Shown piece after piece: positions 1-64,000 of a stretch of DNA of 64,000 nucleotides (position 1 is the stretch's first letter; each line of letters opens with the position of its first letter). This stretch comes from Bacteroidota bacterium. GTDB lineage: Bacteria; Bacteroidota; Bacteroidia; CAILMK01. Under the pieces are notes generated by a model. It ran no database searches. It was not told the DNA's origin and worked only from the letters and a program-made list of their open reading frames with translations. The stretch spans positions 7,350-71,349 of the forward strand of contig DAIUCM010000001.1 of the NCBI GenBank assembly GCA_036846145.1, read 5' to 3'. The position numbers and the translations under genes were made by a program.

Positions 1-2201
1 GCTTGGCGTTGTTACATTTGCTACAATAATATTATGCTCAGCAGAAAGATCTAAAAATCTCTCAATTCTACCGCTTGAGTGTTCCGGTCCTTGGCCTTCA
101 TAACCGTGCGGAAGCAGCATAATCAAGCCACTCATACGGTTCCATTTGCTTTCACCTGATGTAATGAACTGGTCGATAATTACCTGCGCACCGTTGGCGA
201 AGTCACCGAATTGTGCTTCCCAGATTGTCAAACCATCCGGGTGACCGATAGAATATCCATATTCAAAACCTAAAACAGCGTACTCGCTAAGGAATGAGTT
301 AAATATTCTGAACTTTCCTTGTTTTTCCTGAATGTGGCTGAGGTTTTTATAAACTTCGCCTGTTACTTCATCGGTAATACCGGCGTGCCTGTGGCTGAAT
401 GTTCCGCGAACAACATCCTGCCCGCTGAAACGAATATCCTCACCTTCTACTAAAATACTTCCGTAAGCCAGCAATTCACCCATAGCCCACGGTAATTTAT
501 TCTGCTCGAAAGCTGTTGCTCTTCGGCCTAATTCATCAACTGCTTTTTTGATCGGTTTAAAACCTTCCGGAATTACAGTTAATGCGCTCGTTATTCTTTT
601 GATTGTATCTAAATCTACAGCCGTTTCAGGAGAAGAATGGAAATCCTCCGGCATAGCTTTACGCAGGTTATCCCATATATGCTCCTGTGGCTGAATGGTA
701 TAAGGAAGCGGCTGCTGTTTCACAGAATTTAGTCGGTCCTGAAGCTGCGACTTAAACTCTTTCTCCATTTGCTTCGCCAGTTCCGCCTCAATCTGCCCGC
801 GCTGAATCAGCTTCTGCGTATAAACCTCTCGTGGATTAGCGTGCTTGGAAATGAGATTGTAAAGGCTTGGCTGTGTGTACTTTGGCTCATCGCTTTCGTT
901 ATGGCCGTGCTTACGGTAGCAAACCATATCAATGTACACATCTTTGTTAAATTCCTGGCGATATAATGTTGCCAGCTCCACCGCGAAAACCACTGCATCG
1001 GCATCGTCGCCGTTTACGTGAATTACCGGTGAGTTTGAAACATGTGCCACACCTGTTGAATACGTCGAAGTTCGTGCTTCATCCCAATCAGTAGTAAAAC
1101 CAATCTGGTTATTTATCACGAAATGAATTGTTCCACCGGTGTAATAGCCCGGCAGCTGGCTCATTTGCGCTATTTCATATACAATTCCCTGGCCGGCAAG
1201 CGCCGCATCACCATGAATTAAAATCGGTAAAATACGATCGTAATCTTCCTCGTAAAGCATGTTGGCCTTGCAACGCGCCAATCCTAAAACTACAGGATCA
1301 ACCGCCTCTAAGTGAGATGGATTTGGAACAAGTTTCAGGTAAACCTTCTTGCCGCTCTCGGTCTTGATTTCGCTGGAAAAACCCATGTGATATTTCACAT
1401 CGCCATCGCCCATGGTTTGGTCCGTCTGATGAATTCCTTCAAACTCGCTGAAAATATATTCATACGTTTTGCAAAGAATATTCGCCAATACGTTCAATCT
1501 ACCACGGTGCGCCATACCGATCAAAACTTCATCCACACCTAATTCTGCCGCTTTATTGATGATCGCATCCAGCGCAGGAATGGTAGTTTCGCCGCCTTCT
1601 AAGGAGAAACGTTTCTGGCCTACATATTTTGTGTGAAGGAAATTTTCGAAAACAACGGCCTCATTCAGCTTAGCTAAAATCCGCTTTTCCTTTTCTATCG
1701 GGTGTTTGATGTTAGCGGCCTGGCTTTCAAACTGTTGCTGAAACCAGCGACGCTCTTCCAGATTTTCGATATGCATATATTCCACACCCAAAGTGCGCGT
1801 GTAAATATTTGCAAGTCTTTCGATTACCTCGTATAATGTTGCGCCTGGCATATTGATATGCTCAGCCGCGGCAAATTTCTTGTTTAAATCTTCCTTCGTT
1901 AAGCCGAAATCTTCTAAAGTTAACTTCGGATGACGATCTTTGCGCTTACGGATCGGGTTGGTATCAGACAACAAATGTCCACGCTGCCTGTATGCGTTAA
2001 TGAGTTGGGCAACAGCAAATTCCTTAGAAACATCGCCGCCTTTAGCCATACCGGCATGGCCGTTTTGAGAAACCGCCAGGTCGTAACCTTCGAAGAACCT
2101 TCTCCAGCCGGCATCCACTGCATCCGGGTTGTTTTTATAGTCAGAATAAATAGATTCTATAAAACTACTGTGTGCATTATTTAAATACGAATAATCTTCC
2201 A
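1..2201 (-). CDS. sucA: 2-oxoglutarate dehydrogenase E1 component (partial; N-terminal ~733 codons, C-terminus beyond window start)
   Basis: Manual minus-strand translation from ATG (complement 2199-2201) reads MEDYSYLNNAHSSFIESIYSDYKNNPDAVDAGWRRFFEGYD...HGDAALAGQGIVYE...MVCYRKHGHNESDEP... with no stop down to position 1. The frame has no in-window stop, so it is absent from the ORF track. Only short spurious ORFs are listed here. Confidence 0.85.
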
Positions 2202-2322
2202 TACGTGAGAAATCTTCACAAATATTGTGCAAATATAGCATATTTGAAAAGGTTTTCAGGCTTAAAACGTACTAATTATAATACGTAAAAATCAGCAGCC
2301 CGTTTACACAGAAAATAACCTA

Positions 2323-3621
2323 ATGCGAGCCACCTTTACCATAGAAAACACATCCGTTTTTAAACGCAAACTACTCACTTTTTTGCAGCGCGAGCCGATT
2401 TATGCTTTATACAATTCCAACGATTTTTACAAGGATAAAGATTTGTCTTCGCGGCCATATTATCATTCCCACGATCTGCTTTGTGCTTTCGGTGTAAAAC
2501 GTGAAATTATAGCCGATAATGAAGCATTTTTCGACAAACTGATATATGCGCGCAAAACGCAAAGCTGGCTTTTCGGCTTTTTGGGTTACGATTTGAAAAA
2601 CGAAGTAGAAGACTTACAATCAAACAATTACGATGGCACCGAAATGCCGGATGCGTATTTTTTTGAGCCCGAAACGGTGTTGCTGTTGAATGAAAATCAA
2701 TTAACCATCTCAACTCAAAGCATTTTTTCACCAATTGATATATGGAAATCTATTTCTGAAGCTGATGAACTTGAAATTCAAGCCAATAAAAACCCTATAA
2801 AGCTCAAAAACCGCTTAAGCAAAGCAGAATATATTTCTAATGTAGAAAAGCTAAAAAATCATATTGTAGAAGGCGATATTTATGAAGTGAATTTTTGCCA
2901 GGAGTTTTATGCTGAAGATGCCGAAATTCATCCTGAACAATTATTTGCGCGAATCAACCAGCTTTCACCTCAGCCTTTTTCTGGCTTATTGAAATTGCAA
3001 GATAAATATGTGATCTGCGCCAGCATGGAGCGTTTCCTGAAAAAAGAAGGCAACAAACTCATTTCCCAACCTATTAAAGGAACCATCCGCCGCGGAAAAA
3101 CACCTGAAGAAGATTTAGAACTTCAAAAACAACTTGCCGAAGATGAAAAAGAGCGAGCTGAAAATATTATGATCGTGGATCTGGTTCGTAATGATCTCGC
3201 GCGTAGTTCACAATCCGGTTCTGTAAAAGTGGAAGAGCTTTGCGGTGTTTATGATTTCCCTTTGGTTCACCAGATGATCTCGACCGTTACATCTACTCTT
3301 CGCCCGGAAATTCCATATATAAATGCTATTAAAAATGCTTTTCCCATGGGTTCCATGACCGGCGCACCCAAAGTTCGAACCATGCAACTTATCGAGGAAT
3401 ATGAAAAAACTAAACGTGGCTTGTATTCCGGCGCTATCGGCTATTTCGCTCCAGATGATGATTTTGATTTTAATGTTGTGATTCGCTCTTTCATATATAA
3501 TCAAGCCAAAAAATACTTAAGCCTGCATGTTGGTTCTGCCATAACTTTTGATTCGGATGCGGAAAGGGAGTTTGAGGAATGCCAGATGAAGATTAGAGGG
3601 TTATTGCGGGCGTTGGAGTAA
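2323..3621 (+). CDS. pabB: chorismate-binding enzyme, aminodeoxychorismate/anthranilate synthase component I family
   Basis: 432-aa ORF with the chorismate-utilising C-terminal signature ...AFPMGSMTGAPKVRTMQLIEEYE...RGLYSGAIGYF... Confidence 0.75.
   Translation: MRATFTIENTSVFKRKLLTFLQREPIYALYNSNDFYKDKDLSSRPYYHSHDLLCAFGVKREIIADNEAFFDKLIYARKTQSWLFGFLGYDLKNEVEDLQSNNYDGTEMPDAYFFEPETVLLLNENQLTISTQSIFSPIDIWKSISEADELEIQANKNPIKLKNRLSKAEYISNVEKLKNHIVEGDIYEVNFCQEFYAEDAEIHPEQLFARINQLSPQPFSGLLKLQDKYVICASMERFLKKEGNKLISQPIKGTIRRGKTPEEDLELQKQLAEDEKERAENIMIVDLVRNDLARSSQSGSVKVEELCGVYDFPLVHQMISTVTSTLRPEIPYINAIKNAFPMGSMTGAPKVRTMQLIEEYEKTKRGLYSGAIGYFAPDDDFDFNVVIRSFIYNQAKKYLSLHVGSAITFDSDAEREFEECQMKIRGLLRALE
3491..3621 (+). 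repeat. direct repeat copy 1 (intact 3' end of pabB) matching 7651-7781
   Basis: Manual alignment of 3491-3621 against 7651-7781 gives 111/131 identities with no indels. Weaker similarity continues ~20 nt past the stop with an indel. Confidence 0.8.
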
Positions 3622-3708
3622 ATCGTATCTCAAAAATAATTTTTACAGCGTCATGGTTTGGCGTTGTGGTCGAATATTTTTGAAAGAAATTTTCGAAACT
3701 GATTTCCT

Positions 3709-3736
3709 CATATATGTTAGACCTAAAAAATGCTTT
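3709..3736 (+). repeat. bipartite motif copy CATATATG-N13-ATGCTTT, 32 nt upstream of the GmrSD-like gene
   Basis: ctCATATATGttagacctaaaaaATGCTTTaa. Confidence 0.7.
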
Positions 3737-3767
3737 AAATTGTGAAAAATAAATTATCAAAAACTAA

Positions 3768-5537
3768 ATGGAAACCCAATCAAACAACACATTCTCAATT
3801 AAGGCAAAAACTTGCACTTTAAAACTTAAAAGCCAAGAAGATGGCGACACAATTTTAGGCAAAAATGTCAAGTACGTTATTCCAATTTACCAACGACCTT
3901 ATTCATGGAAAGAAGAACAAATCAGGAAGTTCATCTCAGATATATTTAATTCTTTCTGGGGAACTGATGGCGATTCGGAATCTGAAGCTATGTTTATCGG
4001 AACAATGCAGTTGTCTGACGCGAAAGAGATTATTGATGGACAGCAAAGACTTACAACCTTTCTATTGCTTTTAAAAGTTTTAAAACAGAATTATCCAGAT
4101 TGCAGCCAATTAAAAGATATAACTTTAGATTGGTTGAATACCAAAGTGAACAGCGGAGAACAACAACTATATTTAAATGAAGTAATTTCAAGTAATTTAA
4201 CTTTAAATGATGAAACACTGAATCCGTATTTAAAAAATGCTTATTTAATTAATGAGCTGATTGAGGAAGAAATTAAAGACGAAGAAGGAAATTACTTAAA
4301 CTTTGATATTGATAAGTTTTCTAATCATTTACTGAGCAACATCTATTTCGTTGTAATTGAAACACGTGCCGGATTATCAAAAACGCTGCAAATCTTCAAT
4401 GCAATAAATACAACAGGTCTAGATTTAAACGGCGGAGATATTTTTAAAATAAGAATGTACGAATACCTGAAAGATAAAAAAGGTAAAGATGAAACGGCTT
4501 TTGAAGATATTAGCAGGCTTTATCAAAAAATTGACCAACTGAATGCGGAACTAAAAGATAATGTAACGGACATGCACGGCATTCTAAATATTTACCAGTA
4601 CATTTTGATAGCAAAATTTAATTTGCCTACTGTACTTTATAACTATGCTACTGATGTTTTCTTTGAACACTTATTTGATAGCATATTCAACATAAACCAG
4701 TGGAATCATTTCAGCAATGTGAAAAATGTTGAGCTTTCAATTAATGAAATAGACAGAATAATAGATGCCAGATTTGATTGGGAACGAAAATGGTATGCAA
4801 AAGCTGAAGACATGGGATGCTATAAATTAATGGCGACATCTCGATACGGCAAATATTGCGATGTTTTACCAACAATATTACTTTTTGCTGATAAAAATGC
4901 CGATAGATTCTATTTCACACGACAGTTAAGTAAAGTTTATGCAATTTACAGTATTCGCTTCTTAAAAGCTGTAAATGAAATTCATCGGTTTACATACTCT
5001 CTCATTAAAGATATTCTTAACAAGCCTTTTGAGGAAATAATGCGAACTATAAACCAAAAGATCGGTAAACCTGAAGATCATAATCAAGGATGGTACGATT
5101 TAAATTGGTTTTTGTCTGAGAACCTAACAGAAAATGATAAAAGAAAGAAACTGATTTGTCGCCTATCTGCATTACTAGAGGAAAACTATCAAACTGAAGA
5201 TCAGAAAGAAATTGAGAACCTAAAAGATAAACTTTTTCATAACGACATAGATATCGAACATATCCAATCTTATCACGACAGAGATGGCAACAAAAGAGAA
5301 GATGTTTGGAATGAATGGAAAGAGGCAATAAATTCAATTGGAAACTTAATGGTTTTAGAATCAAGATTAAATCGTTCAATCAGTAATAAACCATATAATG
5401 AAAAACTGGTAAGATACCCGGAAAGCGCATATAAAATTGCACGTAAACAGACAGAATTAGCGGAATGGAATCTGAAAAAATGTCTTGAACGCAAAGAAAA
5501 AGAAACAATGAAAATTGTAGTATATCTTTTCAGTTAA
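3768..5537 (+). CDS. GmrSD-family single-chain nuclease (N-terminal DUF262/ParB-like NTPase with DGQQR motif; C-terminal DUF1524 His-Me finger), putative type IV modification-dependent restriction/defence enzyme
   Basis: 589-aa ORF. N-terminal ...IPIYQRPYSWKEEQIRKFISDI...IIDGQQRLTTFLLLLKVL... matches DUF262. C-terminal ...DIDIEHIQSYHDRDGN...WNEWKEAINSIGNLMVLESRLNRSISNKPY... matches DUF1524/HNH-like. The gene is markedly more AT-rich than flanking housekeeping genes. Confidence 0.8.
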   Translation: METQSNNTFSIKAKTCTLKLKSQEDGDTILGKNVKYVIPIYQRPYSWKEEQIRKFISDIFNSFWGTDGDSESEAMFIGTMQLSDAKEIIDGQQRLTTFLLLLKVLKQNYPDCSQLKDITLDWLNTKVNSGEQQLYLNEVISSNLTLNDETLNPYLKNAYLINELIEEEIKDEEGNYLNFDIDKFSNHLLSNIYFVVIETRAGLSKTLQIFNAINTTGLDLNGGDIFKIRMYEYLKDKKGKDETAFEDISRLYQKIDQLNAELKDNVTDMHGILNIYQYILIAKFNLPTVLYNYATDVFFEHLFDSIFNINQWNHFSNVKNVELSINEIDRIIDARFDWERKWYAKAEDMGCYKLMATSRYGKYCDVLPTILLFADKNADRFYFTRQLSKVYAIYSIRFLKAVNEIHRFTYSLIKDILNKPFEEIMRTINQKIGKPEDHNQGWYDLNWFLSENLTENDKRKKLICRLSALLEENYQTEDQKEIENLKDKLFHNDIDIEHIQSYHDRDGNKREDVWNEWKEAINSIGNLMVLESRLNRSISNKPYNEKLVRYPESAYKIARKQTELAEWNLKKCLERKEKETMKIVVYLFS

Positions 5538-5558
5538 TCAACCATACATTTCACCAAC

Positions 5559-6974
5559 TTGTCTAAACGAGGCTACATATCCCGCTATTTGCTGATTCTG
5601 AAAAAGCTAAAAGCAAAAAAGTATTGTTCTTTCGAGGAGCTGCAAAGCTATATTACCGACCAGTTGCATTACCTGCAAATGCATGACGATTCACTGCACA
5701 TTGGTTTTTCACCGAGAACTTTACAGCGGGATATTGGTGAAATCAGCAAAACTTTCGGGATTTATATTGAATATTGTCGGAAGGCAAAAGGCTATTTCAT
5801 CAGTTCTACGCAGGCAGAAAACATGAATTTCATGCGGATGGTAGAAGCTTTCGATATGTTCAACACTTTAAAAACGGTAGAAGACCTTTCACCATATGTT
5901 CATTTCGAGAAGCGGAAACCGCAAGGCACTGAACATTTTGCACCGGCGCTGGAAGCCATTCAGAAACAAAAAGTTATAAACTTCCAGTATTTTAAATTCG
6001 AGGAAGAAGAAGCGCGGGAAAGAACAGTGAAGCCATTGCTGCTGAAAGAATTCAAAAGCCGCTGGTATATTGTGGCGCAGGAAATGGGCGTTAATAAGAT
6101 AAAAACTTTCGGGCTTGACAGAATTTCCGAGCTTGTATTAACGCAGGAATCTTTTGAAAAACCACAGGATTTTAACGCGGAAGCATTTTTTGCCAATTGT
6201 TTCGGCATCATTAATCAGCCCAATGCGTACCCTGAAAATATCATTCTCTCATTCACAAAACTCCAGGGACAATACATTAAAACTTTTCCGCTACACGAAA
6301 CCCAGCAAATTTTAACGGACAATGAATTCCAAATCAAGATAAAGCTGCGCTTACATATTACGCACGATTTACTGATGGAATTACTTTCTTTCGGAGAAAA
6401 TGTGGAAGTTATATCACCTTTCAGCCTGCAGCAAGAATTGTACAATATCCACCAGAAATGCCTGCGCAAATACGATGTTTTCAGTGATGCCAATATTCAA
6501 AAATCTAAAGCTGAAAATATTTTAAAAACACTAAACAGGTTATTTTACAGCACTTTACAAATCAGCGATTACGGCAGCGAGCGATTCAGATTAAATGCCA
6601 ACCGATTCCGCGAATTGATCAACGCAGCGCAAAACTACAATATGGTTTTCAAGGAAGCGCCGCTTGAAAATGTAATGGTTGATCTGAAAAATCTACCGCA
6701 AGCAGCAATAAAACTTCTAACGCAAATCAACGAAATAAAAGCAAATCGACTGGAAGCTGCGGAAACTAACGATTTTGAATTAGCTGCCAAATTGCGCGAC
6801 CGGGAAAAACCGCTGATGCAGAAGTTATTCACCGATTATTATAGCCAAGGCTTTAAATATTTCAATGCTTCGGCTTATAAACCCAATATTATCCGGTTTT
6901 CATATACCGGCCATCCATTAGATTATTTATTGTACAAAGCCATCCAACGGCAGCCGCAATTGCAGGATTTCTAA
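5559..6974 (+). CDS. wHTH-WYL-WCX transcriptional regulator (BrxR/CapW-like) with ~160-aa C-terminal extension containing a UVR (UvrB/UvrC-type) motif
   Basis: 471-aa ORF 21 nt downstream of the nuclease gene. N-terminal wHTH: ...YCSFEELQSYITDQ...SPRTLQRDIGEI... WYL core: ...YQYFKFEEEEARERTVKPLLLKEFKSRWYIVAQEMGVNKIKTFGLDRISEL... WCX-like segment: ...LLMELLSFGENVEVISPF... C-terminal UVR motif: ...NDFELAAKLRDREKPLMQK... Confidence 0.7.
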   Translation: MSKRGYISRYLLILKKLKAKKYCSFEELQSYITDQLHYLQMHDDSLHIGFSPRTLQRDIGEISKTFGIYIEYCRKAKGYFISSTQAENMNFMRMVEAFDMFNTLKTVEDLSPYVHFEKRKPQGTEHFAPALEAIQKQKVINFQYFKFEEEEARERTVKPLLLKEFKSRWYIVAQEMGVNKIKTFGLDRISELVLTQESFEKPQDFNAEAFFANCFGIINQPNAYPENIILSFTKLQGQYIKTFPLHETQQILTDNEFQIKIKLRLHITHDLLMELLSFGENVEVISPFSLQQELYNIHQKCLRKYDVFSDANIQKSKAENILKTLNRLFYSTLQISDYGSERFRLNANRFRELINAAQNYNMVFKEAPLENVMVDLKNLPQAAIKLLTQINEIKANRLEAAETNDFELAAKLRDREKPLMQKLFTDYYSQGFKYFNASAYKPNIIRFSYTGHPLDYLLYKAIQRQPQLQDF

Positions 6975-6998
6975 AACAAAGGTCACAACAGCTCTTCG

Positions 6999-7027
6999 CC
7001 ATATATGCCATTGATAAGAAATGCTTT
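6999..7027 (+). repeat. bipartite motif copy between WYL regulator and yefM
   Basis: cCATATATGccattgataagaaATGCTTTaa. Confidence 0.7.
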
Positions 7028-7089
7028 AAACGTTACACGAACCTTTCTGTACAATATTTCGTACATTTGAAAGTACAAGTTTGTAAATT

Positions 7090-7344
7090 ATGAAAGCAGT
7101 TACGATTTCATCGCTCAGGAATAAAATGAAAGAATACTTTGACGCAGTTAGCAAATCGCAGGAAGTAATTGTAGTTCCGAGAAATAGCAATGACGATGAT
7201 GCGGTTGTAATTATTTCAATAAAAGAATATAACTCGCTAATTGAAACGGAACATCTGCTTTCGACAAAATCAAACAGGCAAAGGCTGCAGGAATCTATAA
7301 ATCAAGCAAAAAGCGGCGAAACAGTTCCTTTTAATTTAGATTAA
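7090..7344 (+). CDS. yefM: type II antitoxin, Phd/YefM family
   Basis: 84-aa [73 protein letters not shown]... The fold and length are typical of YefM. It sits 9 nt upstream of a yoeB-like frame. Confidence 0.85.
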
Positions 7345-7353
7345 CGTATCGCC

Positions 7354-7631
7354 ATGAATATAGAATTCACTGCGCATGCATGGGAAGAGTTTATTTATTG
7401 GCTGGAAACAGATATAGAAATTGCGAATAAGATTAAAGAACTGCTGAGATCCATACGCCAAAGTCATTCCAGGGAATCGGGAAACCAGAACCATTAAAAT
7501 ATTATTTGAAAGGTTATTGGTCGAGAAGAATAACTGCAGAACACCGATTGGTTTATACTGTGATTGGCAAGAAAAGTGAAAATCAAAAGTGTCTCATCAT
7601 CCAATGCAAATACCATTATGACGATAAATAA
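7354..7631 (+). pseudogene. yoeB: YoeB-family toxin, frameshifted (single-base deletion near 7463)
   Basis: Frame A from ATG 7354 gives MNIEFTAHAWEEFIYWLETDIEIANKIKELLRSIRQS then runs out of frame to a stop at 7499-7501. The -1/+2 frame continues (S)FQGIGKPEPLKYYLKGYWSRRITAEHRLVYTVIGKKSENQKCLIIQCKYHYDDK to a stop at 7629-7631. Restoring one C in agtcattcc to agtccattcc yields a contiguous YoeB-like protein. Confidence 0.75.
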
Positions 7632-7650
7632 AAAAGCATATATTACTTCA

Positions 7651-7781
7651 TCATATATAATCAGCACAAAAAATACTTAAGCCTGAATGTTATTTCTGCC
7701 ATTACTTTTGATGCGAATGCAGAAAAGGAGTTTGAGGAATGCCAGGTGTAGATTAGAGGGCTATTGAGAACACTGGAATAA
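7651..7781 (+). repeat. direct repeat copy 2 (degenerate, non-coding remnant of pabB 3' end)
   Basis: 85% identical to 3491-3621 at a constant offset of 4160 nt. The pabB reading frame is interrupted here by stops (..aat act taa gcc tga..). Confidence 0.8.
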
Positions 7782-7819
7782 TAAATTTTGACGTCAATCG
7801 TTAAAGTTAAAACTACAGC

Positions 7820-8212
7820 ATGAATTTAAATCTATCAGAGTCTATAAAATCTCACCCATATTATAAATTTCTAGTAAAACTACTTTTTATAATTCAACTA
7901 ATTACCGGATTAGTATTACTAATAGCTGATTTGGTTTGGAGTTATTTTATAATAAAAGGTTTAAATTATTTAGGGCATTTACCGGAATATGGTGATACTG
8001 AAATAATTTCATTTGATGGTCTTGATAGAATAATACTTATTTACTCAACAGTCTTTATGGTTTGGGGGCTTATAATTTGGAGTATTGGTTTCACACTAAA
8101 CATTATTTTTAAATTATATCGCATTAATAAATTGATTTACGTTGGATTAATTGCTTTTGCTTTTAATCTGATCATTTTATTTAGTCCGTCTTTTGCGTGG
8201 GCTTTAGATTAA
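7820..8212 (+). CDS. hypothetical small integral membrane protein (3-4 predicted TM helices)
   Basis: 130-aa ORF with strongly hydrophobic segments (LLFIIQLITGLVLLIADLVW; VFMVWGLIIWSIGFTLNIIF; YVGLIAFAFNLIILF). AT-rich. No recognisable family. Confidence 0.45.
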   Translation: MNLNLSESIKSHPYYKFLVKLLFIIQLITGLVLLIADLVWSYFIIKGLNYLGHLPEYGDTEIISFDGLDRIILIYSTVFMVWGLIIWSIGFTLNIIFKLYRINKLIYVGLIAFAFNLIILFSPSFAWALD

Positions 8213-8275
8213 AACAAAAAGCACATACAACTTTCGCCATATGTGCCTTTGCTAAAAAATGCTTTATAGAGAAAT

Positions 8276-8560
8276 CTACTCTTCTACGATAAAAACTTCC
8301 TCGTTATCTTTCTTCATGAAATAACGCTCGCGGGCAAATTTTTCCAGGTTTTCTTCGTTGCTGAAAAGCTCATCGCGGCTTTTGGAAACTTCCTGGATTT
8401 TTTGCTCATAATACGCGCGTTCATCTTGCATTTTGTGCAGATCAACGGTATCTTTTATCCGGCGAATCACATTATACCTGTCGAAAAACCCGATCCACAC
8501 CACCATAATAGCAGTGAAGATCACATATTTGTTTTTTATCCAGTACAACACTTTTGCCAT
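8276..8560 (-). CDS. septum formation initiator family protein (FtsB/DivIC-like)
   Basis: 94-aa ORF with an N-terminal TM helix (VIFTAIMVVWIGFF) followed by a coiled-coil segment. Lies immediately downstream of eno, the usual eno-ftsB arrangement. Confidence 0.65.
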   Translation of the reverse strand: MAKVLYWIKNKYVIFTAIMVVWIGFFDRYNVIRRIKDTVDLHKMQDERAYYEQKIQEVSKSRDELFSNEENLEKFARERYFMKKDNEEVFIVEE

Positions 8561-8572
8561 ATCTCAAATATA

Positions 8573-9901
<1,329 letters not shown>

Positions 9902-9996
9902 TTATTAATGATTGAATGACTGAGGGATTGAATGATTGAATATTTAAGTCTTTATTTTCAATTCTCATATATCATTCGTTCGAAAAATGCTTTGAT

Positions 9997-11115
9997 TTAT
10001 GAATTGATCATCTTAATAAAATCATCGAAAAGATAACCTGCATCATGTGGGCCAGGAGCAGCTTCCGGGTGATATTGCACACTAAATGCTTTTTTAGTTT
10101 TATGCCTGATTCCTTCTACAGAATTATCATTCAGGTTGATATGCGTAACTTCCACATCAGGCGTATTGGCAACATCCTCTGCAATAACACCAAAACCATG
10201 ATTTTGAGAAGTGATCTCGCAATGGCCGGTGATTAAATTCTTAACAGGATGATTTAATCCCCTATGGCCATTATGCAATTTGTATGTTCCTATACCGAAA
10301 GTTTGTGCCAAAATCTGGTGACCAAGACAAATCCCAAATAAAGGCTGATCATCATCCACAACTTTCTTGGTCGTTTCTACAGCGTAAGGCATTGCTGCCG
10401 GATCGCCAGGACCATTTGAAATGAAATAACCATGCGGATTCCATGCTTTCATTTCCTCATATTTGGTATGCGCCGGAAATACCTTCAGGTAACAATCTCT
10501 TTGCAGGAAATTCTCAAGAATATTTTGCTTCACGCCTAGATCAAGAACTGCAACTCTGTATGTAGCATCCGGATTGCCCATAAAATATGGTTCTTGAGTA
10601 GATACATCCGTTGAAAGCTCCAACCCTTCCATAGATGGTGTTTGGTTGAGAATTTCTTTCAGCTTTTCAATATCTGTTTCCTCAGAAGAAATCACAGCAT
10701 TCATCGCACCTTTATCCCTAATATAATTCACTAATGCACGCGTATCAACATCCGCTATAGCAATTATATTGTTTTCAAGAAAAAAATCCTGCAGTGAAGA
10801 ATCAGCCATTTTCCTTGAATATCCATTATTGAAATTACGGCAAACCAAACCTGCAATTTTTACATCACCGCTCTGATTTTCGACTTTCCTGATACCATAG
10901 TTACCAATGTGAACATTAGTTGTTACCATGATTTGGCCAAAATAGCTTGGATCGGTAAATACTTCCTGGTAACCGGTCATTCCGGTATTAAAGCAAATCT
11001 CACCGGTAGTTGTACCTATTTTACCGGCTGCTTTACCGTGAAAAACTTTTCCATCTGCTAAAAGAAGGACTGCTGTTTTTTCTTCGAAAACTTTCATTGT
11101 GCAAAGATATTTCAA
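9997..11115 (-). CDS. carA: carbamoyl-phosphate synthase small subunit (glutamine amidotransferase)
   Basis: 372 aa. N-terminal CPSase small-chain domain plus class-I GATase with ...LFGICLGHQ... catalytic Cys. Confidence 0.9.
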   Translation of the reverse strand: MKYLCTMKVFEEKTAVLLLADGKVFHGKAAGKIGTTTGEICFNTGMTGYQEVFTDPSYFGQIMVTTNVHIGNYGIRKVENQSGDVKIAGLVCRNFNNGYSRKMADSSLQDFFLENNIIAIADVDTRALVNYIRDKGAMNAVISSEETDIEKLKEILNQTPSMEGLELSTDVSTQEPYFMGNPDATYRVAVLDLGVKQNILENFLQRDCYLKVFPAHTKYEEMKAWNPHGYFISNGPGDPAAMPYAVETTKKVVDDDQPLFGICLGHQILAQTFGIGTYKLHNGHRGLNHPVKNLITGHCEITSQNHGFGVIAEDVANTPDVEVTHINLNDNSVEGIRHKTKKAFSVQYHPEAAPGPHDAGYLFDDFIKMINS

Positions 11116-11118
11116 AAA

Positions 11119-11149
11119 AAAAGGATAAAGCTAAAAAGCTTTATCCTTT
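11119..11149 (-). terminator. intrinsic terminator downstream of rplQ (end of alpha operon)
   Basis: Perfect hairpin AAAGGATAAAGCT-aaaa-AGCTTTATCCTTT. On the minus strand it is followed by a run of 8-9 T (complement of A-run 11111-11120). Confidence 0.75.
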
Positions 11150-11172
11150 TCCATATATTGTATTAACAAAAA

Positions 11173-11748
11173 TTATTCTGCTTTATTTTCACCGTTGTTG
11201 TCATCATCCTTTTTAGATGTGCTTGATGTTTCAGGAGCAGAAACTTCTGCATCAGTTGCATCGGCCTTTGCATTATTCTTTGTAGCTGCAGAAGCAATAA
11301 CTTCAGTTGCATCTTCAGCGCCAGCTTTTTTACCACCTCTTCTACGACGGGTTTTACCTGCAGCTTTCTTAGTTCCTGTTGTGTACAATTCGTTGAAATC
11401 TACTAACTCCATGATACACATTTCTGCGTTATCACCTAAACGGTTACCAATTTTCAAAATTCTTGTATAACCACCTGGTCGGTCAGCAATTTTTGCTGCT
11501 ACTTCACCAAATAACTCTCTTACAGGATCTTTGTGCTTTAATGCCTTGAAAACCATCCTGCGTGAGTGCGTTGTATCAGTTTTTGCTTTTGTAATTAATG
11601 GCTCAACATACATACGAAGCATTTTAGCTTTCGCTACAGTAGTTTTAATTTTCTTGTGTAAGATAAGCGAAGAAGCCATATTAGCAATTAATGCTTTACG
11701 GTGACTTGCAGTTCTGCCTAAATGGTTTATTTTATTACCGTGATTCAT
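11173..11748 (-). CDS. rplQ: 50S ribosomal protein L17 with Lys/Ala-rich C-terminal extension
   Basis: [45 protein letters not shown]... then a ~70-aa basic/acidic low-complexity tail. Confidence 0.95.
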
Positions 11749-11821
11749 CTTCTTATATTATGGGTTGAAGCATTTTTCCGCAATATGATATATGGAAGCT
11801 CTCCAACAATTTTTGTACTTA

Positions 11822-12811
11822 TTATTCTTCGTCCAATCTGTATTTGTGAATGTCCATTCCGAATGTAAGATTTTTATCACGAACCAGATCCTCAAGTTCA
11901 GTTAACGATTTCTTACCAAAATTTCTGAATTTCAAAAGATCAGCAATATCATATTGTACAAGATCACCTAATGTTTTAATCTCAGCTGCACGTAAACAGT
12001 TGAAAGCTCTAACAGAAAGATCCAAATCAGTAAGCTGCGTTTTCAGAAGTTTTCTCATGTGCAGGAATTTCTCATCTACACGATTTTCTTCCTTCTTCAT
12101 TTCACTGTCAAGAGTCATATTCTTGTCAGAGAAAATTATAAGGTGCTGAATCATGATTTTAGCAGCTTCTTTTAATGCCTCCTCTGGATGAATTGAACCA
12201 TCAGTCGCCAACTCTAAAATTAATTTTTCATAATCCGTATTCTGGCCAACACGCGTATTTTCGATACTGTATTTAACCTTACGAATAGGAGTAAAAATTG
12301 AATCAATAGCAATATGACCAATTATTGATTCTTTTGGTTTATTATCTTCTGAAGAAAGATATCCCCTGCCTTTTTCAATAGTTAGCTCAAGCTCGAATTT
12401 AACAGAAGGCTCAAGGTGACAAATTACCAACTCCGGATTCAATACTTCAAAATAATTTGAAGCTTTACCTATATCACCAGCAGTAATTCTATCCTGACCA
12501 TTTATTGAAACAAATATTTTTTCCGAATCTTCATTCGAGATTCTACGAAACCTAACTTGTTTCAGATTCAGAATAATTTCAGTTACATCTTCTATAACAC
12601 CATTGATGGCAGAGAACTCATGATCAACACCGTTAATACGAATAGACGTAATAGCAAAACCTTCCAGTGATGATAGTAAAATCCTTCTAAGAGAATTTCC
12701 TATTGTTACGCCATATCCTTTTTCAAGAGGCGAAAACTCAAAAGTACCTTCAAAGTCTGATGCCTTTTGCATTACTACCTTCTCGGGCTTTTGAAATGCT
12801 ATAACTGCCAT
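11822..12811 (-). CDS. rpoA: DNA-directed RNA polymerase subunit alpha
   Basis: 329 aa. N-terminal assembly domain plus C-terminal CTD ...[20 protein letters not shown]... Confidence 0.97.
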
Positions 12812-12839
12812 ATATTGTTTAGATATTATTAATCAAAAA

Positions 12840-13445
12840 TTACTTAGAATAAAGCTCGACGATCAATTGCTCTTTAATATTTTCCGGTATTTGATCACGT
12901 TCCGGGAAATCAATAAAACGGCCAGATTTCGCAGTTGGATTAAATTCGATCCATGCAAATCCTCTTCCTCTGCGAGAAGTAGATTCAGCGATTACTTCTA
13001 GCGATTTTGACTTTTCTCTAACTGCAACTTCATCACCAGGACGAAGCGTGTAAGAAGGAATATTTACAACTTTTCCGTTTACAGTGATATGCTTATGCGT
13101 AACAAGCTGCCTTGCCGCAGGTCGAGAAGGAGCTATACCCATTCTGAAAACTGTATTATCAAGACGTGCTTCCAGAAATTTCAATAAGTTTTCGCCTGTA
13201 ATGCCTTTTTTCCTGGCAGCCTTATGAAACAAATTCTCAAACTGGCGCTCTAATAAACCATAAGTGTATTTTGCCTTTTGCTTCTCAGCTAATTGAACAG
13301 AATACTCAGATTGTTTAGAACGTTTCCTGTTCTGACCATGCTGTCCAGGAGGATAAGGTTTTTTATCAAAAGATCTGTCTGGACCATAAATTGCCTCTTT
13401 AAATTTACGTGCAATTTTAGTTTTCGGGCCTGTATATCTTGCCAT
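12840..13445 (-). CDS. rpsD: 30S ribosomal protein S4
   Basis: 201 aa, [15 protein letters not shown]... S4 domain. Confidence 0.97.
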
Positions 13446-13469
13446 TATTAACTACTTAAACTGTAAAAA

Positions 13470-13865
13470 TTATACTCTTCTTTTCTTAGGAGGACGACAA
13501 CCGTTATGCGGAATAGGTGTTACATCATGAATTGAAGTAATTTCTATACCCAAATTGCTTATTGTACGAATTGCAGCTTCACGTCCAGCGCCTGGTCCTT
13601 TGATCTGTACATCAGCTTTTCTCATACCAAGATCGTATGCAACCTTACCGCACTCGTTAGCAGCAGTCTGACCAGCGTATGGTGTATTCTTCTTAGAACC
13701 TTTAAAACCCATTTTACCAGCAGAAGACCATGCAATTACCTGACCCGTAGAATTCGTGATCGATACAATTATGTTATTGAAGGTAGCCTGAATGAAAACG
13801 CGGCCATATGCATCAACATTAACCTTCTTCTTCTTAACTACCGTTCTAGCTACTTTTTTTGCCAT
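13470..13865 (-). CDS. rpsK: 30S ribosomal protein S11
   Basis: 131 aa, ...[30 protein letters not shown]... Confidence 0.97.
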
Positions 13866-13876
13866 TAATCTACTTA

Positions 13877-14254
13877 TTATTTAGTAACCTTCTTTTTATT
13901 TGCAACCGTTTTCTTACGACCTTTTCTGGTCCTTGCATTTGTACGGGTTCTTTGTCCCCTTACTGGTAAACCTTTTCTATGCCTCTGCCCACGATAAGTT
14001 CCAATGTCCATAAGTCTCTTAATACTTAATTGCACTTCGGTTCTAAGCTCTCCTTCTGTTTTAATGTTCTCGGTGATTAAACGACGGATCTCATTGATCT
14101 GATCATCATTCCAGTCTTTAACCTTTATATTTACATCTACGTCTGCCTGAGTTAGAATTTCTTTAGCTGTAGAACGGCCTATACCATAAATATAGGTTAA
14201 GCCTATCTCGCCTCTTTTATCTTTCGGCAGATCGATACCTGATATACGAGCCAT
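13877..14254 (-). CDS. rpsM: 30S ribosomal protein S13
   Basis: 125 aa, [26 protein letters not shown]... Confidence 0.97.
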
Positions 14255-14256
14255 AA

Positions 14257-14373
14257 TTATCCTTGTCTTTGTTTAAAGCGTGGTTTCAACTTATTGATTA
14301 TATATAAGCGCCCCTTCCTGCGAACTATTTTGCAATCTGCGCTTCTCTTCTTTACTGATACTCGAACCTTCAT
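14257..14373 (-). CDS. rpmJ: 50S ribosomal protein L36
   Basis: Not in ORF track because it is too short. Manual translation of complement 14373..14257 gives [38 protein letters not shown] (38 aa), the canonical L36, in its conserved slot between infA and rpsM. Confidence 0.9.
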
Positions 14374-14374
14374 T

Positions 14375-14593
14375 TTATTTATATCTATAGGTTATTCTAC
14401 CTTTTGTTAAATCATACGGAGACATTTCAACTTTAATTTTGTCTCCAGGTAATATTCGTATATAATGCATACGCATTTTACCTGATATATGTGCCAATAT
14501 TTCGTGTCCGTTTTCTAACTTTACCCTGAACATTGCATTTGGCAAAGCTTCAGTGATGACACCATCTTGTAATATAGTTGATTGTTTGGCCAT
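14375..14593 (-). CDS. infA: translation initiation factor IF-1
   Basis: 72 aa, [72 protein letters not shown]. Confidence 0.97.
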
Positions 14594-14652
14594 TTAAAAA
14601 ATACTTGAATCGGCCTGCAAAGTTACTAATATTATTTTATAATCCAAATAGT

Positions 14653-16014
14653 TTAAGCAACACCGCCTAAAGTATTTCTTCCTTTAATTCTACCAGTTTT
14701 CATAAGCCCGTCGTAATGCCTCATCAACAAATGACTTTCCACCTGTTGCAAAGTATCAAGTACAACACCAACCATAATCAAAAGAGATGTTCCACCATAA
14801 AATTGCGCGAATTGGCTATTTACACCCATTCTTCCGGCAATAGCTGGAAAAATCGCAATGAATGCTAAAAAAACTGCTCCTGGAAGTGTAATTCTACTCA
14901 TTATTGTATCAATATAATCCGCAGTTGCAGCTCCAGGTTTAACTCCAGGAATAAAACCACCGTTCTTCTTTAATTCGTCAGAAATTTGAACAGGATTAAT
15001 TGTAACAGCAGTATAGAAATAAGTAAATAAAATAATTAAGAGTGCAAATACAATATTGTATAATACAGACTGATGATTTGTCAAAGCACCTCCAATTCCT
15101 TGCCAGGTGCTGGAATTTGGGAAAAACTGTCCAACCGTCGCTGGAATAAACATTAACGCTTGAGCAAAAATGATTGGCATAACACCGGCAGCATTAAGTT
15201 TTAATGGTAAAAACTGCCTTGCACCCCCTTCCTGGTATTTACCAACTACTCTTTTGGCATACTGCAATGGTATTCTTCTAGTGCCTTGAACTAAGGCTAT
15301 TACAGCAACAACAACCAGAAGCAATGAAACAATCTCAATTAAGAAAATCACAAGACCGCCACCGGCCTCATTCATTCTTGAATCTAATTCAGCTATTAAA
15401 GAAACCGGCAATCTGGCAATAATACCTATCATTATAATTAAAGATACGCCATTTCCAATTCCACGGTCAGTAATTTTTTCACCTAACCACATAACAAACA
15501 TTGTTCCTGTAGTTATAAGTATAATATTAACAAACATGAACATTCCCATTGACATTATTCCGGGATTAATTATCGGTGTTATTGCACCAGGCACCATATT
15601 TCTTAAATTAATCAAGAAGCTAGCAGCCTGAACAGCTGCAATAGCAATAGTTAACCAACGAGTCATCTGGTTAATTTTCTGACGTCCAGATTCACCTTCT
15701 TTCTGTAGTTTTTGGAAATACGGTACTGCAATTCCTAATAGCTGGATAACTATAGAAGCCGAAATGTAAGGCATTATACCTACAGCGAATATTGATGCGC
15801 GTGAAAATGCTCCTCCGGCAAACATATTAATTATGCCGAAAAGCCCTTCTGATGCTCTTGAACTATATGCCTGTAATGCGTTGGGATCTATACCCGGTAA
15901 TACAACATATGAGCCTAATCTATAGATTAATAATAAACCTAATGTAATTAAAATTCTTGAGCGAAGCTCTTCAATTTTAAAAATATTCTGAACTGTTTGT
16001 ATAAGACCTTTCAT
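14653..16014 (-). CDS. secY: preprotein translocase subunit SecY
   Basis: 453 aa, 10-TM profile, conserved position after rplO. Confidence 0.97.
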   Translation of the reverse strand: MKGLIQTVQNIFKIEELRSRILITLGLLLIYRLGSYVVLPGIDPNALQAYSSRASEGLFGIINMFAGGAFSRASIFAVGIMPYISASIVIQLLGIAVPYFQKLQKEGESGRQKINQMTRWLTIAIAAVQAASFLINLRNMVPGAITPIINPGIMSMGMFMFVNIILITTGTMFVMWLGEKITDRGIGNGVSLIIMIGIIARLPVSLIAELDSRMNEAGGGLVIFLIEIVSLLLVVVAVIALVQGTRRIPLQYAKRVVGKYQEGGARQFLPLKLNAAGVMPIIFAQALMFIPATVGQFFPNSSTWQGIGGALTNHQSVLYNIVFALLIILFTYFYTAVTINPVQISDELKKNGGFIPGVKPGAATADYIDTIMSRITLPGAVFLAFIAIFPAIAGRMGVNSQFAQFYGGTSLLIMVGVVLDTLQQVESHLLMRHYDGLMKTGRIKGRNTLGGVA

Positions 16015-16017
16015 ATC

Positions 16018-16464
16018 TTAAAGGTTTTCTGTCGATCCCCCAGCTTTTTCTATCGCTGCAATTGCACTTTTAGAGAAAGCATGTGCCTTAATGTTTACTT
16101 TTCCTGTTAATTCTCCTGAACCTAAAATTTTGAATTTCTGGTTTTTAGATATAATACCAAAATTAAATAATGTGATATTATCAATAGAATCTAAATTTTG
16201 TGTATCTATTAACTTTTGAATAGTCTCAAGGTTAACAGCTAAATATTCTATTCTATTTATATTTTTAAATCCATACTTAGGCACACGACGCTGAATTGGC
16301 ATTTGACCACCCTCAAATCCAGCTTTAGAACTATAACCTGATCTTGATCTGGCTCCTTTGTGACCACGTGTTGCAGTTCCACCTTTACCAGAACCCTGAC
16401 CTCTACCTACACGTTTTCCTTTTTTAACGGAACCTGGTGCCGGTGTTAAGCTATTTAAATTCAT
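16018..16464 (-). CDS. rplO: 50S ribosomal protein L15
   Basis: 148 aa, Gly/Arg-rich N-terminus MNLNSLTPAPGSVKKGKRVGRGQGSGKGGT... Confidence 0.95.
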   Translation of the reverse strand: MNLNSLTPAPGSVKKGKRVGRGQGSGKGGTATRGHKGARSRSGYSSKAGFEGGQMPIQRRVPKYGFKNINRIEYLAVNLETIQKLIDTQNLDSIDNITLFNFGIISKNQKFKILGSGELTGKVNIKAHAFSKSAIAAIEKAGGSTENL

Positions 16465-16466
16465 AA

Positions 16467-16646
16467 TTAAATCTGTTCAACTATTACTAAATGATTTACT
16501 TTACGTAGCATTCCTGCAATTTGTGGGGTATCCTCATGGATTACTCTATGCTGTACTTTCTTTAAACCCAGAGCTGCTATCGTCCTTTTTTGTCTTTCAG
16601 GTCTGTCAATTGTGCTTTTAACCTGTGTAATTTTAATTTGTGGCAT
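16467..16646 (-). CDS. rpmD: 50S ribosomal protein L30
   Basis: Not separately listed in ORF track. Manual translation of complement 16646..16467 gives MPQIKITQVKSTIDRPERQKRTIAALGLKKVQHRVIHEDTPQIAGMLRKVNHLVIVEQI* (59 aa). Confidence 0.9.
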   Translation of the reverse strand: MPQIKITQVKSTIDRPERQKRTIAALGLKKVQHRVIHEDTPQIAGMLRKVNHLVIVEQI

Positions 16647-16650
16647 ATGC

Positions 16651-17166
16651 TTAACCGTTAAATACCTGATTCAAATTAATTCCTCTTAACTTAGCGATGG
16701 TATATGGATCACGCATCTCAGATAAAGCTTTTATGGTCGCTTTAACAACATTGTGCGGATTAGACGAACCTTTAGATTTAGCCAAAACGTCTGTAATACC
16801 AGCGCTTTCTAAAACAGCACGCATCGCACCACCAGCTATTACACCAGTACCTGGCGCAGCAGGCTTAAGAAAAACCTGGGCACCACAAAACTTAATCTCC
16901 AGCTCATGTGGCACAGTTCCATTAATAACAGGAACTTTTATAAGTGTTTTTTTTGCGTCGTTAACACCTTTGGTAATTGCTTCAGTAACTTCACGAGCTT
17001 TACCCAAACCATGTCCAACCACACCATTACCATTACCTACTACTACTACTGCTGCAAAACTAAAAGTCCTACCACCTTTCGTAACCTTAGCAACTCGATT
17101 GATATTGACTACTTTTTCAGCAAGTTCAATTTCACTAGATTTGATTCGTTTTATATTCTTATCCAT
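16651..17166 (-). CDS. rpsE: 30S ribosomal protein S5
   Basis: 171 aa, ...[37 protein letters not shown]... Confidence 0.97.
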
Positions 17167-17178
17167 CTTAAACTTAAA

Positions 17179-17529
17179 TTATAAATTAAGACCAGCTTCG
17201 CGAGCACCTTCTGCAAGGGATTTGATCCTACCATGATACAGATATCCGTTCCTGTCAAATACTACAGAATCCACATTTGCTTCTTTTGCTCTTTTCGCAA
17301 TCTCACTACCTACCAGTCTCGCTTTTTCTACAGGAGTACCTTCTTTAGATATTCTGGAAGAAGCTGCAGCTAAAGTGAGGCCACTGGAATCATCTATGAT
17401 TTGGGCATAAATTTCAGAATTACTTCTGTAAACTGTTAATCTTGGTCTTTCTGCATTGCCACGGATTCTTTTACGCAATCCTTTCCTTATTTTATTTCTG
17501 CGGTGCAGTTTTTTCTTAATACGGTCCAT
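17179..17529 (-). CDS. rplR: 50S ribosomal protein L18
   Basis: 116 aa, ...[19 protein letters not shown]... Confidence 0.95.
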
Positions 17530-17536
17530 CTATAAA

Positions 17537-18091
17537 TTATTTACCAGCTGTTTTACCTGCCTTTCTACGAACTACTTCACCTACAAATCTTATACCTTTA
17601 CCTTTATACGGTTCTGGTTTGCGTAGCGACCTAATCTTGGCTGCTACCTGACCTAAAAGTTGCTTATCTGCACTTTGTAAAGTAATTATTGGATTCTTAC
17701 CTTTCTCAGTTAATGTTGAAACGGAAACTTCTGTCGGCAATTCCACCATTACTTCATGTGAATATCCGATCACCAAGTCTAATAACTGACCCTGATTTGT
17801 CGCTTTATATCCAATACCTACCAATTCCTGCTTAAGCTCGAAACCATCGGAAACTCCTTTAACCATGTTAAAGATAATTGAACGATATAAACCGTGCATT
17901 GCTTTGTGACGCTTCTGCTCAGATGGTCTTTCTACCAAAATTTCTGATCCTTCTACTTTTACTGCAATATCAGTATCAATCTTCTCTGATAAAGTACCTT
18001 TAGCCCCTTTCACAGTGATAATATTATTATCGGCAACTTCAACGCTTACGCCTGAAGGAATATTTATTGGTAATTTTCCGATACGTGACAT
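17537..18091 (-). CDS. rplF: 50S ribosomal protein L6
   Basis: 184 aa, MSRIGKLPINIPSGVSVEV... Confidence 0.97.
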   Translation of the reverse strand: MSRIGKLPINIPSGVSVEVADNNIITVKGAKGTLSEKIDTDIAVKVEGSEILVERPSEQKRHKAMHGLYRSIIFNMVKGVSDGFELKQELVGIGYKATNQGQLLDLVIGYSHEVMVELPTEVSVSTLTEKGKNPIITLQSADKQLLGQVAAKIRSLRKPEPYKGKGIRFVGEVVRRKAGKTAGK

Positions 18092-18105
18092 ATCTTAATT
18101 ATAAT

Positions 18106-18504
18106 TTATGAAATATAACAAAGTACTTCTCCACCAACATTTTCACGGCGTGCATCCTTCTCAGTCATAACGCCGCGTGAAGTAGAAATTATTGCAGTAC
18201 CTAAACCATTAATAACTCTTGGTAATTCTGCTGCAGGCTTATAGTGTCTTAAACCTGGCCTGCTTACTCTTTTTAAATTATTTATAGCAGAAATACCGCT
18301 TGTGCTATCGTATTTCAATGCTATTTTAATGGTTCCCTGCGGACCATTATCATTATCAAACCTGTAACTTAAAATATAACCTTGTTTATATAAAATTTCG
18401 GTTATAGCTTTTTTTAAGTTAGAAGCAGGTATTTCGACAACCCGGTGCTTTGCTTTAACAGCATTTCGCAGACGAGTTAGATAATCAGAAATTGGATCAG
18501 TCAT
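18106..18504 (-). CDS. rpsH: 30S ribosomal protein S8
   Basis: 132 aa, MTDPISDYLTRLRNA... Confidence 0.97.
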   Translation of the reverse strand: MTDPISDYLTRLRNAVKAKHRVVEIPASNLKKAITEILYKQGYILSYRFDNDNGPQGTIKIALKYDSTSGISAINNLKRVSRPGLRHYKPAAELPRVINGLGTAIISTSRGVMTEKDARRENVGGEVLCYIS

Positions 18505-18515
18505 TTTATAAATAT

Positions 18516-18785
18516 TTACCAGCTTGCTTTTTTAATACCGGGAATCTTACCATCATGTGCCATATCTCTAAATACATTTCTGGATATTCCGAACTTTCTA
18601 ATGAATCCTCTAGGTCTTCCAGTTAAAGCACACCTGTTACGTAAACGAACAGCTGATGAATTTTTGGGCAATTTATCTAAGGCTTCATAGTCGCCAGCCT
18701 CTTTTAATTCTTTCCTTTTAGCAGCATATTTTTCTACTAAAGCAGCACGTTTTTTATTTCTTACTACAACAGATAATCTTGCCAT
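18516..18785 (-). CDS. rpsN: 30S ribosomal protein S14
   Basis: 89 aa, [24 protein letters not shown]... C-terminal ...[18 protein letters not shown]. Confidence 0.95.
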
Positions 18786-18787
18786 AA

Positions 18788-19336
18788 TTATGCTTTGAAT
18801 GGTAAACCAAGTTCTTTTAAAAGTGTATATGCTTCTTTATCGGTTTTTGCTGATGTCACAAAAGTAATATCCATTCCCTGAATTCTAGATACTTTATCTA
18901 TATCAATTTCAGGAAATATGATTTGCTCTGTAATACCTAAGGTATAATTTCCTCTTCCGTCGAAACCTTTGTCATTAATACCCTGGAAATCTCTTACTCG
19001 AGGTAATGCCACCGCAATTAAACGCTCCAAAAATTCATACATTTTATCTCCTCTTAATGTTACTTTAACACCGATAGGCATTTGCTCCCTCAGTTTAAAA
19101 TTGGAGATAGCTTTTTTAGCTTTTGTTGCGACAGCTTTCTGACCAGCAATTATTGTCATTTCATCAGCAGCAACATCAACTATTTTTTTGTCAGATACTG
19201 CCGCACCTAAACCTTGATTCAGGCTAATTTTTTCAAGTCTTGGAATTTCCATGACATTCTTTTTGCCTAACTTTTCTTTTAAAGTATTAGCAATTTCAGT
19301 TCTGAATCTTTCTTTTAAAGAAGGAGTGTAATTCAT
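18788..19336 (-). CDS. rplE: 50S ribosomal protein L5
   Basis: 182 aa, ...[18 protein letters not shown]... Confidence 0.97.
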
Positions 19337-19338
19337 GA

Positions 19339-19677
19339 CTATATTTCTTCTTGAGATTTTTTAGAGTATCTCACTAATTTATTCTTATCATTTAATTTAC
19401 GACCTACTCTTGATGGCTCTGACTTTTTTGGATCGATAACCATTAATTTAGATACGTATAAAGGTGCAGGTTTTCTTATTCTGCCACCCTCAGGATTTTG
19501 TGCAGAAACTTTAGAATGGCGGGTTACAATATTAATGCCATCAACTATAGCTTTTCTTTCTTCTGGAAAAACCTCTAAAACTTTACCGGTTTTACCTTTA
19601 TCATCGCCAGATAATACTTTAACCATATCATCTTTCTTGATGTGAAGCTTCGGAATATTGTTATTTGCTCTTCTCAT
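19339..19677 (-). CDS. rplX: 50S ribosomal protein L24
   Basis: 112 aa, KOW motif ...[22 protein letters not shown]... Confidence 0.95.
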
Positions 19678-19679
19678 AA

Positions 19680-20048
19680 TTATAATACTTCTGGCGCTAA
19701 AGAAACGATTTTCATAAATTGTTTTTCACGAAGCTCTCGCGCTACAGGTCCAAAAATACGTGTTGCTCTTGGTTCATTTGCGGCGTTTAGCAAAACACAA
19801 GCATTTTCATCAAATCTTATATATGTGCCATCATGCCGGCGTACCTCTTTTCTAACACGCACTATCACTGCTTTCGAAACACTTCCTTTTTTAATACCGC
19901 CAGATGGTAAAGCATTCTTAACAGAAACAACTATTCTGTCTCCTAAAGAAGCATAGCGTTTTCTGGTACCGCCAAGTACTCTAATGCATAAAACCTCTTT
20001 GGCACCACTATTATCAGCGACTTTTAATCTGGATTCCTGCTGTATCAT
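19680..20048 (-). CDS. rplN: 50S ribosomal protein L14
   Basis: 122 aa, [27 protein letters not shown]... Confidence 0.97.
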
Positions 20049-20049
20049 T

Positions 20050-20304
20050 TTATTTAGCTTTCTCTAATATTTGAACCAAACGCCATCTTTTATTTTTGCT
20101 CAGCGGCCTAGTCTCCATTACCTGAACAATATCTCCAACATTGCACTCATTCTTTTCGTCATGAGCCATAAACGTGGAAGTCTTTTTAACAAACTTACCA
20201 TACATTGGGTGCTTAACTTTACGTTCAACGCCAATTACAATAGACTTATCCATTTTATTACGTAGAACCTTACCAATGATTTCTTTTCTAGTACCTCTTT
20301 CCAT
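20050..20304 (-). CDS. rpsQ: 30S ribosomal protein S17
   Basis: 84 aa, ...[36 protein letters not shown]... Confidence 0.95.
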
Positions 20305-20309
20305 GGTAA

Positions 20310-20513
20310 TTATTTTGCTAACTTATTTAGAAGACGCTTTCTTAATTCGGTATTTATACGAGCGATATTCTTCTTTGCTACTCTTAACCTCATAGGATTC
20401 TCTAAAGGCGTAATAGCGTGAGAAAGTTTCATTTTGGAAAAATTTATCCTTTCTGCGTTAAGATCTTCTCTTAACTGTTTGTCGGATAACTCTGTAATTG
20501 CTTTCTGTTTCAT
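20310..20513 (-). CDS. rpmC: 50S ribosomal protein L29
   Basis: 67 aa coiled-coil, [18 protein letters not shown]... Confidence 0.93.
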
Positions 20514-20523
20514 TTTAATCGCT

Positions 20524-20946
20524 TTATTCTGCTACATAGTCATTCCTGACTATAAATTTCATAACACCTGGTAGTTTTGCTGCACCTAATCTCAATGCCT
20601 CTTTAGCTACGTCCATAGAAACACCATCCAGCTCAAAAATGATACGTCCAGGCTCGCAAACTGCTACCCAATATTCCGGGTTACCTTTACCTTTACCCAT
20701 ACGCACTTCAGCTGGTTTCTTAGTTATAGGTTTATCAGGGAAAATACGAATCCATAGTTTTCCTTCTCTTTTCATATAGCGCGTTATCGCTATCCTCGCA
20801 GCTTCAATTTGTCTTGAAGTTATTAATTTAGGTTCAAGGCATTTTAGAGCGAAAGATCCGAAGGCAATCTGACTTCCTTTATGTGCGAATCCTTTAATTC
20901 TCCCTTTATGTACTTTCCTAAATTTTGTTTTCTTAGGTTGCAGCAT
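20524..20946 (-). CDS. rplP: 50S ribosomal protein L16
   Basis: 140 aa, [19 protein letters not shown]... Confidence 0.97.
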
Positions 20947-20970
20947 TATCTTAAAATTATATGCTTTTTA

Positions 20971-21780
20971 CTATTTTCTTTCTCTTCTGTCTGAACGTGG
21001 CCCGCGATCATTTCTATCACCACCTCTGTTTCCGCGTCTGTCATTTCTATCATTAGACTTGCGTCCTTCGTCGCCAGGTCTGCTATTCCTGCGAGGCATT
21101 TTATCCTGTCCGTCTTTATCCTTACCAATACCAAAGTTTAGTGATAAATCACGCTTACCAAAAACTTCACCTTTGCAAATCCAAACCTTTACACCTATTT
21201 TGCCATACACAGTTTGTGCCTCTGCCAGTGCATAGTCGATATCAGCTCTGAAAGTATGGAGAGGCGTTCTACCCTCTTTGTAACCTTCAGTACGAGCCAT
21301 CTCCGCACCGCCTAATCTTCCACTGCATTTAACTTTAATACCTTCGGCACCCATTCTCATAGTACTTGCAATAGCCATCTTCAAAGCTCTTCTGAAGGAA
21401 ATACGCGCTTCCAGCTGGCTAGCAATGTTCTCAGCAACTAACTTCGCATCAAGCTCAGGTCTTTTAATTTCAAAGATATTTATCTGAATATCTTTGCTAG
21501 TTATATTTTTAAGCTCCTCGCGTAACTTATCTACCTCTGTACCACCTTTACCGATAACTATACCAGGGCGTGATGTATGAATTGTTACAGTTATCCTTTT
21601 GAGAGTTCTTTCAATAACAATTTTGGAAATGCCACCACGTTGAATTCTGGCACTTATATATTTTCTTATTTTGTCATCTTCCAGCAGCTTCTCCGCATAG
21701 TCTTTCTCACCATACCAGTTTGACTCCCATCCACGAATATATCCTAATCTAAGGCCTGTAGGATTTACCTTTTGTCCCAT
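20971..21780 (-). CDS. rpsC: 30S ribosomal protein S3 with Arg/Asp/Gly-rich C-terminal tail
   Basis: 269 aa, [23 protein letters not shown]... KH domain, then ~45 aa [25 protein letters not shown] tail. Confidence 0.97.
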
Positions 21781-21795
21781 TTTCTTTAATATTTA

Positions 21796-22155
21796 TTAGT
21801 TTGTGGCTGCTGCTTGATTATCCAAAACGAGTATAATGTGATTAGATCTTTTTCGAACTCTATGAGCTCTTCCTTGTGGTGCAGGCTGTACTCTTTTCAA
21901 AACACGCCCACCGTTCACCTGTACACTTTTTATATAAAGATCAGAATCATCCCCTGTTGAATCAGAGTTTTTGTTTTTCCAGTCCGAAATTGCCGATAAA
22001 AGCAATTTCTCCATTTGCTTGGAATACATCCGTTTTTCATGCACTTTTAAAATGTAAAGTGCCTTATCAGCCCTCATACCCCGAATGAGATCTGCAATTA
22101 GCCTCATTTTCCTTGGTGAATACGTGGAATTATTTAATTTAGCAGCTGTTTCCAT
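21796..22155 (-). CDS. rplV: 50S ribosomal protein L22
   Basis: 119 aa, ...SPRKMRLIADLIRGMRADKALYIL... Confidence 0.93.
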   Translation of the reverse strand: METAAKLNNSTYSPRKMRLIADLIRGMRADKALYILKVHEKRMYSKQMEKLLLSAISDWKNKNSDSTGDDSDLYIKSVQVNGGRVLKRVQPAPQGRAHRVRKRSNHIILVLDNQAAATN

Positions 22156-22427
22156 TATTTCTTACCTTTTTTAGCCTGGTGACCTCTAAAAGTTCTTGTA
22201 GGCGCAAATTCACCTAATTTATGACCAACCATATTCTCTGTTACATAAACCGGAATAAATTTATTACCATTATGTACTGCCATTGTATGCCCTACAAAAT
22301 CCGGAGAAATCATACTCCTTCTACTCCAGGTTTTAATAACAGTTTTTTTACCTGACTCATTTTGTTGTTGAATCTTACGATCTAACTTATAGCTGATGTA
22401 AGGTCCTTTTTTTATAGAACGACTCAT
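22155..22427 (-). CDS. rpsS: 30S ribosomal protein S19
   Basis: 90 aa, [19 protein letters not shown]... Confidence 0.97.
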
Positions 22428-23257
22428 TATTTCTTATTCTTTCTACGTTCAATAATAAATTTGCTCGTCGGGTTTTTAGGTGCACGAGTCTTTTTACCTT
22501 TAGAATATAAGCCTTTTCTTGACCGAGGCTGTCCACCAGAAGCTCTTCCTTCACCGCCGCCCATTGGGTGATCTACAGGGTTCATTGCTACACCCCTAAC
22601 CCGTGGTCTCCGACCTAACCAACGTTTCTTTCCAGCTTTACCCTTCTTGATTAGTGAATGATCACCATTTGATACAGAACCAATAGTTGCAAAGCATGTA
22701 ATTAGCACCATTCTTGTCTCTCCTGAAGGCATTTTCAGAATGGCATACTTACCGTCTCTTGCTAATAACTGGGCATAAGTACCCGCACTTCTTGCTAAGC
22801 TTCCACCCTGTCCAGGCTGCAGCTCGATGTTATGTATTATAGTTCCAAGTGGTATAAACTGTAATTTTAAACAGTTACCAATCTCAGGTGCTACCTGTTC
22901 GCCGGAAACGATTGTTAAGCCTACTTTAATCCCTTCAGGAGCTATAATATACCTTTTCTCCCCATCGGCATAACTTATAAGTGCTATAAAGGCTGATCTG
23001 TTCGGATCGTATTCTATAGACTTCACTACGCCCGGGATATCAAATTTATCCCTTTTAAAATCAATAACCCTGTATTGTCTTTTATGACCGCCACCCATGT
23101 AGCGCATAGTCATCTTACCACCACTGTTCCTTCCGCCTGATTTCTTAATAGGTCTCAGTAAAGACTTTTCAGGTAAAGAAGTAGTAATTTCCTCGTAAGT
23201 GTTTACGACTGAAAATCTGCGGGTAGGTGTTGTTGGTTTTAATCTTTTAACAGCCAT
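22427..23257 (-). CDS. rplB: 50S ribosomal protein L2
   Basis: 276 aa, ...[17 protein letters not shown]... Confidence 0.97.
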
Positions 23258-23264
23258 TTTCTTA

Positions 23265-23555
23265 TTAGATATTACTGTAGAAATCTATCTGATCCCCTTC
23301 GTTTAATTTTACAATGGCTTTCTTAAAACCATTCTTTTTGCCATGTATAAAGTTCTTCTTAGAATATCTTGTAATACTTTTTCCAGCATATACCATTGTT
23401 CTAATTTCAGAAACTCTTACATCATATAATAATTCAATTTCTTTGCGGATTTCTTCTTTAGAAGCTCTTTTCTCCACAATAAAACCATATTGGTTATATT
23501 TGTCAGTAAGCGCCGAATATTTCTCCGTAATCAAAGGCCTTTTAAGAACACCCAT
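23265..23555 (-). CDS. rplW: 50S ribosomal protein L23
   Basis: 96 aa, S10 operon position between rplD and rplB. Confidence 0.93.
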
Positions 23556-23560
23556 ATATA

Positions 23561-24187
23561 TTATTTTAGTGTTTCATTTAATGTTGCAACTACACTTTCT
23601 GTTAACATTACAGCATTAGCATTAACCAAATTGTAAGTATTAATATCTGAAACTGTTATAACTTGCGAGTTTGTTAAATTCCTTGCGGATTTAATAATAT
23701 TATCCTGTTTGGAATTGATAACAAGCATGGATCTTGTGTCACTCAGATTAATAGCGCTAAGTATATTAACGAATTCCTTAGTTTTCGGAGTTTGTAAATC
23801 GAAATCTTCAATAATATAAAGTGAATTAGATTTCGCTTTGTATGAAAGAGCTGATTTGCGTGCCAAGGTACGTACTTTCTTATTCAACTTAAGATCATAT
23901 GTACGCGGTCTTGGTCCGAAAATGCGTCCACCACCTCGTAGTACAGGTGATTTTATACTACCAATTCGAGCGCCTCCACCACCTTTTTGTTTGCGAAGTT
24001 TACGGGTTGAACCAGCAACCTCATTTCTCTCTTTCGCTTTATGAGTACCCTGGCGCTGATTAATTAAATATCTCTTAACATCAAGATAAATAACGTGATC
24101 ATTAGGCTCGATATTAAATATATCATCTGACAATTCTACAGAACGCCCAGTCTTTTCACCTTTTATATTTATTATATCTAGCTTCAT
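23561..24187 (-). CDS. rplD: 50S ribosomal protein L4
   Basis: 208 aa, MKLDIINIKGEKTGRSVELSDDIF... Confidence 0.95.
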   Translation of the reverse strand: MKLDIINIKGEKTGRSVELSDDIFNIEPNDHVIYLDVKRYLINQRQGTHKAKERNEVAGSTRKLRKQKGGGGARIGSIKSPVLRGGGRIFGPRPRTYDLKLNKKVRTLARKSALSYKAKSNSLYIIEDFDLQTPKTKEFVNILSAINLSDTRSMLVINSKQDNIIKSARNLTNSQVITVSDINTYNLVNANAVMLTESVVATLNETLK

Positions 24188-24188
24188 A

Positions 24189-24806
24189 TTATTTCTCTAT
24201 AATAACTAACGAACCATTTTTACCAGGCACCGAACCTTTAACCAAGACAAGATTTTTATCAGCGATGATCCTAACAATTCTTAAATTCTGAACTTTAACT
24301 GATGCGTTACCCATCTGCCCTGCCATTCGCATACCTTTGAAAACTCGAGATGGAAAAGATGAAGCACCTAATGATCCAGGAGCACGTCCCCTGTTATGCT
24401 GACCATGCGTTTGTCCACCTACGCCACTAAACCCGTGTCTTTTAACTACGCCTTGAAAACCTTTACCTGCAGAAGTTCCGCTTACATCAACGAACTCGCC
24501 TTCTTCAAAAAGAGTACTTGTCAGCTCCTCGCCAAGAGTAAATTCACGATCAAACTCTTTAAATTCTGCTAATTTCAACTTAGGCGTTGTATTAGCTTTA
24601 GAGAAATGCCCTTTAAGTGCTTTGTTAGTTGACTTTTCTCTTTTTTCGCCATAGGCAAGCTGTATCGCAGAATAACCATCAGTTTCTTCTGTTTTTACTT
24701 GCGTAACTACACATGGTCCAGCTTCAATTACAGTACATGGAATCATCTTTCCATCTGCATCAAAAATGCTGGTCATTCCAATTTTTTTTCCTATTAAGCC
24801 TGACAT
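24189..24806 (-). CDS. rplC: 50S ribosomal protein L3
   Basis: 205 aa, [39 protein letters not shown]... Confidence 0.97.
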
Positions 24807-24808
24807 TT

Positions 24809-25114
24809 TTAAACTTTTATTTCGACATCAACGCCGCTTGGTAATTCTAATTTCATTAACGCATCTACAGTTTTTGTACTTGTGCTGTAAATATCAATTA
24901 GTCTTTTATGTGCACAAAGCTCAAACTGCTCACGAGCTTCCTTATTAACGTGTGGTGACCTTAAAACCGTGAAAATCTTTTTTTCAGTTGGCAATGGTAT
25001 TGGACCGCTTACTACCGCGCCTGTAGTTTTAACAGTCTTAACAATTTTTTCTGCAGATTTATCTACGAGATAGTGATCGTAAGACTTCAGTTTTATTCTA
25101 ATTTTTTGACTCAT
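24809..25114 (-). CDS. rpsJ: 30S ribosomal protein S10
   Basis: 101 aa, [33 protein letters not shown]... Confidence 0.97.
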
Positions 25115-25122
25115 GGCCGAAT

Positions 25123-27231
25123 TTATACTTTTTCTGCTTTACCTTTTACTTTTGCTAATATACCTTCTGCAATGTTTGCAGGAACTGTATCATAATGAGA
25201 TAATGTGATTGTAGAAACACCACGACCAGATGTAATGGTTCTTAATGATGTAACATATCCGAATAATTCAGATAAAGGCACTTTTGCTTTAATCACCTGG
25301 CCGTCACCTCTTGTGTCAATACCTTCCAATTGGCCACGTCTGCGGTTTAGGTCACCCATAACATCACCCATGTATTCTTCTGGAGTGATAACTTCAACAC
25401 TCATTATTGGCTCAAGTAAAACCGGCTTAGCTTTTTTAGCAGCTTCGCGGTAAGCCATTTTTGCCGCAAGTTCAAAAGATAATGAATCTGAATCAACTGC
25501 GTGGAATGAACCATCAAACAATCTCACTTTCATACTATCTAGAGGATAACCTGCAAGTACACCATTTGACATTGATGCTTCAAAACCTTTCTGTACAGCT
25601 GGAATAAACTCACGTGGTATTGCTCCACCTGTGATTTCATTAACGAACTCAAGTCCTTTCTTATCACTTGCACCCGGGCCTATTTCCACAGATATATCTG
25701 CAAATTTACCACGGCCACCGGATTGCTTCTTATAAACTTCCCTGTGTGTTACACTTGATGTAATTGCTTCTTTGTATGCAACTTGTGGTGCACCCTGGTT
25801 ACATTCTACCTTGAATTCTCTTTTCAAGCGGTCAACTATAATTTCGAGGTGTAGCTCACCCATACCGCTGATTACAGTTTGTCCTGTTTCTTCATCAGAT
25901 TTAACTCTAAAGGTTGGATCCTCTTCAGCAAGCTTAGCTAAAGATGTACCTAATTTATCTACATCCGCCTGAGTTTTGGGTTCTATTGCCAATCCAATTA
26001 CAGGTTCAGGGAAAGTCATGCTCTCAAGTGCAATAGGATGCTTTTCCTCGCAAAGCGTATCACCAGTTCTGATATCTTTAAATCCAACGCCTGCACCTAT
26101 ATCACCAGCCTGAATTTTATCGATTGGATTCTGCTTGTTTGCGTGCATCTGGAATATACGGCTAATTCTTTCTTTCTTACCGGTTCTTACATTAAGAACA
26201 TACGAACCTGCATCTAATGAACCACTATAAACCCTGAAGAATGCTAACCTACCTACAAATGGGTCTGTGGCAATTTTAAATGCCAGGGCTGTAAATGGCC
26301 CTTCTGTATCATGATTGCGAACTTCTTCTTCCTCAGTATCCGGGTTCATACCTACAACTGGCGGCATATCCTGTGGAGAAGGCAGGTACTCACATACTGC
26401 ATTTAGCATAGTTTGTACACCTTTGTTCTTAAAAGCAGAGCCACATAAAATCGGAGTAATCTTCATTGAGATAGTTCCTTTACGAATCGCTTCTTTCATT
26501 TCTGATTCCGTAATACTATCCGGATCATCAAAGAACTTCTCTAATAAAGAATCATCAAACTCAGCAACTGCTTCAACAAGCATCTGGCGACGTTCTGCAA
26601 CTTCGTCTTTCAGGTCTTCAGGAATTTCGATTACATCGTATTTCATTCCCTGGGATGCGTCGTCCCATATTATAGCCTGGTTTGTAATTAAATCAACTAC
26701 ACCGCGGAAATTATCTTCGTTGCCAATTGGAACCTGCAATGCAACAGGGTTACCATTGAGCATTCTTTTAATCTGATCAACAACATTGAAGAAGTCTGCT
26801 CCTGCACGGTCCATTTTATTAACGAAACCTAATCGAGGAACATTATACTTATTCATCTGGCGCCATACAGTTTCAGATTGTGGCTCAACACCATCAACCG
26901 CACTGAATAATGCAACCGCTCCATCAAGTACACGCAATGATCGTTCTACTTCAACTGTAAAGTCAACGTGACCTGGAGTATCAATTATATTAATGGTGTA
27001 GGGCTTATTTGCGTAAGTCCATGTACATTTAGTAGCAGCTGAAGTAATGGTAATTCCCCTCTCCTGCTCCTGAACCATCCAGTCCATTGTTGCAGCACCT
27101 TCATGCACCTCACCTATACGGTGTGTAATACCAGTATAGTATAAAATACGCTCGGTTGTTGTAGTTTTACCTGCATCAATGTGTGCGCTAATACCTATAT
27201 TTCTGGTAAAACTTAAATCTTTACTTGCCAT
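25123..27231 (-). CDS. fusA: elongation factor G
   Basis: 702 aa. G domain ...[20 protein letters not shown]... and full EF-G domain set. Confidence 0.97.
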
Positions 27232-27236
27232 TACTA

Positions 27237-27704
27237 TTAGAATCTAAAATGTGAAAATGCCTTGTTGGCTTCAGCCATACGGTGTGTATCTTCTTTCTTC
27301 TTTACTGCAGCTCCTTCGTTATTCGCTGCTGCCATAACTTCTGCGGCAAGCTTATCAGCCATGGTTTTACCATTACGCTTACGTGAATAAAGAATCAGCC
27401 ATTTCATGCCCATTGCTACTTTGCGCTCAGGACGAATTTCACTTGGTATCTGGAAAGTTGCACCACCAATACGGCGTGCAACAACTTCAACGGCAGGAGT
27501 AATATTACCTAATGCTCTTCTAAACACTTCGATACCGCTCTCCTTTGTACGTGCCTCAACTATATCTAAAGCTCCGTAAACAATATTAAATGCTGTACTT
27601 TTTTTACCATCGTACATGATGTTGTTTACGAACTTCGTTAATACTGTATCACCGTAACGCGGGTCCGGGAGTAAGTATCTCTTTTTTGGTTTAGTCTTCC
27701 TCAT
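27237..27704 (-). CDS. rpsG: 30S ribosomal protein S7
   Basis: 155 aa, [28 protein letters not shown]... Confidence 0.97.
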
Positions 27705-27722
27705 GGTATATTTCCTTAACCT

Positions 27723-28106
27723 TTACGATTTTTTAACTTTAGGACGTTTGGTTCCGTACTTAGACCTGCCTTGCTTCCTGTTCTCAACGCCTGCAGTATC
27801 TAACGCACCACGAATAATGTGATAACGTACACCTGGTAAATCTTTAACACGGCCACCCCTGATCAGCACAATTGAGTGCTCCTGCAGGTTATGACCCTCA
27901 CCCGGAATATAAACGTTTACTTCTTTTGTATTTGTAAGCCTAACCCTTGCAACTTTACGCATTGCTGAATTTGGTTTCTTAGGCGTTGTTGTATATACAC
28001 GAGTACAAACACCGCGTTTTTGCGGACATGCATCCAGCGCCGGCGATTTGCTCTTATTTTTAATATTCTGCCTGCCGTTTCTTACTAATTGTTGTATAGT
28101 TGGCAT
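27723..28106 (-). CDS. rpsL: 30S ribosomal protein S12
   Basis: 127 aa, [13 protein letters not shown]...[18 protein letters not shown]... Confidence 0.97.
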
Positions 28107-28334
28107 AATAAACTATGTTCCTCTTTTTATTTTTGGAAGTGCAAAGGTAGAGTATATTTTAATACCTACCAAAATTTTTTTTATTTTTACTAAACAATTT
28201 TGTTTTTTTTGATTCGAAGGTCTTAGTTAGCTTTTTGACACTATTAACTATCAGGATTTTAAGTATTTTTACGGAAAAGCATATATGAATATATTTTCTG
28301 CCATATTTATAACTTGAAAAAAATAGTTAAAAAA

Positions 28335-28358
28335 AAGGCTGCCAAAAATGGCAGCCTT
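28335..28358 (-). terminator. intrinsic terminator downstream of the DUF3467 gene
   Basis: Perfect 9-bp stem AAGGCTGCC-aaaaat-GGCAGCCTT. On the minus strand it is followed by a T-run (complement of A-run 28326-28336). Confidence 0.75.
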
Positions 28359-28378
28359 ATAAAAGTTTTTAATACTTA

Positions 28379-28711
28379 CTAAGCCTCAGCAGTTGGGCCA
28401 CCGAATTGGATCGGGAATCCTTCCATACTGTTACCTTCTTCTATTTTTCCGTTTGATGCTTCAAACTTCGCAATGTTATCGGTTAAAGCTTTTTGCAGCC
28501 TTTTAGCATGCTGTGGAGTTAGCAGTATCCTGGCTTTTACGCGAGCCTGTGGCATTCCTGGCATTATGCGTATAAAGTCTATCACAAATTCAGTATTTGA
28601 ATGTGTAATAATAGCCAGATTAGAATACGTGCCTTCTGCAACATCCTGTGGCAGCTCTATGTTAAGCTGATTAGCATTTTTGTTATCATCATCATCATTT
28701 TCAATAGCCAT
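28379..28711 (-). CDS. DUF3467 domain-containing protein
   Basis: 110 aa with acidic N-terminus MAIENDDDDNKNANQLNIELPQDVAEGTYSNLAIITHSNTEFVIDFIRIMPG... This small gene is conserved between rpoC and rpsL in Bacteroidota. Confidence 0.75.
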   Translation of the reverse strand: MAIENDDDDNKNANQLNIELPQDVAEGTYSNLAIITHSNTEFVIDFIRIMPGMPQARVKARILLTPQHAKRLQKALTDNIAKFEASNGKIEEGNSMEGFPIQFGGPTAEA

Positions 28712-28722
28712 AGCAATAAAAA

Positions 28723-31700
28723 TTAAATTTTGTTATTTACAAGGCTATCGTATTCTTCCTGCGATCCAACAATAATGTTTTCGAACTTGCGTAAGCCGGT
28801 ACCTGCCGGTATTCGATGACCCACAATTACATTTTCTTTCAGTCCCATTAAAGTATCAACCTTACCGCCAATTGCAGCTTCGTTTAGCACTTTGGTGGTT
28901 TCCTGGAAGGATGCCGCAGAAAGGAAGCTATGCGTACCCAAGCTCGCGCGTGTAATACCCTGAAGTATTGGACTGGTTGTGGCGGCAATAGCATCGCGCG
29001 CCTCTACCAGCTTTCTGTCTTTTCGTTTCAGGATAGAATTTTCCTCACGCAGTTGCCTTGTTGTGATAATTTGTCCGGCTTTGAAGTTAGCAGAATCACC
29101 TGGTTCTGTAACGATTTTTTTATCGTACATCTCATTATTTTCTGCATCTACCTCAAACTTATCTACCGGCTCACCTTCAAGGAACCTTGTATCTCCTGGA
29201 TTATCTATAAGTACTTTCTGCATCATCTGGCGCACAATTACTTCTATGTGCTTATCATTGATCTTAACACCCTGCAAACGATATACTTCCTGAATACCAT
29301 TCAAAATATATTGCTGCACAGCGAAAGGACCTTTGATCTTAAGAATATCTGCAGGCGTGATTGCACCATCGGATAACGGATCACCAGCACGTACGAAGTC
29401 GTTTTCCTGAACAAGGATGTGCTTGGAAAGCGGCACAAGGTACTTTTTAGTTTCACCATCTTTCGAAGTGATCATGATTTCGCGGTTACCACGCTTAATG
29501 CCTCCGAACGATACTGTTCCGTCAATCTCGGAAATTACAGCCGGGTTTGATGGGTTACGCGCTTCGAAAAGCTCTGTTACCCTTGGAAGACCACCTGTGA
29601 TATCTCGTGTTTTTGATGTCGCACGCGGAATTTTAACAATTACCTGTCCACCAACAACTTCAGAATTATCTTCTACGATTATATGCGCACCAACCGGTAA
29701 GTTATACTCGCGTAGCTGCTCTCCAGCCGCATTAAGGATCTTAACTGTCGCTATCTTTGTCTTATCACGTGTTTCGGTAATTACCTTTTCCCTGTGGCCG
29801 GTTTGCTCATCCACCTCTTCGCGATATGTTACGCCTTCAATAATATTCTCATATTTTGTTACACCCGGGAATTCAGAAAGAATTACAGCATTGTAAGGAT
29901 CCCATGCACAAATACGGTCACCTTTGCTTACTGCCTGCCCTGGTTGTACAAATAACTGTGAGCCATAAGGAATGTTGTTCGTTACAAGGTAAGCATTTGT
30001 ATTCTTATCCAGAATACGTATCTCACCTGATCGGCCAATCACTACATCAACCATTCCTTCTTCTGTCTGGTATGGTACAGTAGTAATTCCCTCAAACTCA
30101 AGTACACCTTCAAATTTGGCTATAATCTGGCTTTCAGATGCAATCTTGGAAGCCGTACCACCCACGTGGAAAGTACGAAGTGTAAGCTGTGTACCTGGTT
30201 CACCGATTGATTGTGCCGCAATTACACCAACAGCTTCGCCCTGCTGAACCATACGGCCGCTTGCAAGGTTACGCCCGTAACATTTTTCGCAGGTACCGTG
30301 GCGGGTTTCGCAGGTTAAAACAGATCTGATCTCAACATTCTCAATCGGGCTTTCGTCAATGCGCGTTGCAATAGCTTCATCAAGCTGGGTACCGGCAACA
30401 GCCAATAATTCGCCTGTTAACGGATGATAGATATCATGAAGACAGGTACGACCTAAAATACGCTCGAATAATGTTTCAACAACTTCCTCATTATCTTTTA
30501 AAGCCGTAATAACCAATCCTCTTAATGTACCGCAGTCTCTTTCACGTACAACTACATCTTGCGCCACATCATGTAAACGACGAGTAAGGTAACCCGCATC
30601 CGCAGTTTTAAGAGCCGTATCCGCAAGACCTTTACGCGCACCGTGTGTAGATATAAAGTACTCAAGTACCGATAATCCTTCTTTGAAATTCGCGATAATC
30701 GGGTTCTCAATAATTTCACCTGCACCGCCACCGCCAATGTGTTTACGCGGTTTCGCCATCAAGCCTCTCATTCCGCCAAGCTGACGAATCTGCTCCTTAG
30801 AACCACGCGCGCCTGAATCAAGCATCATATAAACCGAGTTAAATCCTTGATCATCACTTGATAAATGCCTCAATAACTGCTCGGTTACGCGATTGGTAAT
30901 ACGTGTCCAGATGTCAATTACCTGGTTGTAACGCTCATTGTTTGTTATGAAACCGTTGTTATAGTTCTCGGTAATTTCATCTACTTCTTCCTGCGCTTCT
31001 GCAATCAGCCTGTCTTTTTCAGCAGGAACAGCAACATCAGATAAGTTAAATGATAAACCGCCTTTAAACGCGTAGTGGAATCCAAGATCTTTAATATCAT
31101 CAAGAAATCTTGCAGCACGTGCCACACCGGTTACTGTATAGATCTGGGTAATTACATCACGTAAAGCTTTTTTAGAAAGCAACTCGTTGATGAAGCCCAT
31201 TTCTTCCGGTACAACCTGGTTGAATATTACGCGGCCAACTGTTGTATCTAACAATACCGATGATAATTCTCCGGTTTCATTGTTCCGTATCCTTGTTTTA
31301 ACTTTAACAAAAGTATGCAGGTCCACTTGTTTCTGATCATAGGCGATCAGCACTTCTTCCGCACTGTAGAAGGTAAGCCCTTCGCCTTTAACCGGTTTTT
31401 CTGCAGTGCCTCTGCGGCCTTTTGTCATATAATATAATCCCAAAACCATGTCCTGAGACGGAACCGAAATCGGGTTACCGTTGGCTGGGTTAAGAATGTT
31501 ATGCGATGCAAGCATCAATAACTGGGCTTCCAGCACGGCAGCGTTACCAAGCGGAACGTGAATCGCCATCTGGTCACCGTCAAAGTCGGCGTTGAAACCC
31601 TGGCAAACCAACGGGTGAAGCTGAATTGCTTTACCTTCTACCAGTTTCGGCTGGAAGGCCTGGATACCTAACCTGTGGAGTGTTGGGGCACGGTTGAGGA

Positions 31701-33009
31701 GAACAGGATGTCCTTTCAATACATACTCCAGAATCTCCCAGATTACAGGATCCTTACGGTCAACTATTTTCTTCGCAGATTTTACTGTTTTTACAATACC
31801 TCTTTCTATAAGCTTGCGGATGATAAACGGCTTGAATAACTCGGCAGCCATATTTTTAGGCAAACCGCACTCATGCATTTTCAGCCATGGACCTACCACA
31901 ATAACCGAACGACCGGAATAGTCAACACGCTTACCTAATAAGTTCTGACGGAAACGGCCCTGCTTACCTTTAAGCATATCACTTAAAGATTTCAAAGGAC
32001 GATTACCTTCTGTTTTTACCGCGTTCGCCTTACGTGAGTTATCAAATAATGAATCCACCGCTTCCTGGAGCATACGCTTTTCATTACGTAAAATTACTTC
32101 AGGCGCTTTTATTTCTATAAGTCTTTTCAGACGGTTGTTACGGATAATTACCCTTCTGTAAAGGTCGTTAAGATCCGAAGATGCAAAACGGCCGCCATCA
32201 AGCGGAACCAATGGACGCAATTCCGGGGGAATAACTGGAAGAACTTTGATGATCATCCACTCAGGCTTATTCTCAAAACGTGTATTGGCACCACGGAAAC
32301 TTTCAATTACTTTAAGCCTCTTAAGTGCTTCATTTTTACGTTGCTGAGAAGTTTCGTGATAAGCCTGGTTACGCAATGCGTAAGAAAGATCATCAAGATT
32401 CAAACGTCCTAAAAGATCGATCAATGCATCACCGCCCATTTTAGCGATGAATTTGTTTGGATCTGTATCATCCAGCATCTGGTTTTCCTTCGGAAGCGAT
32501 TCCAGGATATCCAGGTACTCTTCTTCAGTTAAGAAATCCAGGTATGAAACGCCATCTTCTGATTTTACACCCGGCTGAACAACTATATATCGCTCATAAT
32601 AAACGATAAGCTCTAGTTTTTTGGCAGGTAAACCTAGAAGATAACCAATTTTATTCGGTAAAGATTTAAAATACCAAATGTGCGCTACCGGTACAACAAG
32701 ATTTACGTGGCCTAATCTTTCACGACGTACACGTTTCTCTGTAACTTCAACACCACAACGGTCGCAAACAATACCTTTGTAACGGATACGCTTGTACTTT
32801 CCGCAATGGCATTCGTAGTCCTTTACCGGACCAAAAATACGTTCGCAGAAAAGTCCGCCCATCTCGGGCTTGAACGTACGGTAATTTATAGTTTCCGGTT
32901 TTGTAACCTCGCCATTGGACCACTCTAACATGATCTCCGGAGAAGCCAAACCAATAGAAACCTGTTTGAAATCGCTTTGCAGCTTAGTTTTTTCCTTCTT
33001 TAAAGCCAT
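28723..33009 (-). CDS. rpoC: DNA-directed RNA polymerase subunit beta'
   Basis: 1428 aa. Zn-finger ...[23 protein letters not shown]... and catalytic ...[15 protein letters not shown]... Confidence 0.98.
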
Positions 33010-33047
33010 AATTAATTTATGAATTTGGAAATATTATAATGAAGCTG

Positions 33048-33075
33048 CATATATGGTTTTGCTGAAAAATGCTTT
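33048..33075 (+). repeat. bipartite motif copy 39 nt upstream of rpoC
   Basis: gCATATATGgttttgctgaaaaATGCTTTtg. Confidence 0.7.
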
Positions 33076-33085
33076 TGTTCAGTTT

Positions 33086-33162
33086 GAAAGTTGTAAGGTT
33101 GCAAGGTTGTAAAGTTGCCGCGATGCGCAGAAACCTTTCAACCTTGCAACTTTTCAACTTTC
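33086..33162. repeat. imperfect 24-bp inverted repeat (hairpin) in rpoB-rpoC spacer
   Basis: Arms GAAAGTTGTAAGGTTGCAAGGTTG (33086-33109) and CAACCTTGCAACTTTTCAACTTTC (33139-33162) are separated by 29 nt. Flanked by two copies of the CATATATG...ATGCTTT motif. Confidence 0.7.
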
Positions 33163-33173
33163 TAAACCAATTC

Positions 33174-33201
33174 CATATATGCAACCTCAAAAAAATGCTT
33201 T
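33174..33201 (+). repeat. bipartite motif copy overlapping the rpoB stop codon
   Basis: cCATATATGcaacctcaaaaaaATGCTTTag. The rpoB stop (complement) is at 33200-33202. Confidence 0.7.
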
Positions 33202-36200
33202 AGTCTAGTTTAATGTCAAGTGCCAAACCTTTCAGCTCATTCAGCAATACGTTGAAGGACTCCGGAATGCCAGGCTCAGGAAGATTATCTCCCTTAACAA
33301 TGGCTTCGTAAGTCTTCGCACGGCCGATGATATCATCAGATTTGATCGTTAACATTTCCTGGAGTATGTTGGATGCACCAAATGCTTCGAGTGCCCAAAC
33401 CTCCATCTCACCAAAACGCTGGCCACCGAACTGTGATTTACCACCAAGCGGCTGCTGTGTAATTAATGAGTATGGACCTATTGAACGTGCGTGCATCTTA
33501 TCATCCACCATGTGGCTCAGCTTCAGAATGTAAATAACACCTACTGTGGTTGGCTGATCGAAACGCTCGCCGGTTAAACCATCAAACAAATAAGTTTTAC
33601 CGTTTTTAGGTAAGCCTGCCTCGCTGATATAATGATCTATTTCGCCTTCAGTAGCACCATCAAAAATAGGCGTTGCGAATTTCAAACCTAACTTTAAGCC
33701 AGCCCAGCCAAGTACAGTTTCGTATATCTGTCCAAGGTTCATACGCGATGGTACACCAAGCGGGTTCAATACGATATCTACCGGAGTTCCATCCTCAAGG
33801 AATGGCATATCTGCCGAAGGTACAATTTTGGCAACAACACCTTTGTTACCGTGGCGGCCTGCCATTTTATCACCAACTTTAAGCTTACGTTTTTCTGCAA
33901 CATAAACTTTAGCCAGCTTAAGTACGCCGGTTGGTAACTCATCACCAATGGTTAAAGCAAACTGCTCACGCTTGTAACGTGCAATTTCTTCATTTACCTT
34001 AGTTTTGTAATTCTGGATGATACCTTTTACGAGCTGGTTCTTGTCATTATCATTGGTCCAGTTGTTCGGCTCAATCTCGTTGAACTCAAGCTTCGCCAGC
34101 GTTTTCTGGTTGAATCTTGTACCTTTCGGCAACAACTCCTCGTTGAAAACATTGGTTACACTGTTTGATGTTTTGCCATCAATAACAACCAGTAATTTAT
34201 TAATTAACTGCTCTTTAATATCGCCCAGGTTTTTCCTGTGCTCAGTATCAAGCTTTGTAAACAGCGCTTTATCCTTTTCTTTAGAGCCTTTTTCCTTTTT
34301 AGCTCTTTCGAAAAGTTTTTTACTGATTACAATTCCGCCGCCGCTTGGTGGAATACGAAGCGATACATCTTTTACGTCACCAGCTTTTTCACCAAATATT
34401 GCACGGAGAAGTTTTTCTTCAGGCGAAGGCTCAGACTCACCTTTTGGTGTAATTTTACCAATAAGAATATCGCCTTCTTTAACTTCAGCACCAATACGTA
34501 TCAAGCCATTTTCATCCAGGTTACGGGTAGCTTCTTCGCTTACGTTAGGAATATCGTTTGTAAACTCCTCCATACCGCGCTTCGTATCGCGTACATCCAT
34601 TTCATATTCTGTAATATGTATAGATGTAAACCAGTCATCACGTACAGCATTCTCAGAAATTACAATCGCATCCTCAAAGTTGTAACCTTGCCACGGCATG
34701 AACGCAACAGTCATGTTACGGCCCAGTGCCAGCTCGCCTTTTTCAGTAGCGAAACCATCGCAAAGTACTTCTCCTTTTTTCACCTTCTGGCCTTTTTTAA
34801 CAATTGGCTTCAGGTTTACGCATGAGTTCTGGTTTGTTCTTCTGTATTTTACCAGATTGTAAGTACGCACATCTGTATCGAAATCGAGCAAACGAGTTGT
34901 CTCATCACGATCATAACGCACTACAATTTTAAATCCATCTACATAATCAATAACGCCATCATTTTCTGCAATAATCAGCGCTCTCGAATCTTCAGCAATA
35001 CGACCTTCGATACCTGTTCCAACAATCGGCGCCTGCGGACGCAATAAAGGAACCGCCTGGCGCTGCATGTTCGAGCCCATGAGCGCACGGTTGGCATCAT
35101 CATGCTCAAGGAAAGGAATTAAGGATGCAGCAATTGATACGATCTGGTTTGGCGAGACATCCATGTATCCAAGGTCATTCGGATCCACGATGTTGAAGTC
35201 ACCACTCTGGCGCGCTTTAACTTTATCATTAACAAAATTGCCACTCGAATCGAATTTGGCATTTGCCTGCGCAATTACCTTATCATCTTCTTCCTCTGCA
35301 CTTAAATACTCAACAGGAGCATTTAATTGAATTTTACCTTCTTCTACTCTGCGGTATGGCGTTTCTATAAAGCCCATGCTATTTATTTTAGCATAAACTG
35401 AAAGAGAAGAAATCAAACCGATATTCGGACCTTCAGGCGTTTCGATAGTACATAAACGGCCATAATGTGTATAGTGAACGTCACGAACCTCGAAACCAGC
35501 TCTTTCGCGAGAAAGACCACCAGGGCCAAGTGCAGACATTCTTCGCTTATGCGTAATCTCAGCAAGCGGATTGGTTTGATCCATGAACTGAGATAGCTGG
35601 TTTGTACCGAAGAATGAGTTTATAACGGAAGAAAGTGTTCTTGAGTTAATCAGATCCGTTGCAGTAAAAACCTCGTTATCACGTACGTTCATACGCTCAC
35701 GAATGGTACGCGCCATACGTGCAAGACCCACACCAAACTGTGCGTATAATTGCTCACCAACTGTACGTACACGCCTGTTACTCAAGTGGTCAATATCATC
35801 CACATCTGCCTTACTGTTACTTAACTCAATAAGATATTTAATGATGGAGATAATATCATCATGCGTTAATACCCTAACATCAGATGATGAGTTAAGCCCC
35901 AGCTTCTTGTTGATCCTGTAACGGCCAACTTCACCCAGGTCATAACGTTTGTCTGAGAAGAACAAACGCTCGATAATGCCACGCGCAGTTTCTTCATCAG
36001 GTGGATCTGCGTTACGCAACTGGCGATAGATGTGCTCCAATGCCTCTTTGCCAGAGTTCGATGGATCCTTTTGTAAAGTATTATAAATGATCTCAAAGTC
36101 ATTCGCATCCATATCTTCACGATGAAGAATAATGCTTTTAACATTGGCATTTATTATTAAATCAATATGATCATCTCTTAAAATCGTATCACGCTCAAGT

Positions 36201-37009
36201 ATTATCTCATTTCTTTCGATAGAGACAACTTCACCTGTATCTTCGTCAACGAAATCTTCAATCCATTTACGTAAAACGCGTGCAGCAAGCTTACGATCAA
36301 CGAGTGTTTTTAATTTCGCTTTTGATACTTTAACCTCTTCAGCCAGGCCGAATATCTGTAAAATATCTTTGTCAGACTCGAAGCCGATTGCGCGCAAAAG
36401 TGTGGTTACTGGGAATTTCTTTCTACGGTCGATGTAAGCGAACATTACGTTGTTTACATCCGTAGCAAACTCCATCCATGAACCTTTAAAAGGAATAACA
36501 CGTGCGGAATATAAACGTGTACCATTGGTATGGAAGGTCTGGCTGAAGAAAACACCAGGTGAACGATGTAACTGAGAAACGATGATACGTTCTGCGCCGT
36601 TTATAACAAAGGTTCCACGCGGAGTCATGTAAGGTATTGTACCTAAATAAACATCCTGAACCATAGGCTCAAAATCTTCATGTTCGGCATCGGTACAGTA
36701 CAAACGCAGCTTTGCTTTTAAGGCAAGGCTATATGTTAAGCCACGCTCAATACACTCATCAATGCTGTATTTTGGCGGGTCAACAAAATAATCAAGAAAT
36801 TCTAAAACGAAAAGGCCCCTGGCATCTGTAATTGGGAAGTTTTCAGCAAATACCTTGAATAATCCTTCGTTTTTTCTACCTTCAGCTGATGTTTCAAGCT
36901 GAAAGAAATCAACGAATGACTGTAATTGAACTTCCAGGAAATCAGGATAATCGAGAGGATTTTCTATCTTGGCAAAATTGATTCTGCCGTTCTTATTTGT
37001 TTTAATCAA
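33200..37009 (-). CDS. rpoB: DNA-directed RNA polymerase subunit beta
   Basis: 1269 aa, [32 protein letters not shown]... and rif-cluster region ...[34 protein letters not shown]... Confidence 0.98.
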
Positions 37010-37051
37010 GGAAGTATTTTTTAATTAAACAATATATGGAAGTATATAAAT

Positions 37052-37093
37052 GGGAATAGACCTGGTCCCAATTACTTTGGGATCAGGTCTTCC
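37052..37093 (-). promoter_or_regulatory. rplL-rpoB intergenic hairpin (putative attenuator/partial terminator)
   Basis: Imperfect ~15-bp stem GGAATAGACCTGGTCCC-aattacttt-GGGATCAGGTCTTCC downstream of rplL and upstream of rpoB. This is the classic position of the L10 operon attenuator. Confidence 0.45.
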
Positions 37094-37120
37094 TATGCTG
37101 CTGGGCTGTTAAAATGCAGA

Positions 37121-37501
37121 TTACCGCAACTCAACTTCAGCACCGGCTTCTTCCAACTTAGCTTTGATGCTCTCAGCCTCGTCTTTAGAGATGCCTTCTT
37201 TCACTGGTTTAGGAGCAGTATCTACCAGGTCTTTAGCTTCTTTCAAGCCTAAGCCGGTAAGATCTTTTACCAATTTAACCACATTAAGTTTAGCGCCGCC
37301 TGGTGCTTTTAAAATTACATCGAACTCAGTTTTTTCAGCTGGTGCAGCTTCTGCAGCTCCACCACCGCCACCAGCCATCATAACTGCTGGAGCAGCTGCA
37401 GGCTCAATGCCATATTCATCTTTAAGGATTTGGGCTAACTCGTTTACTTCTTTTACAGTAAGGTTTACAAGTTGTTCAGCAATTGCTTTAACGTCTGCCA
37501 T
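37121..37501 (-). CDS. rplL: 50S ribosomal protein L7/L12
   Basis: 126 aa, [62 protein letters not shown]... Confidence 0.97.
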
Positions 37502-37555
37502 TTTAAAAAAATTTTAAGAGATATTTAGATACAAAGGATTTAACAAAAAATTATA

Positions 37556-38080
37556 TTATGCTTCAGTCTTTTCAGACAAGGTTTTTAAGATACCTGCAAT
37601 CTTGTTTCCGCCTGATTTCAGGCCGCTAACAACATTTTTGATTGGTGATTGCAATATTGCAACAACATCAGCAATAAGTTCTTCGCGAGATTTCAGAGTG
37701 ATTAACATGTCAAGATTCTCATCACCAACATATAAAGATTCCTCAATATAAGCAGCCTTTAAAACAGGTTTCGGATGGCTTGCACGGAACTCTTTTATAA
37801 GTTTTGCAGGCGATTTTGAATTATCCGCAAACATTACTGATGAAGGACCTTTTAATGTTTCCACTAAACCATCGGCCTGTATGTTTGCTTTTTCGAGCGC
37901 TTTTTCAATCAGCGTATTTTTTACTACCTGTAATGTAACACCACGCTCAAAGCATAACCTGCGTAATGCGTTTGTCTGGTTTACCGATAAAGTAGAGATA
38001 TCTGCTACGTAAAAATTCTTTGAGGCGGTAAATGCTTCACTTAAAGCATTTACTATTTCTTCTTTATTTTCTCGTCTCAT
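37556..38080 (-). CDS. rplJ: 50S ribosomal protein L10
   Basis: 174 aa, position between rplA and rplL. Confidence 0.93.
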   Translation of the reverse strand: MRRENKEEIVNALSEAFTASKNFYVADISTLSVNQTNALRRLCFERGVTLQVVKNTLIEKALEKANIQADGLVETLKGPSSVMFADNSKSPAKLIKEFRASHPKPVLKAAYIEESLYVGDENLDMLITLKSREELIADVVAILQSPIKNVVSGLKSGGNKIAGILKTLSEKTEA

Positions 38081-38087
38081 AATTTTA

Positions 38088-38786
38088 TTATAAACCCGCT
38101 ATTGATTTTGAATCAACCGCTACACCGGGACTCATTGTGCTTGAAAGTGTAATGCTTTTAAAGTAAGCGCCTTTTGCAGCGGCCGGCTTTAAACGGCTTA
38201 CTGTATTAATAATTTCGCTCGCGTTCTCAATGATCTGCTGTGGAGTAAAACTTACACGGCCGATTGAAGCATGGATAATACCGTATTTATCAACTTTGAA
38301 GTCAATTTTACCTGCTTTAACTTCTCTTACAGCCTTACCAACCTCGGTTGTTACAGTACCTGCTTTAGGGTTTGGCATTAAACCGCGTGGACCTAAAACC
38401 CTGCCTAAACGGCCAAGCTTCGGCATAACATCTGGCGTAGTAATAATTACATCAATATCGGTCCAGCCGCCTTCTATCTGTTTCAGATAATCGTCCAATC
38501 CAGCGAAATCTGCTCCTGCTTCCAATGCCTCAGCTTCACGATCGGATGCAACAAGTGCAAGTACACGTAGCGAACGGCCAGTACCATGCGGCAACGCCAC
38601 TGTACCACGAACCATTTGATTTGCTTTACGAGGATCAACACCTAAACGGATATCGATATCAACTGAAGCATCAAATTTTGTAAAAGTAAGATCCTTTACC
38701 AGGGAAGCTGCCTCAACAAGGGTATAATTCCTCGTTGGATCCAGCTTACTTATAATTGCTTTTCTGTTTTTTGTCAGCTTACTCAC
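38088..38786 (-). CDS. rplA: 50S ribosomal protein L1 (probable GTG start)
   Basis: The ORF track extends to a TTG at 38808-38810 that overlaps the rplK stop. A GTG at complement 38784-38786 gives (M)[30 protein letters not shown]... This aligns with the canonical L1 N-terminus MAKLTKR.... The end at 38088 is secure. Confidence 0.9.
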
Positions 38787-38797
38787 TTCTTTTATTT

Positions 38798-39241
38798 TTA
38801 TTCGTTCCAAGGTGCGTTTCCGGAAACTGTAATTCCCATGCTTCTTGCAGTACCTGCAACCATGCGCATTGCAGATTCTACTGTAAATGCGTTGAGATCG
38901 GGCATTTTATCTTCAGCAATAGCTCTTACCTGTTCCCAGTTTACAGAGCCTACTTTATTACGGTTTGGCTGTGCAGAACCACCTTTAATTTTTGATACTT
39001 CCAGCAACTGTACTGCAACCGGTGGAGTTTTAATGATAAACTCGAAAGATTTATCGCTGTAAACTGTAATTACTACAGGCAAAACTTTACCTGCACGGTC
39101 TTGAGTCCTGGCATTGAATTGCTTGCAGAACTCCATGATGTTTACACCTTTTGAACCAAGCGCAGGACCAATTGGCGGCGAAGGGTTGGCTGCTGCACCT
39201 TTAACCTGTAGCCTGATAAAACCTGTTACTTCTTTAGCCAT
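38798..39241 (-). CDS. rplK: 50S ribosomal protein L11
   Basis: 147 aa, [40 protein letters not shown]... Confidence 0.97.
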
Positions 39242-39328
39242 TTTTGTTTTTAGTTTGACAACTGCCTGCCTACTGTAAAGTATTTTTTAACAATACTATA
39301 TATGTTAAGCGTGCAGCAATTTATATAA

Positions 39329-39865
39329 TTACTCTTTTTCTACCTGTATATAATTCAGCTCAAGCGGCGTTCTACGGCCAAATATTTTAACTATAACCTT
39401 AAGCTTCTTTTTCTCTTCGTTAATCTCCTCAATAACCCCGCTGAAGCCGTTGAACGGTCCATCGATAACTTTTACAGGTTCACCAACCAGGTAAGGCACT
39501 TCTATATTGTCGCCCGATTCGTTAAGCGCATCAACACGGCCTAACATTCTGTTGATCTCCGAAGTTCTCAATGGTTCCGGGTTGTCTTTTGAGCCTAAAA
39601 AGCCTACTACACCCAGTACATTTTTAATAATGTGAACCATTTCGCCTTCGAGATTCGCCTCTATCATAATATAACCGGGATAGTAATTTCTCTCCTTGGT
39701 TATTTTTTTTCCGTTCTTAAGCTGAACAACTTTTTCCATAGGGATAAGTATCTGGCTTACATTCTCTTCCAGGCCTTCCCTTTTCAGTTCAGATTCAATG
39801 TATGCTTTAATTTTTTTTTCCTGGCCGGAAATTACGCGTACAACATACCATTTAAATTCGCCCAT
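39329..39865 (-). CDS. nusG: transcription termination/antitermination factor NusG
   Basis: 178 aa. NGN domain MGEFKWYVVRVISGQEKK... and C-terminal KOW. Confidence 0.95.
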   Translation of the reverse strand: MGEFKWYVVRVISGQEKKIKAYIESELKREGLEENVSQILIPMEKVVQLKNGKKITKERNYYPGYIMIEANLEGEMVHIIKNVLGVVGFLGSKDNPEPLRTSEINRMLGRVDALNESGDNIEVPYLVGEPVKVIDGPFNGFSGVIEEINEEKKKLKVIVKIFGRRTPLELNYIQVEKE

Positions 39866-39876
39866 GTGTTAAAACC

Positions 39877-40074
39877 TTATTGTGTAATTTGATAGAAATA
39901 CTCAAACAGGGTTTCAAATCCGGAATCAACCAGAAACACCAGCAAAGCAATTATCAGCGAGGCCACTAATACAACTATTGCGCTACTTTGTAATTCATCC
40001 CAGGTAGGCCAGGTTACTTTATTCACCAGTTCCTCGGTTGTCAGTTGCAGCGAATTTCTAATTTTTTCCAGCAT
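39877..40074 (-). CDS. secE: preprotein translocase subunit SecE
   Basis: 65 aa with a single C-terminal TM helix. Conserved slot between tRNA-Trp and nusG. Confidence 0.85.
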   Translation of the reverse strand: MLEKIRNSLQLTTEELVNKVTWPTWDELQSSAIVVLVASLIIALLVFLVDSGFETLFEYFYQITQ

Positions 40075-40091
40075 TGGCTTTCAAATTTATG

Positions 40092-40162
40092 CAGGGGTGG
40101 AGAGATTCGAACTCCCATCAACGGTTTTGGAGACCGCTATTCTACCCTTGAACTACACCCCT
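40092..40162 (-). tRNA. tRNA-Trp (anticodon CCA)
   Basis: Minus-strand sequence AGGGGTGTAGTTCAAGGGTAGAATAGCGGTCTCCAAAACCGTTGATGGGAGTTCGAATCTCTCCACCCCTG has a cloverleaf with anticodon loop CUCCAAA. Ends are approximate to +/-2 nt. Confidence 0.85.
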
Positions 40163-40167
40163 AAATA

Positions 40168-40198
40168 ACTGAATGGCCGGTTTTAGCAGCCATTCAGT
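40168..40198 (-). terminator. hairpin downstream of tuf
   Basis: Perfect 10-bp stem ACTGAATGGC-cggttttagca-GCCATTCAGT, followed on the minus strand by TTATTTA. Confidence 0.5.
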
Positions 40199-40215
40199 AT
40201 AATATTAAAATAAAA

Positions 40216-41403
<1,188 letters not shown>

Positions 41404-41452
41404 GACGTTTAAAAATTAAAAGATTGTGTTAAGGTTGTTAAATTTTTATCTG

Positions 41453-41525
41453 AGCCAATGACGGGACTTGAACCCGTGACCCCGTCCTTACCAAGGACGT
41501 ACTCTACCAGCTGAGCTACATCGGC
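41453..41525 (-). tRNA. tRNA-Thr (anticodon GGT)
   Basis: GCCGATGTAGCTCAGCTGGTAGAGTACGTCCTTGGTAAGGACGGGGTCACGGGTTCAAGTCCCGTCATTGGCT on minus strand. Anticodon loop CTTGGTAAG. Confidence 0.85.
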
Positions 41526-41615
41526 TTTATGTGTTTTAAGATCGGCTGGCATATGCCCAACAGCGTAAAAATACCTAAAGCTTGAATCACTCACTGGTTC
41601 ATCCTGGCCTTTATG

Positions 41616-41688
41616 AGCGGGAGACGAGACTCGAACCCGCGACCCTCAGCTTGGAAGGCTGATGCTCTACCAACTGAGCTACTCCCGC
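41616..41688 (-). tRNA. tRNA-Gly (anticodon TCC)
   Basis: GCGGGAGTAGCTCAGTTGGTAGAGCATCAGCCTTCCAAGCTGAGGGTCGCGGGTTCGAGTCTCGTCTCCCGCT on minus strand. Anticodon stem-loop TCAGC-CTTCCAA-GCTGA. Confidence 0.85.
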
Positions 41689-41857
41689 TTTTTGTATTCT
41701 ATATATTTTACCTGCTGTAAATGATTTCTCACATTCATTTACTTCAGTTAAGTTGCTAACTGTTGTTTTATAATCCTGTTTTGAGTTTGGAAGGAAGCTT
41801 ACATTGTACTGTAACAGATTGTACAATGCTCAAAACCTATTATAAAAAACCTACGTG

Positions 41858-41938
41858 TGGGGAGAGAAAGATTCGAACTTTCGAAGCTTGCGCAACGGAT
41901 TTACAGTCCGTCCCATTTGGCCACTCTGGTATCTCCCC
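41858..41938 (-). tRNA. tRNA-Tyr (anticodon GTA), long variable arm
   Basis: GGGGAGATACCAGAGTGGCCAAATGGGACGGACTGTAAATCCGTTGCGCAAGCTTCGAAAGTTCGAATCTTTCTCTCCCCA on minus strand. Confidence 0.85.
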
Positions 41939-41957
41939 AGTTTCCTTTAAAAAAGAG

Positions 41958-42031
41958 AGCCGATGGACGGATTCGAACCGCCGACCCGCTGATTACAAAT
42001 CAGCCGCTCTGGCCAGCTGAGCTACACCGGC
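41958..42031 (-). tRNA. tRNA-Thr (anticodon TGT)
   Basis: GCCGGTGTAGCTCAGCTGGCCAGAGCGGCTGATTTGTAATCAGCGGGTCGGCGGTTCGAATCCGTCCATCGGCT on minus strand. Confidence 0.85.
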
Positions 42032-42147
42032 TTCTATACTTTTTATACAGAATTAATTCAGTATTTAAAGAGCTATTCTCTCGTTCCTTCGTTAAAGGAC
42101 TGCAAAGTTAAATTTAAATATTTTAAATGTGAAATATTTTTTCGAAA

Positions 42148-42435
42148 TTATTTTTGCAGCGTTGTTTCCTTGTATTTTTTTATCTGGCGCTTCATGGTAT
42201 CTACAGCTACATCCAATGCCGCCTGGAAAGTTTCGCCGCTTTCGCGCACAAATAAAGTATCGTTACGTACTATAAGTTTTATTTCCAGCTCTTTATGCGT
42301 TACGCCATCATGCAGGTATATTATTGCATCTACTATATTTTCATAATAATGTTCCAGCTTGCCTACTTTTGCTTTAATGGAATCCTGGAGCTGCGCGCTT
42401 GTTTCTACATTGTTGGTTTGTATGCTGATTCTCAT
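42148..42435 (-). CDS. hpf: ribosome hibernation promoting factor / RaiA (YfiA) family
   Basis: 95 aa, MRISIQTNNVETSAQLQDSIKAKVGKLEHYYENIVDAIIYLHD... typical S30AE fold. Confidence 0.85.
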   Translation of the reverse strand: MRISIQTNNVETSAQLQDSIKAKVGKLEHYYENIVDAIIYLHDGVTHKELEIKLIVRNDTLFVRESGETFQAALDVAVDTMKRQIKKYKETTLQK

Positions 42436-42448
42436 AAAAATGTAAGTT

Positions 42449-43336
42449 TTAACCCTTGGGATGGGCTTGTTTGTAAATAGTTTTTAATCTTTCTATTGAG
42501 TTGTGGGTATAAATTTGCGTGGCGGCAAGGTTAGCATGGCCGAGCAATTCTTTAATAGCATTAATTTCCGCGCCATTGTTCAGCAGGTGCGTAGCGTATG
42601 TATGGCGCAAAACATGCGGACTGTTTTTTTGAATGCTGCTTACCATGCTTATGTATTTTTTTACTGCACGGTTCACAAACATGGGGTAAAGCGGCTGACC
42701 TTTATCGGTTACCAGTAATGTTGTACTGGTAAATCCATAAAGCATTTTTTGCTGCAGGTATATATGAATTGCCTCGGCAGTTTGCGCGGGAACAGGTATA
42801 ATGCGCTCTTTATTACGCTTTCCTGTAACTTTAATACATGATTCGGCCAGATTTATATTTTTCTCTTGCAATGATATTAGCTCGCTCAAACGCATCCCCG
42901 TACCATATAGCAGCTCGAGGATAAGCTTATCCCGTTGACCATAAAAATCGTCGGGGAATTCTATATATTCATTATCGAATAAATGGTTTGTTTCTGTTTC
43001 TGTAAGCCATTGAAAAAGCCTTTTCTCTGTTTTAACACTTTGTATTGCAGCCATTGGGTTTATTGCTACAGCTCCGCTCCTGAGCAGGAACTTATAAAAA
43101 GTATTAAGCGCAACCAGTTTACGGTTAATGCTGCGGGCGCTGAGCTTTTGCTGGGTTTGCTCGTAGATCCACGATTTTACCATAGCAGGTTTTACAACCG
43201 ATTCATCCGCTACGGAGTACTGAACTTGCAGAAATGCAAAAAACTGCGCTACGTCATTAACATAGGCAGTTCCTGTATGCTTCGAATATCTTCTCTCGTT
43301 TTGTAGGTAATCTGCAAATTGCGCAAGCTTACTCAT
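42449..43336 (-). CDS. tyrosine-type site-specific recombinase, XerC/XerD family
   Basis: 295 aa with catalytic ...RHTYATHLLNNGAEINAIKELLGHANLAATQIYTH... Sits between rpsU and hpf, a conserved chromosomal arrangement in Bacteroidota, so it is more likely a chromosome-dimer-resolution Xer than a mobile-element integrase. Confidence 0.8.
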   Translation of the reverse strand: MSKLAQFADYLQNERRYSKHTGTAYVNDVAQFFAFLQVQYSVADESVVKPAMVKSWIYEQTQQKLSARSINRKLVALNTFYKFLLRSGAVAINPMAAIQSVKTEKRLFQWLTETETNHLFDNEYIEFPDDFYGQRDKLILELLYGTGMRLSELISLQEKNINLAESCIKVTGKRNKERIIPVPAQTAEAIHIYLQQKMLYGFTSTTLLVTDKGQPLYPMFVNRAVKKYISMVSSIQKNSPHVLRHTYATHLLNNGAEINAIKELLGHANLAATQIYTHNSIERLKTIYKQAHPKG

Positions 43337-43375
43337 TACGAGAAAAGTATTTACAATATTAAAAGGCTTTAAAAT

Positions 43376-43567
43376 CTATTCCTGGTTATCAGCAAAGGTC
43401 TGCTTGTACTTTGCTTTACCGATCTGGTTACGTCTTGTTACCGAATCTTTAGTAAAATACTGGCGGTTACGATACTCTTTTAAAGTGCCGGTCTTCTCCA
43501 TCTTCTTCTTAAAACGCTTCAGTGCCTTGTCTATAGATTCGTTTTCTTTTACAGTAACTTTAATCAT
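43376..43567 (-). CDS. rpsU: 30S ribosomal protein S21
   Basis: 63 aa, MIKVTVKENESIDKALKRFKKKMEKTGTLKEYRNRQYFTK... Confidence 0.93.
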   Translation of the reverse strand: MIKVTVKENESIDKALKRFKKKMEKTGTLKEYRNRQYFTKDSVTRRNQIGKAKYKQTFADNQE

Positions 43568-43645
43568 ATCCGTTGGGAAATCTTTTTAGTATTTAGTTTA
43601 ATTTTAGCTTGCAAATATACGTAATTCTTATAAAAAATGTTTCTT

Positions 43646-44785
43646 TTATCTTAAAATTTCCCTGGCAATTACCAGTTTCTGTATTTCGCTGGTGCCCTCT
43701 CCTATTGTACAAAGCTTGCTGTCGCGGTAAAATTTCTCTACCGGGAAATCTTTTGTATAACCGTAGCCGCCAAAGATCTGCACGGCATCTGTAGAAACGC
43801 GTACACAAACTTCAGAAGCATAATACTTCGCCATGGCCGATTCCTTGGTTACTTTTTCGCCACGGTTCTTCAGATCAGCTGCCTGCATAATTAATAATTC
43901 AGATGCGTCAATCTCCGTAGCCATATCCGCCAGTTTAAAGGAAATACCCTGGAAATTAGCAATTGGCTGGTTGAACTGGTGACGCTCCTGCGCATATTTA
44001 ACAGATGCCAGGTAAGCACCGCGTGCAATTCCTAAACTTAAAGCTGCAATAGAAATTCTTCCGCCATCAAGTACTTTCATCGCCTGTATAAAACCATCAC
44101 CTTCTTTACCAAGCATATTGGCGTTTGGTATCCGGCAATTGTCAAAGATCATTTCGGTGGTTTCTGACGCACGCATGCCCAGCTTATTTTCTTTGCGGCC
44201 TGCGTTAAAGCCCGGTGTTCCGCGTTCAACAACAAAAGCTGTCATGCCATGGCTGTCGCCTTTTTCGCCGGTACGTACTATTACAACTGCAACATCGCCG
44301 CTTTTACCGTGCGTTATCCAGCATTTTGCGCCGTTAATTATCCAGTCGTCACCGTCTCTGTGTGCAACAGTTTGCATATTTCCTGCATCGCTGCCGGTGT
44401 TCGGCTCGGTTAATCCCCATGCGCCAATCCATTCGGCGGTAGCCAGTTTAGGCAGCCATTTACGTTTTTGCTCCTCGTTACCAAATTGCATAATATGGCC
44501 CGTGCAAAGTGAGTTGTGCGCCGCAACGGACAAACCAATGCTCGGATCTATCCTGGAAATTTCATCAATTACTGTAACATATTCAAAGTAACCCAAACCA
44601 CTACCGCCATATTCTTCAGGAACCAAAACACCCATCATGCCCAGTTTGCCAAGTTCTTTAAAAAGGTCAACAGGAAAATGCTGTGTTTCATCCCATTCCA
44701 TCATATTCGGGCGGATGTGCTTGTCGCCAAAATCGCGGATGGTTTCGGCAATCATTTTCTGGTTCTCGTTATATTCGAAATGCAT
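43646..44785 (-). CDS. acyl-CoA dehydrogenase family protein
   Basis: 379 aa with N-terminal, middle beta-barrel and C-terminal ACAD domains (...GSDAGNMQT...YGGYGYTKDFPVEKFYRDSKLCTIGEGTSEIQ...). Confidence 0.9.
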   Translation of the reverse strand: MHFEYNENQKMIAETIRDFGDKHIRPNMMEWDETQHFPVDLFKELGKLGMMGVLVPEEYGGSGLGYFEYVTVIDEISRIDPSIGLSVAAHNSLCTGHIMQFGNEEQKRKWLPKLATAEWIGAWGLTEPNTGSDAGNMQTVAHRDGDDWIINGAKCWITHGKSGDVAVVIVRTGEKGDSHGMTAFVVERGTPGFNAGRKENKLGMRASETTEMIFDNCRIPNANMLGKEGDGFIQAMKVLDGGRISIAALSLGIARGAYLASVKYAQERHQFNQPIANFQGISFKLADMATEIDASELLIMQAADLKNRGEKVTKESAMAKYYASEVCVRVSTDAVQIFGGYGYTKDFPVEKFYRDSKLCTIGEGTSEIQKLVIAREILR

Positions 44786-45069
44786 ACGTTATTGTGAAAT
44801 TTAGTACAAAAGTAAGGGTTTTAGGCGGAAAACCGGGAATCGGCATAAGGTCAATTTAAATATCCTGCCGCAGTCTAAAATTAAAATATTATTAAAAATA
44901 ATTACAAAAACCCTTCCTGCATCAAATAAACAGATATTTTATAAGCTACAAACTCCTTAGAAGCCTAAACCATAAGAATATCAAAGCTTTATGATAAAAA
45001 TTACTTAAATTTATACACTGAAAATTAAATGGATAGAACAATTAATTTTATTCTTTAAAAATTAAAAGA

Positions 45070-45543
45070 ATGTGTTTTTTGCGTAAAAACCTGGTTGTAT
45101 ATTTTGCAGCTATTACGCTGCTTATTATGCTATCGTGCGCTTTTACGGCCGACAGGCGGTTAAGATTCAGGAAATACAGCTGGATAGATATTGGAAGATC
45201 TGCCAGGTCTCAAAACAAGATGATTTTTGTACTGGTAACCGGCAAATACTGCCCAACCAGCAAAAAAATGAATCGTGTGGTATCTGAACCAAAAGTGTGT
45301 GAGTTCTACAACAATAATTTTGTAAGCACAACTTTTGATGCGCAAAACCCAACACAATATTACAGAGCCAGCAATTGGGGCGTTTCCAGTATCCCAGCCT
45401 TGGTTTTTTTAACTAAAAACAGGGAAGTAGTTTATATTTCTCAAGGTTACCAGGATGCTAACGGTATGATTAGCGAAGCTAAAACAGCCCTGGAAATGAA
45501 TAATCCAGCCAAGGCAAAGCAGAAATCCAATGGCGCTGAATAG
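45070..45543 (+). CDS. secreted thioredoxin-fold protein, paralog 1 (CPTS variant of CXXC)
   Basis: 157 aa. Signal peptide, then ...KMIFVLVTGKYCPTSKKMNRVV...FYNNNFVSTTFDAQNPTQYYRASNWGVSSIPALVFL... This pattern is alignable position-by-position with ORFs at 46468 and 47126. Confidence 0.7.
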   Translation: MCFLRKNLVVYFAAITLLIMLSCAFTADRRLRFRKYSWIDIGRSARSQNKMIFVLVTGKYCPTSKKMNRVVSEPKVCEFYNNNFVSTTFDAQNPTQYYRASNWGVSSIPALVFLTKNREVVYISQGYQDANGMISEAKTALEMNNPAKAKQKSNGAE

Positions 45544-45867
45544 CAATGTATATTCCTGTATTATTTAAGCCGGCCTTTTAATAAATTTCCTAATTGCCAT
45601 TCTGGTATTTACCAATACCCATATAGAATTGCTGTAAAATGCTTCGCTGTAAGCTTAAATGCTGCTCATTCTTTTTTATGAAATCTATAAAACTATAATT
45701 ATGGCAGCTTTCTTGGAGAAACTATTAGTTTGCCAAAGCATTTTTAGTGGATTATATATATGATGCCTTATTAAAATGAATCTCAAGATTTTAAACAAAG
45801 ACTTCGCCAGATTAACTTTTGGCCTTTACTGGTTATTGTAATTTTACTTCCGCTTGGATTATCCAAG

Positions 45868-46110
45868 TTGAAGTATGGATCTGATGAATTTCTTAAGCGT
45901 ATGCCAGATGGTCATTCTAATGTTGGGATTGTAATATCGGCGTGCTCTATAATAGAAGTAATTCTGATAGTTATAACATTTATTGCTTATTTGTTAAAAG
46001 AACAAATCGTCCACAATCAACTTATTCATTTTATAGCGCTATTGCTTTTGTTTATAATCGGAGTTGTTCCAGGTTTGTTAGTACTTTGGACAGTGTGGTT
46101 CAGGATTTAA
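45868..46110 (+). CDS. hypothetical small membrane protein (doubtful)
   Basis: 80-aa ORF with two hydrophobic stretches in an otherwise gene-free 0.9-kb AT-rich spacer. No family recognised. Confidence 0.25.
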   Translation: MKYGSDEFLKRMPDGHSNVGIVISACSIIEVILIVITFIAYLLKEQIVHNQLIHFIALLLLFIIGVVPGLLVLWTVWFRI

Positions 46111-46467
46111 TCAGCTTTCACGCTAGTAAAGCATTTTTTCAGGCTTGTATATATGGATTTCATAAATTAGTCGCCTTTACTGGCTTTGCAATTTGCCCAT
46201 TTGTGCCGCTCATTCAGGGTTTTGCAATATATTCCGCAAATGCTTAAGCTTACTATAATCGTCAATTATTCGTAATAATCCTATTGGTGCATTTAACTTT
46301 TAGCGACAGGAATATTCTCCGGTTAAATCAGTATTTGGATTTTTTTTCACCCTTCCCCAACCAATAATAATATTATCACATCATTGCTTTTGTAAAGTGA
46401 AAATTGCAATATCACAAACTAACCATTTAACTATTAATTAATTACAATACCTAAATTTAATATTATT

Positions 46468-46884
46468 ATGTCAAAGATATTTTTTGCACTATTATTAAGC
46501 ACAGCATTTTTGTTCCAGTCTTTTACAAGCGATAAGAAAATAAAATTCAGAGAAAACGGATGGAGCGAGATTGGCAAAGCCGCCAAAACGGAAGATAAAA
46601 TGATATTTGTACTCGTAACCGGCGATTACTGCTCCGCCAGCAGAAAGATGAAGCGAGTGCTGCAGGATGGTAAAGTGGGTGAGTTTTACAATAAGAACTT
46701 TGTCAGTACAAATTTCGACGCTGAAAACTTTATACAGCACTACCGCGCAAGCAACTGGGGTGTTACCAGTGTACCAGCTATGGTTTTCCTGGATAAGAAC
46801 CGTAAAGTGATTCATAAAAAAGAGGGCTTTTTAAATGCAGAAGGCATGCTGAAAGAAGCGCAGGAAGCCATGGCAAAACAATAA
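46468..46884 (+). CDS. secreted thioredoxin-fold protein, paralog 2 (CSAS variant of CXXC)
   Basis: 138 aa, ...KMIFVLVTGDYCSASRKMKRVL...FYNKNFVSTNFDAENFIQHYRASNWGVTSVPAMVFLD... Confidence 0.7.
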   Translation: MSKIFFALLLSTAFLFQSFTSDKKIKFRENGWSEIGKAAKTEDKMIFVLVTGDYCSASRKMKRVLQDGKVGEFYNKNFVSTNFDAENFIQHYRASNWGVTSVPAMVFLDKNRKVIHKKEGFLNAEGMLKEAQEAMAKQ

Positions 46885-47125
46885 CCTTCCAATTACAGTA
46901 TTACAGAAACCTTACCTGACAGAAAAGCCAACAAATGTACCGATCTAAACAAAAAGCATCCACAAAAAATCTCATAGACAACATATTATATGCACCGGGC
47001 TTTGTTTTTATATGTTAAAAACTAAACTTTGCAGCAAAATATTACATGCGTAAGCACCTACCCAAAATTGCGCATCAGTTAAGGTAATTATCCGTATCTT
47101 TATATTACATTAAATAACCTCTATT

Positions 47126-47683
47126 ATGGTTTTGGGTAAGTGGCCTTTAAGGCTTGTATTAATTGGATTGGCATTTACGTTACAGGCGTATACCGTTGGA
47201 AATGAGAAACAACAGAAAATAAAATTCAACGAGCTGGCCTGGCGTTACATTTGCAAAGAGGCTACCGCAAAAGAAAAACTTATTTTTATTTACGTTGGCG
47301 CGGATTATTGCAGCGCCTGCCGGCGGATGGAAACCAGTTTGCGCAGCCCTAAACTTGGCGGTTTTTACAACAATGCGTTTGTAAATGTACGTTTTGATGC
47401 AAAAGATTTCATTCAGCACCAGCGGGCAACAAGCTGGGGCGTTACAAGCGTGCCAACCATGGTTTATTTAAATGAAAAGAGAGAGGTAGTACACATGGTT
47501 ACAGGCTTTCGTGATGCGGAAGGCATGATGCGTGAAGCCCAGATAGCGATGGAAAAAAGCGGCAAATCCATTCATATACCTATAGAAATTGCTGATGAAG
47601 TTGAGGAAATTGAAACCGGCAACCCTTGTGATGAAGACAAAACTGAAATGAAACCTGTAGAAACGCCCGAAGAAACCAAATAG
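47126..47683 (+). CDS. secreted thioredoxin-fold protein, paralog 3 (intact CSAC motif) with acidic C-terminal tail
   Basis: 185 aa, ...KLIFIYVGADYCSACRRMETSL...FYNNAFVNVRFDAKDFIQHQRATSWGVTSVPTMVYLN... plus ...IEIADEVEEIETGNPCDEDKTEMKPVETPEETK. Confidence 0.7.
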   Translation: MVLGKWPLRLVLIGLAFTLQAYTVGNEKQQKIKFNELAWRYICKEATAKEKLIFIYVGADYCSACRRMETSLRSPKLGGFYNNAFVNVRFDAKDFIQHQRATSWGVTSVPTMVYLNEKREVVHMVTGFRDAEGMMREAQIAMEKSGKSIHIPIEIADEVEEIETGNPCDEDKTEMKPVETPEETK

Positions 47684-47685
47684 CG

Positions 47686-47755
47686 CATATATATTATAGC
47701 CTTAAAATGCTTTGTGTATTAAAACGCAAAGCATTTTTTGGTTAAGGCATATATG
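47686..47755. repeat. two motif copies in inverted orientation (47686-47713 forward, 47728-47755 reverse)
   Basis: gCATATATAttatagccttaaaATGCTTTgtgtattaaaacgcAAAGCATtttttggttaaggCATATATGt. Confidence 0.75.
47704..47739 (+). terminator. intrinsic terminator after thioredoxin-fold paralog 3, built from two inverted copies of the ATGCTTT half-motif
   Basis: AAAATGCTTTGTGT-attaaa-ACGCAAAGCATTTT then TTGG. The 14-bp stem has one G.U, and the T-run is partly within and partly after the stem. Confidence 0.6.
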
Positions 47756-47941
47756 TAAATTCAATATCATTTTGTTAAGGATTTTCTTGTCAAATTTCTG
47801 TAATAATTTCGGTGCGGATTGCGTGAAGATTTGATTCGTGTCTATTAGCAAATACTAAAAGTTGGCGTTAGTGGACTGACACATTTCATAAGCCCCAAGG
47901 CATTACTCTAATAACAAATTACAAAACCTTTCGAAAAGAAA

Positions 47942-47974
47942 AAAAGGAGCAATCAAATTAATGATTACTCCTTT
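47942..47974 (-). terminator. intrinsic terminator downstream of the lipoprotein/beta-barrel gene pair
   Basis: AAAGGAG-N19-CTCCTTT hairpin. On the minus strand it is followed by a T-run (complement of gaaaagaaaaaaa 47931-47943). Confidence 0.5.
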
Positions 47975-48158
47975 ATTATACAATCAGCTCAATAAAAGTA
48001 ACAATTGCAGATGGCCTGATTAAATATATTAAATTATAATCTAGTAGACTGGCCTTGAATTATGCACTGTAACATTAATTACAGCAATGTAAATTATGCG
48101 CTAATATAAAATAGAAACGTTGCGTGTGCGAAGCTATTTTTTAACCAGCCAATGTTAA

Positions 48159-48926
48159 TTATTGCCTGCAAATAAGCCTGCCGCTGCCGGTTAGCGTAAA
48201 ATCGCCGTAAAACTTCATATCGCAGAAAGTAGCCACCAAATTTCCGTTCTCAATGGTTACGTTTACACGGCCTTTTTCCTCAGATGAAGGGTAATACCAC
48301 CTGCCGCCAAGCAGTACGCGTATCATAACTTCATCGGCTCCCATAAAGGATAAGCTTTTGCTTGATATAGGATAAGACCTGGCTGAGGTTGGCCTTGTGG
48401 CAGTTCCAAAAAACAGCTCAAAATCGCTTTGGCTGTTGCCGCCTGAAATTGAAAATTTATTATCGTTACTATGGCTTCCGCCGCAATACGTATTGTTGTA
48501 CTTTAAGTCGTAACCCAGGCCGTTAAACCTTATAACATTATCGGGTATGGTACATTTTACAGCTGGCGGCGTTACTTTAACCAATACTTCGGCGGCCTCG
48601 CTTCTGCAATAGTTGCGTGTATTATATATCTTATAGATGCCGGCTTTTTCCTGCGTTGCATTGTAAACGGTAGCATTTTCGGAGTAGTAAGAAACATCAA
48701 CATCTTTTGGCCCAACTATAGTAACAGTTGTGTTATCATCGGGCCTGCGTGGCATGGGTATTAAAATGGTTTCGCCTTCCTGCACTTCTACAACGGTTTG
48801 CGTTAATACCGGCTTTTTTACTGTTTCACAGCCGGGAGGCGCACTCTCATCATAGCAGCTGCTTAGCGAAAATATTATTGTAAGCGGCAAAAGCATTCTG
48901 CCTAAACTATTTTTTAGCGTATTCAT
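48159..48926 (-). CDS. hypothetical lipoprotein
   Basis: 255 aa. Signal peptide with lipobox ...IIFSLSSC-YDES. No recognised domain. Confidence 0.55.
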   Translation of the reverse strand: MNTLKNSLGRMLLPLTIIFSLSSCYDESAPPGCETVKKPVLTQTVVEVQEGETILIPMPRRPDDNTTVTIVGPKDVDVSYYSENATVYNATQEKAGIYKIYNTRNYCRSEAAEVLVKVTPPAVKCTIPDNVIRFNGLGYDLKYNNTYCGGSHSNDNKFSISGGNSQSDFELFFGTATRPTSARSYPISSKSLSFMGADEVMIRVLLGGRWYYPSSEEKGRVNVTIENGNLVATFCDMKFYGDFTLTGSGRLICRQ

Positions 48927-48963
48927 ATATGTAAGCGGTTAATTATTTGTGTTGATTTTTATA

Positions 48964-50004
48964 TTAAAGTTTAGCGTTTAAACTTACTGCAATGCGTACG
49001 TTTAAATAAATAAGGTTCAAAGCGCTGCTGCCTGGCCCTGGACGTAAACCACCCTCAATTCCATAATTAAGGCCAACAACCGAGGTTGAATAAGTATTGT
49101 AACCGGCACGTATGCCAAAGCGCGACCTTGCTGTGCTGTCGTTTACATTGGCTGTAATTATCTCATTCGAACCACTTGAGTTAGAGCCTTGTATAAGCAT
49201 ATCGGAATATACAATTGCAGGGGCGTATAAAAGGTCTAAATAAACTTCAGATTTTCCTTTTGATTCTCTTTCGCCAATATCTGTAACATCAATTAATATA
49301 TCGGTTACAGTTGTTCGCGAAACACCAAGGTTTATCATGTTCATACCCATCATGGTACTGTAATTTCCATAGTCGTAAACACGGTTTGGGCTTCCATCTT
49401 TAGGTATGGCAACAAAACCAACCGTATTGCCCGAGCCGGCGCTAATGTTCGACCTTAAAGAATGAAATCCCAGGCGCGCGCCATACATGGTTAGCTCATC
49501 TGCCGGTACAGGTATATAATAATTTGTGGTTACTCTGCCGCTCGATTCGCTTTTAACGGTTATGTTCTCGGTTACCGATTTCAATTGGCTGAAAAAGAAA
49601 TAAGTACCGCCAAACTGTATATTGCGGAAAGGCGAATTTCCAGATGCTGACACACCGGTATTGCTTGTGTATGAGTTTATTACATTTTCACTCCCGTTAT
49701 CGTAATACAGGGCATACTGGTAAGCGCCATGCACCGCAAACTTATTGTTGAAATTATAATATGCGCCTAAATCGGCACCGGCAGCGCCATTAAACACGGA
49801 AAGATCGAAGAAGAACGGCGATACGGTAACGTGCAGGTTTTTAGCGCCTTCCGGGTCATTTCTTATAAGTTTGTAAAGTTCTTTATCCTTACCGGTACCT
49901 TTTTTTGAACCTTTTTTTTGAGCAAGTGCGGCATGCGGTGCAGCAAAAACGGCAAAAGCCATTGCAGCGGCAAAACCTGCCGATTTAAACGTTTTCAGTT
50001 TCAT
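48964..50004 (-). CDS. hypothetical outer-membrane beta-barrel protein
   Basis: 346 aa. Signal peptide MKLKTFKSAGFAAAMAFAVFAAPHAALA, abundant alternating aromatic/Gly beta-strand pattern, C-terminal ...LNVRIAVSLNAKL. Confidence 0.55.
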   Translation of the reverse strand: MKLKTFKSAGFAAAMAFAVFAAPHAALAQKKGSKKGTGKDKELYKLIRNDPEGAKNLHVTVSPFFFDLSVFNGAAGADLGAYYNFNNKFAVHGAYQYALYYDNGSENVINSYTSNTGVSASGNSPFRNIQFGGTYFFFSQLKSVTENITVKSESSGRVTTNYYIPVPADELTMYGARLGFHSLRSNISAGSGNTVGFVAIPKDGSPNRVYDYGNYSTMMGMNMINLGVSRTTVTDILIDVTDIGERESKGKSEVYLDLLYAPAIVYSDMLIQGSNSSGSNEIITANVNDSTARSRFGIRAGYNTYSTSVVGLNYGIEGGLRPGPGSSALNLIYLNVRIAVSLNAKL

Positions 50005-50202
50005 GTTATAGTGAGGTTTGTTTGTATATGCGGATTAATTATTGCGAAAATAAACTTTTTCCATATTTTAATATCATAAAATTACATCTTTAGTAATAAT
50101 AATCCTGGTTGCCTATATATTGGGTTTCTGAAAAATGCTTTGGCCACTGCATTAATGGTTTGTATATCGAAAATTAAACACGTGCAAATCTGTTATAAAG
50201 AC

Positions 50203-50290
50203 ACGCGTAAAAATGCGCGCCAGCGGAGTTACTGTATTTAGATTTTGCTGTACTTATGCTGAGTTGAGCTGGCGCGCGTTTTTACGCGTG
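50203..50290. repeat. GC-rich 22-bp inverted repeat with 43-nt loop in divergent intergenic region
   Basis: Arm 1 ACGCGTAAAAATGCGCGCCAGC (50203-50224) pairs with arm 2 GCTGGCGCGCGTTTTTACGCGTG (50268-50290) with a single T/C mismatch. Confidence 0.75.
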
Positions 50291-50424
50291 CCAAAAATAG
50301 TATATTCCGACAATCAGGTTATACCAGTTTATAACGCAGCAATTATTATTATGAAATATTGAGGTTTTAATACTTTTATGGAGAATTGTACGTTAAACTG
50401 GTTTTCGCTATCAATTAAAAACTA

Positions 50425-50793
50425 TTGTTTAAAATGAAAAAACTATACTTTTTTTACCTGCTGGTTGCACTTTTTGCTGTTAGTGCGTGTACAGATGAAA
50501 AAAAAGCCGAAGCAGATAAATTTTTACATGAAGGCGAACAGAAAATAATTGCGCAGGATTTTACCGGCGCGGAAGAAAGTTTCAGCAAAGCTATAACACT
50601 TGACCCTGAACGTTATACACCTTACCATGGCCGTGGAGAAGTACGCATACTAATTGGTAAAAAAGAGGAAGGCTTACAGGACCTGGCAAAAGCAATGAAG
50701 CTGATGGAGGAAAACCACAACCTTAACGACCCGCAATATAAAGCCGCTTTTGAGGGCATAAAACTAAAGTACGAACGCACGGGCGGAAAATAA
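50425..50793 (+). CDS. tetratricopeptide-repeat lipoprotein
   Basis: 122 aa, lipobox ...LFAVSAC-TDEKK, TPR-like ...AEESFSKAITLDPERYTPYHGRGEVRILIGKKEEGLQDLAKA... Confidence 0.6.
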   Translation: MFKMKKLYFFYLLVALFAVSACTDEKKAEADKFLHEGEQKIIAQDFTGAEESFSKAITLDPERYTPYHGRGEVRILIGKKEEGLQDLAKAMKLMEENHNLNDPQYKAAFEGIKLKYERTGGK

Positions 50794-50838
50794 GATGTAA
50801 CGCATATAGCGGCAAGCCAGAAAATACCTTGACAATAA

Positions 50839-51588
50839 TTATTGTATGTTTAGCTTGTGCGTAAATACTGCCTTGCCCTGCTGCACCCGTACAATATAAA
50901 GGCCGCTTTTTAGTTGCGATACGTCAACAGCAGCCCGGCCTGTTTGCGTATAATTCCGGTTGATTAATGTTTGCCCCTGCAGACTGGTTATCATTACATT
51001 GAACCCTTTATTATCTGCCGAAGCAATATTTACGCTGCCTGAAGCCGGATTAGGATAGCAACTAAACTGCGCCATGTTATTACCAGAAAATTCTGTAATA
51101 CCGGTGGGGCTCCTGTAGGTTATATCATAGTAAAGGTTAGCTATATCAGCAGAATCTTTTGTGTTGATTACTTTATAATGTATTTTGCTTTTGCCGTTAA
51201 TATCATGGCTCTCAACATGGAAAGCAATAAAACATGTAGTATCATTTATACCGAAATCAGCTATAAAGCGGCCATAATCCGATAAAAAATTCACGCACTC
51301 GCCATTAAAGCATGATGTTACAAGCCAATCCGGATGTATAGAGTCGGAAACTTTTTCGTATCTATAATCTGATGATTTATACTTCCCTGTGTTGAAAAAA
51401 ATACGGGTTTCATCATAAGCCACATCAACATTAATAATGGTATCAACTACATTACTTTTGGGGAATGAAATCTGTGCATTTACCGTACAAGCGCCAGTAA
51501 GCAGCATTAAAATGCATATAAACGAAGCTGCATACTTGTAAATAAGCGGTAATTTATATTGGCAATACGAAATTAAAGAGGAAAACAT
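50839..51588 (-). CDS. T9SS type A sorting domain-containing secreted protein
   Basis: 249 aa. C-terminal ~70 aa ...NPASGSVNIASADNKGFNVMITSLQGQTLINRNYTQTGRAAVDVSQLKSGLYIVRVQQGKAVFTHKLNIQ matches the Por secretion C-terminal sorting domain. Confidence 0.7.
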   Translation of the reverse strand: MFSSLISYCQYKLPLIYKYAASFICILMLLTGACTVNAQISFPKSNVVDTIINVDVAYDETRIFFNTGKYKSSDYRYEKVSDSIHPDWLVTSCFNGECVNFLSDYGRFIADFGINDTTCFIAFHVESHDINGKSKIHYKVINTKDSADIANLYYDITYRSPTGITEFSGNNMAQFSCYPNPASGSVNIASADNKGFNVMITSLQGQTLINRNYTQTGRAAVDVSQLKSGLYIVRVQQGKAVFTHKLNIQ

Positions 51589-51627
51589 TCAAAAAGCCTG
51601 AATATTATGTTGCAAAATACAACAAAG

Positions 51628-52218
51628 CTATTTTGAGCTGTAATTATATTTCCGCATCGTATAAGCATCTAAAGAATCATGCGCCGCTTTATTGTTCGGA
51701 TTTTTGAAAGCTTCAATCTTTAGCCTTGCCAGCTCCGGATCATCATGATGCTGCAAATTAAGCAGAGTGCTTAAAGGCGTTATGTATAAAACAACTACTG
51801 CAAGCCCGAGTACAATGGTTCTCTTCAGCATATTATTATAATACGTTTGCAGGTTATCTTTGGTTTTGTTAGACAAAACAGTGATAATAAGCACAATAAA
51901 TGCGCAAATAATGCCAGTTACCAGCATTACTTCCGCACCTCCCCAATACAACAGTTTAAACAAAATGGCAATAGGTAGAATGGATAATAAAATACCAGCG
52001 GTAATGCTGAATGGAATATTTTGCCTGCCCAAAGCTTTATCGGAAAACAAATAAAACCCGAATCCAAAATAAAGCAGGCTTAGGATTAGCATAGCGAGCA
52101 GGATTATATGGTTTGCTCCTTTCCAGTGAAGGTATTTAAAAACAAGCCCGATTATAAACAGTAACGCAAGGAGCTTTTCGGTACGCATAAAATAATTAAT
52201 AAAAGCAAACTTACACAA
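51628..52218 (-). CDS. hypothetical integral membrane protein (4-5 TM)
   Basis: 196 aa, highly hydrophobic. No recognised family. Confidence 0.5.
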   Translation of the reverse strand: MCKFAFINYFMRTEKLLALLFIIGLVFKYLHWKGANHIILLAMLILSLLYFGFGFYLFSDKALGRQNIPFSITAGILLSILPIAILFKLLYWGGAEVMLVTGIICAFIVLIITVLSNKTKDNLQTYYNNMLKRTIVLGLAVVVLYITPLSTLLNLQHHDDPELARLKIEAFKNPNNKAAHDSLDAYTMRKYNYSSK

Positions 52219-52332
52219 TTAAACCGCATATAGCAATAACCTGTAAAATACTTTATTATATGCTTACCAATTATCATTATTATGCTTCAGCCAGGTTGGT
52301 TGCGAACTAAAGACTCGTGTTAATAAATCGAT

Positions 52333-53088
52333 TTACAGAAACTTAGGGCATTTATGGTATTGCCTGTAAAAAGTACAGGCCTCGTACTCACCTTTGTTAT
52401 TAAGACAGCAGATAACTGTTTTGTATAAACTTACCGGCAGCCTGTACTGTATGGTGAGGATAGCCTCAACAGCGCCCACGCTTTTCCAGCGGCCAACGCC
52501 CGGCTGATAAGATATTTCCGCAGGAACCGGGTAGCTTTTACGGTCTTTCAAAAAAGTGTATTGCGCCCCGGCATTAATTGTAATATTACGCGCCGGACGA
52601 TAACTTATACCGGTTTGCAATGCGGCGAAACTATTGAAATTATCATAACTTTTAACTTCTGCATTTCCGAATTCCCGGTAATCTTCTGCAATATCTGAAC
52701 CTATATAATAAAGCCCGGAAAATACATCTAACCTGCTTGGGAAAAACGAGTTAAGCAGATAATTTCTTACACCCAGCTTAATAAATGTTCCGCTTGATTT
52801 ATAATTATCAGCTTTTACGGGAGAAGCGCTGCTACGCGTAAAACCATTTGTAAAACAAATACTTGCAAACCTGTTCGGCCTGAATTCTGCAGCTAATTCA
52901 CCTGCGCCGCCAAATATAAACGAAGCTGTATTAACGCCAACACTAATACTTTCCAGTAATTGTGTAGGCCCGTCATATGAATAATACAACCTATCTTTAA
53001 GCTTATGATACAGCGCTTGTTCTTGTGCGGACAAAGTATTGAAACAAAGTACTGCTATAAGGCATATAATAAGTTTTGCGGCACTCAT
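52333..53088 (-). CDS. hypothetical secreted/outer-membrane protein with Cys-rich C-terminus
   Basis: 251 aa. Signal peptide MSAAKLIICLIAVLCFNTLSA-QEQ. C-terminal ...VICCLNNKGEYEACTFYRQYHKCPKFL. Confidence 0.5.
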   Translation of the reverse strand: MSAAKLIICLIAVLCFNTLSAQEQALYHKLKDRLYYSYDGPTQLLESISVGVNTASFIFGGAGELAAEFRPNRFASICFTNGFTRSSASPVKADNYKSSGTFIKLGVRNYLLNSFFPSRLDVFSGLYYIGSDIAEDYREFGNAEVKSYDNFNSFAALQTGISYRPARNITINAGAQYTFLKDRKSYPVPAEISYQPGVGRWKSVGAVEAILTIQYRLPVSLYKTVICCLNNKGEYEACTFYRQYHKCPKFL

Positions 53089-53252
53089 AACCGAAGCTTT
53101 AATAGTAGTAACTCTTACAAAAAGCTAAATAGTATTTATGGTACAAAATTTTGTACATACAGCTTCAGTAAAATATCGGAGTAAACTTTCAGATTACGCA
53201 CCTTATTAAGAAGATAACCGATTACAGCAATTTTTCATCAGCATTCCATATC

Positions 53253-53762
53253 TTACACTTCGTAAAAATGCTTTTGCAGGTAAACGGTATCCAGCAATCT
53301 GCCGAATTTAAATCCCATTTTTTTGAAATGCGCACACTGTGAAAAGCCGTTTTTCTCGAACATTTTTATGCTGGCTGTATTTTCCGCTGTGCATCCGGCC
53401 ACAAGTGTTCTAATGTCATTCTGTATAGCCATGTTTTCAAGGTATTTTACCGCTGCGCTGCCAATACCTTTAGCCGTAAATTCTGGTTTTAAATAAATGG
53501 TTACTTCTGCCGTATGCCTGTAAGCTTGCTGTTTTTTCCAAAGCATCAGCGAACAATAGCCTGCAACTTCATTTTCATCTTTAATTAAAAAAGTACCATA
53601 TATAGGATTGCTGAAAAATACTTTTTCGCGCATATCTTCCGCACTTAATATTTCTGTGTGGAATGTGGCGGTGGAATTGCGAACATAATTGTTTAGTATT
53701 TCTGCAAGCAGCGGTAAATGAGCTTCCTTTACTGCCTCGAACCGGTAAGATCTTGAATTCAC
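53253..53762 (-). CDS. GNAT family N-acetyltransferase (phosphinothricin/amino-acid acetyltransferase-like)
   Basis: 169 aa, ...TAEVTIYLKPEFTAKGIGSAAVKYLENMAIQNDIRTLVAGCTAENTASIKMFEKNGF... acetyl-CoA binding motif. Confidence 0.8.
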   Translation of the reverse strand: MNSRSYRFEAVKEAHLPLLAEILNNYVRNSTATFHTEILSAEDMREKVFFSNPIYGTFLIKDENEVAGYCSLMLWKKQQAYRHTAEVTIYLKPEFTAKGIGSAAVKYLENMAIQNDIRTLVAGCTAENTASIKMFEKNGFSQCAHFKKMGFKFGRLLDTVYLQKHFYEV

Positions 53763-53911
53763 ATGTTTGGTATTTGAAACATCAAAACTAAGAATTTTAC
53801 ATATAGGCTGAAATGAAAAAATACTTCACAGCAATTAATATTACAATTGTAATTTGGCGCAAACCAGGAAAAGAATAGTGGTATGCTTCCTGGGAAAAAG
53901 TACTGAACTAA

Positions 53912-54391
53912 TTAAAACTTTAATTGCAGCCCGATATTAGTTGGCGTTATGTTAAAGTGAAGAGAACTGCTTGTAGTGCCTGAGTTCCTGGATCTATTAT
54001 ATGTGGAAATAGCCTGGGCCACATAAAATTTACGCTGGTTGCTGAAATAATGCGATGCAATTAAACCAGCTATGCCCGCCCCGGCTACCGGCAGATTCAG
54101 CGGCTCGCCGGAAGCCAGCGCACCCAAGGAATAGCCGGCCAAAAAGCCTCCGGCCGCACCTGCACTTACGCTAAGATAATAGTTATTCAAAGCTTTTTTC
54201 ATATGTTCGTTCGCCTCAGCATTTGAGCTTACTATTTTCTTTAACTTAGCCATACCAATCACATTTTTACCATTATGATGGTAACGGTACACCAACGCAT
54301 TGCTTCTGTCTTCGATAGAATCTTTTCCGGCATCCTGGGCGTAAATATTGCCGCAGATACACAATAATGCCAATAAAAAAATGTGTTTCAT
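53912..54391 (-). CDS. hypothetical secreted protein
   Basis: 159 aa. Signal peptide MKHIFLLALLCICGNIYA-QDAG. Gly/Ala-rich central hydrophobic segment. Confidence 0.45.
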   Translation of the reverse strand: MKHIFLLALLCICGNIYAQDAGKDSIEDRSNALVYRYHHNGKNVIGMAKLKKIVSSNAEANEHMKKALNNYYLSVSAGAAGGFLAGYSLGALASGEPLNLPVAGAGIAGLIASHYFSNQRKFYVAQAISTYNRSRNSGTTSSSLHFNITPTNIGLQLKF

Positions 54392-54430
54392 GTTGAGATG
54401 CTAGTAAAAGCGAAAACTACAAAATACAGC

Positions 54431-54778
54431 TTATTTATTACTATAATTTATTTTTTTCTTTACTTTGGGTTTGGCGGCATATGTATATGCCAGTTCCAGC
54501 GCATTGTAAATAATAACTTTATCGGCATTTTGCAGCGCAAATGTAGTTACTCCTTTTTCGCCCCATTTGTTGTTTACCGGGTAAGCCGAAGCTCCATCTA
54601 AAGCGCAGAATTCTCGTTGATCTTCTACGGAAAGCATTAGGTTTGCGGTTTGGCTTTCTTCGTGTAAAGTGGCGAAAATTTTCCGGCCAATTACTTTAAA
54701 TGCGGTTCTGTCGAAATGCGGTGCTGAAGTTGTGTTGGGGAAAGAAAGCGCGATTTTACAGAATTCGTCAATGGTCAT
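54431..54778 (-). CDS. MmcQ/YjbR family DNA-binding protein
   Basis: 115 aa, MTIDEFCKIALSFPNTTSAPHFDRTAFKVIGRKIFATL... typical of YjbR. Confidence 0.75.
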   Translation of the reverse strand: MTIDEFCKIALSFPNTTSAPHFDRTAFKVIGRKIFATLHEESQTANLMLSVEDQREFCALDGASAYPVNNKWGEKGVTTFALQNADKVIIYNALELAYTYAAKPKVKKKINYSNK

Positions 54779-54783
54779 TTTTG

Positions 54784-54811
54784 CATATATACGTTGGCGG
54801 AAAAATGCTTT
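54784..54811 (+). repeat. bipartite motif copy 6 nt from the MmcQ/YjbR start codon (opposite strand)
   Basis: gCATATATAcgttggcggaaaaATGCTTTag. Confidence 0.7.
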
Positions 54812-54864
54812 AGTTTGATCTTTTATAATTTAACTGAAACGTACAGGTTTGGAAAGCCGCATCG

Positions 54865-56157
54865 TTACGGGCAATTCTCCATGCATTTACCTTCTTTTGT
54901 AAAGGTCGATTTTTTATTGTCTTTATAGGTGACAAACTGATCATTTCCGGCTTTTTCTATCCTGTCATAAATATGCGGAAGAATTTCATTTCCTTTATTA
55001 TCGGTTACGCCCCAGAGTTTATCCTTCCTCGTTTTTATGAGGTCGCCGTTCAGGCTTTCTACTTTGTTGAATATATAACCGCCGATTAGCTTCATGCTTT
55101 CGTAGTCAACCAAAGCGTATTTGCCGCCTACTTGTACAGCGAAACAACCAAAAGCCAGGTACATCTGTATGGCATCGTATTTTATATCCAGCACCTGCTT
55201 CCCGGTTTTATCAATTAGCCCAACTTTGCCGCCAATAAACACGTACAGCAATTCCTCGTTGTGGGCTTTTATGCCTTCATATTTCAAGGGAGTCATTTCC
55301 TTGCCCGTGTAGGCGTCAATAAGCAACATTTTGCCTTCGCGTTCACCTATAACGTGGTCGTAACCGCCAATGCGCAGATTATCGTAAATGGGCGGTATTA
55401 TTTCCTCGCATTCCCTGTTCAGTGCGCCCATTTTACCATTCAGCTTTATGGCCGCAAGCCTAGTATTTCCCACACGGCGGAACGATGTACTGATTTCGGA
55501 ATAGTTTCTTTTGGTAAGTACCTGCCCGGTTTCGGTATCCAGTATCATCCACATCTTGTTTTGCCTGGCAAGTACACCCAAGCTGTGAATAATGAGGCTG
55601 TCATAAGCTACGGGTATGCGAGTCCTGCCTTCTTTATCTATGAATCCCCATTTGTTTTTGCTTTTTACAAAGGCTGCATCTGTAGAGAGATAATTAACCG
55701 CATCGTACTGTTCCGCCACTTCATGCAGGGTGTTTGATTTGGCCTGGGTATGATCTGTCAGGAATGACATGCCTACAATCTCCCAATCGGCTTTATTGCA
55801 ATTCGCGTTGGAGAGGTTTTTGACTTTTTTTAGCCGTACCTGGTAGTACATTTTTATATTGATGAGCTTATCGTTATAGCCATAAGATTTCGCATCTGCA
55901 TAAGACCCGATTGTATAGAAATCGCCGATCCTTTTAAAGTCGATCTGTGGATGAAATTTCGTGCTGTCGGGATGTACAATCTGTTTTTTTATTGTTTGCA
56001 GGAAAACATCGTAAGCGCATTTGTCCTGGCCCGTTAAATCCGCAATCCTGGTTTGCTGGTTTAATTCAGCTTGTGCAAAGGCTGTGAAACCGACGTGTAA
56101 GAAAATAAACAGGCACAAATACTTCATTCCAATATTTTGATCCCGTAAATCTACCAA
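54865..56157 (-). CDS. WG-repeat-containing protein
   Basis: 430 aa. Signal peptide plus repeated ...KWGFIDKEGRTRIP..., ...KMWMILDTETGQVL..., ...KLWGVTDNKGNEILP... units. Confidence 0.7.
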   Translation of the reverse strand: MVDLRDQNIGMKYLCLFIFLHVGFTAFAQAELNQQTRIADLTGQDKCAYDVFLQTIKKQIVHPDSTKFHPQIDFKRIGDFYTIGSYADAKSYGYNDKLINIKMYYQVRLKKVKNLSNANCNKADWEIVGMSFLTDHTQAKSNTLHEVAEQYDAVNYLSTDAAFVKSKNKWGFIDKEGRTRIPVAYDSLIIHSLGVLARQNKMWMILDTETGQVLTKRNYSEISTSFRRVGNTRLAAIKLNGKMGALNRECEEIIPPIYDNLRIGGYDHVIGEREGKMLLIDAYTGKEMTPLKYEGIKAHNEELLYVFIGGKVGLIDKTGKQVLDIKYDAIQMYLAFGCFAVQVGGKYALVDYESMKLIGGYIFNKVESLNGDLIKTRKDKLWGVTDNKGNEILPHIYDRIEKAGNDQFVTYKDNKKSTFTKEGKCMENCP

Positions 56158-56282
56158 ATTATAGTACTACAACCAAAAATGACTTGTTATTCTGGCATTA
56201 AATGTTGCGGATAGTAAAGGCTGTTTCCATATATGATTTGGCTGTAAAATATGTTGCTTTGACTTATTAAGATTTAAAATTC

Positions 56283-56945
56283 TCACCACTTAAATGACCT
56301 GTACTTTTTTGAACTGTTTATATCAGAGAGTGAAAAACCATTTTTCATTAAGTTAATAAGTTTAAGGACTCTGATTACCTCCTCTGATTTTACATACGCA
56401 TGTTCAGGGTTGCTCCAATAAATAAACTTATAAGTGTCCGGAGTAGAAATTTCAATGCTATATTGAAGTCCATCTTCAAGGTTAAAAAAATAAAGTCCAT
56501 CTTTAATGAAAAAATTATGCACGCAATCAACCTCTTGTTGATCTTTTAGCTTTAATATGTCAATTTCGTCAAGTATCTTCTGTATAGAATCCCAAGTGTT
56601 TACCGGAGATAAATTAAATACGCCAAAATCCTTGATATATAAATCGTTTGGTGAAAAATTAACCGGAACAACTTTATATTTCCAGTCAATACTTCTTGCT
56701 TTCCACTTTTTATTCGAATATTTTAATTCATACGTAGTAGATGTTGGCGAAACAGATGCATGTGCGTAAAACCTAATAAAGATTGAATCACTATTTGTAC
56801 GTAAATCAATTAATGAATCATGCAAATTTGATTTTATAGTTGAATTAAATTGAACCGTGTCATAATAGATTATCCTCTTACCTATTTGTGCATTTGTACG
56901 CTGTGCAAGCAGAAATGCCCAAAAGAATATTATGCAGAAACGCAT
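56283..56945 (-). CDS. hypothetical secreted protein
   Basis: 220 aa, signal peptide MRFCIIFFWAFLLAQRTNA. Confidence 0.45.
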   Translation of the reverse strand: MRFCIIFFWAFLLAQRTNAQIGKRIIYYDTVQFNSTIKSNLHDSLIDLRTNSDSIFIRFYAHASVSPTSTTYELKYSNKKWKARSIDWKYKVVPVNFSPNDLYIKDFGVFNLSPVNTWDSIQKILDEIDILKLKDQQEVDCVHNFFIKDGLYFFNLEDGLQYSIEISTPDTYKFIYWSNPEHAYVKSEEVIRVLKLINLMKNGFSLSDINSSKKYRSFKW

Positions 56946-57076
56946 TATTAAAGCAATTTAGTAAAAGTCATATTCATTTGAAAATTGACCGCGTAACCGC
57001 CAACAACAAGAAATTCTACACCAGATTTTTGAAGCGCAACAAGAACCTCAGAAGTGTACGCATCAAGAATATTCAT

Positions 57077-57265
57077 TTAAGATTGTGAGATGATTTTGAT
57101 GAAATGTTTTTTCGGCAGGTTTTCCGGATCGTAACCATGCATTCCATAAGCCAGGTTTATACTTTTGCGTAAATGCATTAATCTTTCAACGGGCGTTAAA
57201 GATAAACTGTAAGCTCTTTCTGCTTCTTCCTGCTCTTCGAATGATTTGTATATCTTTAATTTCAT
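57077..57265 (-). CDS. hypothetical small protein
   Basis: ORF-track entry 57077..57340 trimmed to the internal ATG (complement 57263-57265) so that it abuts, rather than overlaps, the upstream 57270..57530 ORF. MKLKIYKSFEEQEEAERAYSLSLTPVERLMHLRK... Confidence 0.35.
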   Translation of the reverse strand: MKLKIYKSFEEQEEAERAYSLSLTPVERLMHLRKSINLAYGMHGYDPENLPKKHFIKIISQS

Positions 57266-57269
57266 AAAC

Positions 57270-57530
57270 TTAGCTTGCCTGCCTGAAAACGGTTTGCTCA
57301 AGCTTGCGGATACGTTCTTCGAAATTGGTGAATTTTTCAAACTGATCTGATAACTTCATAACGGATTGGCGAAGTTCACCAATCGCGAGGTTGGTTTTGG
57401 ATTGCTGATCTACTATTTTGTCTAATCTTTCATCCGTTCTTTCCTGAGATCCTGCCATATCATTTCTCAACCCACGCAATTCGTGAAGCAAATCAGCCAT
57501 TAATTCTACCAATCTGTCATCTTTGCCCAT
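57270..57530 (-). CDS. hypothetical coiled-coil protein
   Basis: 86 aa. Heptad-like ...LVELMADLLHELRGLRNDMAGSQERTDERLDKIVDQQSKTNLAIGELRQSVMKLSDQFEKF... Confidence 0.4.
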   Translation of the reverse strand: MGKDDRLVELMADLLHELRGLRNDMAGSQERTDERLDKIVDQQSKTNLAIGELRQSVMKLSDQFEKFTNFEERIRKLEQTVFRQAS

Positions 57531-57551
57531 AACTCATCAGCGCTTTAAAAC

Positions 57552-58076
57552 TTAAAACAAATATAAAGATAAAAGTTTCTGTTTGAAATTGTGGTTTCCA
57601 TATGTGGTTTGGCTGGAAAATGCTTTCGTAATTTGTTGGCATTTGCTGGCGCGAGCTTGTAGCTCGTGCATCGTTCTATTGTAGTTGGCACGAGCTACAA
57701 GCTCGCGCCAGCGATTGGGCTCATTTAACCTAAGCGATCTTTTATTAATTTTAAATGTATCAAAGGCCAGGTTCAGAGTTAAATCCAATTTTTTAGCCCT
57801 ATTAATTATGCTATCAACTTGTATTGAATTACTTTTCAAAAAGGTTAAATTATTTCTTATTTCTCCATATAGTATTTTGTAAATCTTTTGGTTTTCTACT
57901 GGCATGAAGTACTCCGGATGTGAAAAATACTCTAATTGGCTGGTATTCAAGTTTTGTGTATATTCCGAAGAAATGCTGTCTGCAATTAGATTGAAATTAT
58001 TTCCGGAATTAGGATTTTTACAGCTCAGATTTGTAATTAGCACCAACAACAAGAATATTGAGAAAGATACTTTCAT
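57552..58076 (-). CDS. hypothetical lipoprotein whose 3' end runs through a repeat element
   Basis: Taken from the internal ATG (complement 58074-58076): MKVSFSIFLLLVLITNLSC-KNPN lipobox. The track's 58160 start is a TTG. The last ~55 codons are encoded by a CATATGTG...ATGCTTT motif copy plus a perfect 25-bp inverted repeat. Confidence 0.5.
   Translation of the reverse strand: MKVSFSIFLLLVLITNLSCKNPNSGNNFNLIADSISSEYTQNLNTSQLEYFSHPEYFMPVENQKIYKILYGEIRNNLTFLKSNSIQVDSIINRAKKLDLTLNLAFDTFKINKRSLRLNEPNRWRELVARANYNRTMHELQARASKCQQITKAFSSQTTYGNHNFKQKLLSLYLF
57645..57712. repeat. perfect 25-bp GC-rich inverted repeat with 18-nt loop
   Basis: GCTGGCGCGAGCTTGTAGCTCGTGC (57645-57669) / GCACGAGCTACAAGCTCGCGCCAGC (57688-57712). 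Exact reverse complements. Confidence 0.85.
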
Positions 58077-58191
58077 TAAGTAATAACGATTTTTCGGCAA
58101 GATAATATATGTAACAATAAAAATGCCCCAACGCTTTTGCGTTGAGGCATTTTCAATCAATGTTATATATGCGTACGGAGCGTGGATGATA

Positions 58192-59847
<1,656 letters not shown>

Positions 59848-59877
59848 TTAAGATTTTGTGGTTGAATTGGACTGGAA

Positions 59878-60159
59878 TTACTTGTTAACAACAGCTAAAA
59901 TGTCGCTCTCGCGCATAATAAGGTAATCTGCACCATCTACGCTGATCTCGGTCCCTGCATATTTGCCATAAAGAACCTCGTCGCCCGCTTTTACACTGGT
60001 AGGCTCGTCTTTTTTGCCGGGACCTGCCGCTACAACTGTACCGCGCATTGGTTTTTCTTTGGCAGTATCAGGAATAATAATTCCGCTTGCTGTTTTTTCT
60101 TCAGCTGCCGCTGGTTTTACCAGAACTCTGTCTGCTAATGGTTTTACACTTACTTCCAT
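59878..60159 (-). CDS. groS: co-chaperonin GroES
   Basis: 93 aa, ...[33 protein letters not shown]... Confidence 0.95.
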
Positions 60160-60332
60160 TTTTATAAAAGTTTTTAGGTTTTAAATTTATTTACTCCGGC
60201 TTACTCTAAAGTTGTGCCAAAGGATTTTTAAGACATTTTTGCAAAGGATTGTGGAACTTTTGTCAGGTGGAACAATGAAAGAATGTAAGATTGAATGAAT
60301 GTAAGAATAAAATGACTGAATTTGCTTTCGCG

Positions 60333-60360
60333 CATATAAAGGGCGGCTTGAAAATGCTTT
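60333..60360 (+). repeat. bipartite motif copy upstream of groES
   Basis: gCATATAAAgggcggcttgaaaATGCTTTtt. Confidence 0.6.
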
Positions 60361-60663
60361 TTGTCTGAAATGTAATTTTTTTGATTTTGGTGGTTGATAT
60401 GATTTTTAAGTAATTAATGGGATATAAAATTGAAATTCGATAAAGGTTAGACCTGCAACTTCTTGAAAAAGTGGCAGGCCTGCGCGCTGAACTATTAGCT
60501 ACATACAAGTTATTTCATTTATAATCCCAATGCATTTTTCATCATTAATATATATGTAAACGAAATCAAACGAATATCAAAATCAAATAAAATCAAAGTT
60601 CTGACATGTATTTAAACCAGAATTAAAAAATTTGCGTTAGGCAAAAAGAAGGAGATAAAGATT

Positions 60664-61383
60664 ATGAGACTGAAAGAGAGCTGGCTTACGGATGGAATTA
60701 TAGATTTTGAATATAAAAAATACTTGTTGCTTGGTTATTTACAATCGGTAGAAAAAGATTTTACCAGCAACAAATTGTACCCAAGTTTAGGTGAGCTCAT
60801 TGCGCATTACCAGAATTTACAAACATTTATACAATGCAAGGAAGCAACAGAAAAAGCATTTCCGAAAGACCTGAAACAAATAGATCTGCAGAATTTCTTT
60901 TTGCGCTACCAGAAGGTTGTAGAAGACGATGAAGTAATGGCAGAAATTGAAAAGATACTCAACTTCAGCGTACCAAAAATAAAGCAAAGCCTGGAAGAAG
61001 GCCGCGAAATTTACGACTGGATTGAAGAACGTTTGAGTTTATGGCCTTTGGGTATTGTGCCATTACAGCAACAGGCAGGTTATCTTTTCATCCGCAATGG
61101 CGAGAAAGATAAAGAAACCAAAGTTTACGAATATCAATTAAGTTTTCTGCAGCAGGCCAATGATACTTATCGCGCCATACAAACACAATTTGTGAGTACA
61201 TATAGCACATCAATCATAAATACTTATGAAAGTATAAAATCTCAGGTTATAAAAACACAAAAGCTGCTTATTGCGCCTGCGGTTTATGTAGTTGAAAGTG
61301 AGCTGCAACTGCCTTTAACAGAAACCCTGTTACCTATCGCAAGACGAGCTTTGGTAAGGCATTTGACTACGAATGGGTTCTAA
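60664..61383 (+). CDS. hypothetical protein
   Basis: 239-aa ORF with good coding texture and no recognisable domain. Ends at a bidirectional terminator shared with secG. Confidence 0.5.
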   Translation: MRLKESWLTDGIIDFEYKKYLLLGYLQSVEKDFTSNKLYPSLGELIAHYQNLQTFIQCKEATEKAFPKDLKQIDLQNFFLRYQKVVEDDEVMAEIEKILNFSVPKIKQSLEEGREIYDWIEERLSLWPLGIVPLQQQAGYLFIRNGEKDKETKVYEYQLSFLQQANDTYRAIQTQFVSTYSTSIINTYESIKSQVIKTQKLLIAPAVYVVESELQLPLTETLLPIARRALVRHLTTNGF

Positions 61384-61427
61384 AGCATTTTTCGGCATTG
61401 CCATATATGCACAAAATAAATAAATAT

Positions 61428-61456
61428 AAAAAGCCGGGCTTAAAACCCGGCTTTAT
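61428..61456. terminator. bidirectional intrinsic terminator between convergent genes
   Basis: AAAAAGCCGGGCTTAAAACCCGGCTTTATTTT. GC stem AGCCGGG/CCCGGCT with A-run on one side and T-run on the other. Confidence 0.75.
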
Positions 61457-61482
61457 TTTATGTACAATTGTAAATCTCAGTT

Positions 61483-61839
61483 TTATCCCGCTGGTTGCTG
61501 GTCCGGAGCCGGAGTGTTACCGCCCGCTGGCAGCTGCTGACCTGCTGGAGGAGCGCTTACAGGAGCATTAAAATCTACACCTTCAGTTTTAAACCTTGTG
61601 CCGCCTTCTCCGTCAGGATCGGTAGTTAGGAAGTAGGTAAAAATAACTACCGCTAAAATACCGATGCCAAAATACCAGGTCGATTTCTCAAGAAAATCTG
61701 CCGTTTGGCGAGCGCCAAGGAACTGGGAAGCACCCGCACCCATATTACTTAATCCGCCGCCTTTTGGGTTTTGCGCAAGAATAATAATTACTAAAAGTGC
61801 ACAGGCAATAATAATTAGAATAAGTAAAAGTGTAAGCAT
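61483..61839 (-). CDS. secG: preprotein translocase subunit SecG
   Basis: 118 aa, MLTLLLILIIIACALLVIIILAQNPKGGGLSNMGAGASQFLGARQTADFLEK... plus Pro/Gln-rich tail. Confidence 0.85.
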   Translation of the reverse strand: MLTLLLILIIIACALLVIIILAQNPKGGGLSNMGAGASQFLGARQTADFLEKSTWYFGIGILAVVIFTYFLTTDPDGEGGTRFKTEGVDFNAPVSAPPAGQQLPAGGNTPAPDQQPAG

Positions 61840-61841
61840 GG

Positions 61842-63458
61842 CTAGGGCTTGGTGTTTATCTCGTTTATTTTAACTGCAAAGTAATTACTTTTTTGCGGAT
61901 ATTTACGCATTAACTGCTGAAAAATTTCTACAGCTTTTTCGTTCAGGCCCTGTTTGAGATAAATATTGGCTAAAGTTTCCGTTACCAGCGTTGTATCTTC
62001 CTCAGCGCTTCGTTCAGCAACATCCTGCGGGGTAAAGAATTTTGCAGGCTTGGGTTTTATCCTCGGTTCAGCCTGTATAAATTTTGAAATGATATTGTCA
62101 ACCTCATTGGGTTTCGGCTTACGTACAGGTTTCGGTTCCGGCTTTAGCAAGTCAATGGGTACAATGTTAGCAGGTTCTTTAACAGCAACTTCGGCAGTTT
62201 CAGCACTAACTGTATTTGCATCCTGCTGAGAAAGTGATTTCAGCCAATCGCCGAATTTTAATGGTGTTTTACCGGACTGTGTTTTGTTATCTGTTTCTAC
62301 TTTAAAACCGTTATGCTGAACTGGCTCAACAATAGTTGCTTCAGGCTCAGGTATAGTTACTGGATCTTGCAAAGGCGCTTTAACAGGCTTAAATTTCTCC
62401 TGGAAAGCAAAATAATCGTAAGCAGCAAGTGGTGGCAGATCTAATAAATCACTTTCTTTTCTTACTGATGATGATTTTTTGTCCTGGCAAACCTCTGCAT
62501 CCTCTGCTACAAACTGCTCGCCAATTTCATCAATATTTTGTTTTGCCTGGTCTTCTTCCGCTGGTTTACCCTCTGTTTCAAGTAATTCCAAAGTGCCAGG
62601 TTGTAACTCTTCAATATTCTCTTCCTCTGCAGGAATATTATTTTCTTCACCAGCTATTTGTTGAAACGCCTGGCCTTTGTGTTCTGCTTGCGTTTCAGCA
62701 TTATTTTCAATATTTAAAATACCTTCGGCTTCCTTATTTGTTTCTGCAACAGCCTCGTTAATATCAACCGCATTGTCTTCGGTTACAGCTTCCGATTCAG
62801 TAATTATCTCGTTTTCAGTAGCTTTCGTTTCTTCCCCCACTCCATCTGCTCCCGTTTTATATTCTTCTTTTACTAAAGATTCTGTATCAGCCCCAGAGCG
62901 TTCTTCTGAAATAGATGAACCAGAAACTATTTTTTCATTTTGAACAGCTTGGGTATCAGGTTCAGCTACATTTACAGTTTCTGCTACATTAATAACTGTT
63001 TCAGCTGCAGCATCATTTAAAATTACCTGTTCTTCGAATTCATCTTGTTCTTCAGGCAATGTTGGTTGATGTGATTCCAACGCAACTATTTTTTCAGGAA
63101 CATTTATATGGGCAAGCCCGGCAATTGATTCATTATCAGCCGGTTTATAAATTATTTCCTCTTGAAAACTTCCTGTTTGCTTATTACTTACCGCTGTTTC
63201 AGAAACGTTGTCAGCAATGGATAATGGCGTGTGAATAAAATTATAAAGCACTTCCCTATCGCCAATATAACCCGCGCTTAGCTTCAGGTACTTATCAAAA
63301 TAAATACTTTTCTGCTCAGATAACAGCTTGGTTAACAATACATATGGTGCTGAGAAATAGGGAAATTCCTCAATAAGCTCCTTAATTAGTGGAAGATCTT
63401 TCTCATGCTCCATGCGCAGCGGCTCACGAATAATATTTAATACGCGCTGCCTGTTCAT
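61842..63458 (-). CDS. hypothetical protein, acidic low-complexity middle, TPR-like C-terminus
   Basis: 538 aa. Conserved-looking N-terminal ~80 aa and C-terminal ...ETLANIYLKQGLNEKAVEIFQQLMRKYPQKSNYFAVKINEI... flank a long Glu-rich disordered region. Confidence 0.55.
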   Translation of the reverse strand: MNRQRVLNIIREPLRMEHEKDLPLIKELIEEFPYFSAPYVLLTKLLSEQKSIYFDKYLKLSAGYIGDREVLYNFIHTPLSIADNVSETAVSNKQTGSFQEEIIYKPADNESIAGLAHINVPEKIVALESHQPTLPEEQDEFEEQVILNDAAAETVINVAETVNVAEPDTQAVQNEKIVSGSSISEERSGADTESLVKEEYKTGADGVGEETKATENEIITESEAVTEDNAVDINEAVAETNKEAEGILNIENNAETQAEHKGQAFQQIAGEENNIPAEEENIEELQPGTLELLETEGKPAEEDQAKQNIDEIGEQFVAEDAEVCQDKKSSSVRKESDLLDLPPLAAYDYFAFQEKFKPVKAPLQDPVTIPEPEATIVEPVQHNGFKVETDNKTQSGKTPLKFGDWLKSLSQQDANTVSAETAEVAVKEPANIVPIDLLKPEPKPVRKPKPNEVDNIISKFIQAEPRIKPKPAKFFTPQDVAERSAEEDTTLVTETLANIYLKQGLNEKAVEIFQQLMRKYPQKSNYFAVKINEINTKP

Positions 63459-63970
63459 TACCAGTTATTTACAGATCGGTTAAAAATTTCCTGTATCAAT
63501 TTATCGCTAATCTCATCAATCAGCTGCGCTTCAACCTGCGATACCGAAACGGATGCATCAAAATCCGCGAACTGGCTGAAATCCTGCTCGAAATTCGCTT
63601 TAGGATCGAGCTTGTTTTCGAACCGCACATTTACAGTTATAGTAAGCCTGTTTAGCGTGGTTTGCGCATTGCCTTGTACCGCAGCCGGCGAAACTACATA
63701 ATTGGAGATAAAACCTGTATAATACAACTCGCCATCTGTTTGAACTTGCGTTAACCTTGTTTGTCTCAGGAACTTATCTCTGAGCTTCTCGGTAAAAACC
63801 TGGCTTAGTGTTGGATTAATTATGCTTGCCTTGTTGGGAAAATAATCGATTGTAACGGTTTTTGCGGTTATGGGGTTGGTGCCGGTAAACGAGTACGAGC
63901 AGCAGCCGGAAAAGCCCGTAACCAGTAAAATCCATATAAGGATACGCAGAAAAATGCTTCGGTTTTGCAT
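63458..63970 (-). CDS. LptE-like lipoprotein (putative LPS-assembly lipoprotein)
   Basis: 170 aa, lipobox ...LLVTGFSGC-CSYS. Position upstream of the secG neighbourhood is as in other Bacteroidota. Family assignment is tentative. Confidence 0.5.
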   Translation of the reverse strand: MQNRSIFLRILIWILLVTGFSGCCSYSFTGTNPITAKTVTIDYFPNKASIINPTLSQVFTEKLRDKFLRQTRLTQVQTDGELYYTGFISNYVVSPAAVQGNAQTTLNRLTITVNVRFENKLDPKANFEQDFSQFADFDASVSVSQVEAQLIDEISDKLIQEIFNRSVNNW

Positions 63971-64000
63971 CAGGCTTCTTCTAAATTATATTCTTTAATT

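Follow-up and report, generated by a model that had tools for sequence, protein, structure and literature searches.

Known repeated motifs and terminators

Short motifs that are spread through a genome and double as parts of transcription terminators have been documented mainly for DNA uptake sequences. Those of the Neisseriaceae and Pasteurellaceae (DUS/USS) are lineage-specific, occur about once per kb, in hundreds to thousands of copies per genome, in either orientation with an intergenic excess, lie preferentially near terminators, and form a terminator stem where two copies face each other. About half of the DUS/USS copies lie within predicted terminators (bioRxiv 10.1101/2025.10.24.684340), and about 55% of the high-confidence terminators of Neisseria contain an uptake sequence (PMC1852404). 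The leading AA of the Pasteurellaceae USS pairs with the T-tail (PMC1852404).

A second group, the REP, BIME and REPIN elements of Proteobacteria, comprises abundant intergenic elements that are often found at gene 3' ends beside hairpins and are sometimes arranged as inverted doublets. Proteins that act at the DNA level, such as gyrase and IHF, are the presumed ligands of BIMEs. In Bacteroidetes, the phylum of interest here, the promoter consensus is TAnnTTTG, and Rho-independent terminators are used in Bacteroides (PMC7366714).

The motif described below belongs to an uncultured lineage of Bacteroidia that is known from metagenome assemblies only, and it shares traits with both groups of elements. 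Two facing copies of it follow the stop codon of a thioredoxin-like gene within the window, by which the whole stretch of DNA analysed (64 kb) is meant.

A lineage-specific bipartite motif

The motif reads CATATAT-N10-AAAAATGCTTT, spans 28 bp and has 18 specified positions. Its two parts are rigidly coupled in the 64-kb window, where CATATAT is found at the fixed offset in 20 of the 23 exact AAATGCTTT sites. When up to three mismatches in the 18 positions are allowed, the 64 kb contain 37 copies (21 on the + strand and 16 on the - strand), against 0.35 expected from shuffled sequence. Across the genomes that carry it, the motif recurs every 1.2-1.7 kb. In a logo derived from 59 copies of four genomes, a weak T.GC is seen within the N10 spacer as well. 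The three conserved patches (CATATAT, T.GC and AAAAATGCTTT) are spaced by about 10 bp, which places them on one face of the helix. The N10 spacer is otherwise variable between copies, and CATATATG is the only self-complementary part of the motif.

Copies are concentrated between genes: 27 of the 37 are intergenic in a window of which 18% is intergenic DNA, a density about 12-fold higher than within genes, where about a quarter of the copies are found. Their orientation is mixed and independent of the direction of the neighbouring genes, and the spacers of convergent, divergent and co-directional genes are occupied alike. Three of the four convergent-gene spacers hold a copy with at most three mismatches, and the fourth holds a copy with four mismatches that is exact in the related assembly L025. 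More than 90% of the copies are solitary, and single copies form no hairpin on folding.

The motif is present at similar density in three related assemblies, L025/L026, L027 (from the NCBI MAG GCA_054315435.1) and L108, with 17 copies in 20.5 kb of L025. A further sequence, L001, comes from SRR3961739, a sample carrying the same sequence, and is identical to the window. Beyond these relatives, 80 other Bacteroidetes metagenome loci (72-80% GroEL identity, about 0.95 Mb) contain 0-1 motif matches in total. An exact-motif scan of contigs from other genomes returned at least 23 unrelated matches, single copies among the matches listed, and a scan of viral contigs returned 19 single matches and no motif-rich phage. 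Nothing relevant to the motif sequence was found in a literature search. The motif is regarded as an undescribed, lineage-specific element.

Twelve copies are common to the window and L025 in position and orientation. Across them, identity is 92% at the motif positions, 65% in the N10 spacer and 45% in the flanks, and the alignments show the copies as conserved islands amid diverged intergenic DNA. The difference between motif and flanks indicates that the motif is maintained by selection or drive. An exact copy inside a XerC-like integrase gene is found in three genomes (window 42739-42766, L025 5764-5791 and L027 1125-1152, all on the - strand); all 18 motif positions are identical there, against differences at about half of the positions of the N10 spacer, which points to a probable constraint at the DNA level inside a coding sequence. 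Upstream of groES, L025 carries at about 17700-17860 an insertion of about 90 nt that is absent from the window (about 60440-60480), and in which an additional motif copy (17761) precedes short hairpins rich in GC. Some copies may thus arrive together with small inserted segments.

Other copies inside or beside genes were noted as well. Four of them, with 0-2 mismatches each, lie in one enzyme gene (2521-2548 and 2717-2744 on the - strand, 3314-3341 and 3492-3519 on the + strand). This gene, 2323-3621, encodes a genuine chorismate-binding enzyme (Chorismate_bind, E = 1e-83), and the copy at 3314 encodes ...AIKNAFP immediately ahead of the conserved GSMTGAPK segment. The 3' end of the same gene is duplicated: a 131-nt direct repeat, 85% identical (3491-3621 and 7651-7781), brackets an island of about 4 kb (approximately 3622-7650) that encodes a GmrSD-type restriction endonuclease (3768-5537) as well as a WYL/WCX-domain protein (5559-6974). 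The arrangement resembles that of a defence island which has integrated at the gene 3' end, and motif copies are present near both ends of the island (3709 and 7000). At 48904-48931 on the - strand, a copy with two mismatches overlaps the start of gene 48159-48926, whose start codon is the ATG within CATATATG; the motif encodes MNTLKNSL there.

The thioredoxin-like gene and the inverted pair

The features of the locus are as follows.

47126-47683, + strand: thioredoxin-fold gene, 185 aa, with a signal peptide and the active-site motif CSAC; TAG stop codon at 47681-47683
47686-47713, + strand: forward motif copy, CATATATATTATAGCCTTAAAATGCTTT, with 1 mismatch to consensus (TAAAATGCTTT)
47728-47755, - strand: reverse motif copy, CATATATGCCTTAACCAAAAAATGCTTT, exact at all 18 specified positions
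47704-47737, + strand: core hairpin, arms AAAATGCTTTGTGT (47704-47717) and ACGCAAAGCATTTT (47724-47737), loop ATTAAA (47718-47723)
47707-47739, + strand: the hairpin read as a terminator, with an 11-bp stem (47707-47734, dG -13.3) and then a U-run to 47739
47685-47756, no strand assigned: imperfect palindrome of 72 nt that includes both motif copies, with their CATATAT elements 11 nt outside the stem
47943-47974, - strand: canonical terminator of the convergent gene 48159-48926 (- strand), -17.5 kcal/mol, tail score -5.08

The product of the gene matches the Pfam families Thioredoxin_2 and Thioredox_DsbH, and only three other homologue clusters were found for it among 5.8 billion proteins. It is the third of three secreted thioredoxin-fold paralogs encoded on the same strand (45070-45543, 46468-46884 and 47126-47683). 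Only the third keeps the CxxC motif (CSAC); the other two read CPTS and CSAS at this position and are probably not redox-active. An earlier note on this DNA, made from the sequence alone, had taken the paralogs as one operon with the inverted pair as its terminator. The scan of the gap between paralogs 2 and 3 found no terminator, but the gaps measure 924 and 241 nt, and in L025 a separate strong terminator follows the second paralog, so a three-gene operon is doubtful.

The two copies face each other across a gap of 14 nt (47714-47727), and their ATGCTTT halves pair, as that note had claimed, into a stem of 14 bp, of which 13 are Watson-Crick pairs and one is G-U. The loop is of 6 nt, the stem is AU-rich with four G-C pairs in 14, and its final 4 bp (GTGT/ACGC) are not part of the motif. 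The self-complementary elements said to lie about 10 nt outside the stem do flank it on both sides, 11 nt out, although only the right-hand one is an exact CATATATG and the left-hand one reads CATATATA. The outer helices of the 72-nt palindrome are broken by internal loops because the N10 spacers of the two copies differ.

RNA folding, which had been suggested as a check, yields a stable structure. The 46-nt core folds at -20.1 kcal/mol (z = -7.27) and the 98-nt context at -31.4 kcal/mol (z = -5.45), and in neither case was any of 200 shuffled sequences as stable. The hairpin ranks 8th in stability among all 50-nt windows of both strands, and within the top five of the intergenic ones. The - strand transcript folds less well (-22.3 kcal/mol) and has four U's only. 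No match to Rfam at the gathering threshold is found at the hairpin; at the E-value threshold, 45000-48400 gives only weak chance matches on the neighbouring terminator and none at the hairpin.

Terminator anatomy of the hairpin

The hairpin is predicted, with a probability of roughly 0.6, to be an intrinsic (Rho-independent) terminator of gene 47126-47683, and possibly it also serves the paralog upstream of this gene. It is most likely assembled from two convergent copies of the lineage-specific intergenic motif. A T-run, TTTTTT, is present at 47734-47739 as previously claimed, but it does not simply follow the full stem: the AAAA at the base of the stem takes up four of its T's, which leaves no more than UU unpaired behind the 14-bp stem, and the structure is better described as a stem of 10-11 bp followed by U5-6. 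In the 11-bp version, the matching A-run (47704-47707) lies upstream of the stem; a version with 10 bp has -12.2 kcal/mol. The distance from the stop codon is 20 nt for the full stem and 23 nt for the 11-bp stem, rather than the 22 nt given before.

The whole window was scanned for single hairpins whose stem closes immediately ahead of a T-rich tail, with a TransTermHP-style tail score. Eight intergenic candidates were obtained, 18-184 nt past same-strand stop codons, and the thioredoxin hairpin is one of them (dG -13.3 with the 11-bp stem, tail score -4.86, 23 nt from the stop). The other seven, which follow tuf, groEL and several other genes, have dG values of -13 to -21 and tail scores of -3.8 to -5.2. 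The hairpin thus combines a stable stem-loop, UUUUU after the 11-bp stem and a position downstream of a same-strand stop codon, and its anatomy matches that of the seven others in the window, so this part of the earlier claim stands while its operon part is doubtful. A simpler terminator scan did not list it, since only two T's are free past the maximal stem. No ORF of 50 aa or more is present in 47684-48158. On the opposite strand, the canonical terminator at 47943-47974 would stop transcripts first, and the motif hairpin would serve mainly the + strand.

The proposed mechanism is that RNA polymerase would transcribe AAAA-UGCUUUGUGU-AUUAAA-ACGCAAAGCA-UUUUUU, that the 10-14-bp stem would form in the RNA exit channel, and that the U-run would weaken the RNA-DNA hybrid, leading to release about 55-60 nt past the stop codon. 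The AAAAATGCTTT half would be pre-adapted to such a role, as one copy could give the A-run and a stem arm, and an inverted copy could give the complementary arm and the T-run. Intrinsic terminators, including bidirectional ones with an A-run and a T-run, are alike in the 10-14-bp stem, the 6-nt loop, the U-run, the upstream A-run and the intergenic position; their stems usually measure about 5-14 bp and their loops 3-8 nt. In contrast to them, the stem described here is AU-rich, both of its arms are copies of a genome-wide motif, and relatives lack it at the orthologous site.

At the orthologous gene end of L025, neither motif nor hairpin is found in the 88-nt spacer, and in L108 one forward copy lies 40 nt past the stop codon, without a partner. 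The hairpin is therefore either recent or dispensable. The comparison suggests that the forward copy may be older and that the reverse copy was added later.

The motif in other putative terminators and hairpins

The groEL terminator is the second clear case in which the motif takes part in a terminator.

58122-58171, - strand: groEL terminator (58122-58151) together with a motif copy (58144-58171), CATATAT-aacattgatt-GAAAATGCCTC

The 5' arm and A-run of this terminator (-25.7 kcal/mol) are the 3' half (AAAATGC) of the motif copy. Its parts follow in the order stop codon, CGCATATATA, 9-10 nt, GAAAATGCCTCAACGC, loop and GCGTTGGGGCATTTTT; it was aligned with its L025 ortholog and with the thioredoxin hairpin, and L025 retains the design at 15364-15413. 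Likewise, the AAATG half falls within a hairpin arm in one copy located in a tRNA spacer (window 41700, L025 4713).

A motif half lies within the stem in two of the eight terminators of the window. Proximity is more common: a copy with up to four mismatches is found within 30 nt of six of the eight intergenic terminators, where random intergenic placement gives 1.96 (P = 0.005), and at up to three mismatches the count is four of eight against 1.62 expected (P = 0.056). The motif tends to lie at transcription-unit 3' ends, and on occasion its AAAAATGC half has been taken up as A-run and stem arm. Co-option of the motif into terminator parts, as the earlier note held, is thus real in the thioredoxin and groEL cases, and rare. 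The other half of that proposal, that the motif originates from terminator-like palindromes, is unsupported, because more than 90% of the copies are solitary and unstructured; they are conserved as single copies.

Several further hairpins lie close to motif copies or resemble parts of them. In the rpoB-rpoC spacer (33048-33201), a hairpin of very high stability (33099-33148, -27.6 kcal/mol, - strand) lies between two exact tandem copies. The spacer between rplL and rpoB holds, at 37049-37098, the hairpin with the lowest folding energy of the window (-31.3 kcal/mol); it is 10 nt from a motif copy (37011-37038) that is conserved in L025, and may be an rplL-rpoB attenuator or terminator. A perfect 15-bp inverted repeat, GCTTGTAGCTCGTGC...GCACGAGCTACAAGC (57653-57704, about -27 kcal/mol), is located 28 nt downstream of the copy at 57599-57626; it is coding according to the rough ORF call, and the matching region of L025 is intergenic. 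Inverted half-motif pairs of the form AAATGC...GCATTT occur five times in the window against 1.1 in shuffled sequence, and those inside rplJ and rplA (38022-38059 and 38885-38907) are conserved in L025 (1028-1065 and 1892-1914).

Alternative explanations

It could be argued that two copies of a protein-binding DNA motif stand head to head incidentally, any function being protein binding to double-stranded DNA, and that the RNA hairpin is a by-product without a role in termination. Chance placement gives 0.26 convergent pairs with a gap of at most 20 nt in the window (P of at least one = 0.24), and the pair is the sole close convergent one among about 59 copies (about 91 kb, four genomes), so inverted pairs are not enriched; the survey that the earlier note had proposed, with one close inverted pair in about 59 copies, does not exceed what motif density predicts and goes against it on this point. 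Neither L025 nor L108 keeps the pair, the motif, conserved as single copies, is independent of orientation, and a distance of 21 bp separates the two TGC cores, which would place the patches of both copies all on one helix face. Against this explanation, pairing in the stem goes on for 4 bp outside the motif, which is possible in 3.3% of random copy pairs, and the joint chance expectation is about 0.01 (3.3% x 0.26). The rarity of such an extension argues that the hairpin is more than a chance juxtaposition; it looks shaped, though pairs in general are not enriched. Moreover, a U-run follows the stem, 20-23 nt past the stop codon as in the other terminators of the window, and the conserved canonical terminator of groEL uses the same motif half. 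An incidental hairpin is therefore considered unlikely, and the terminator reading is preferred. The 72-nt palindrome could also be a small mobile or duplicative element of the REPIN/MITE type inserted downstream of the gene, as it is an inverted doublet with a short spacer that is missing at orthologous sites, and as the insertion upstream of groES in L025 brings an extra motif copy with hairpins. However, the 72-74-nt doublet has no second copy in the window or in any locus compared, and only a motif half of 12-15 nt recurs; the N10 spacers of the two arms differ, the motif unit forms no hairpin by itself and is no imperfect palindrome, doublets are rare, no target-site duplication was seen, no RAYT, IS200-like or other associated transposase gene was noticed in the window, and about a quarter of the motif copies, unlike REP/BIME/REPIN elements, lie inside genes. 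The uniqueness of the unit led to the rejection of this idea, which is given very little credence. A separate thought, an invertible segment between inverted copies (e.g. 60333/60529), was dropped because most neighbouring copies are tandem.

As for the motif itself, it may be an uptake-enhancing sequence similar to DUS/USS or another tag of self-DNA, the thioredoxin and groEL structures being inverted-repeat terminator forms at an early stage of co-option. Its copy number (37 in 64 kb of the window and 17 in 20.5 kb of L025) and lineage restriction agree with the roughly one copy per kb of lineage-specific DUS/USS; its information content is high, its orientation mixed and its intergenic excess strong, four copies in both orientations lie inside the chorismate-binding enzyme gene, and copies are maintained between genomes and sit near terminators; of the uptake sequences of Neisseriaceae and Pasteurellaceae, about half fall inside predicted terminators. 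In the predicted thioredoxin terminator, two facing copies form the stem, and the initial A-run of the motif pairs with the T-tail as in the Pasteurellaceae USS. On the other hand, no sign of competence or of an uptake receptor was seen in this lineage, with no competence genes among the annotated proteins, which cover part of the window, and the literature search found no Bacteroidetes uptake sequence. The motif belongs to a different phylum, its sequence is unrelated, and with 28 bp, 18 specified positions and a strict N10 it exceeds known uptake sequences in length and in bipartite character. The excess of close inverted copies forming terminator stems, typical intergenically for DUS and USS, is absent here (one pair in about 59 copies), and the conservation of the same variants at the same sites suits purifying selection on binding sites equally well. 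Consequently, an uptake or self-recognition tag appears improbable. The relationship to terminators that the earlier note had equated with that of DUS/USS holds insofar as co-option is seen; with two of eight terminators against about 55% in Neisseria, and with pairs not enriched, the resemblance is an analogy, and membership of that family is not claimed. Promoter function, whether housekeeping or by an alternative sigma factor, with the pair as two converging promoters, has hardly any plausibility. The fixed spacing of two AT-rich parts, the intergenic location and the terminal TTT(G) recall the sigma-ABfr promoter (-33 TTTG / -7 TAnnTTTG), and several forward copies lie 18-35 nt upstream of start codons (e.g. 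3709, 11767 and 39277). Sequence and spacing do not fit, however: TAnnTTTG is missing from the motif, and canonical TAnnTTTG -7 boxes are found separately, e.g. ahead of rpsL and ahead of a tRNA gene. About half of the copies between genes are directed away from their neighbours or lie antisense to them, orientation being independent of the genes; copies occupy convergent-gene spacers, and those of the thioredoxin pair would fire into each other. A housekeeping promoter was rejected on the grounds of orientation, convergent-gene spacers and separate boxes. Sigma-54 was rejected as well, because TTGGC...TGC, which some copies contain, misses the required -24/-12 spacing by one base, and a shared coded peptide (I-Y-x-x-x-E-K-C-F) was discarded because the copies occupy every frame and either strand and are mostly intergenic.

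Biological meaning

The hairpin behind the thioredoxin-like gene is itself an ordinary terminator candidate, and the motif is the more interesting object. The main role of the motif is probably recognition of double-stranded DNA by a protein, and a site for a global DNA-binding protein, in the manner of BIME or IHF, is a reading of it as good as the analogy to DUS/USS. The locus is one of two clear cases in which this abundant, lineage-restricted motif doubles as terminator parts. For genome annotation, the copies should be treated as neither promoters nor mobile elements. If the motif were a signal for uptake or self-recognition, it would represent the first such system outside Neisseriaceae and Pasteurellaceae; and if it is either such a signal or the site of an unknown global DNA-binding protein, it would be a new system in a phylum with none known.

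Follow-up and report, generated by a model that had tools for sequence, protein, structure and literature searches.

A perfect inverted repeat at the 3′-end of an orphan open reading frame

We analyzed a 64,000-nucleotide (64-kb) stretch of a metagenome-assembled contig, hereafter the window, whose reads are found in SRR3961739 from a hot-spring study in central India. Near the 3′-end of one of its open reading frames (ORFs), the window carries a 68-bp hairpin with perfectly complementary arms next to a copy of a bipartite motif. The features of this locus, and of a related one in the same window, are listed below, with the repeat units named according to the probable assignment argued for in later sections:

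57552–58076, minus strand: orphan ORF with a lipoprotein-like N-terminus; it spans the REP doublet, the motif copy and the promoter box of the next gene
57558–57565, minus strand: −7 promoter box of Bacteroidetes type (TATATTTG); the ATG of the gene at 57270–57530 (minus strand) follows 27 nt downstream
57599–57626, plus strand: copy of an apparently lineage-wide intergenic motif, tttcCATATATGc....gccaAAAAATGCTTTrg; it neighbours the REP doublet and is not part of it
57645–57669, plus strand: REP unit (GCTGGCGCGAGCTTGTAGCTCGTGC) forming the left arm of the doublet; its 26th base is A, usually C; the exact 25-mer occurs in 114 Bacteroidota genome stretches
57670–57687, no strand: 18-nt spacer between the two REP units
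57688–57712, minus strand: REP unit, right arm of the doublet, inverted; the full 26-mer, ending in GTGCC, occupies 57687–57712
50202–50224, minus strand: variant REP unit forming the left arm of the second doublet, whose units are divergent
50268–50292, plus strand: variant REP unit, right arm of the second doublet (GCTGGCGCGCGTTTTTACGCGTGCC), which folds at −10.7 kcal/mol as DNA

The original prediction for this locus was that an exact 25-bp inverted repeat and a motif copy upstream of it are embedded in the end of a lipoprotein gene, where they behave as a composite, possibly mobile, unit. The sequence elements themselves are present as described: the two arms are complementary at 25 of 25 positions across the spacer, and the copy at 57599–57626 (CATATGTGGTTTGGCTGGAAAATGCTTT) fits the proposed form, CATATGTG-N13-ATGCTTT, exactly, although the gap between the motif and the repeat (57627–57644) measures 18 nt rather than the 19 nt given. 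Both elements lie within the last 54 codons of the ORF, as claimed, and the palindrome is translated there as a mirrored peptide, ...RELVARANYNRTMHELQARAS....

Beyond its perfect arms, the inverted repeat stretches to 30 nt at 93% (57640–57717). In the minus-strand transcript the hairpin folds at −54.4 kcal/mol as RNA, compared with −22.2 ± 2.9 kcal/mol for shuffled sequences (z = −11.2; none of 200 shuffles folded as well), and the 68-mer folds at −35.2 kcal/mol as DNA (z = −11.3), so that chance does not explain the inverted repeat. Searches of Rfam at gathering thresholds returned only tRNAs; at permissive thresholds the hairpin drew sub-threshold matches to miRNA and sRNA hairpins, which we rejected as spurious. 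The 25-nt arm occurs nowhere else in the 64-kb window, even at three mismatches, and the JGI metagenome contigs searched for the 18-nt spacer together with the arm ends gave no match.

Perfect palindromes are a known class of artefact and the source is a metagenome assembly, both of which would fit a fold-back chimera created during assembly or amplification. We give this origin next to no credence, since an independent Logan assembly carries sequence identical to ours at the hairpin locus; each arm, moreover, recurs in over 100 other genomes, where it often forms doublets.

Each arm folds as a REP-like unit

The arms correspond to a 25–26-nt unit with the layout GCT-GGCGCGAGCT-TGT-AGCTCGTGCC, that is, a 3-nt GCT foot, a 10-bp stem (GGCGCGAGCT/AGCTCGTGCC) with one G·T pair and a 3-nt loop. 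On its own, a single unit folds at −10.7 kcal/mol as DNA (z = −4.5). It has the character of a REP, a short (20–40 nt) imperfect palindrome that folds as single-stranded DNA, and the presence at 57645–57712 of two inverted units that are separated by a short spacer and form one long hairpin is the arrangement of a REPIN. The GT[AG]G foot of canonical REPs is absent: the foot is GCT(G), and GTAG is found only across the junction of loop and stem. The stem is preserved by compensatory changes in the variants CAAGCTTGCAGCTTG (n = 12), CGGGTTTGCAACCCG (n = 2) and the window's CGCGTTTTTACGCG.

The window holds one further doublet, at 50202–50292, in which two variant units are arranged divergently around a 43-nt spacer. 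The variant GCTGGCGCGCGTTTTTACGCGTGCC shares with the main unit the GCT foot, the stem base GGCGCG.../...CGTGCC, the position of the G·T pair and the GTGCC at the 3′-end, while at the top of the stem AGC(T)/(A)GCT is replaced by CGT/ACG, a compensatory change that leaves the fold energy equal to that of the main unit. The likeness between the termini of the 57645–57712 repeat and those of a repeat at 50203–50290, which had been remarked upon from the sequence, is thereby accounted for, as both consist of REP units of one family with a common foot, stem base and G·T wobble. The 9-mer GCTGGCGCG occurs in the window only at 50216/50268 and 57645/57704 (four matches against 0.27 expected), and the window contains only these two doublets, one REP doublet and one variant doublet.

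The same repeat in other Bacteroidota flanks RAYT genes

We scanned for the 25-mer in one genome per GTDB species and found exact copies of GCTGGCGCGAGCTTGTAGCTCGTGC in 114 genome stretches, all of them from Bacteroidota and covering at least five orders. The carriers include many species of Pontibacter and Capnocytophaga, as well as members of Hymenobacter, Adhaeribacter, Botryobacter, Marinoscillum, Reichenbachiella, Ekhidna, Marivirga, Marinifilum and Salinivirga and, among metagenome-assembled genomes (MAGs), members of Bacteroidales, Flavobacteriales, Chitinophagales and Sphingobacterium; in Capnocytophaga bilenii more than 15 stretches hold the exact 25-mer. Within the loci so found there are 274 REP copies at five or fewer mismatches, most of them single units or short doublets. 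Neighbouring copies that lie no more than 120 nt apart are mostly convergent (44 pairs), as in the window, with spacers that mostly measure 21–58 nt and have a mode of 40–41 nt; three pairs overlap and one has a spacer of 93 nt. Among these sampled doublets, the 18-nt spacer and the perfect arm identity of the window doublet are unusual, its spacer being shorter than in all other convergent pairs of the sample.

Elsewhere, the five bases before a REP copy are mostly C-rich (CCCCC or CCCCT, with 78% C at each of positions −5 and −4), and most copies are followed by a C. These flanking bases may represent a target or cleavage context; this C-rich 5′ flank is missing from the copies in the window.

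Several loci have a small gene enclosed by two inverted 25-mers that lie ∼650 bp apart. In one such locus, L081, a 182-aa ORF between two inverted exact copies scores 90.2 bits against the NCBIfam model NF047646, ‘REP-associated tyrosine transposase’ (RAYT; cut-off 80), and also matches Pfam Y1_Tnp. The repeat thus flanks a Y1/HUH gene in other genomes, as in a REPtron. When the L081 protein was used as a tblastn query, 21 of the 114 loci proved to carry a RAYT-like gene. The distance from gene to REP is 3–189 nt in all of these, and in 16 the gene has REPs on both sides. The loci are 8-kb windows selected solely by the repeat, and since a usually single-copy gene turns up in about one-fifth of them, the association between repeat and RAYT is very strong. 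When a Bacteroidales MAG is compared with Pontibacter or with other Cytophagales, the RAYT proteins beside the repeat share 62–78% identity. RAYT genes next to REPs are split or frameshifted in L018, L024, L035 and L049, and the RAYT-like region of L018 and that of L024 contain a REP copy. The 64-kb window itself holds no RAYT gene.

Perfect terminal inverted repeats, together with 25-mers placed ∼650 bp apart around a gene in some genomes, are also what would be expected if the arms were the termini of an internally deleted DDE insertion sequence (MITE). This explanation has very little to commend it: the enclosed gene encodes a Y1/HUH RAYT and not a DDE transposase, copies elsewhere are mostly single units or short doublets, and no direct repeat that could be a target-site duplication abuts 57645 and 57712.

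If REP–RAYT systems were strictly vertical and diverged with their hosts, a single exact 25-nt core in at least five orders would be unexpected. This sharing of the core across orders could result from horizontal spread or from very strong constraint.

Comparison with known REP systems

RAYT subclass 2.6, which corresponds to group 5 of Bertels et al. 2017, is found mostly in Bacteroidetes, and its REPs have been called ‘atypical’, the canonical GT[AG]G foot belonging to subclasses 2.2, 2.4, 2.5 and 2.7 (Quentin et al. 2018, PMC6006769). The REPs given for subclass 2.6 in Table S1 of the same work include those of Spirosoma linguale (GCTGGCGCGAGCATATGCTCGTGCC), Aequorivita (GCTGGCGCGGGCGTCCCGCCCGTG) and Zobellia (GCTAGCGCTCGTTTGTAACGAGTGCCGT). 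When the window unit is set against the entries for Spirosoma, Aequorivita, Zobellia and Owenweeksia, the same architecture is seen, with a GCTGG or GCTAG foot and a stem ending in GTGCC. More broadly, the subclass 2.6 REPs agree with the repeat described here in having a GCT(G/A)G foot, a GC-rich stem of 9–10 bp (GGCGCG.../...CGTGCC) with a G·T wobble and a 3–5-nt loop, in lacking a GT[AG]G foot, and in that, in other genomes, its copies are dispersed and border a RAYT of ∼180 aa. The window unit differs from that of Spirosoma linguale only around the loop, and the exact 25-mer, with its loop region CTTGTAG, is absent from Table S1 and from the paper texts that we searched. The L081 protein has the motifs SHVH, WQ and YVHNNP in 182 aa where subclass 2.6 has NH[LIV]H, WQ and YIH[QN]NP in ∼179 aa; its SHVH departs from the subclass motif.

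Since the same unit design appears in Table S1 of Quentin et al. 2018 (PMC6006769), we assign the hairpin to a known family: with a probability of roughly 85%, the 68-bp hairpin is a REP doublet (REPIN-like) of a Bacteroidota RAYT-associated family. Read in this way, the window doublet is a further example of the little-studied Bacteroidota REP–RAYT system (subclass 2.6), and a 25-bp perfect palindrome in a ‘lipoprotein’ gene is accounted for, which is of value for annotation.

The better-known REPINs of Pseudomonas fluorescens SBW25 and the REP-BIME elements of Escherichia coli, associated with TnpA-REP, share with the window doublet the pairing of two inverted REPs across a short spacer into a long hairpin, and those systems are likewise non-autonomous, with a usually single-copy Y1 transposase and no target duplication. 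The window doublet differs from them in that its foot is not GTAG, its arms are perfectly complementary, its spacer measures 18 nt and it lies inside a called ORF. In addition, the window core is common to several orders, whereas the REPs of Pseudomonas and E. coli are lineage-specific.

The orphan ORF and its tail

REPs are extragenic by definition, and the window doublet lies inside the called ORF at 57552–58076. Across 5.8 G indexed proteins and 1.84 G representatives, the only full-length match to this ORF is itself; exhaustive HMMER searching gave one other, marginal match, at 24% identity over residues 14–102, to a cadherin-like repeat of a 3352-aa protein, and there is no Pfam match. 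The gene caller applied to the Logan assembly gave an identical 174-aa product.

To score coding character along the ORF we trained a 3-periodic Markov model on 26 long window genes. Over the 364 nt that precede the hairpin in the ORF, the frames contrast clearly (−0.03 versus −0.46 and −0.53), and this part is coding-like, though atypical for this genome. In the 90 nt after the hairpin, a length at which the test is weak, all frames score alike (−0.12, −0.10 and −0.17) and within the intergenic range. The last codons of the ORF also hold the −7 promoter box of the gene at 57270–57530, which conforms to the Bacteroidetes consensus TAnnTTTG. The 31-codon tail beyond the hairpin has the look of a spacer that regulates the gene after it. 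Because these last 31 codons lack coding periodicity and hold both the motif copy and the −7 box, we favor, on balance, the view that the tail is a read-through of intergenic DNA, and the last third of the ORF should be treated as doubtful in annotation.

The minus-strand frames are all open from 57644, as far as 57552, 57545 and 57517, respectively. We also considered excisions of 68, 69/70 or 78 nt, and none of them restores a nearby stop codon. A comparison with empty sites was attempted through the downstream 86-aa protein, whose homologues (40–54% identity) lie in unrelated contexts with neither motif nor REP. The surrounding region downstream of groEL (56283–58100) is AT-rich, with 21–35% GC in places, carries orphan ORFs and looks like foreign or decaying DNA; it includes a 42-aa fragment (56948–57076) with a weak match to the DUF2204 nucleotidyltransferase family.

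The original prediction had offered, as a second possibility, that the hairpin terminates the gene and that the annotated ORF is too long. The hairpin does resemble an intrinsic terminator in being a GC-rich stem–loop on the 3′ side of the gene; at −54.4 kcal/mol its RNA stem is highly stable, the tail of the ORF has a non-coding appearance, and the REPs of E. coli influence 3′ mRNA stability and termination. Unlike an intrinsic terminator, however, it has a 25-bp stem with an 18-nt loop, no U-tract and no stop codon upstream. No T-run follows the stem on either strand (the flanks read ...CAGCAAATGCC and ...CAGCGATTGGG), a terminator scan called nothing at the hairpin, and genuine terminators of the window, such as that of groEL at 58120–58156 and the inverted motif pair at 47686–47755, are canonical and built differently. 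Without a U-tract the hairpin is not a canonical terminator, and since there is no in-frame stop before it, the ORF cannot end upstream of it. We consider a terminator function of this kind improbable. The REP doublet may act on the mRNA as a stable 3′ stem, by analogy with E. coli REPs.

It could also be argued that the doublet is an in-frame insertion that was tolerated or exapted, so that the ORF is translated through to 57552. There is a parallel in the Rickettsia palindromic elements, which are 100–150 bp long, occur as in-frame insertions within conserved genes and are not known to be served by a RAYT. Like these, the window element is a palindromic repeat within an ORF that is read as peptide, but it is 68 nt long, its ORF is an orphan and the tail downstream of it looks non-coding. 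The ORF does stay open across the element, the Logan gene caller produced the same 174-aa product, and there is precedent in the in-frame REP insertions within genes that have been reported (PMC6006769). Set against this, 68 nt is not a whole number of codons, coding periodicity is missing from the tail, which is made up of a regulatory-type motif and a promoter box, and the ORF is an orphan, so no conservation backs the tail. Translation through the doublet is therefore possible but rather unlikely.

Returning to the REP doublet, we propose that members of this family are acted on in trans by REP-associated tyrosine (HUH/Y1) transposases. The doublet would have arrived by RAYT-type single-strand transposition, which leaves no target duplication, and would have landed at or just past the end of an AT-rich orphan lipoprotein-like gene. 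As called, the ORF would then traverse the doublet and ordinary intergenic DNA containing the motif copy and the −7 box of the gene at 57270–57530. It would do so only because that strand has no stop codon until 57552.

A bipartite motif of intergenic spacers

The motif beside the doublet is abundant in the window. At two or fewer mismatches, CATATATG-N13-ATGCTTT has 18 matches there compared with 0.24 expected; copies lie, for example, at 3709, 7000, 8238, 9869, 9966, 33048, 33174, 47686, 47728, 54784, 57599 and 61382. The density is about one copy per 2–4 kb, and nearly every intergenic spacer of the window holds one. A metagenome scan with the strict form of the motif returned 94 contigs, of which ∼60 came from one JGI sample, Ga0157371; these do not belong to the species of the window, and each carries several copies per 1–3 kb. 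The motif was found almost only in the window organism and in the Ga0157371 contigs, and it appears to be confined to this hot-spring Bacteroidota lineage, where its abundance gives it a bearing on how gene boundaries are understood.

Pooling the window with the metagenome contigs, and counting copies at one mismatch or fewer, we found 78 of 98 motif copies outside ORFs, although coding sequence makes up 78% of this DNA. Whether a spacer is co-directional, divergent or convergent, the motif is found in either orientation, and many copies directly adjoin a stop or start codon. The consensus extends over 31 nt (tttcCATATATGc....gccaAAAAATGCTTTrg), with no conservation in the flanks.

Two interpretations of the motif were rejected. 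As a Bacteroidetes promoter it fails in that the TAnnTTTG boxes are separate from it, that it occurs in both orientations and in convergent spacers, and that its flanks have no elements at a fixed distance; as an RNA structure it shows no covariation. A search of the literature for the motif half-sites and the REP core as text gave nothing relevant. The motif is probably read as double-stranded DNA. We tentatively suggest that it is an undescribed genome-wide, orientation-independent intergenic DNA signal, such as the site of an abundant DNA-binding protein or an uptake-type sequence, an idea to which we give rather less than even odds.

The abundance of the motif bears directly on the proposal that motif and hairpin inserted together into the gene end as a composite mobile unit. 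Three window hairpins do lie near motif copies: the motif at 57599 is followed by the hairpin at 57645, the copy at 50114–50141 precedes the doublet at 50202–50292 by 60 nt, and the copies at 33048 and 33174 surround a hairpin at 33083–33165. These three hairpins, however, differ both in sequence and in their distance from the motif, and motif and hairpin do not recur together at a fixed spacing. An exact motif match is found in none of 115 REP-bearing loci (the 114 genome stretches and the Logan contig of the window). Conversely, of the 87 motif copies with enough flanking sequence, only ∼8% have a perfect stem of at least 11 bp within 130 nt, and such stems lie upstream as often as downstream. 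Because nearly every spacer in the window has a motif copy, adjacency of motif and hairpin is expected by chance, and the two adjoin because both reside in intergenic DNA rather than as parts of one unit. What stands of the original proposal is that the hairpin is mobile-element DNA, and a joint unit of motif and hairpin is very improbable; the doublet would simply have inserted next to one of the many motif copies.

In some spacers the motif is combined with other structures. Between the convergent genes at 47686–47755, an inverted pair of motif copies folds as a hairpin with an A-tract, a stem and a U-tract (−31.4 kcal/mol). In the groEL terminator (58120–58156, within 58120–58171), a 17-bp stem lies between an A-tract and a U-tract, and a degenerate copy of the motif is re-used; the AAAATGC half of the motif can serve as the 5′ arm of canonical terminators. 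In the rpoB–rpoC spacer (33033–33205), the hairpin at 33083–33165 has 40-nt arms, contains 8-mer repeats (GTTGYAAR) and folds at −46 kcal/mol as RNA; the two motif copies on either side of it are direct copies. Two spacers (9900–9960 and 60160–60330) carry short tandem-like repeats of CATTCAAT and GATTGAAT. Finally, a 45-nt piece of TTGATTT-type repeat at 60558–60601 has 93% identity to positions 857–900 of a metagenome contig (L182) that is otherwise unrelated to the window.
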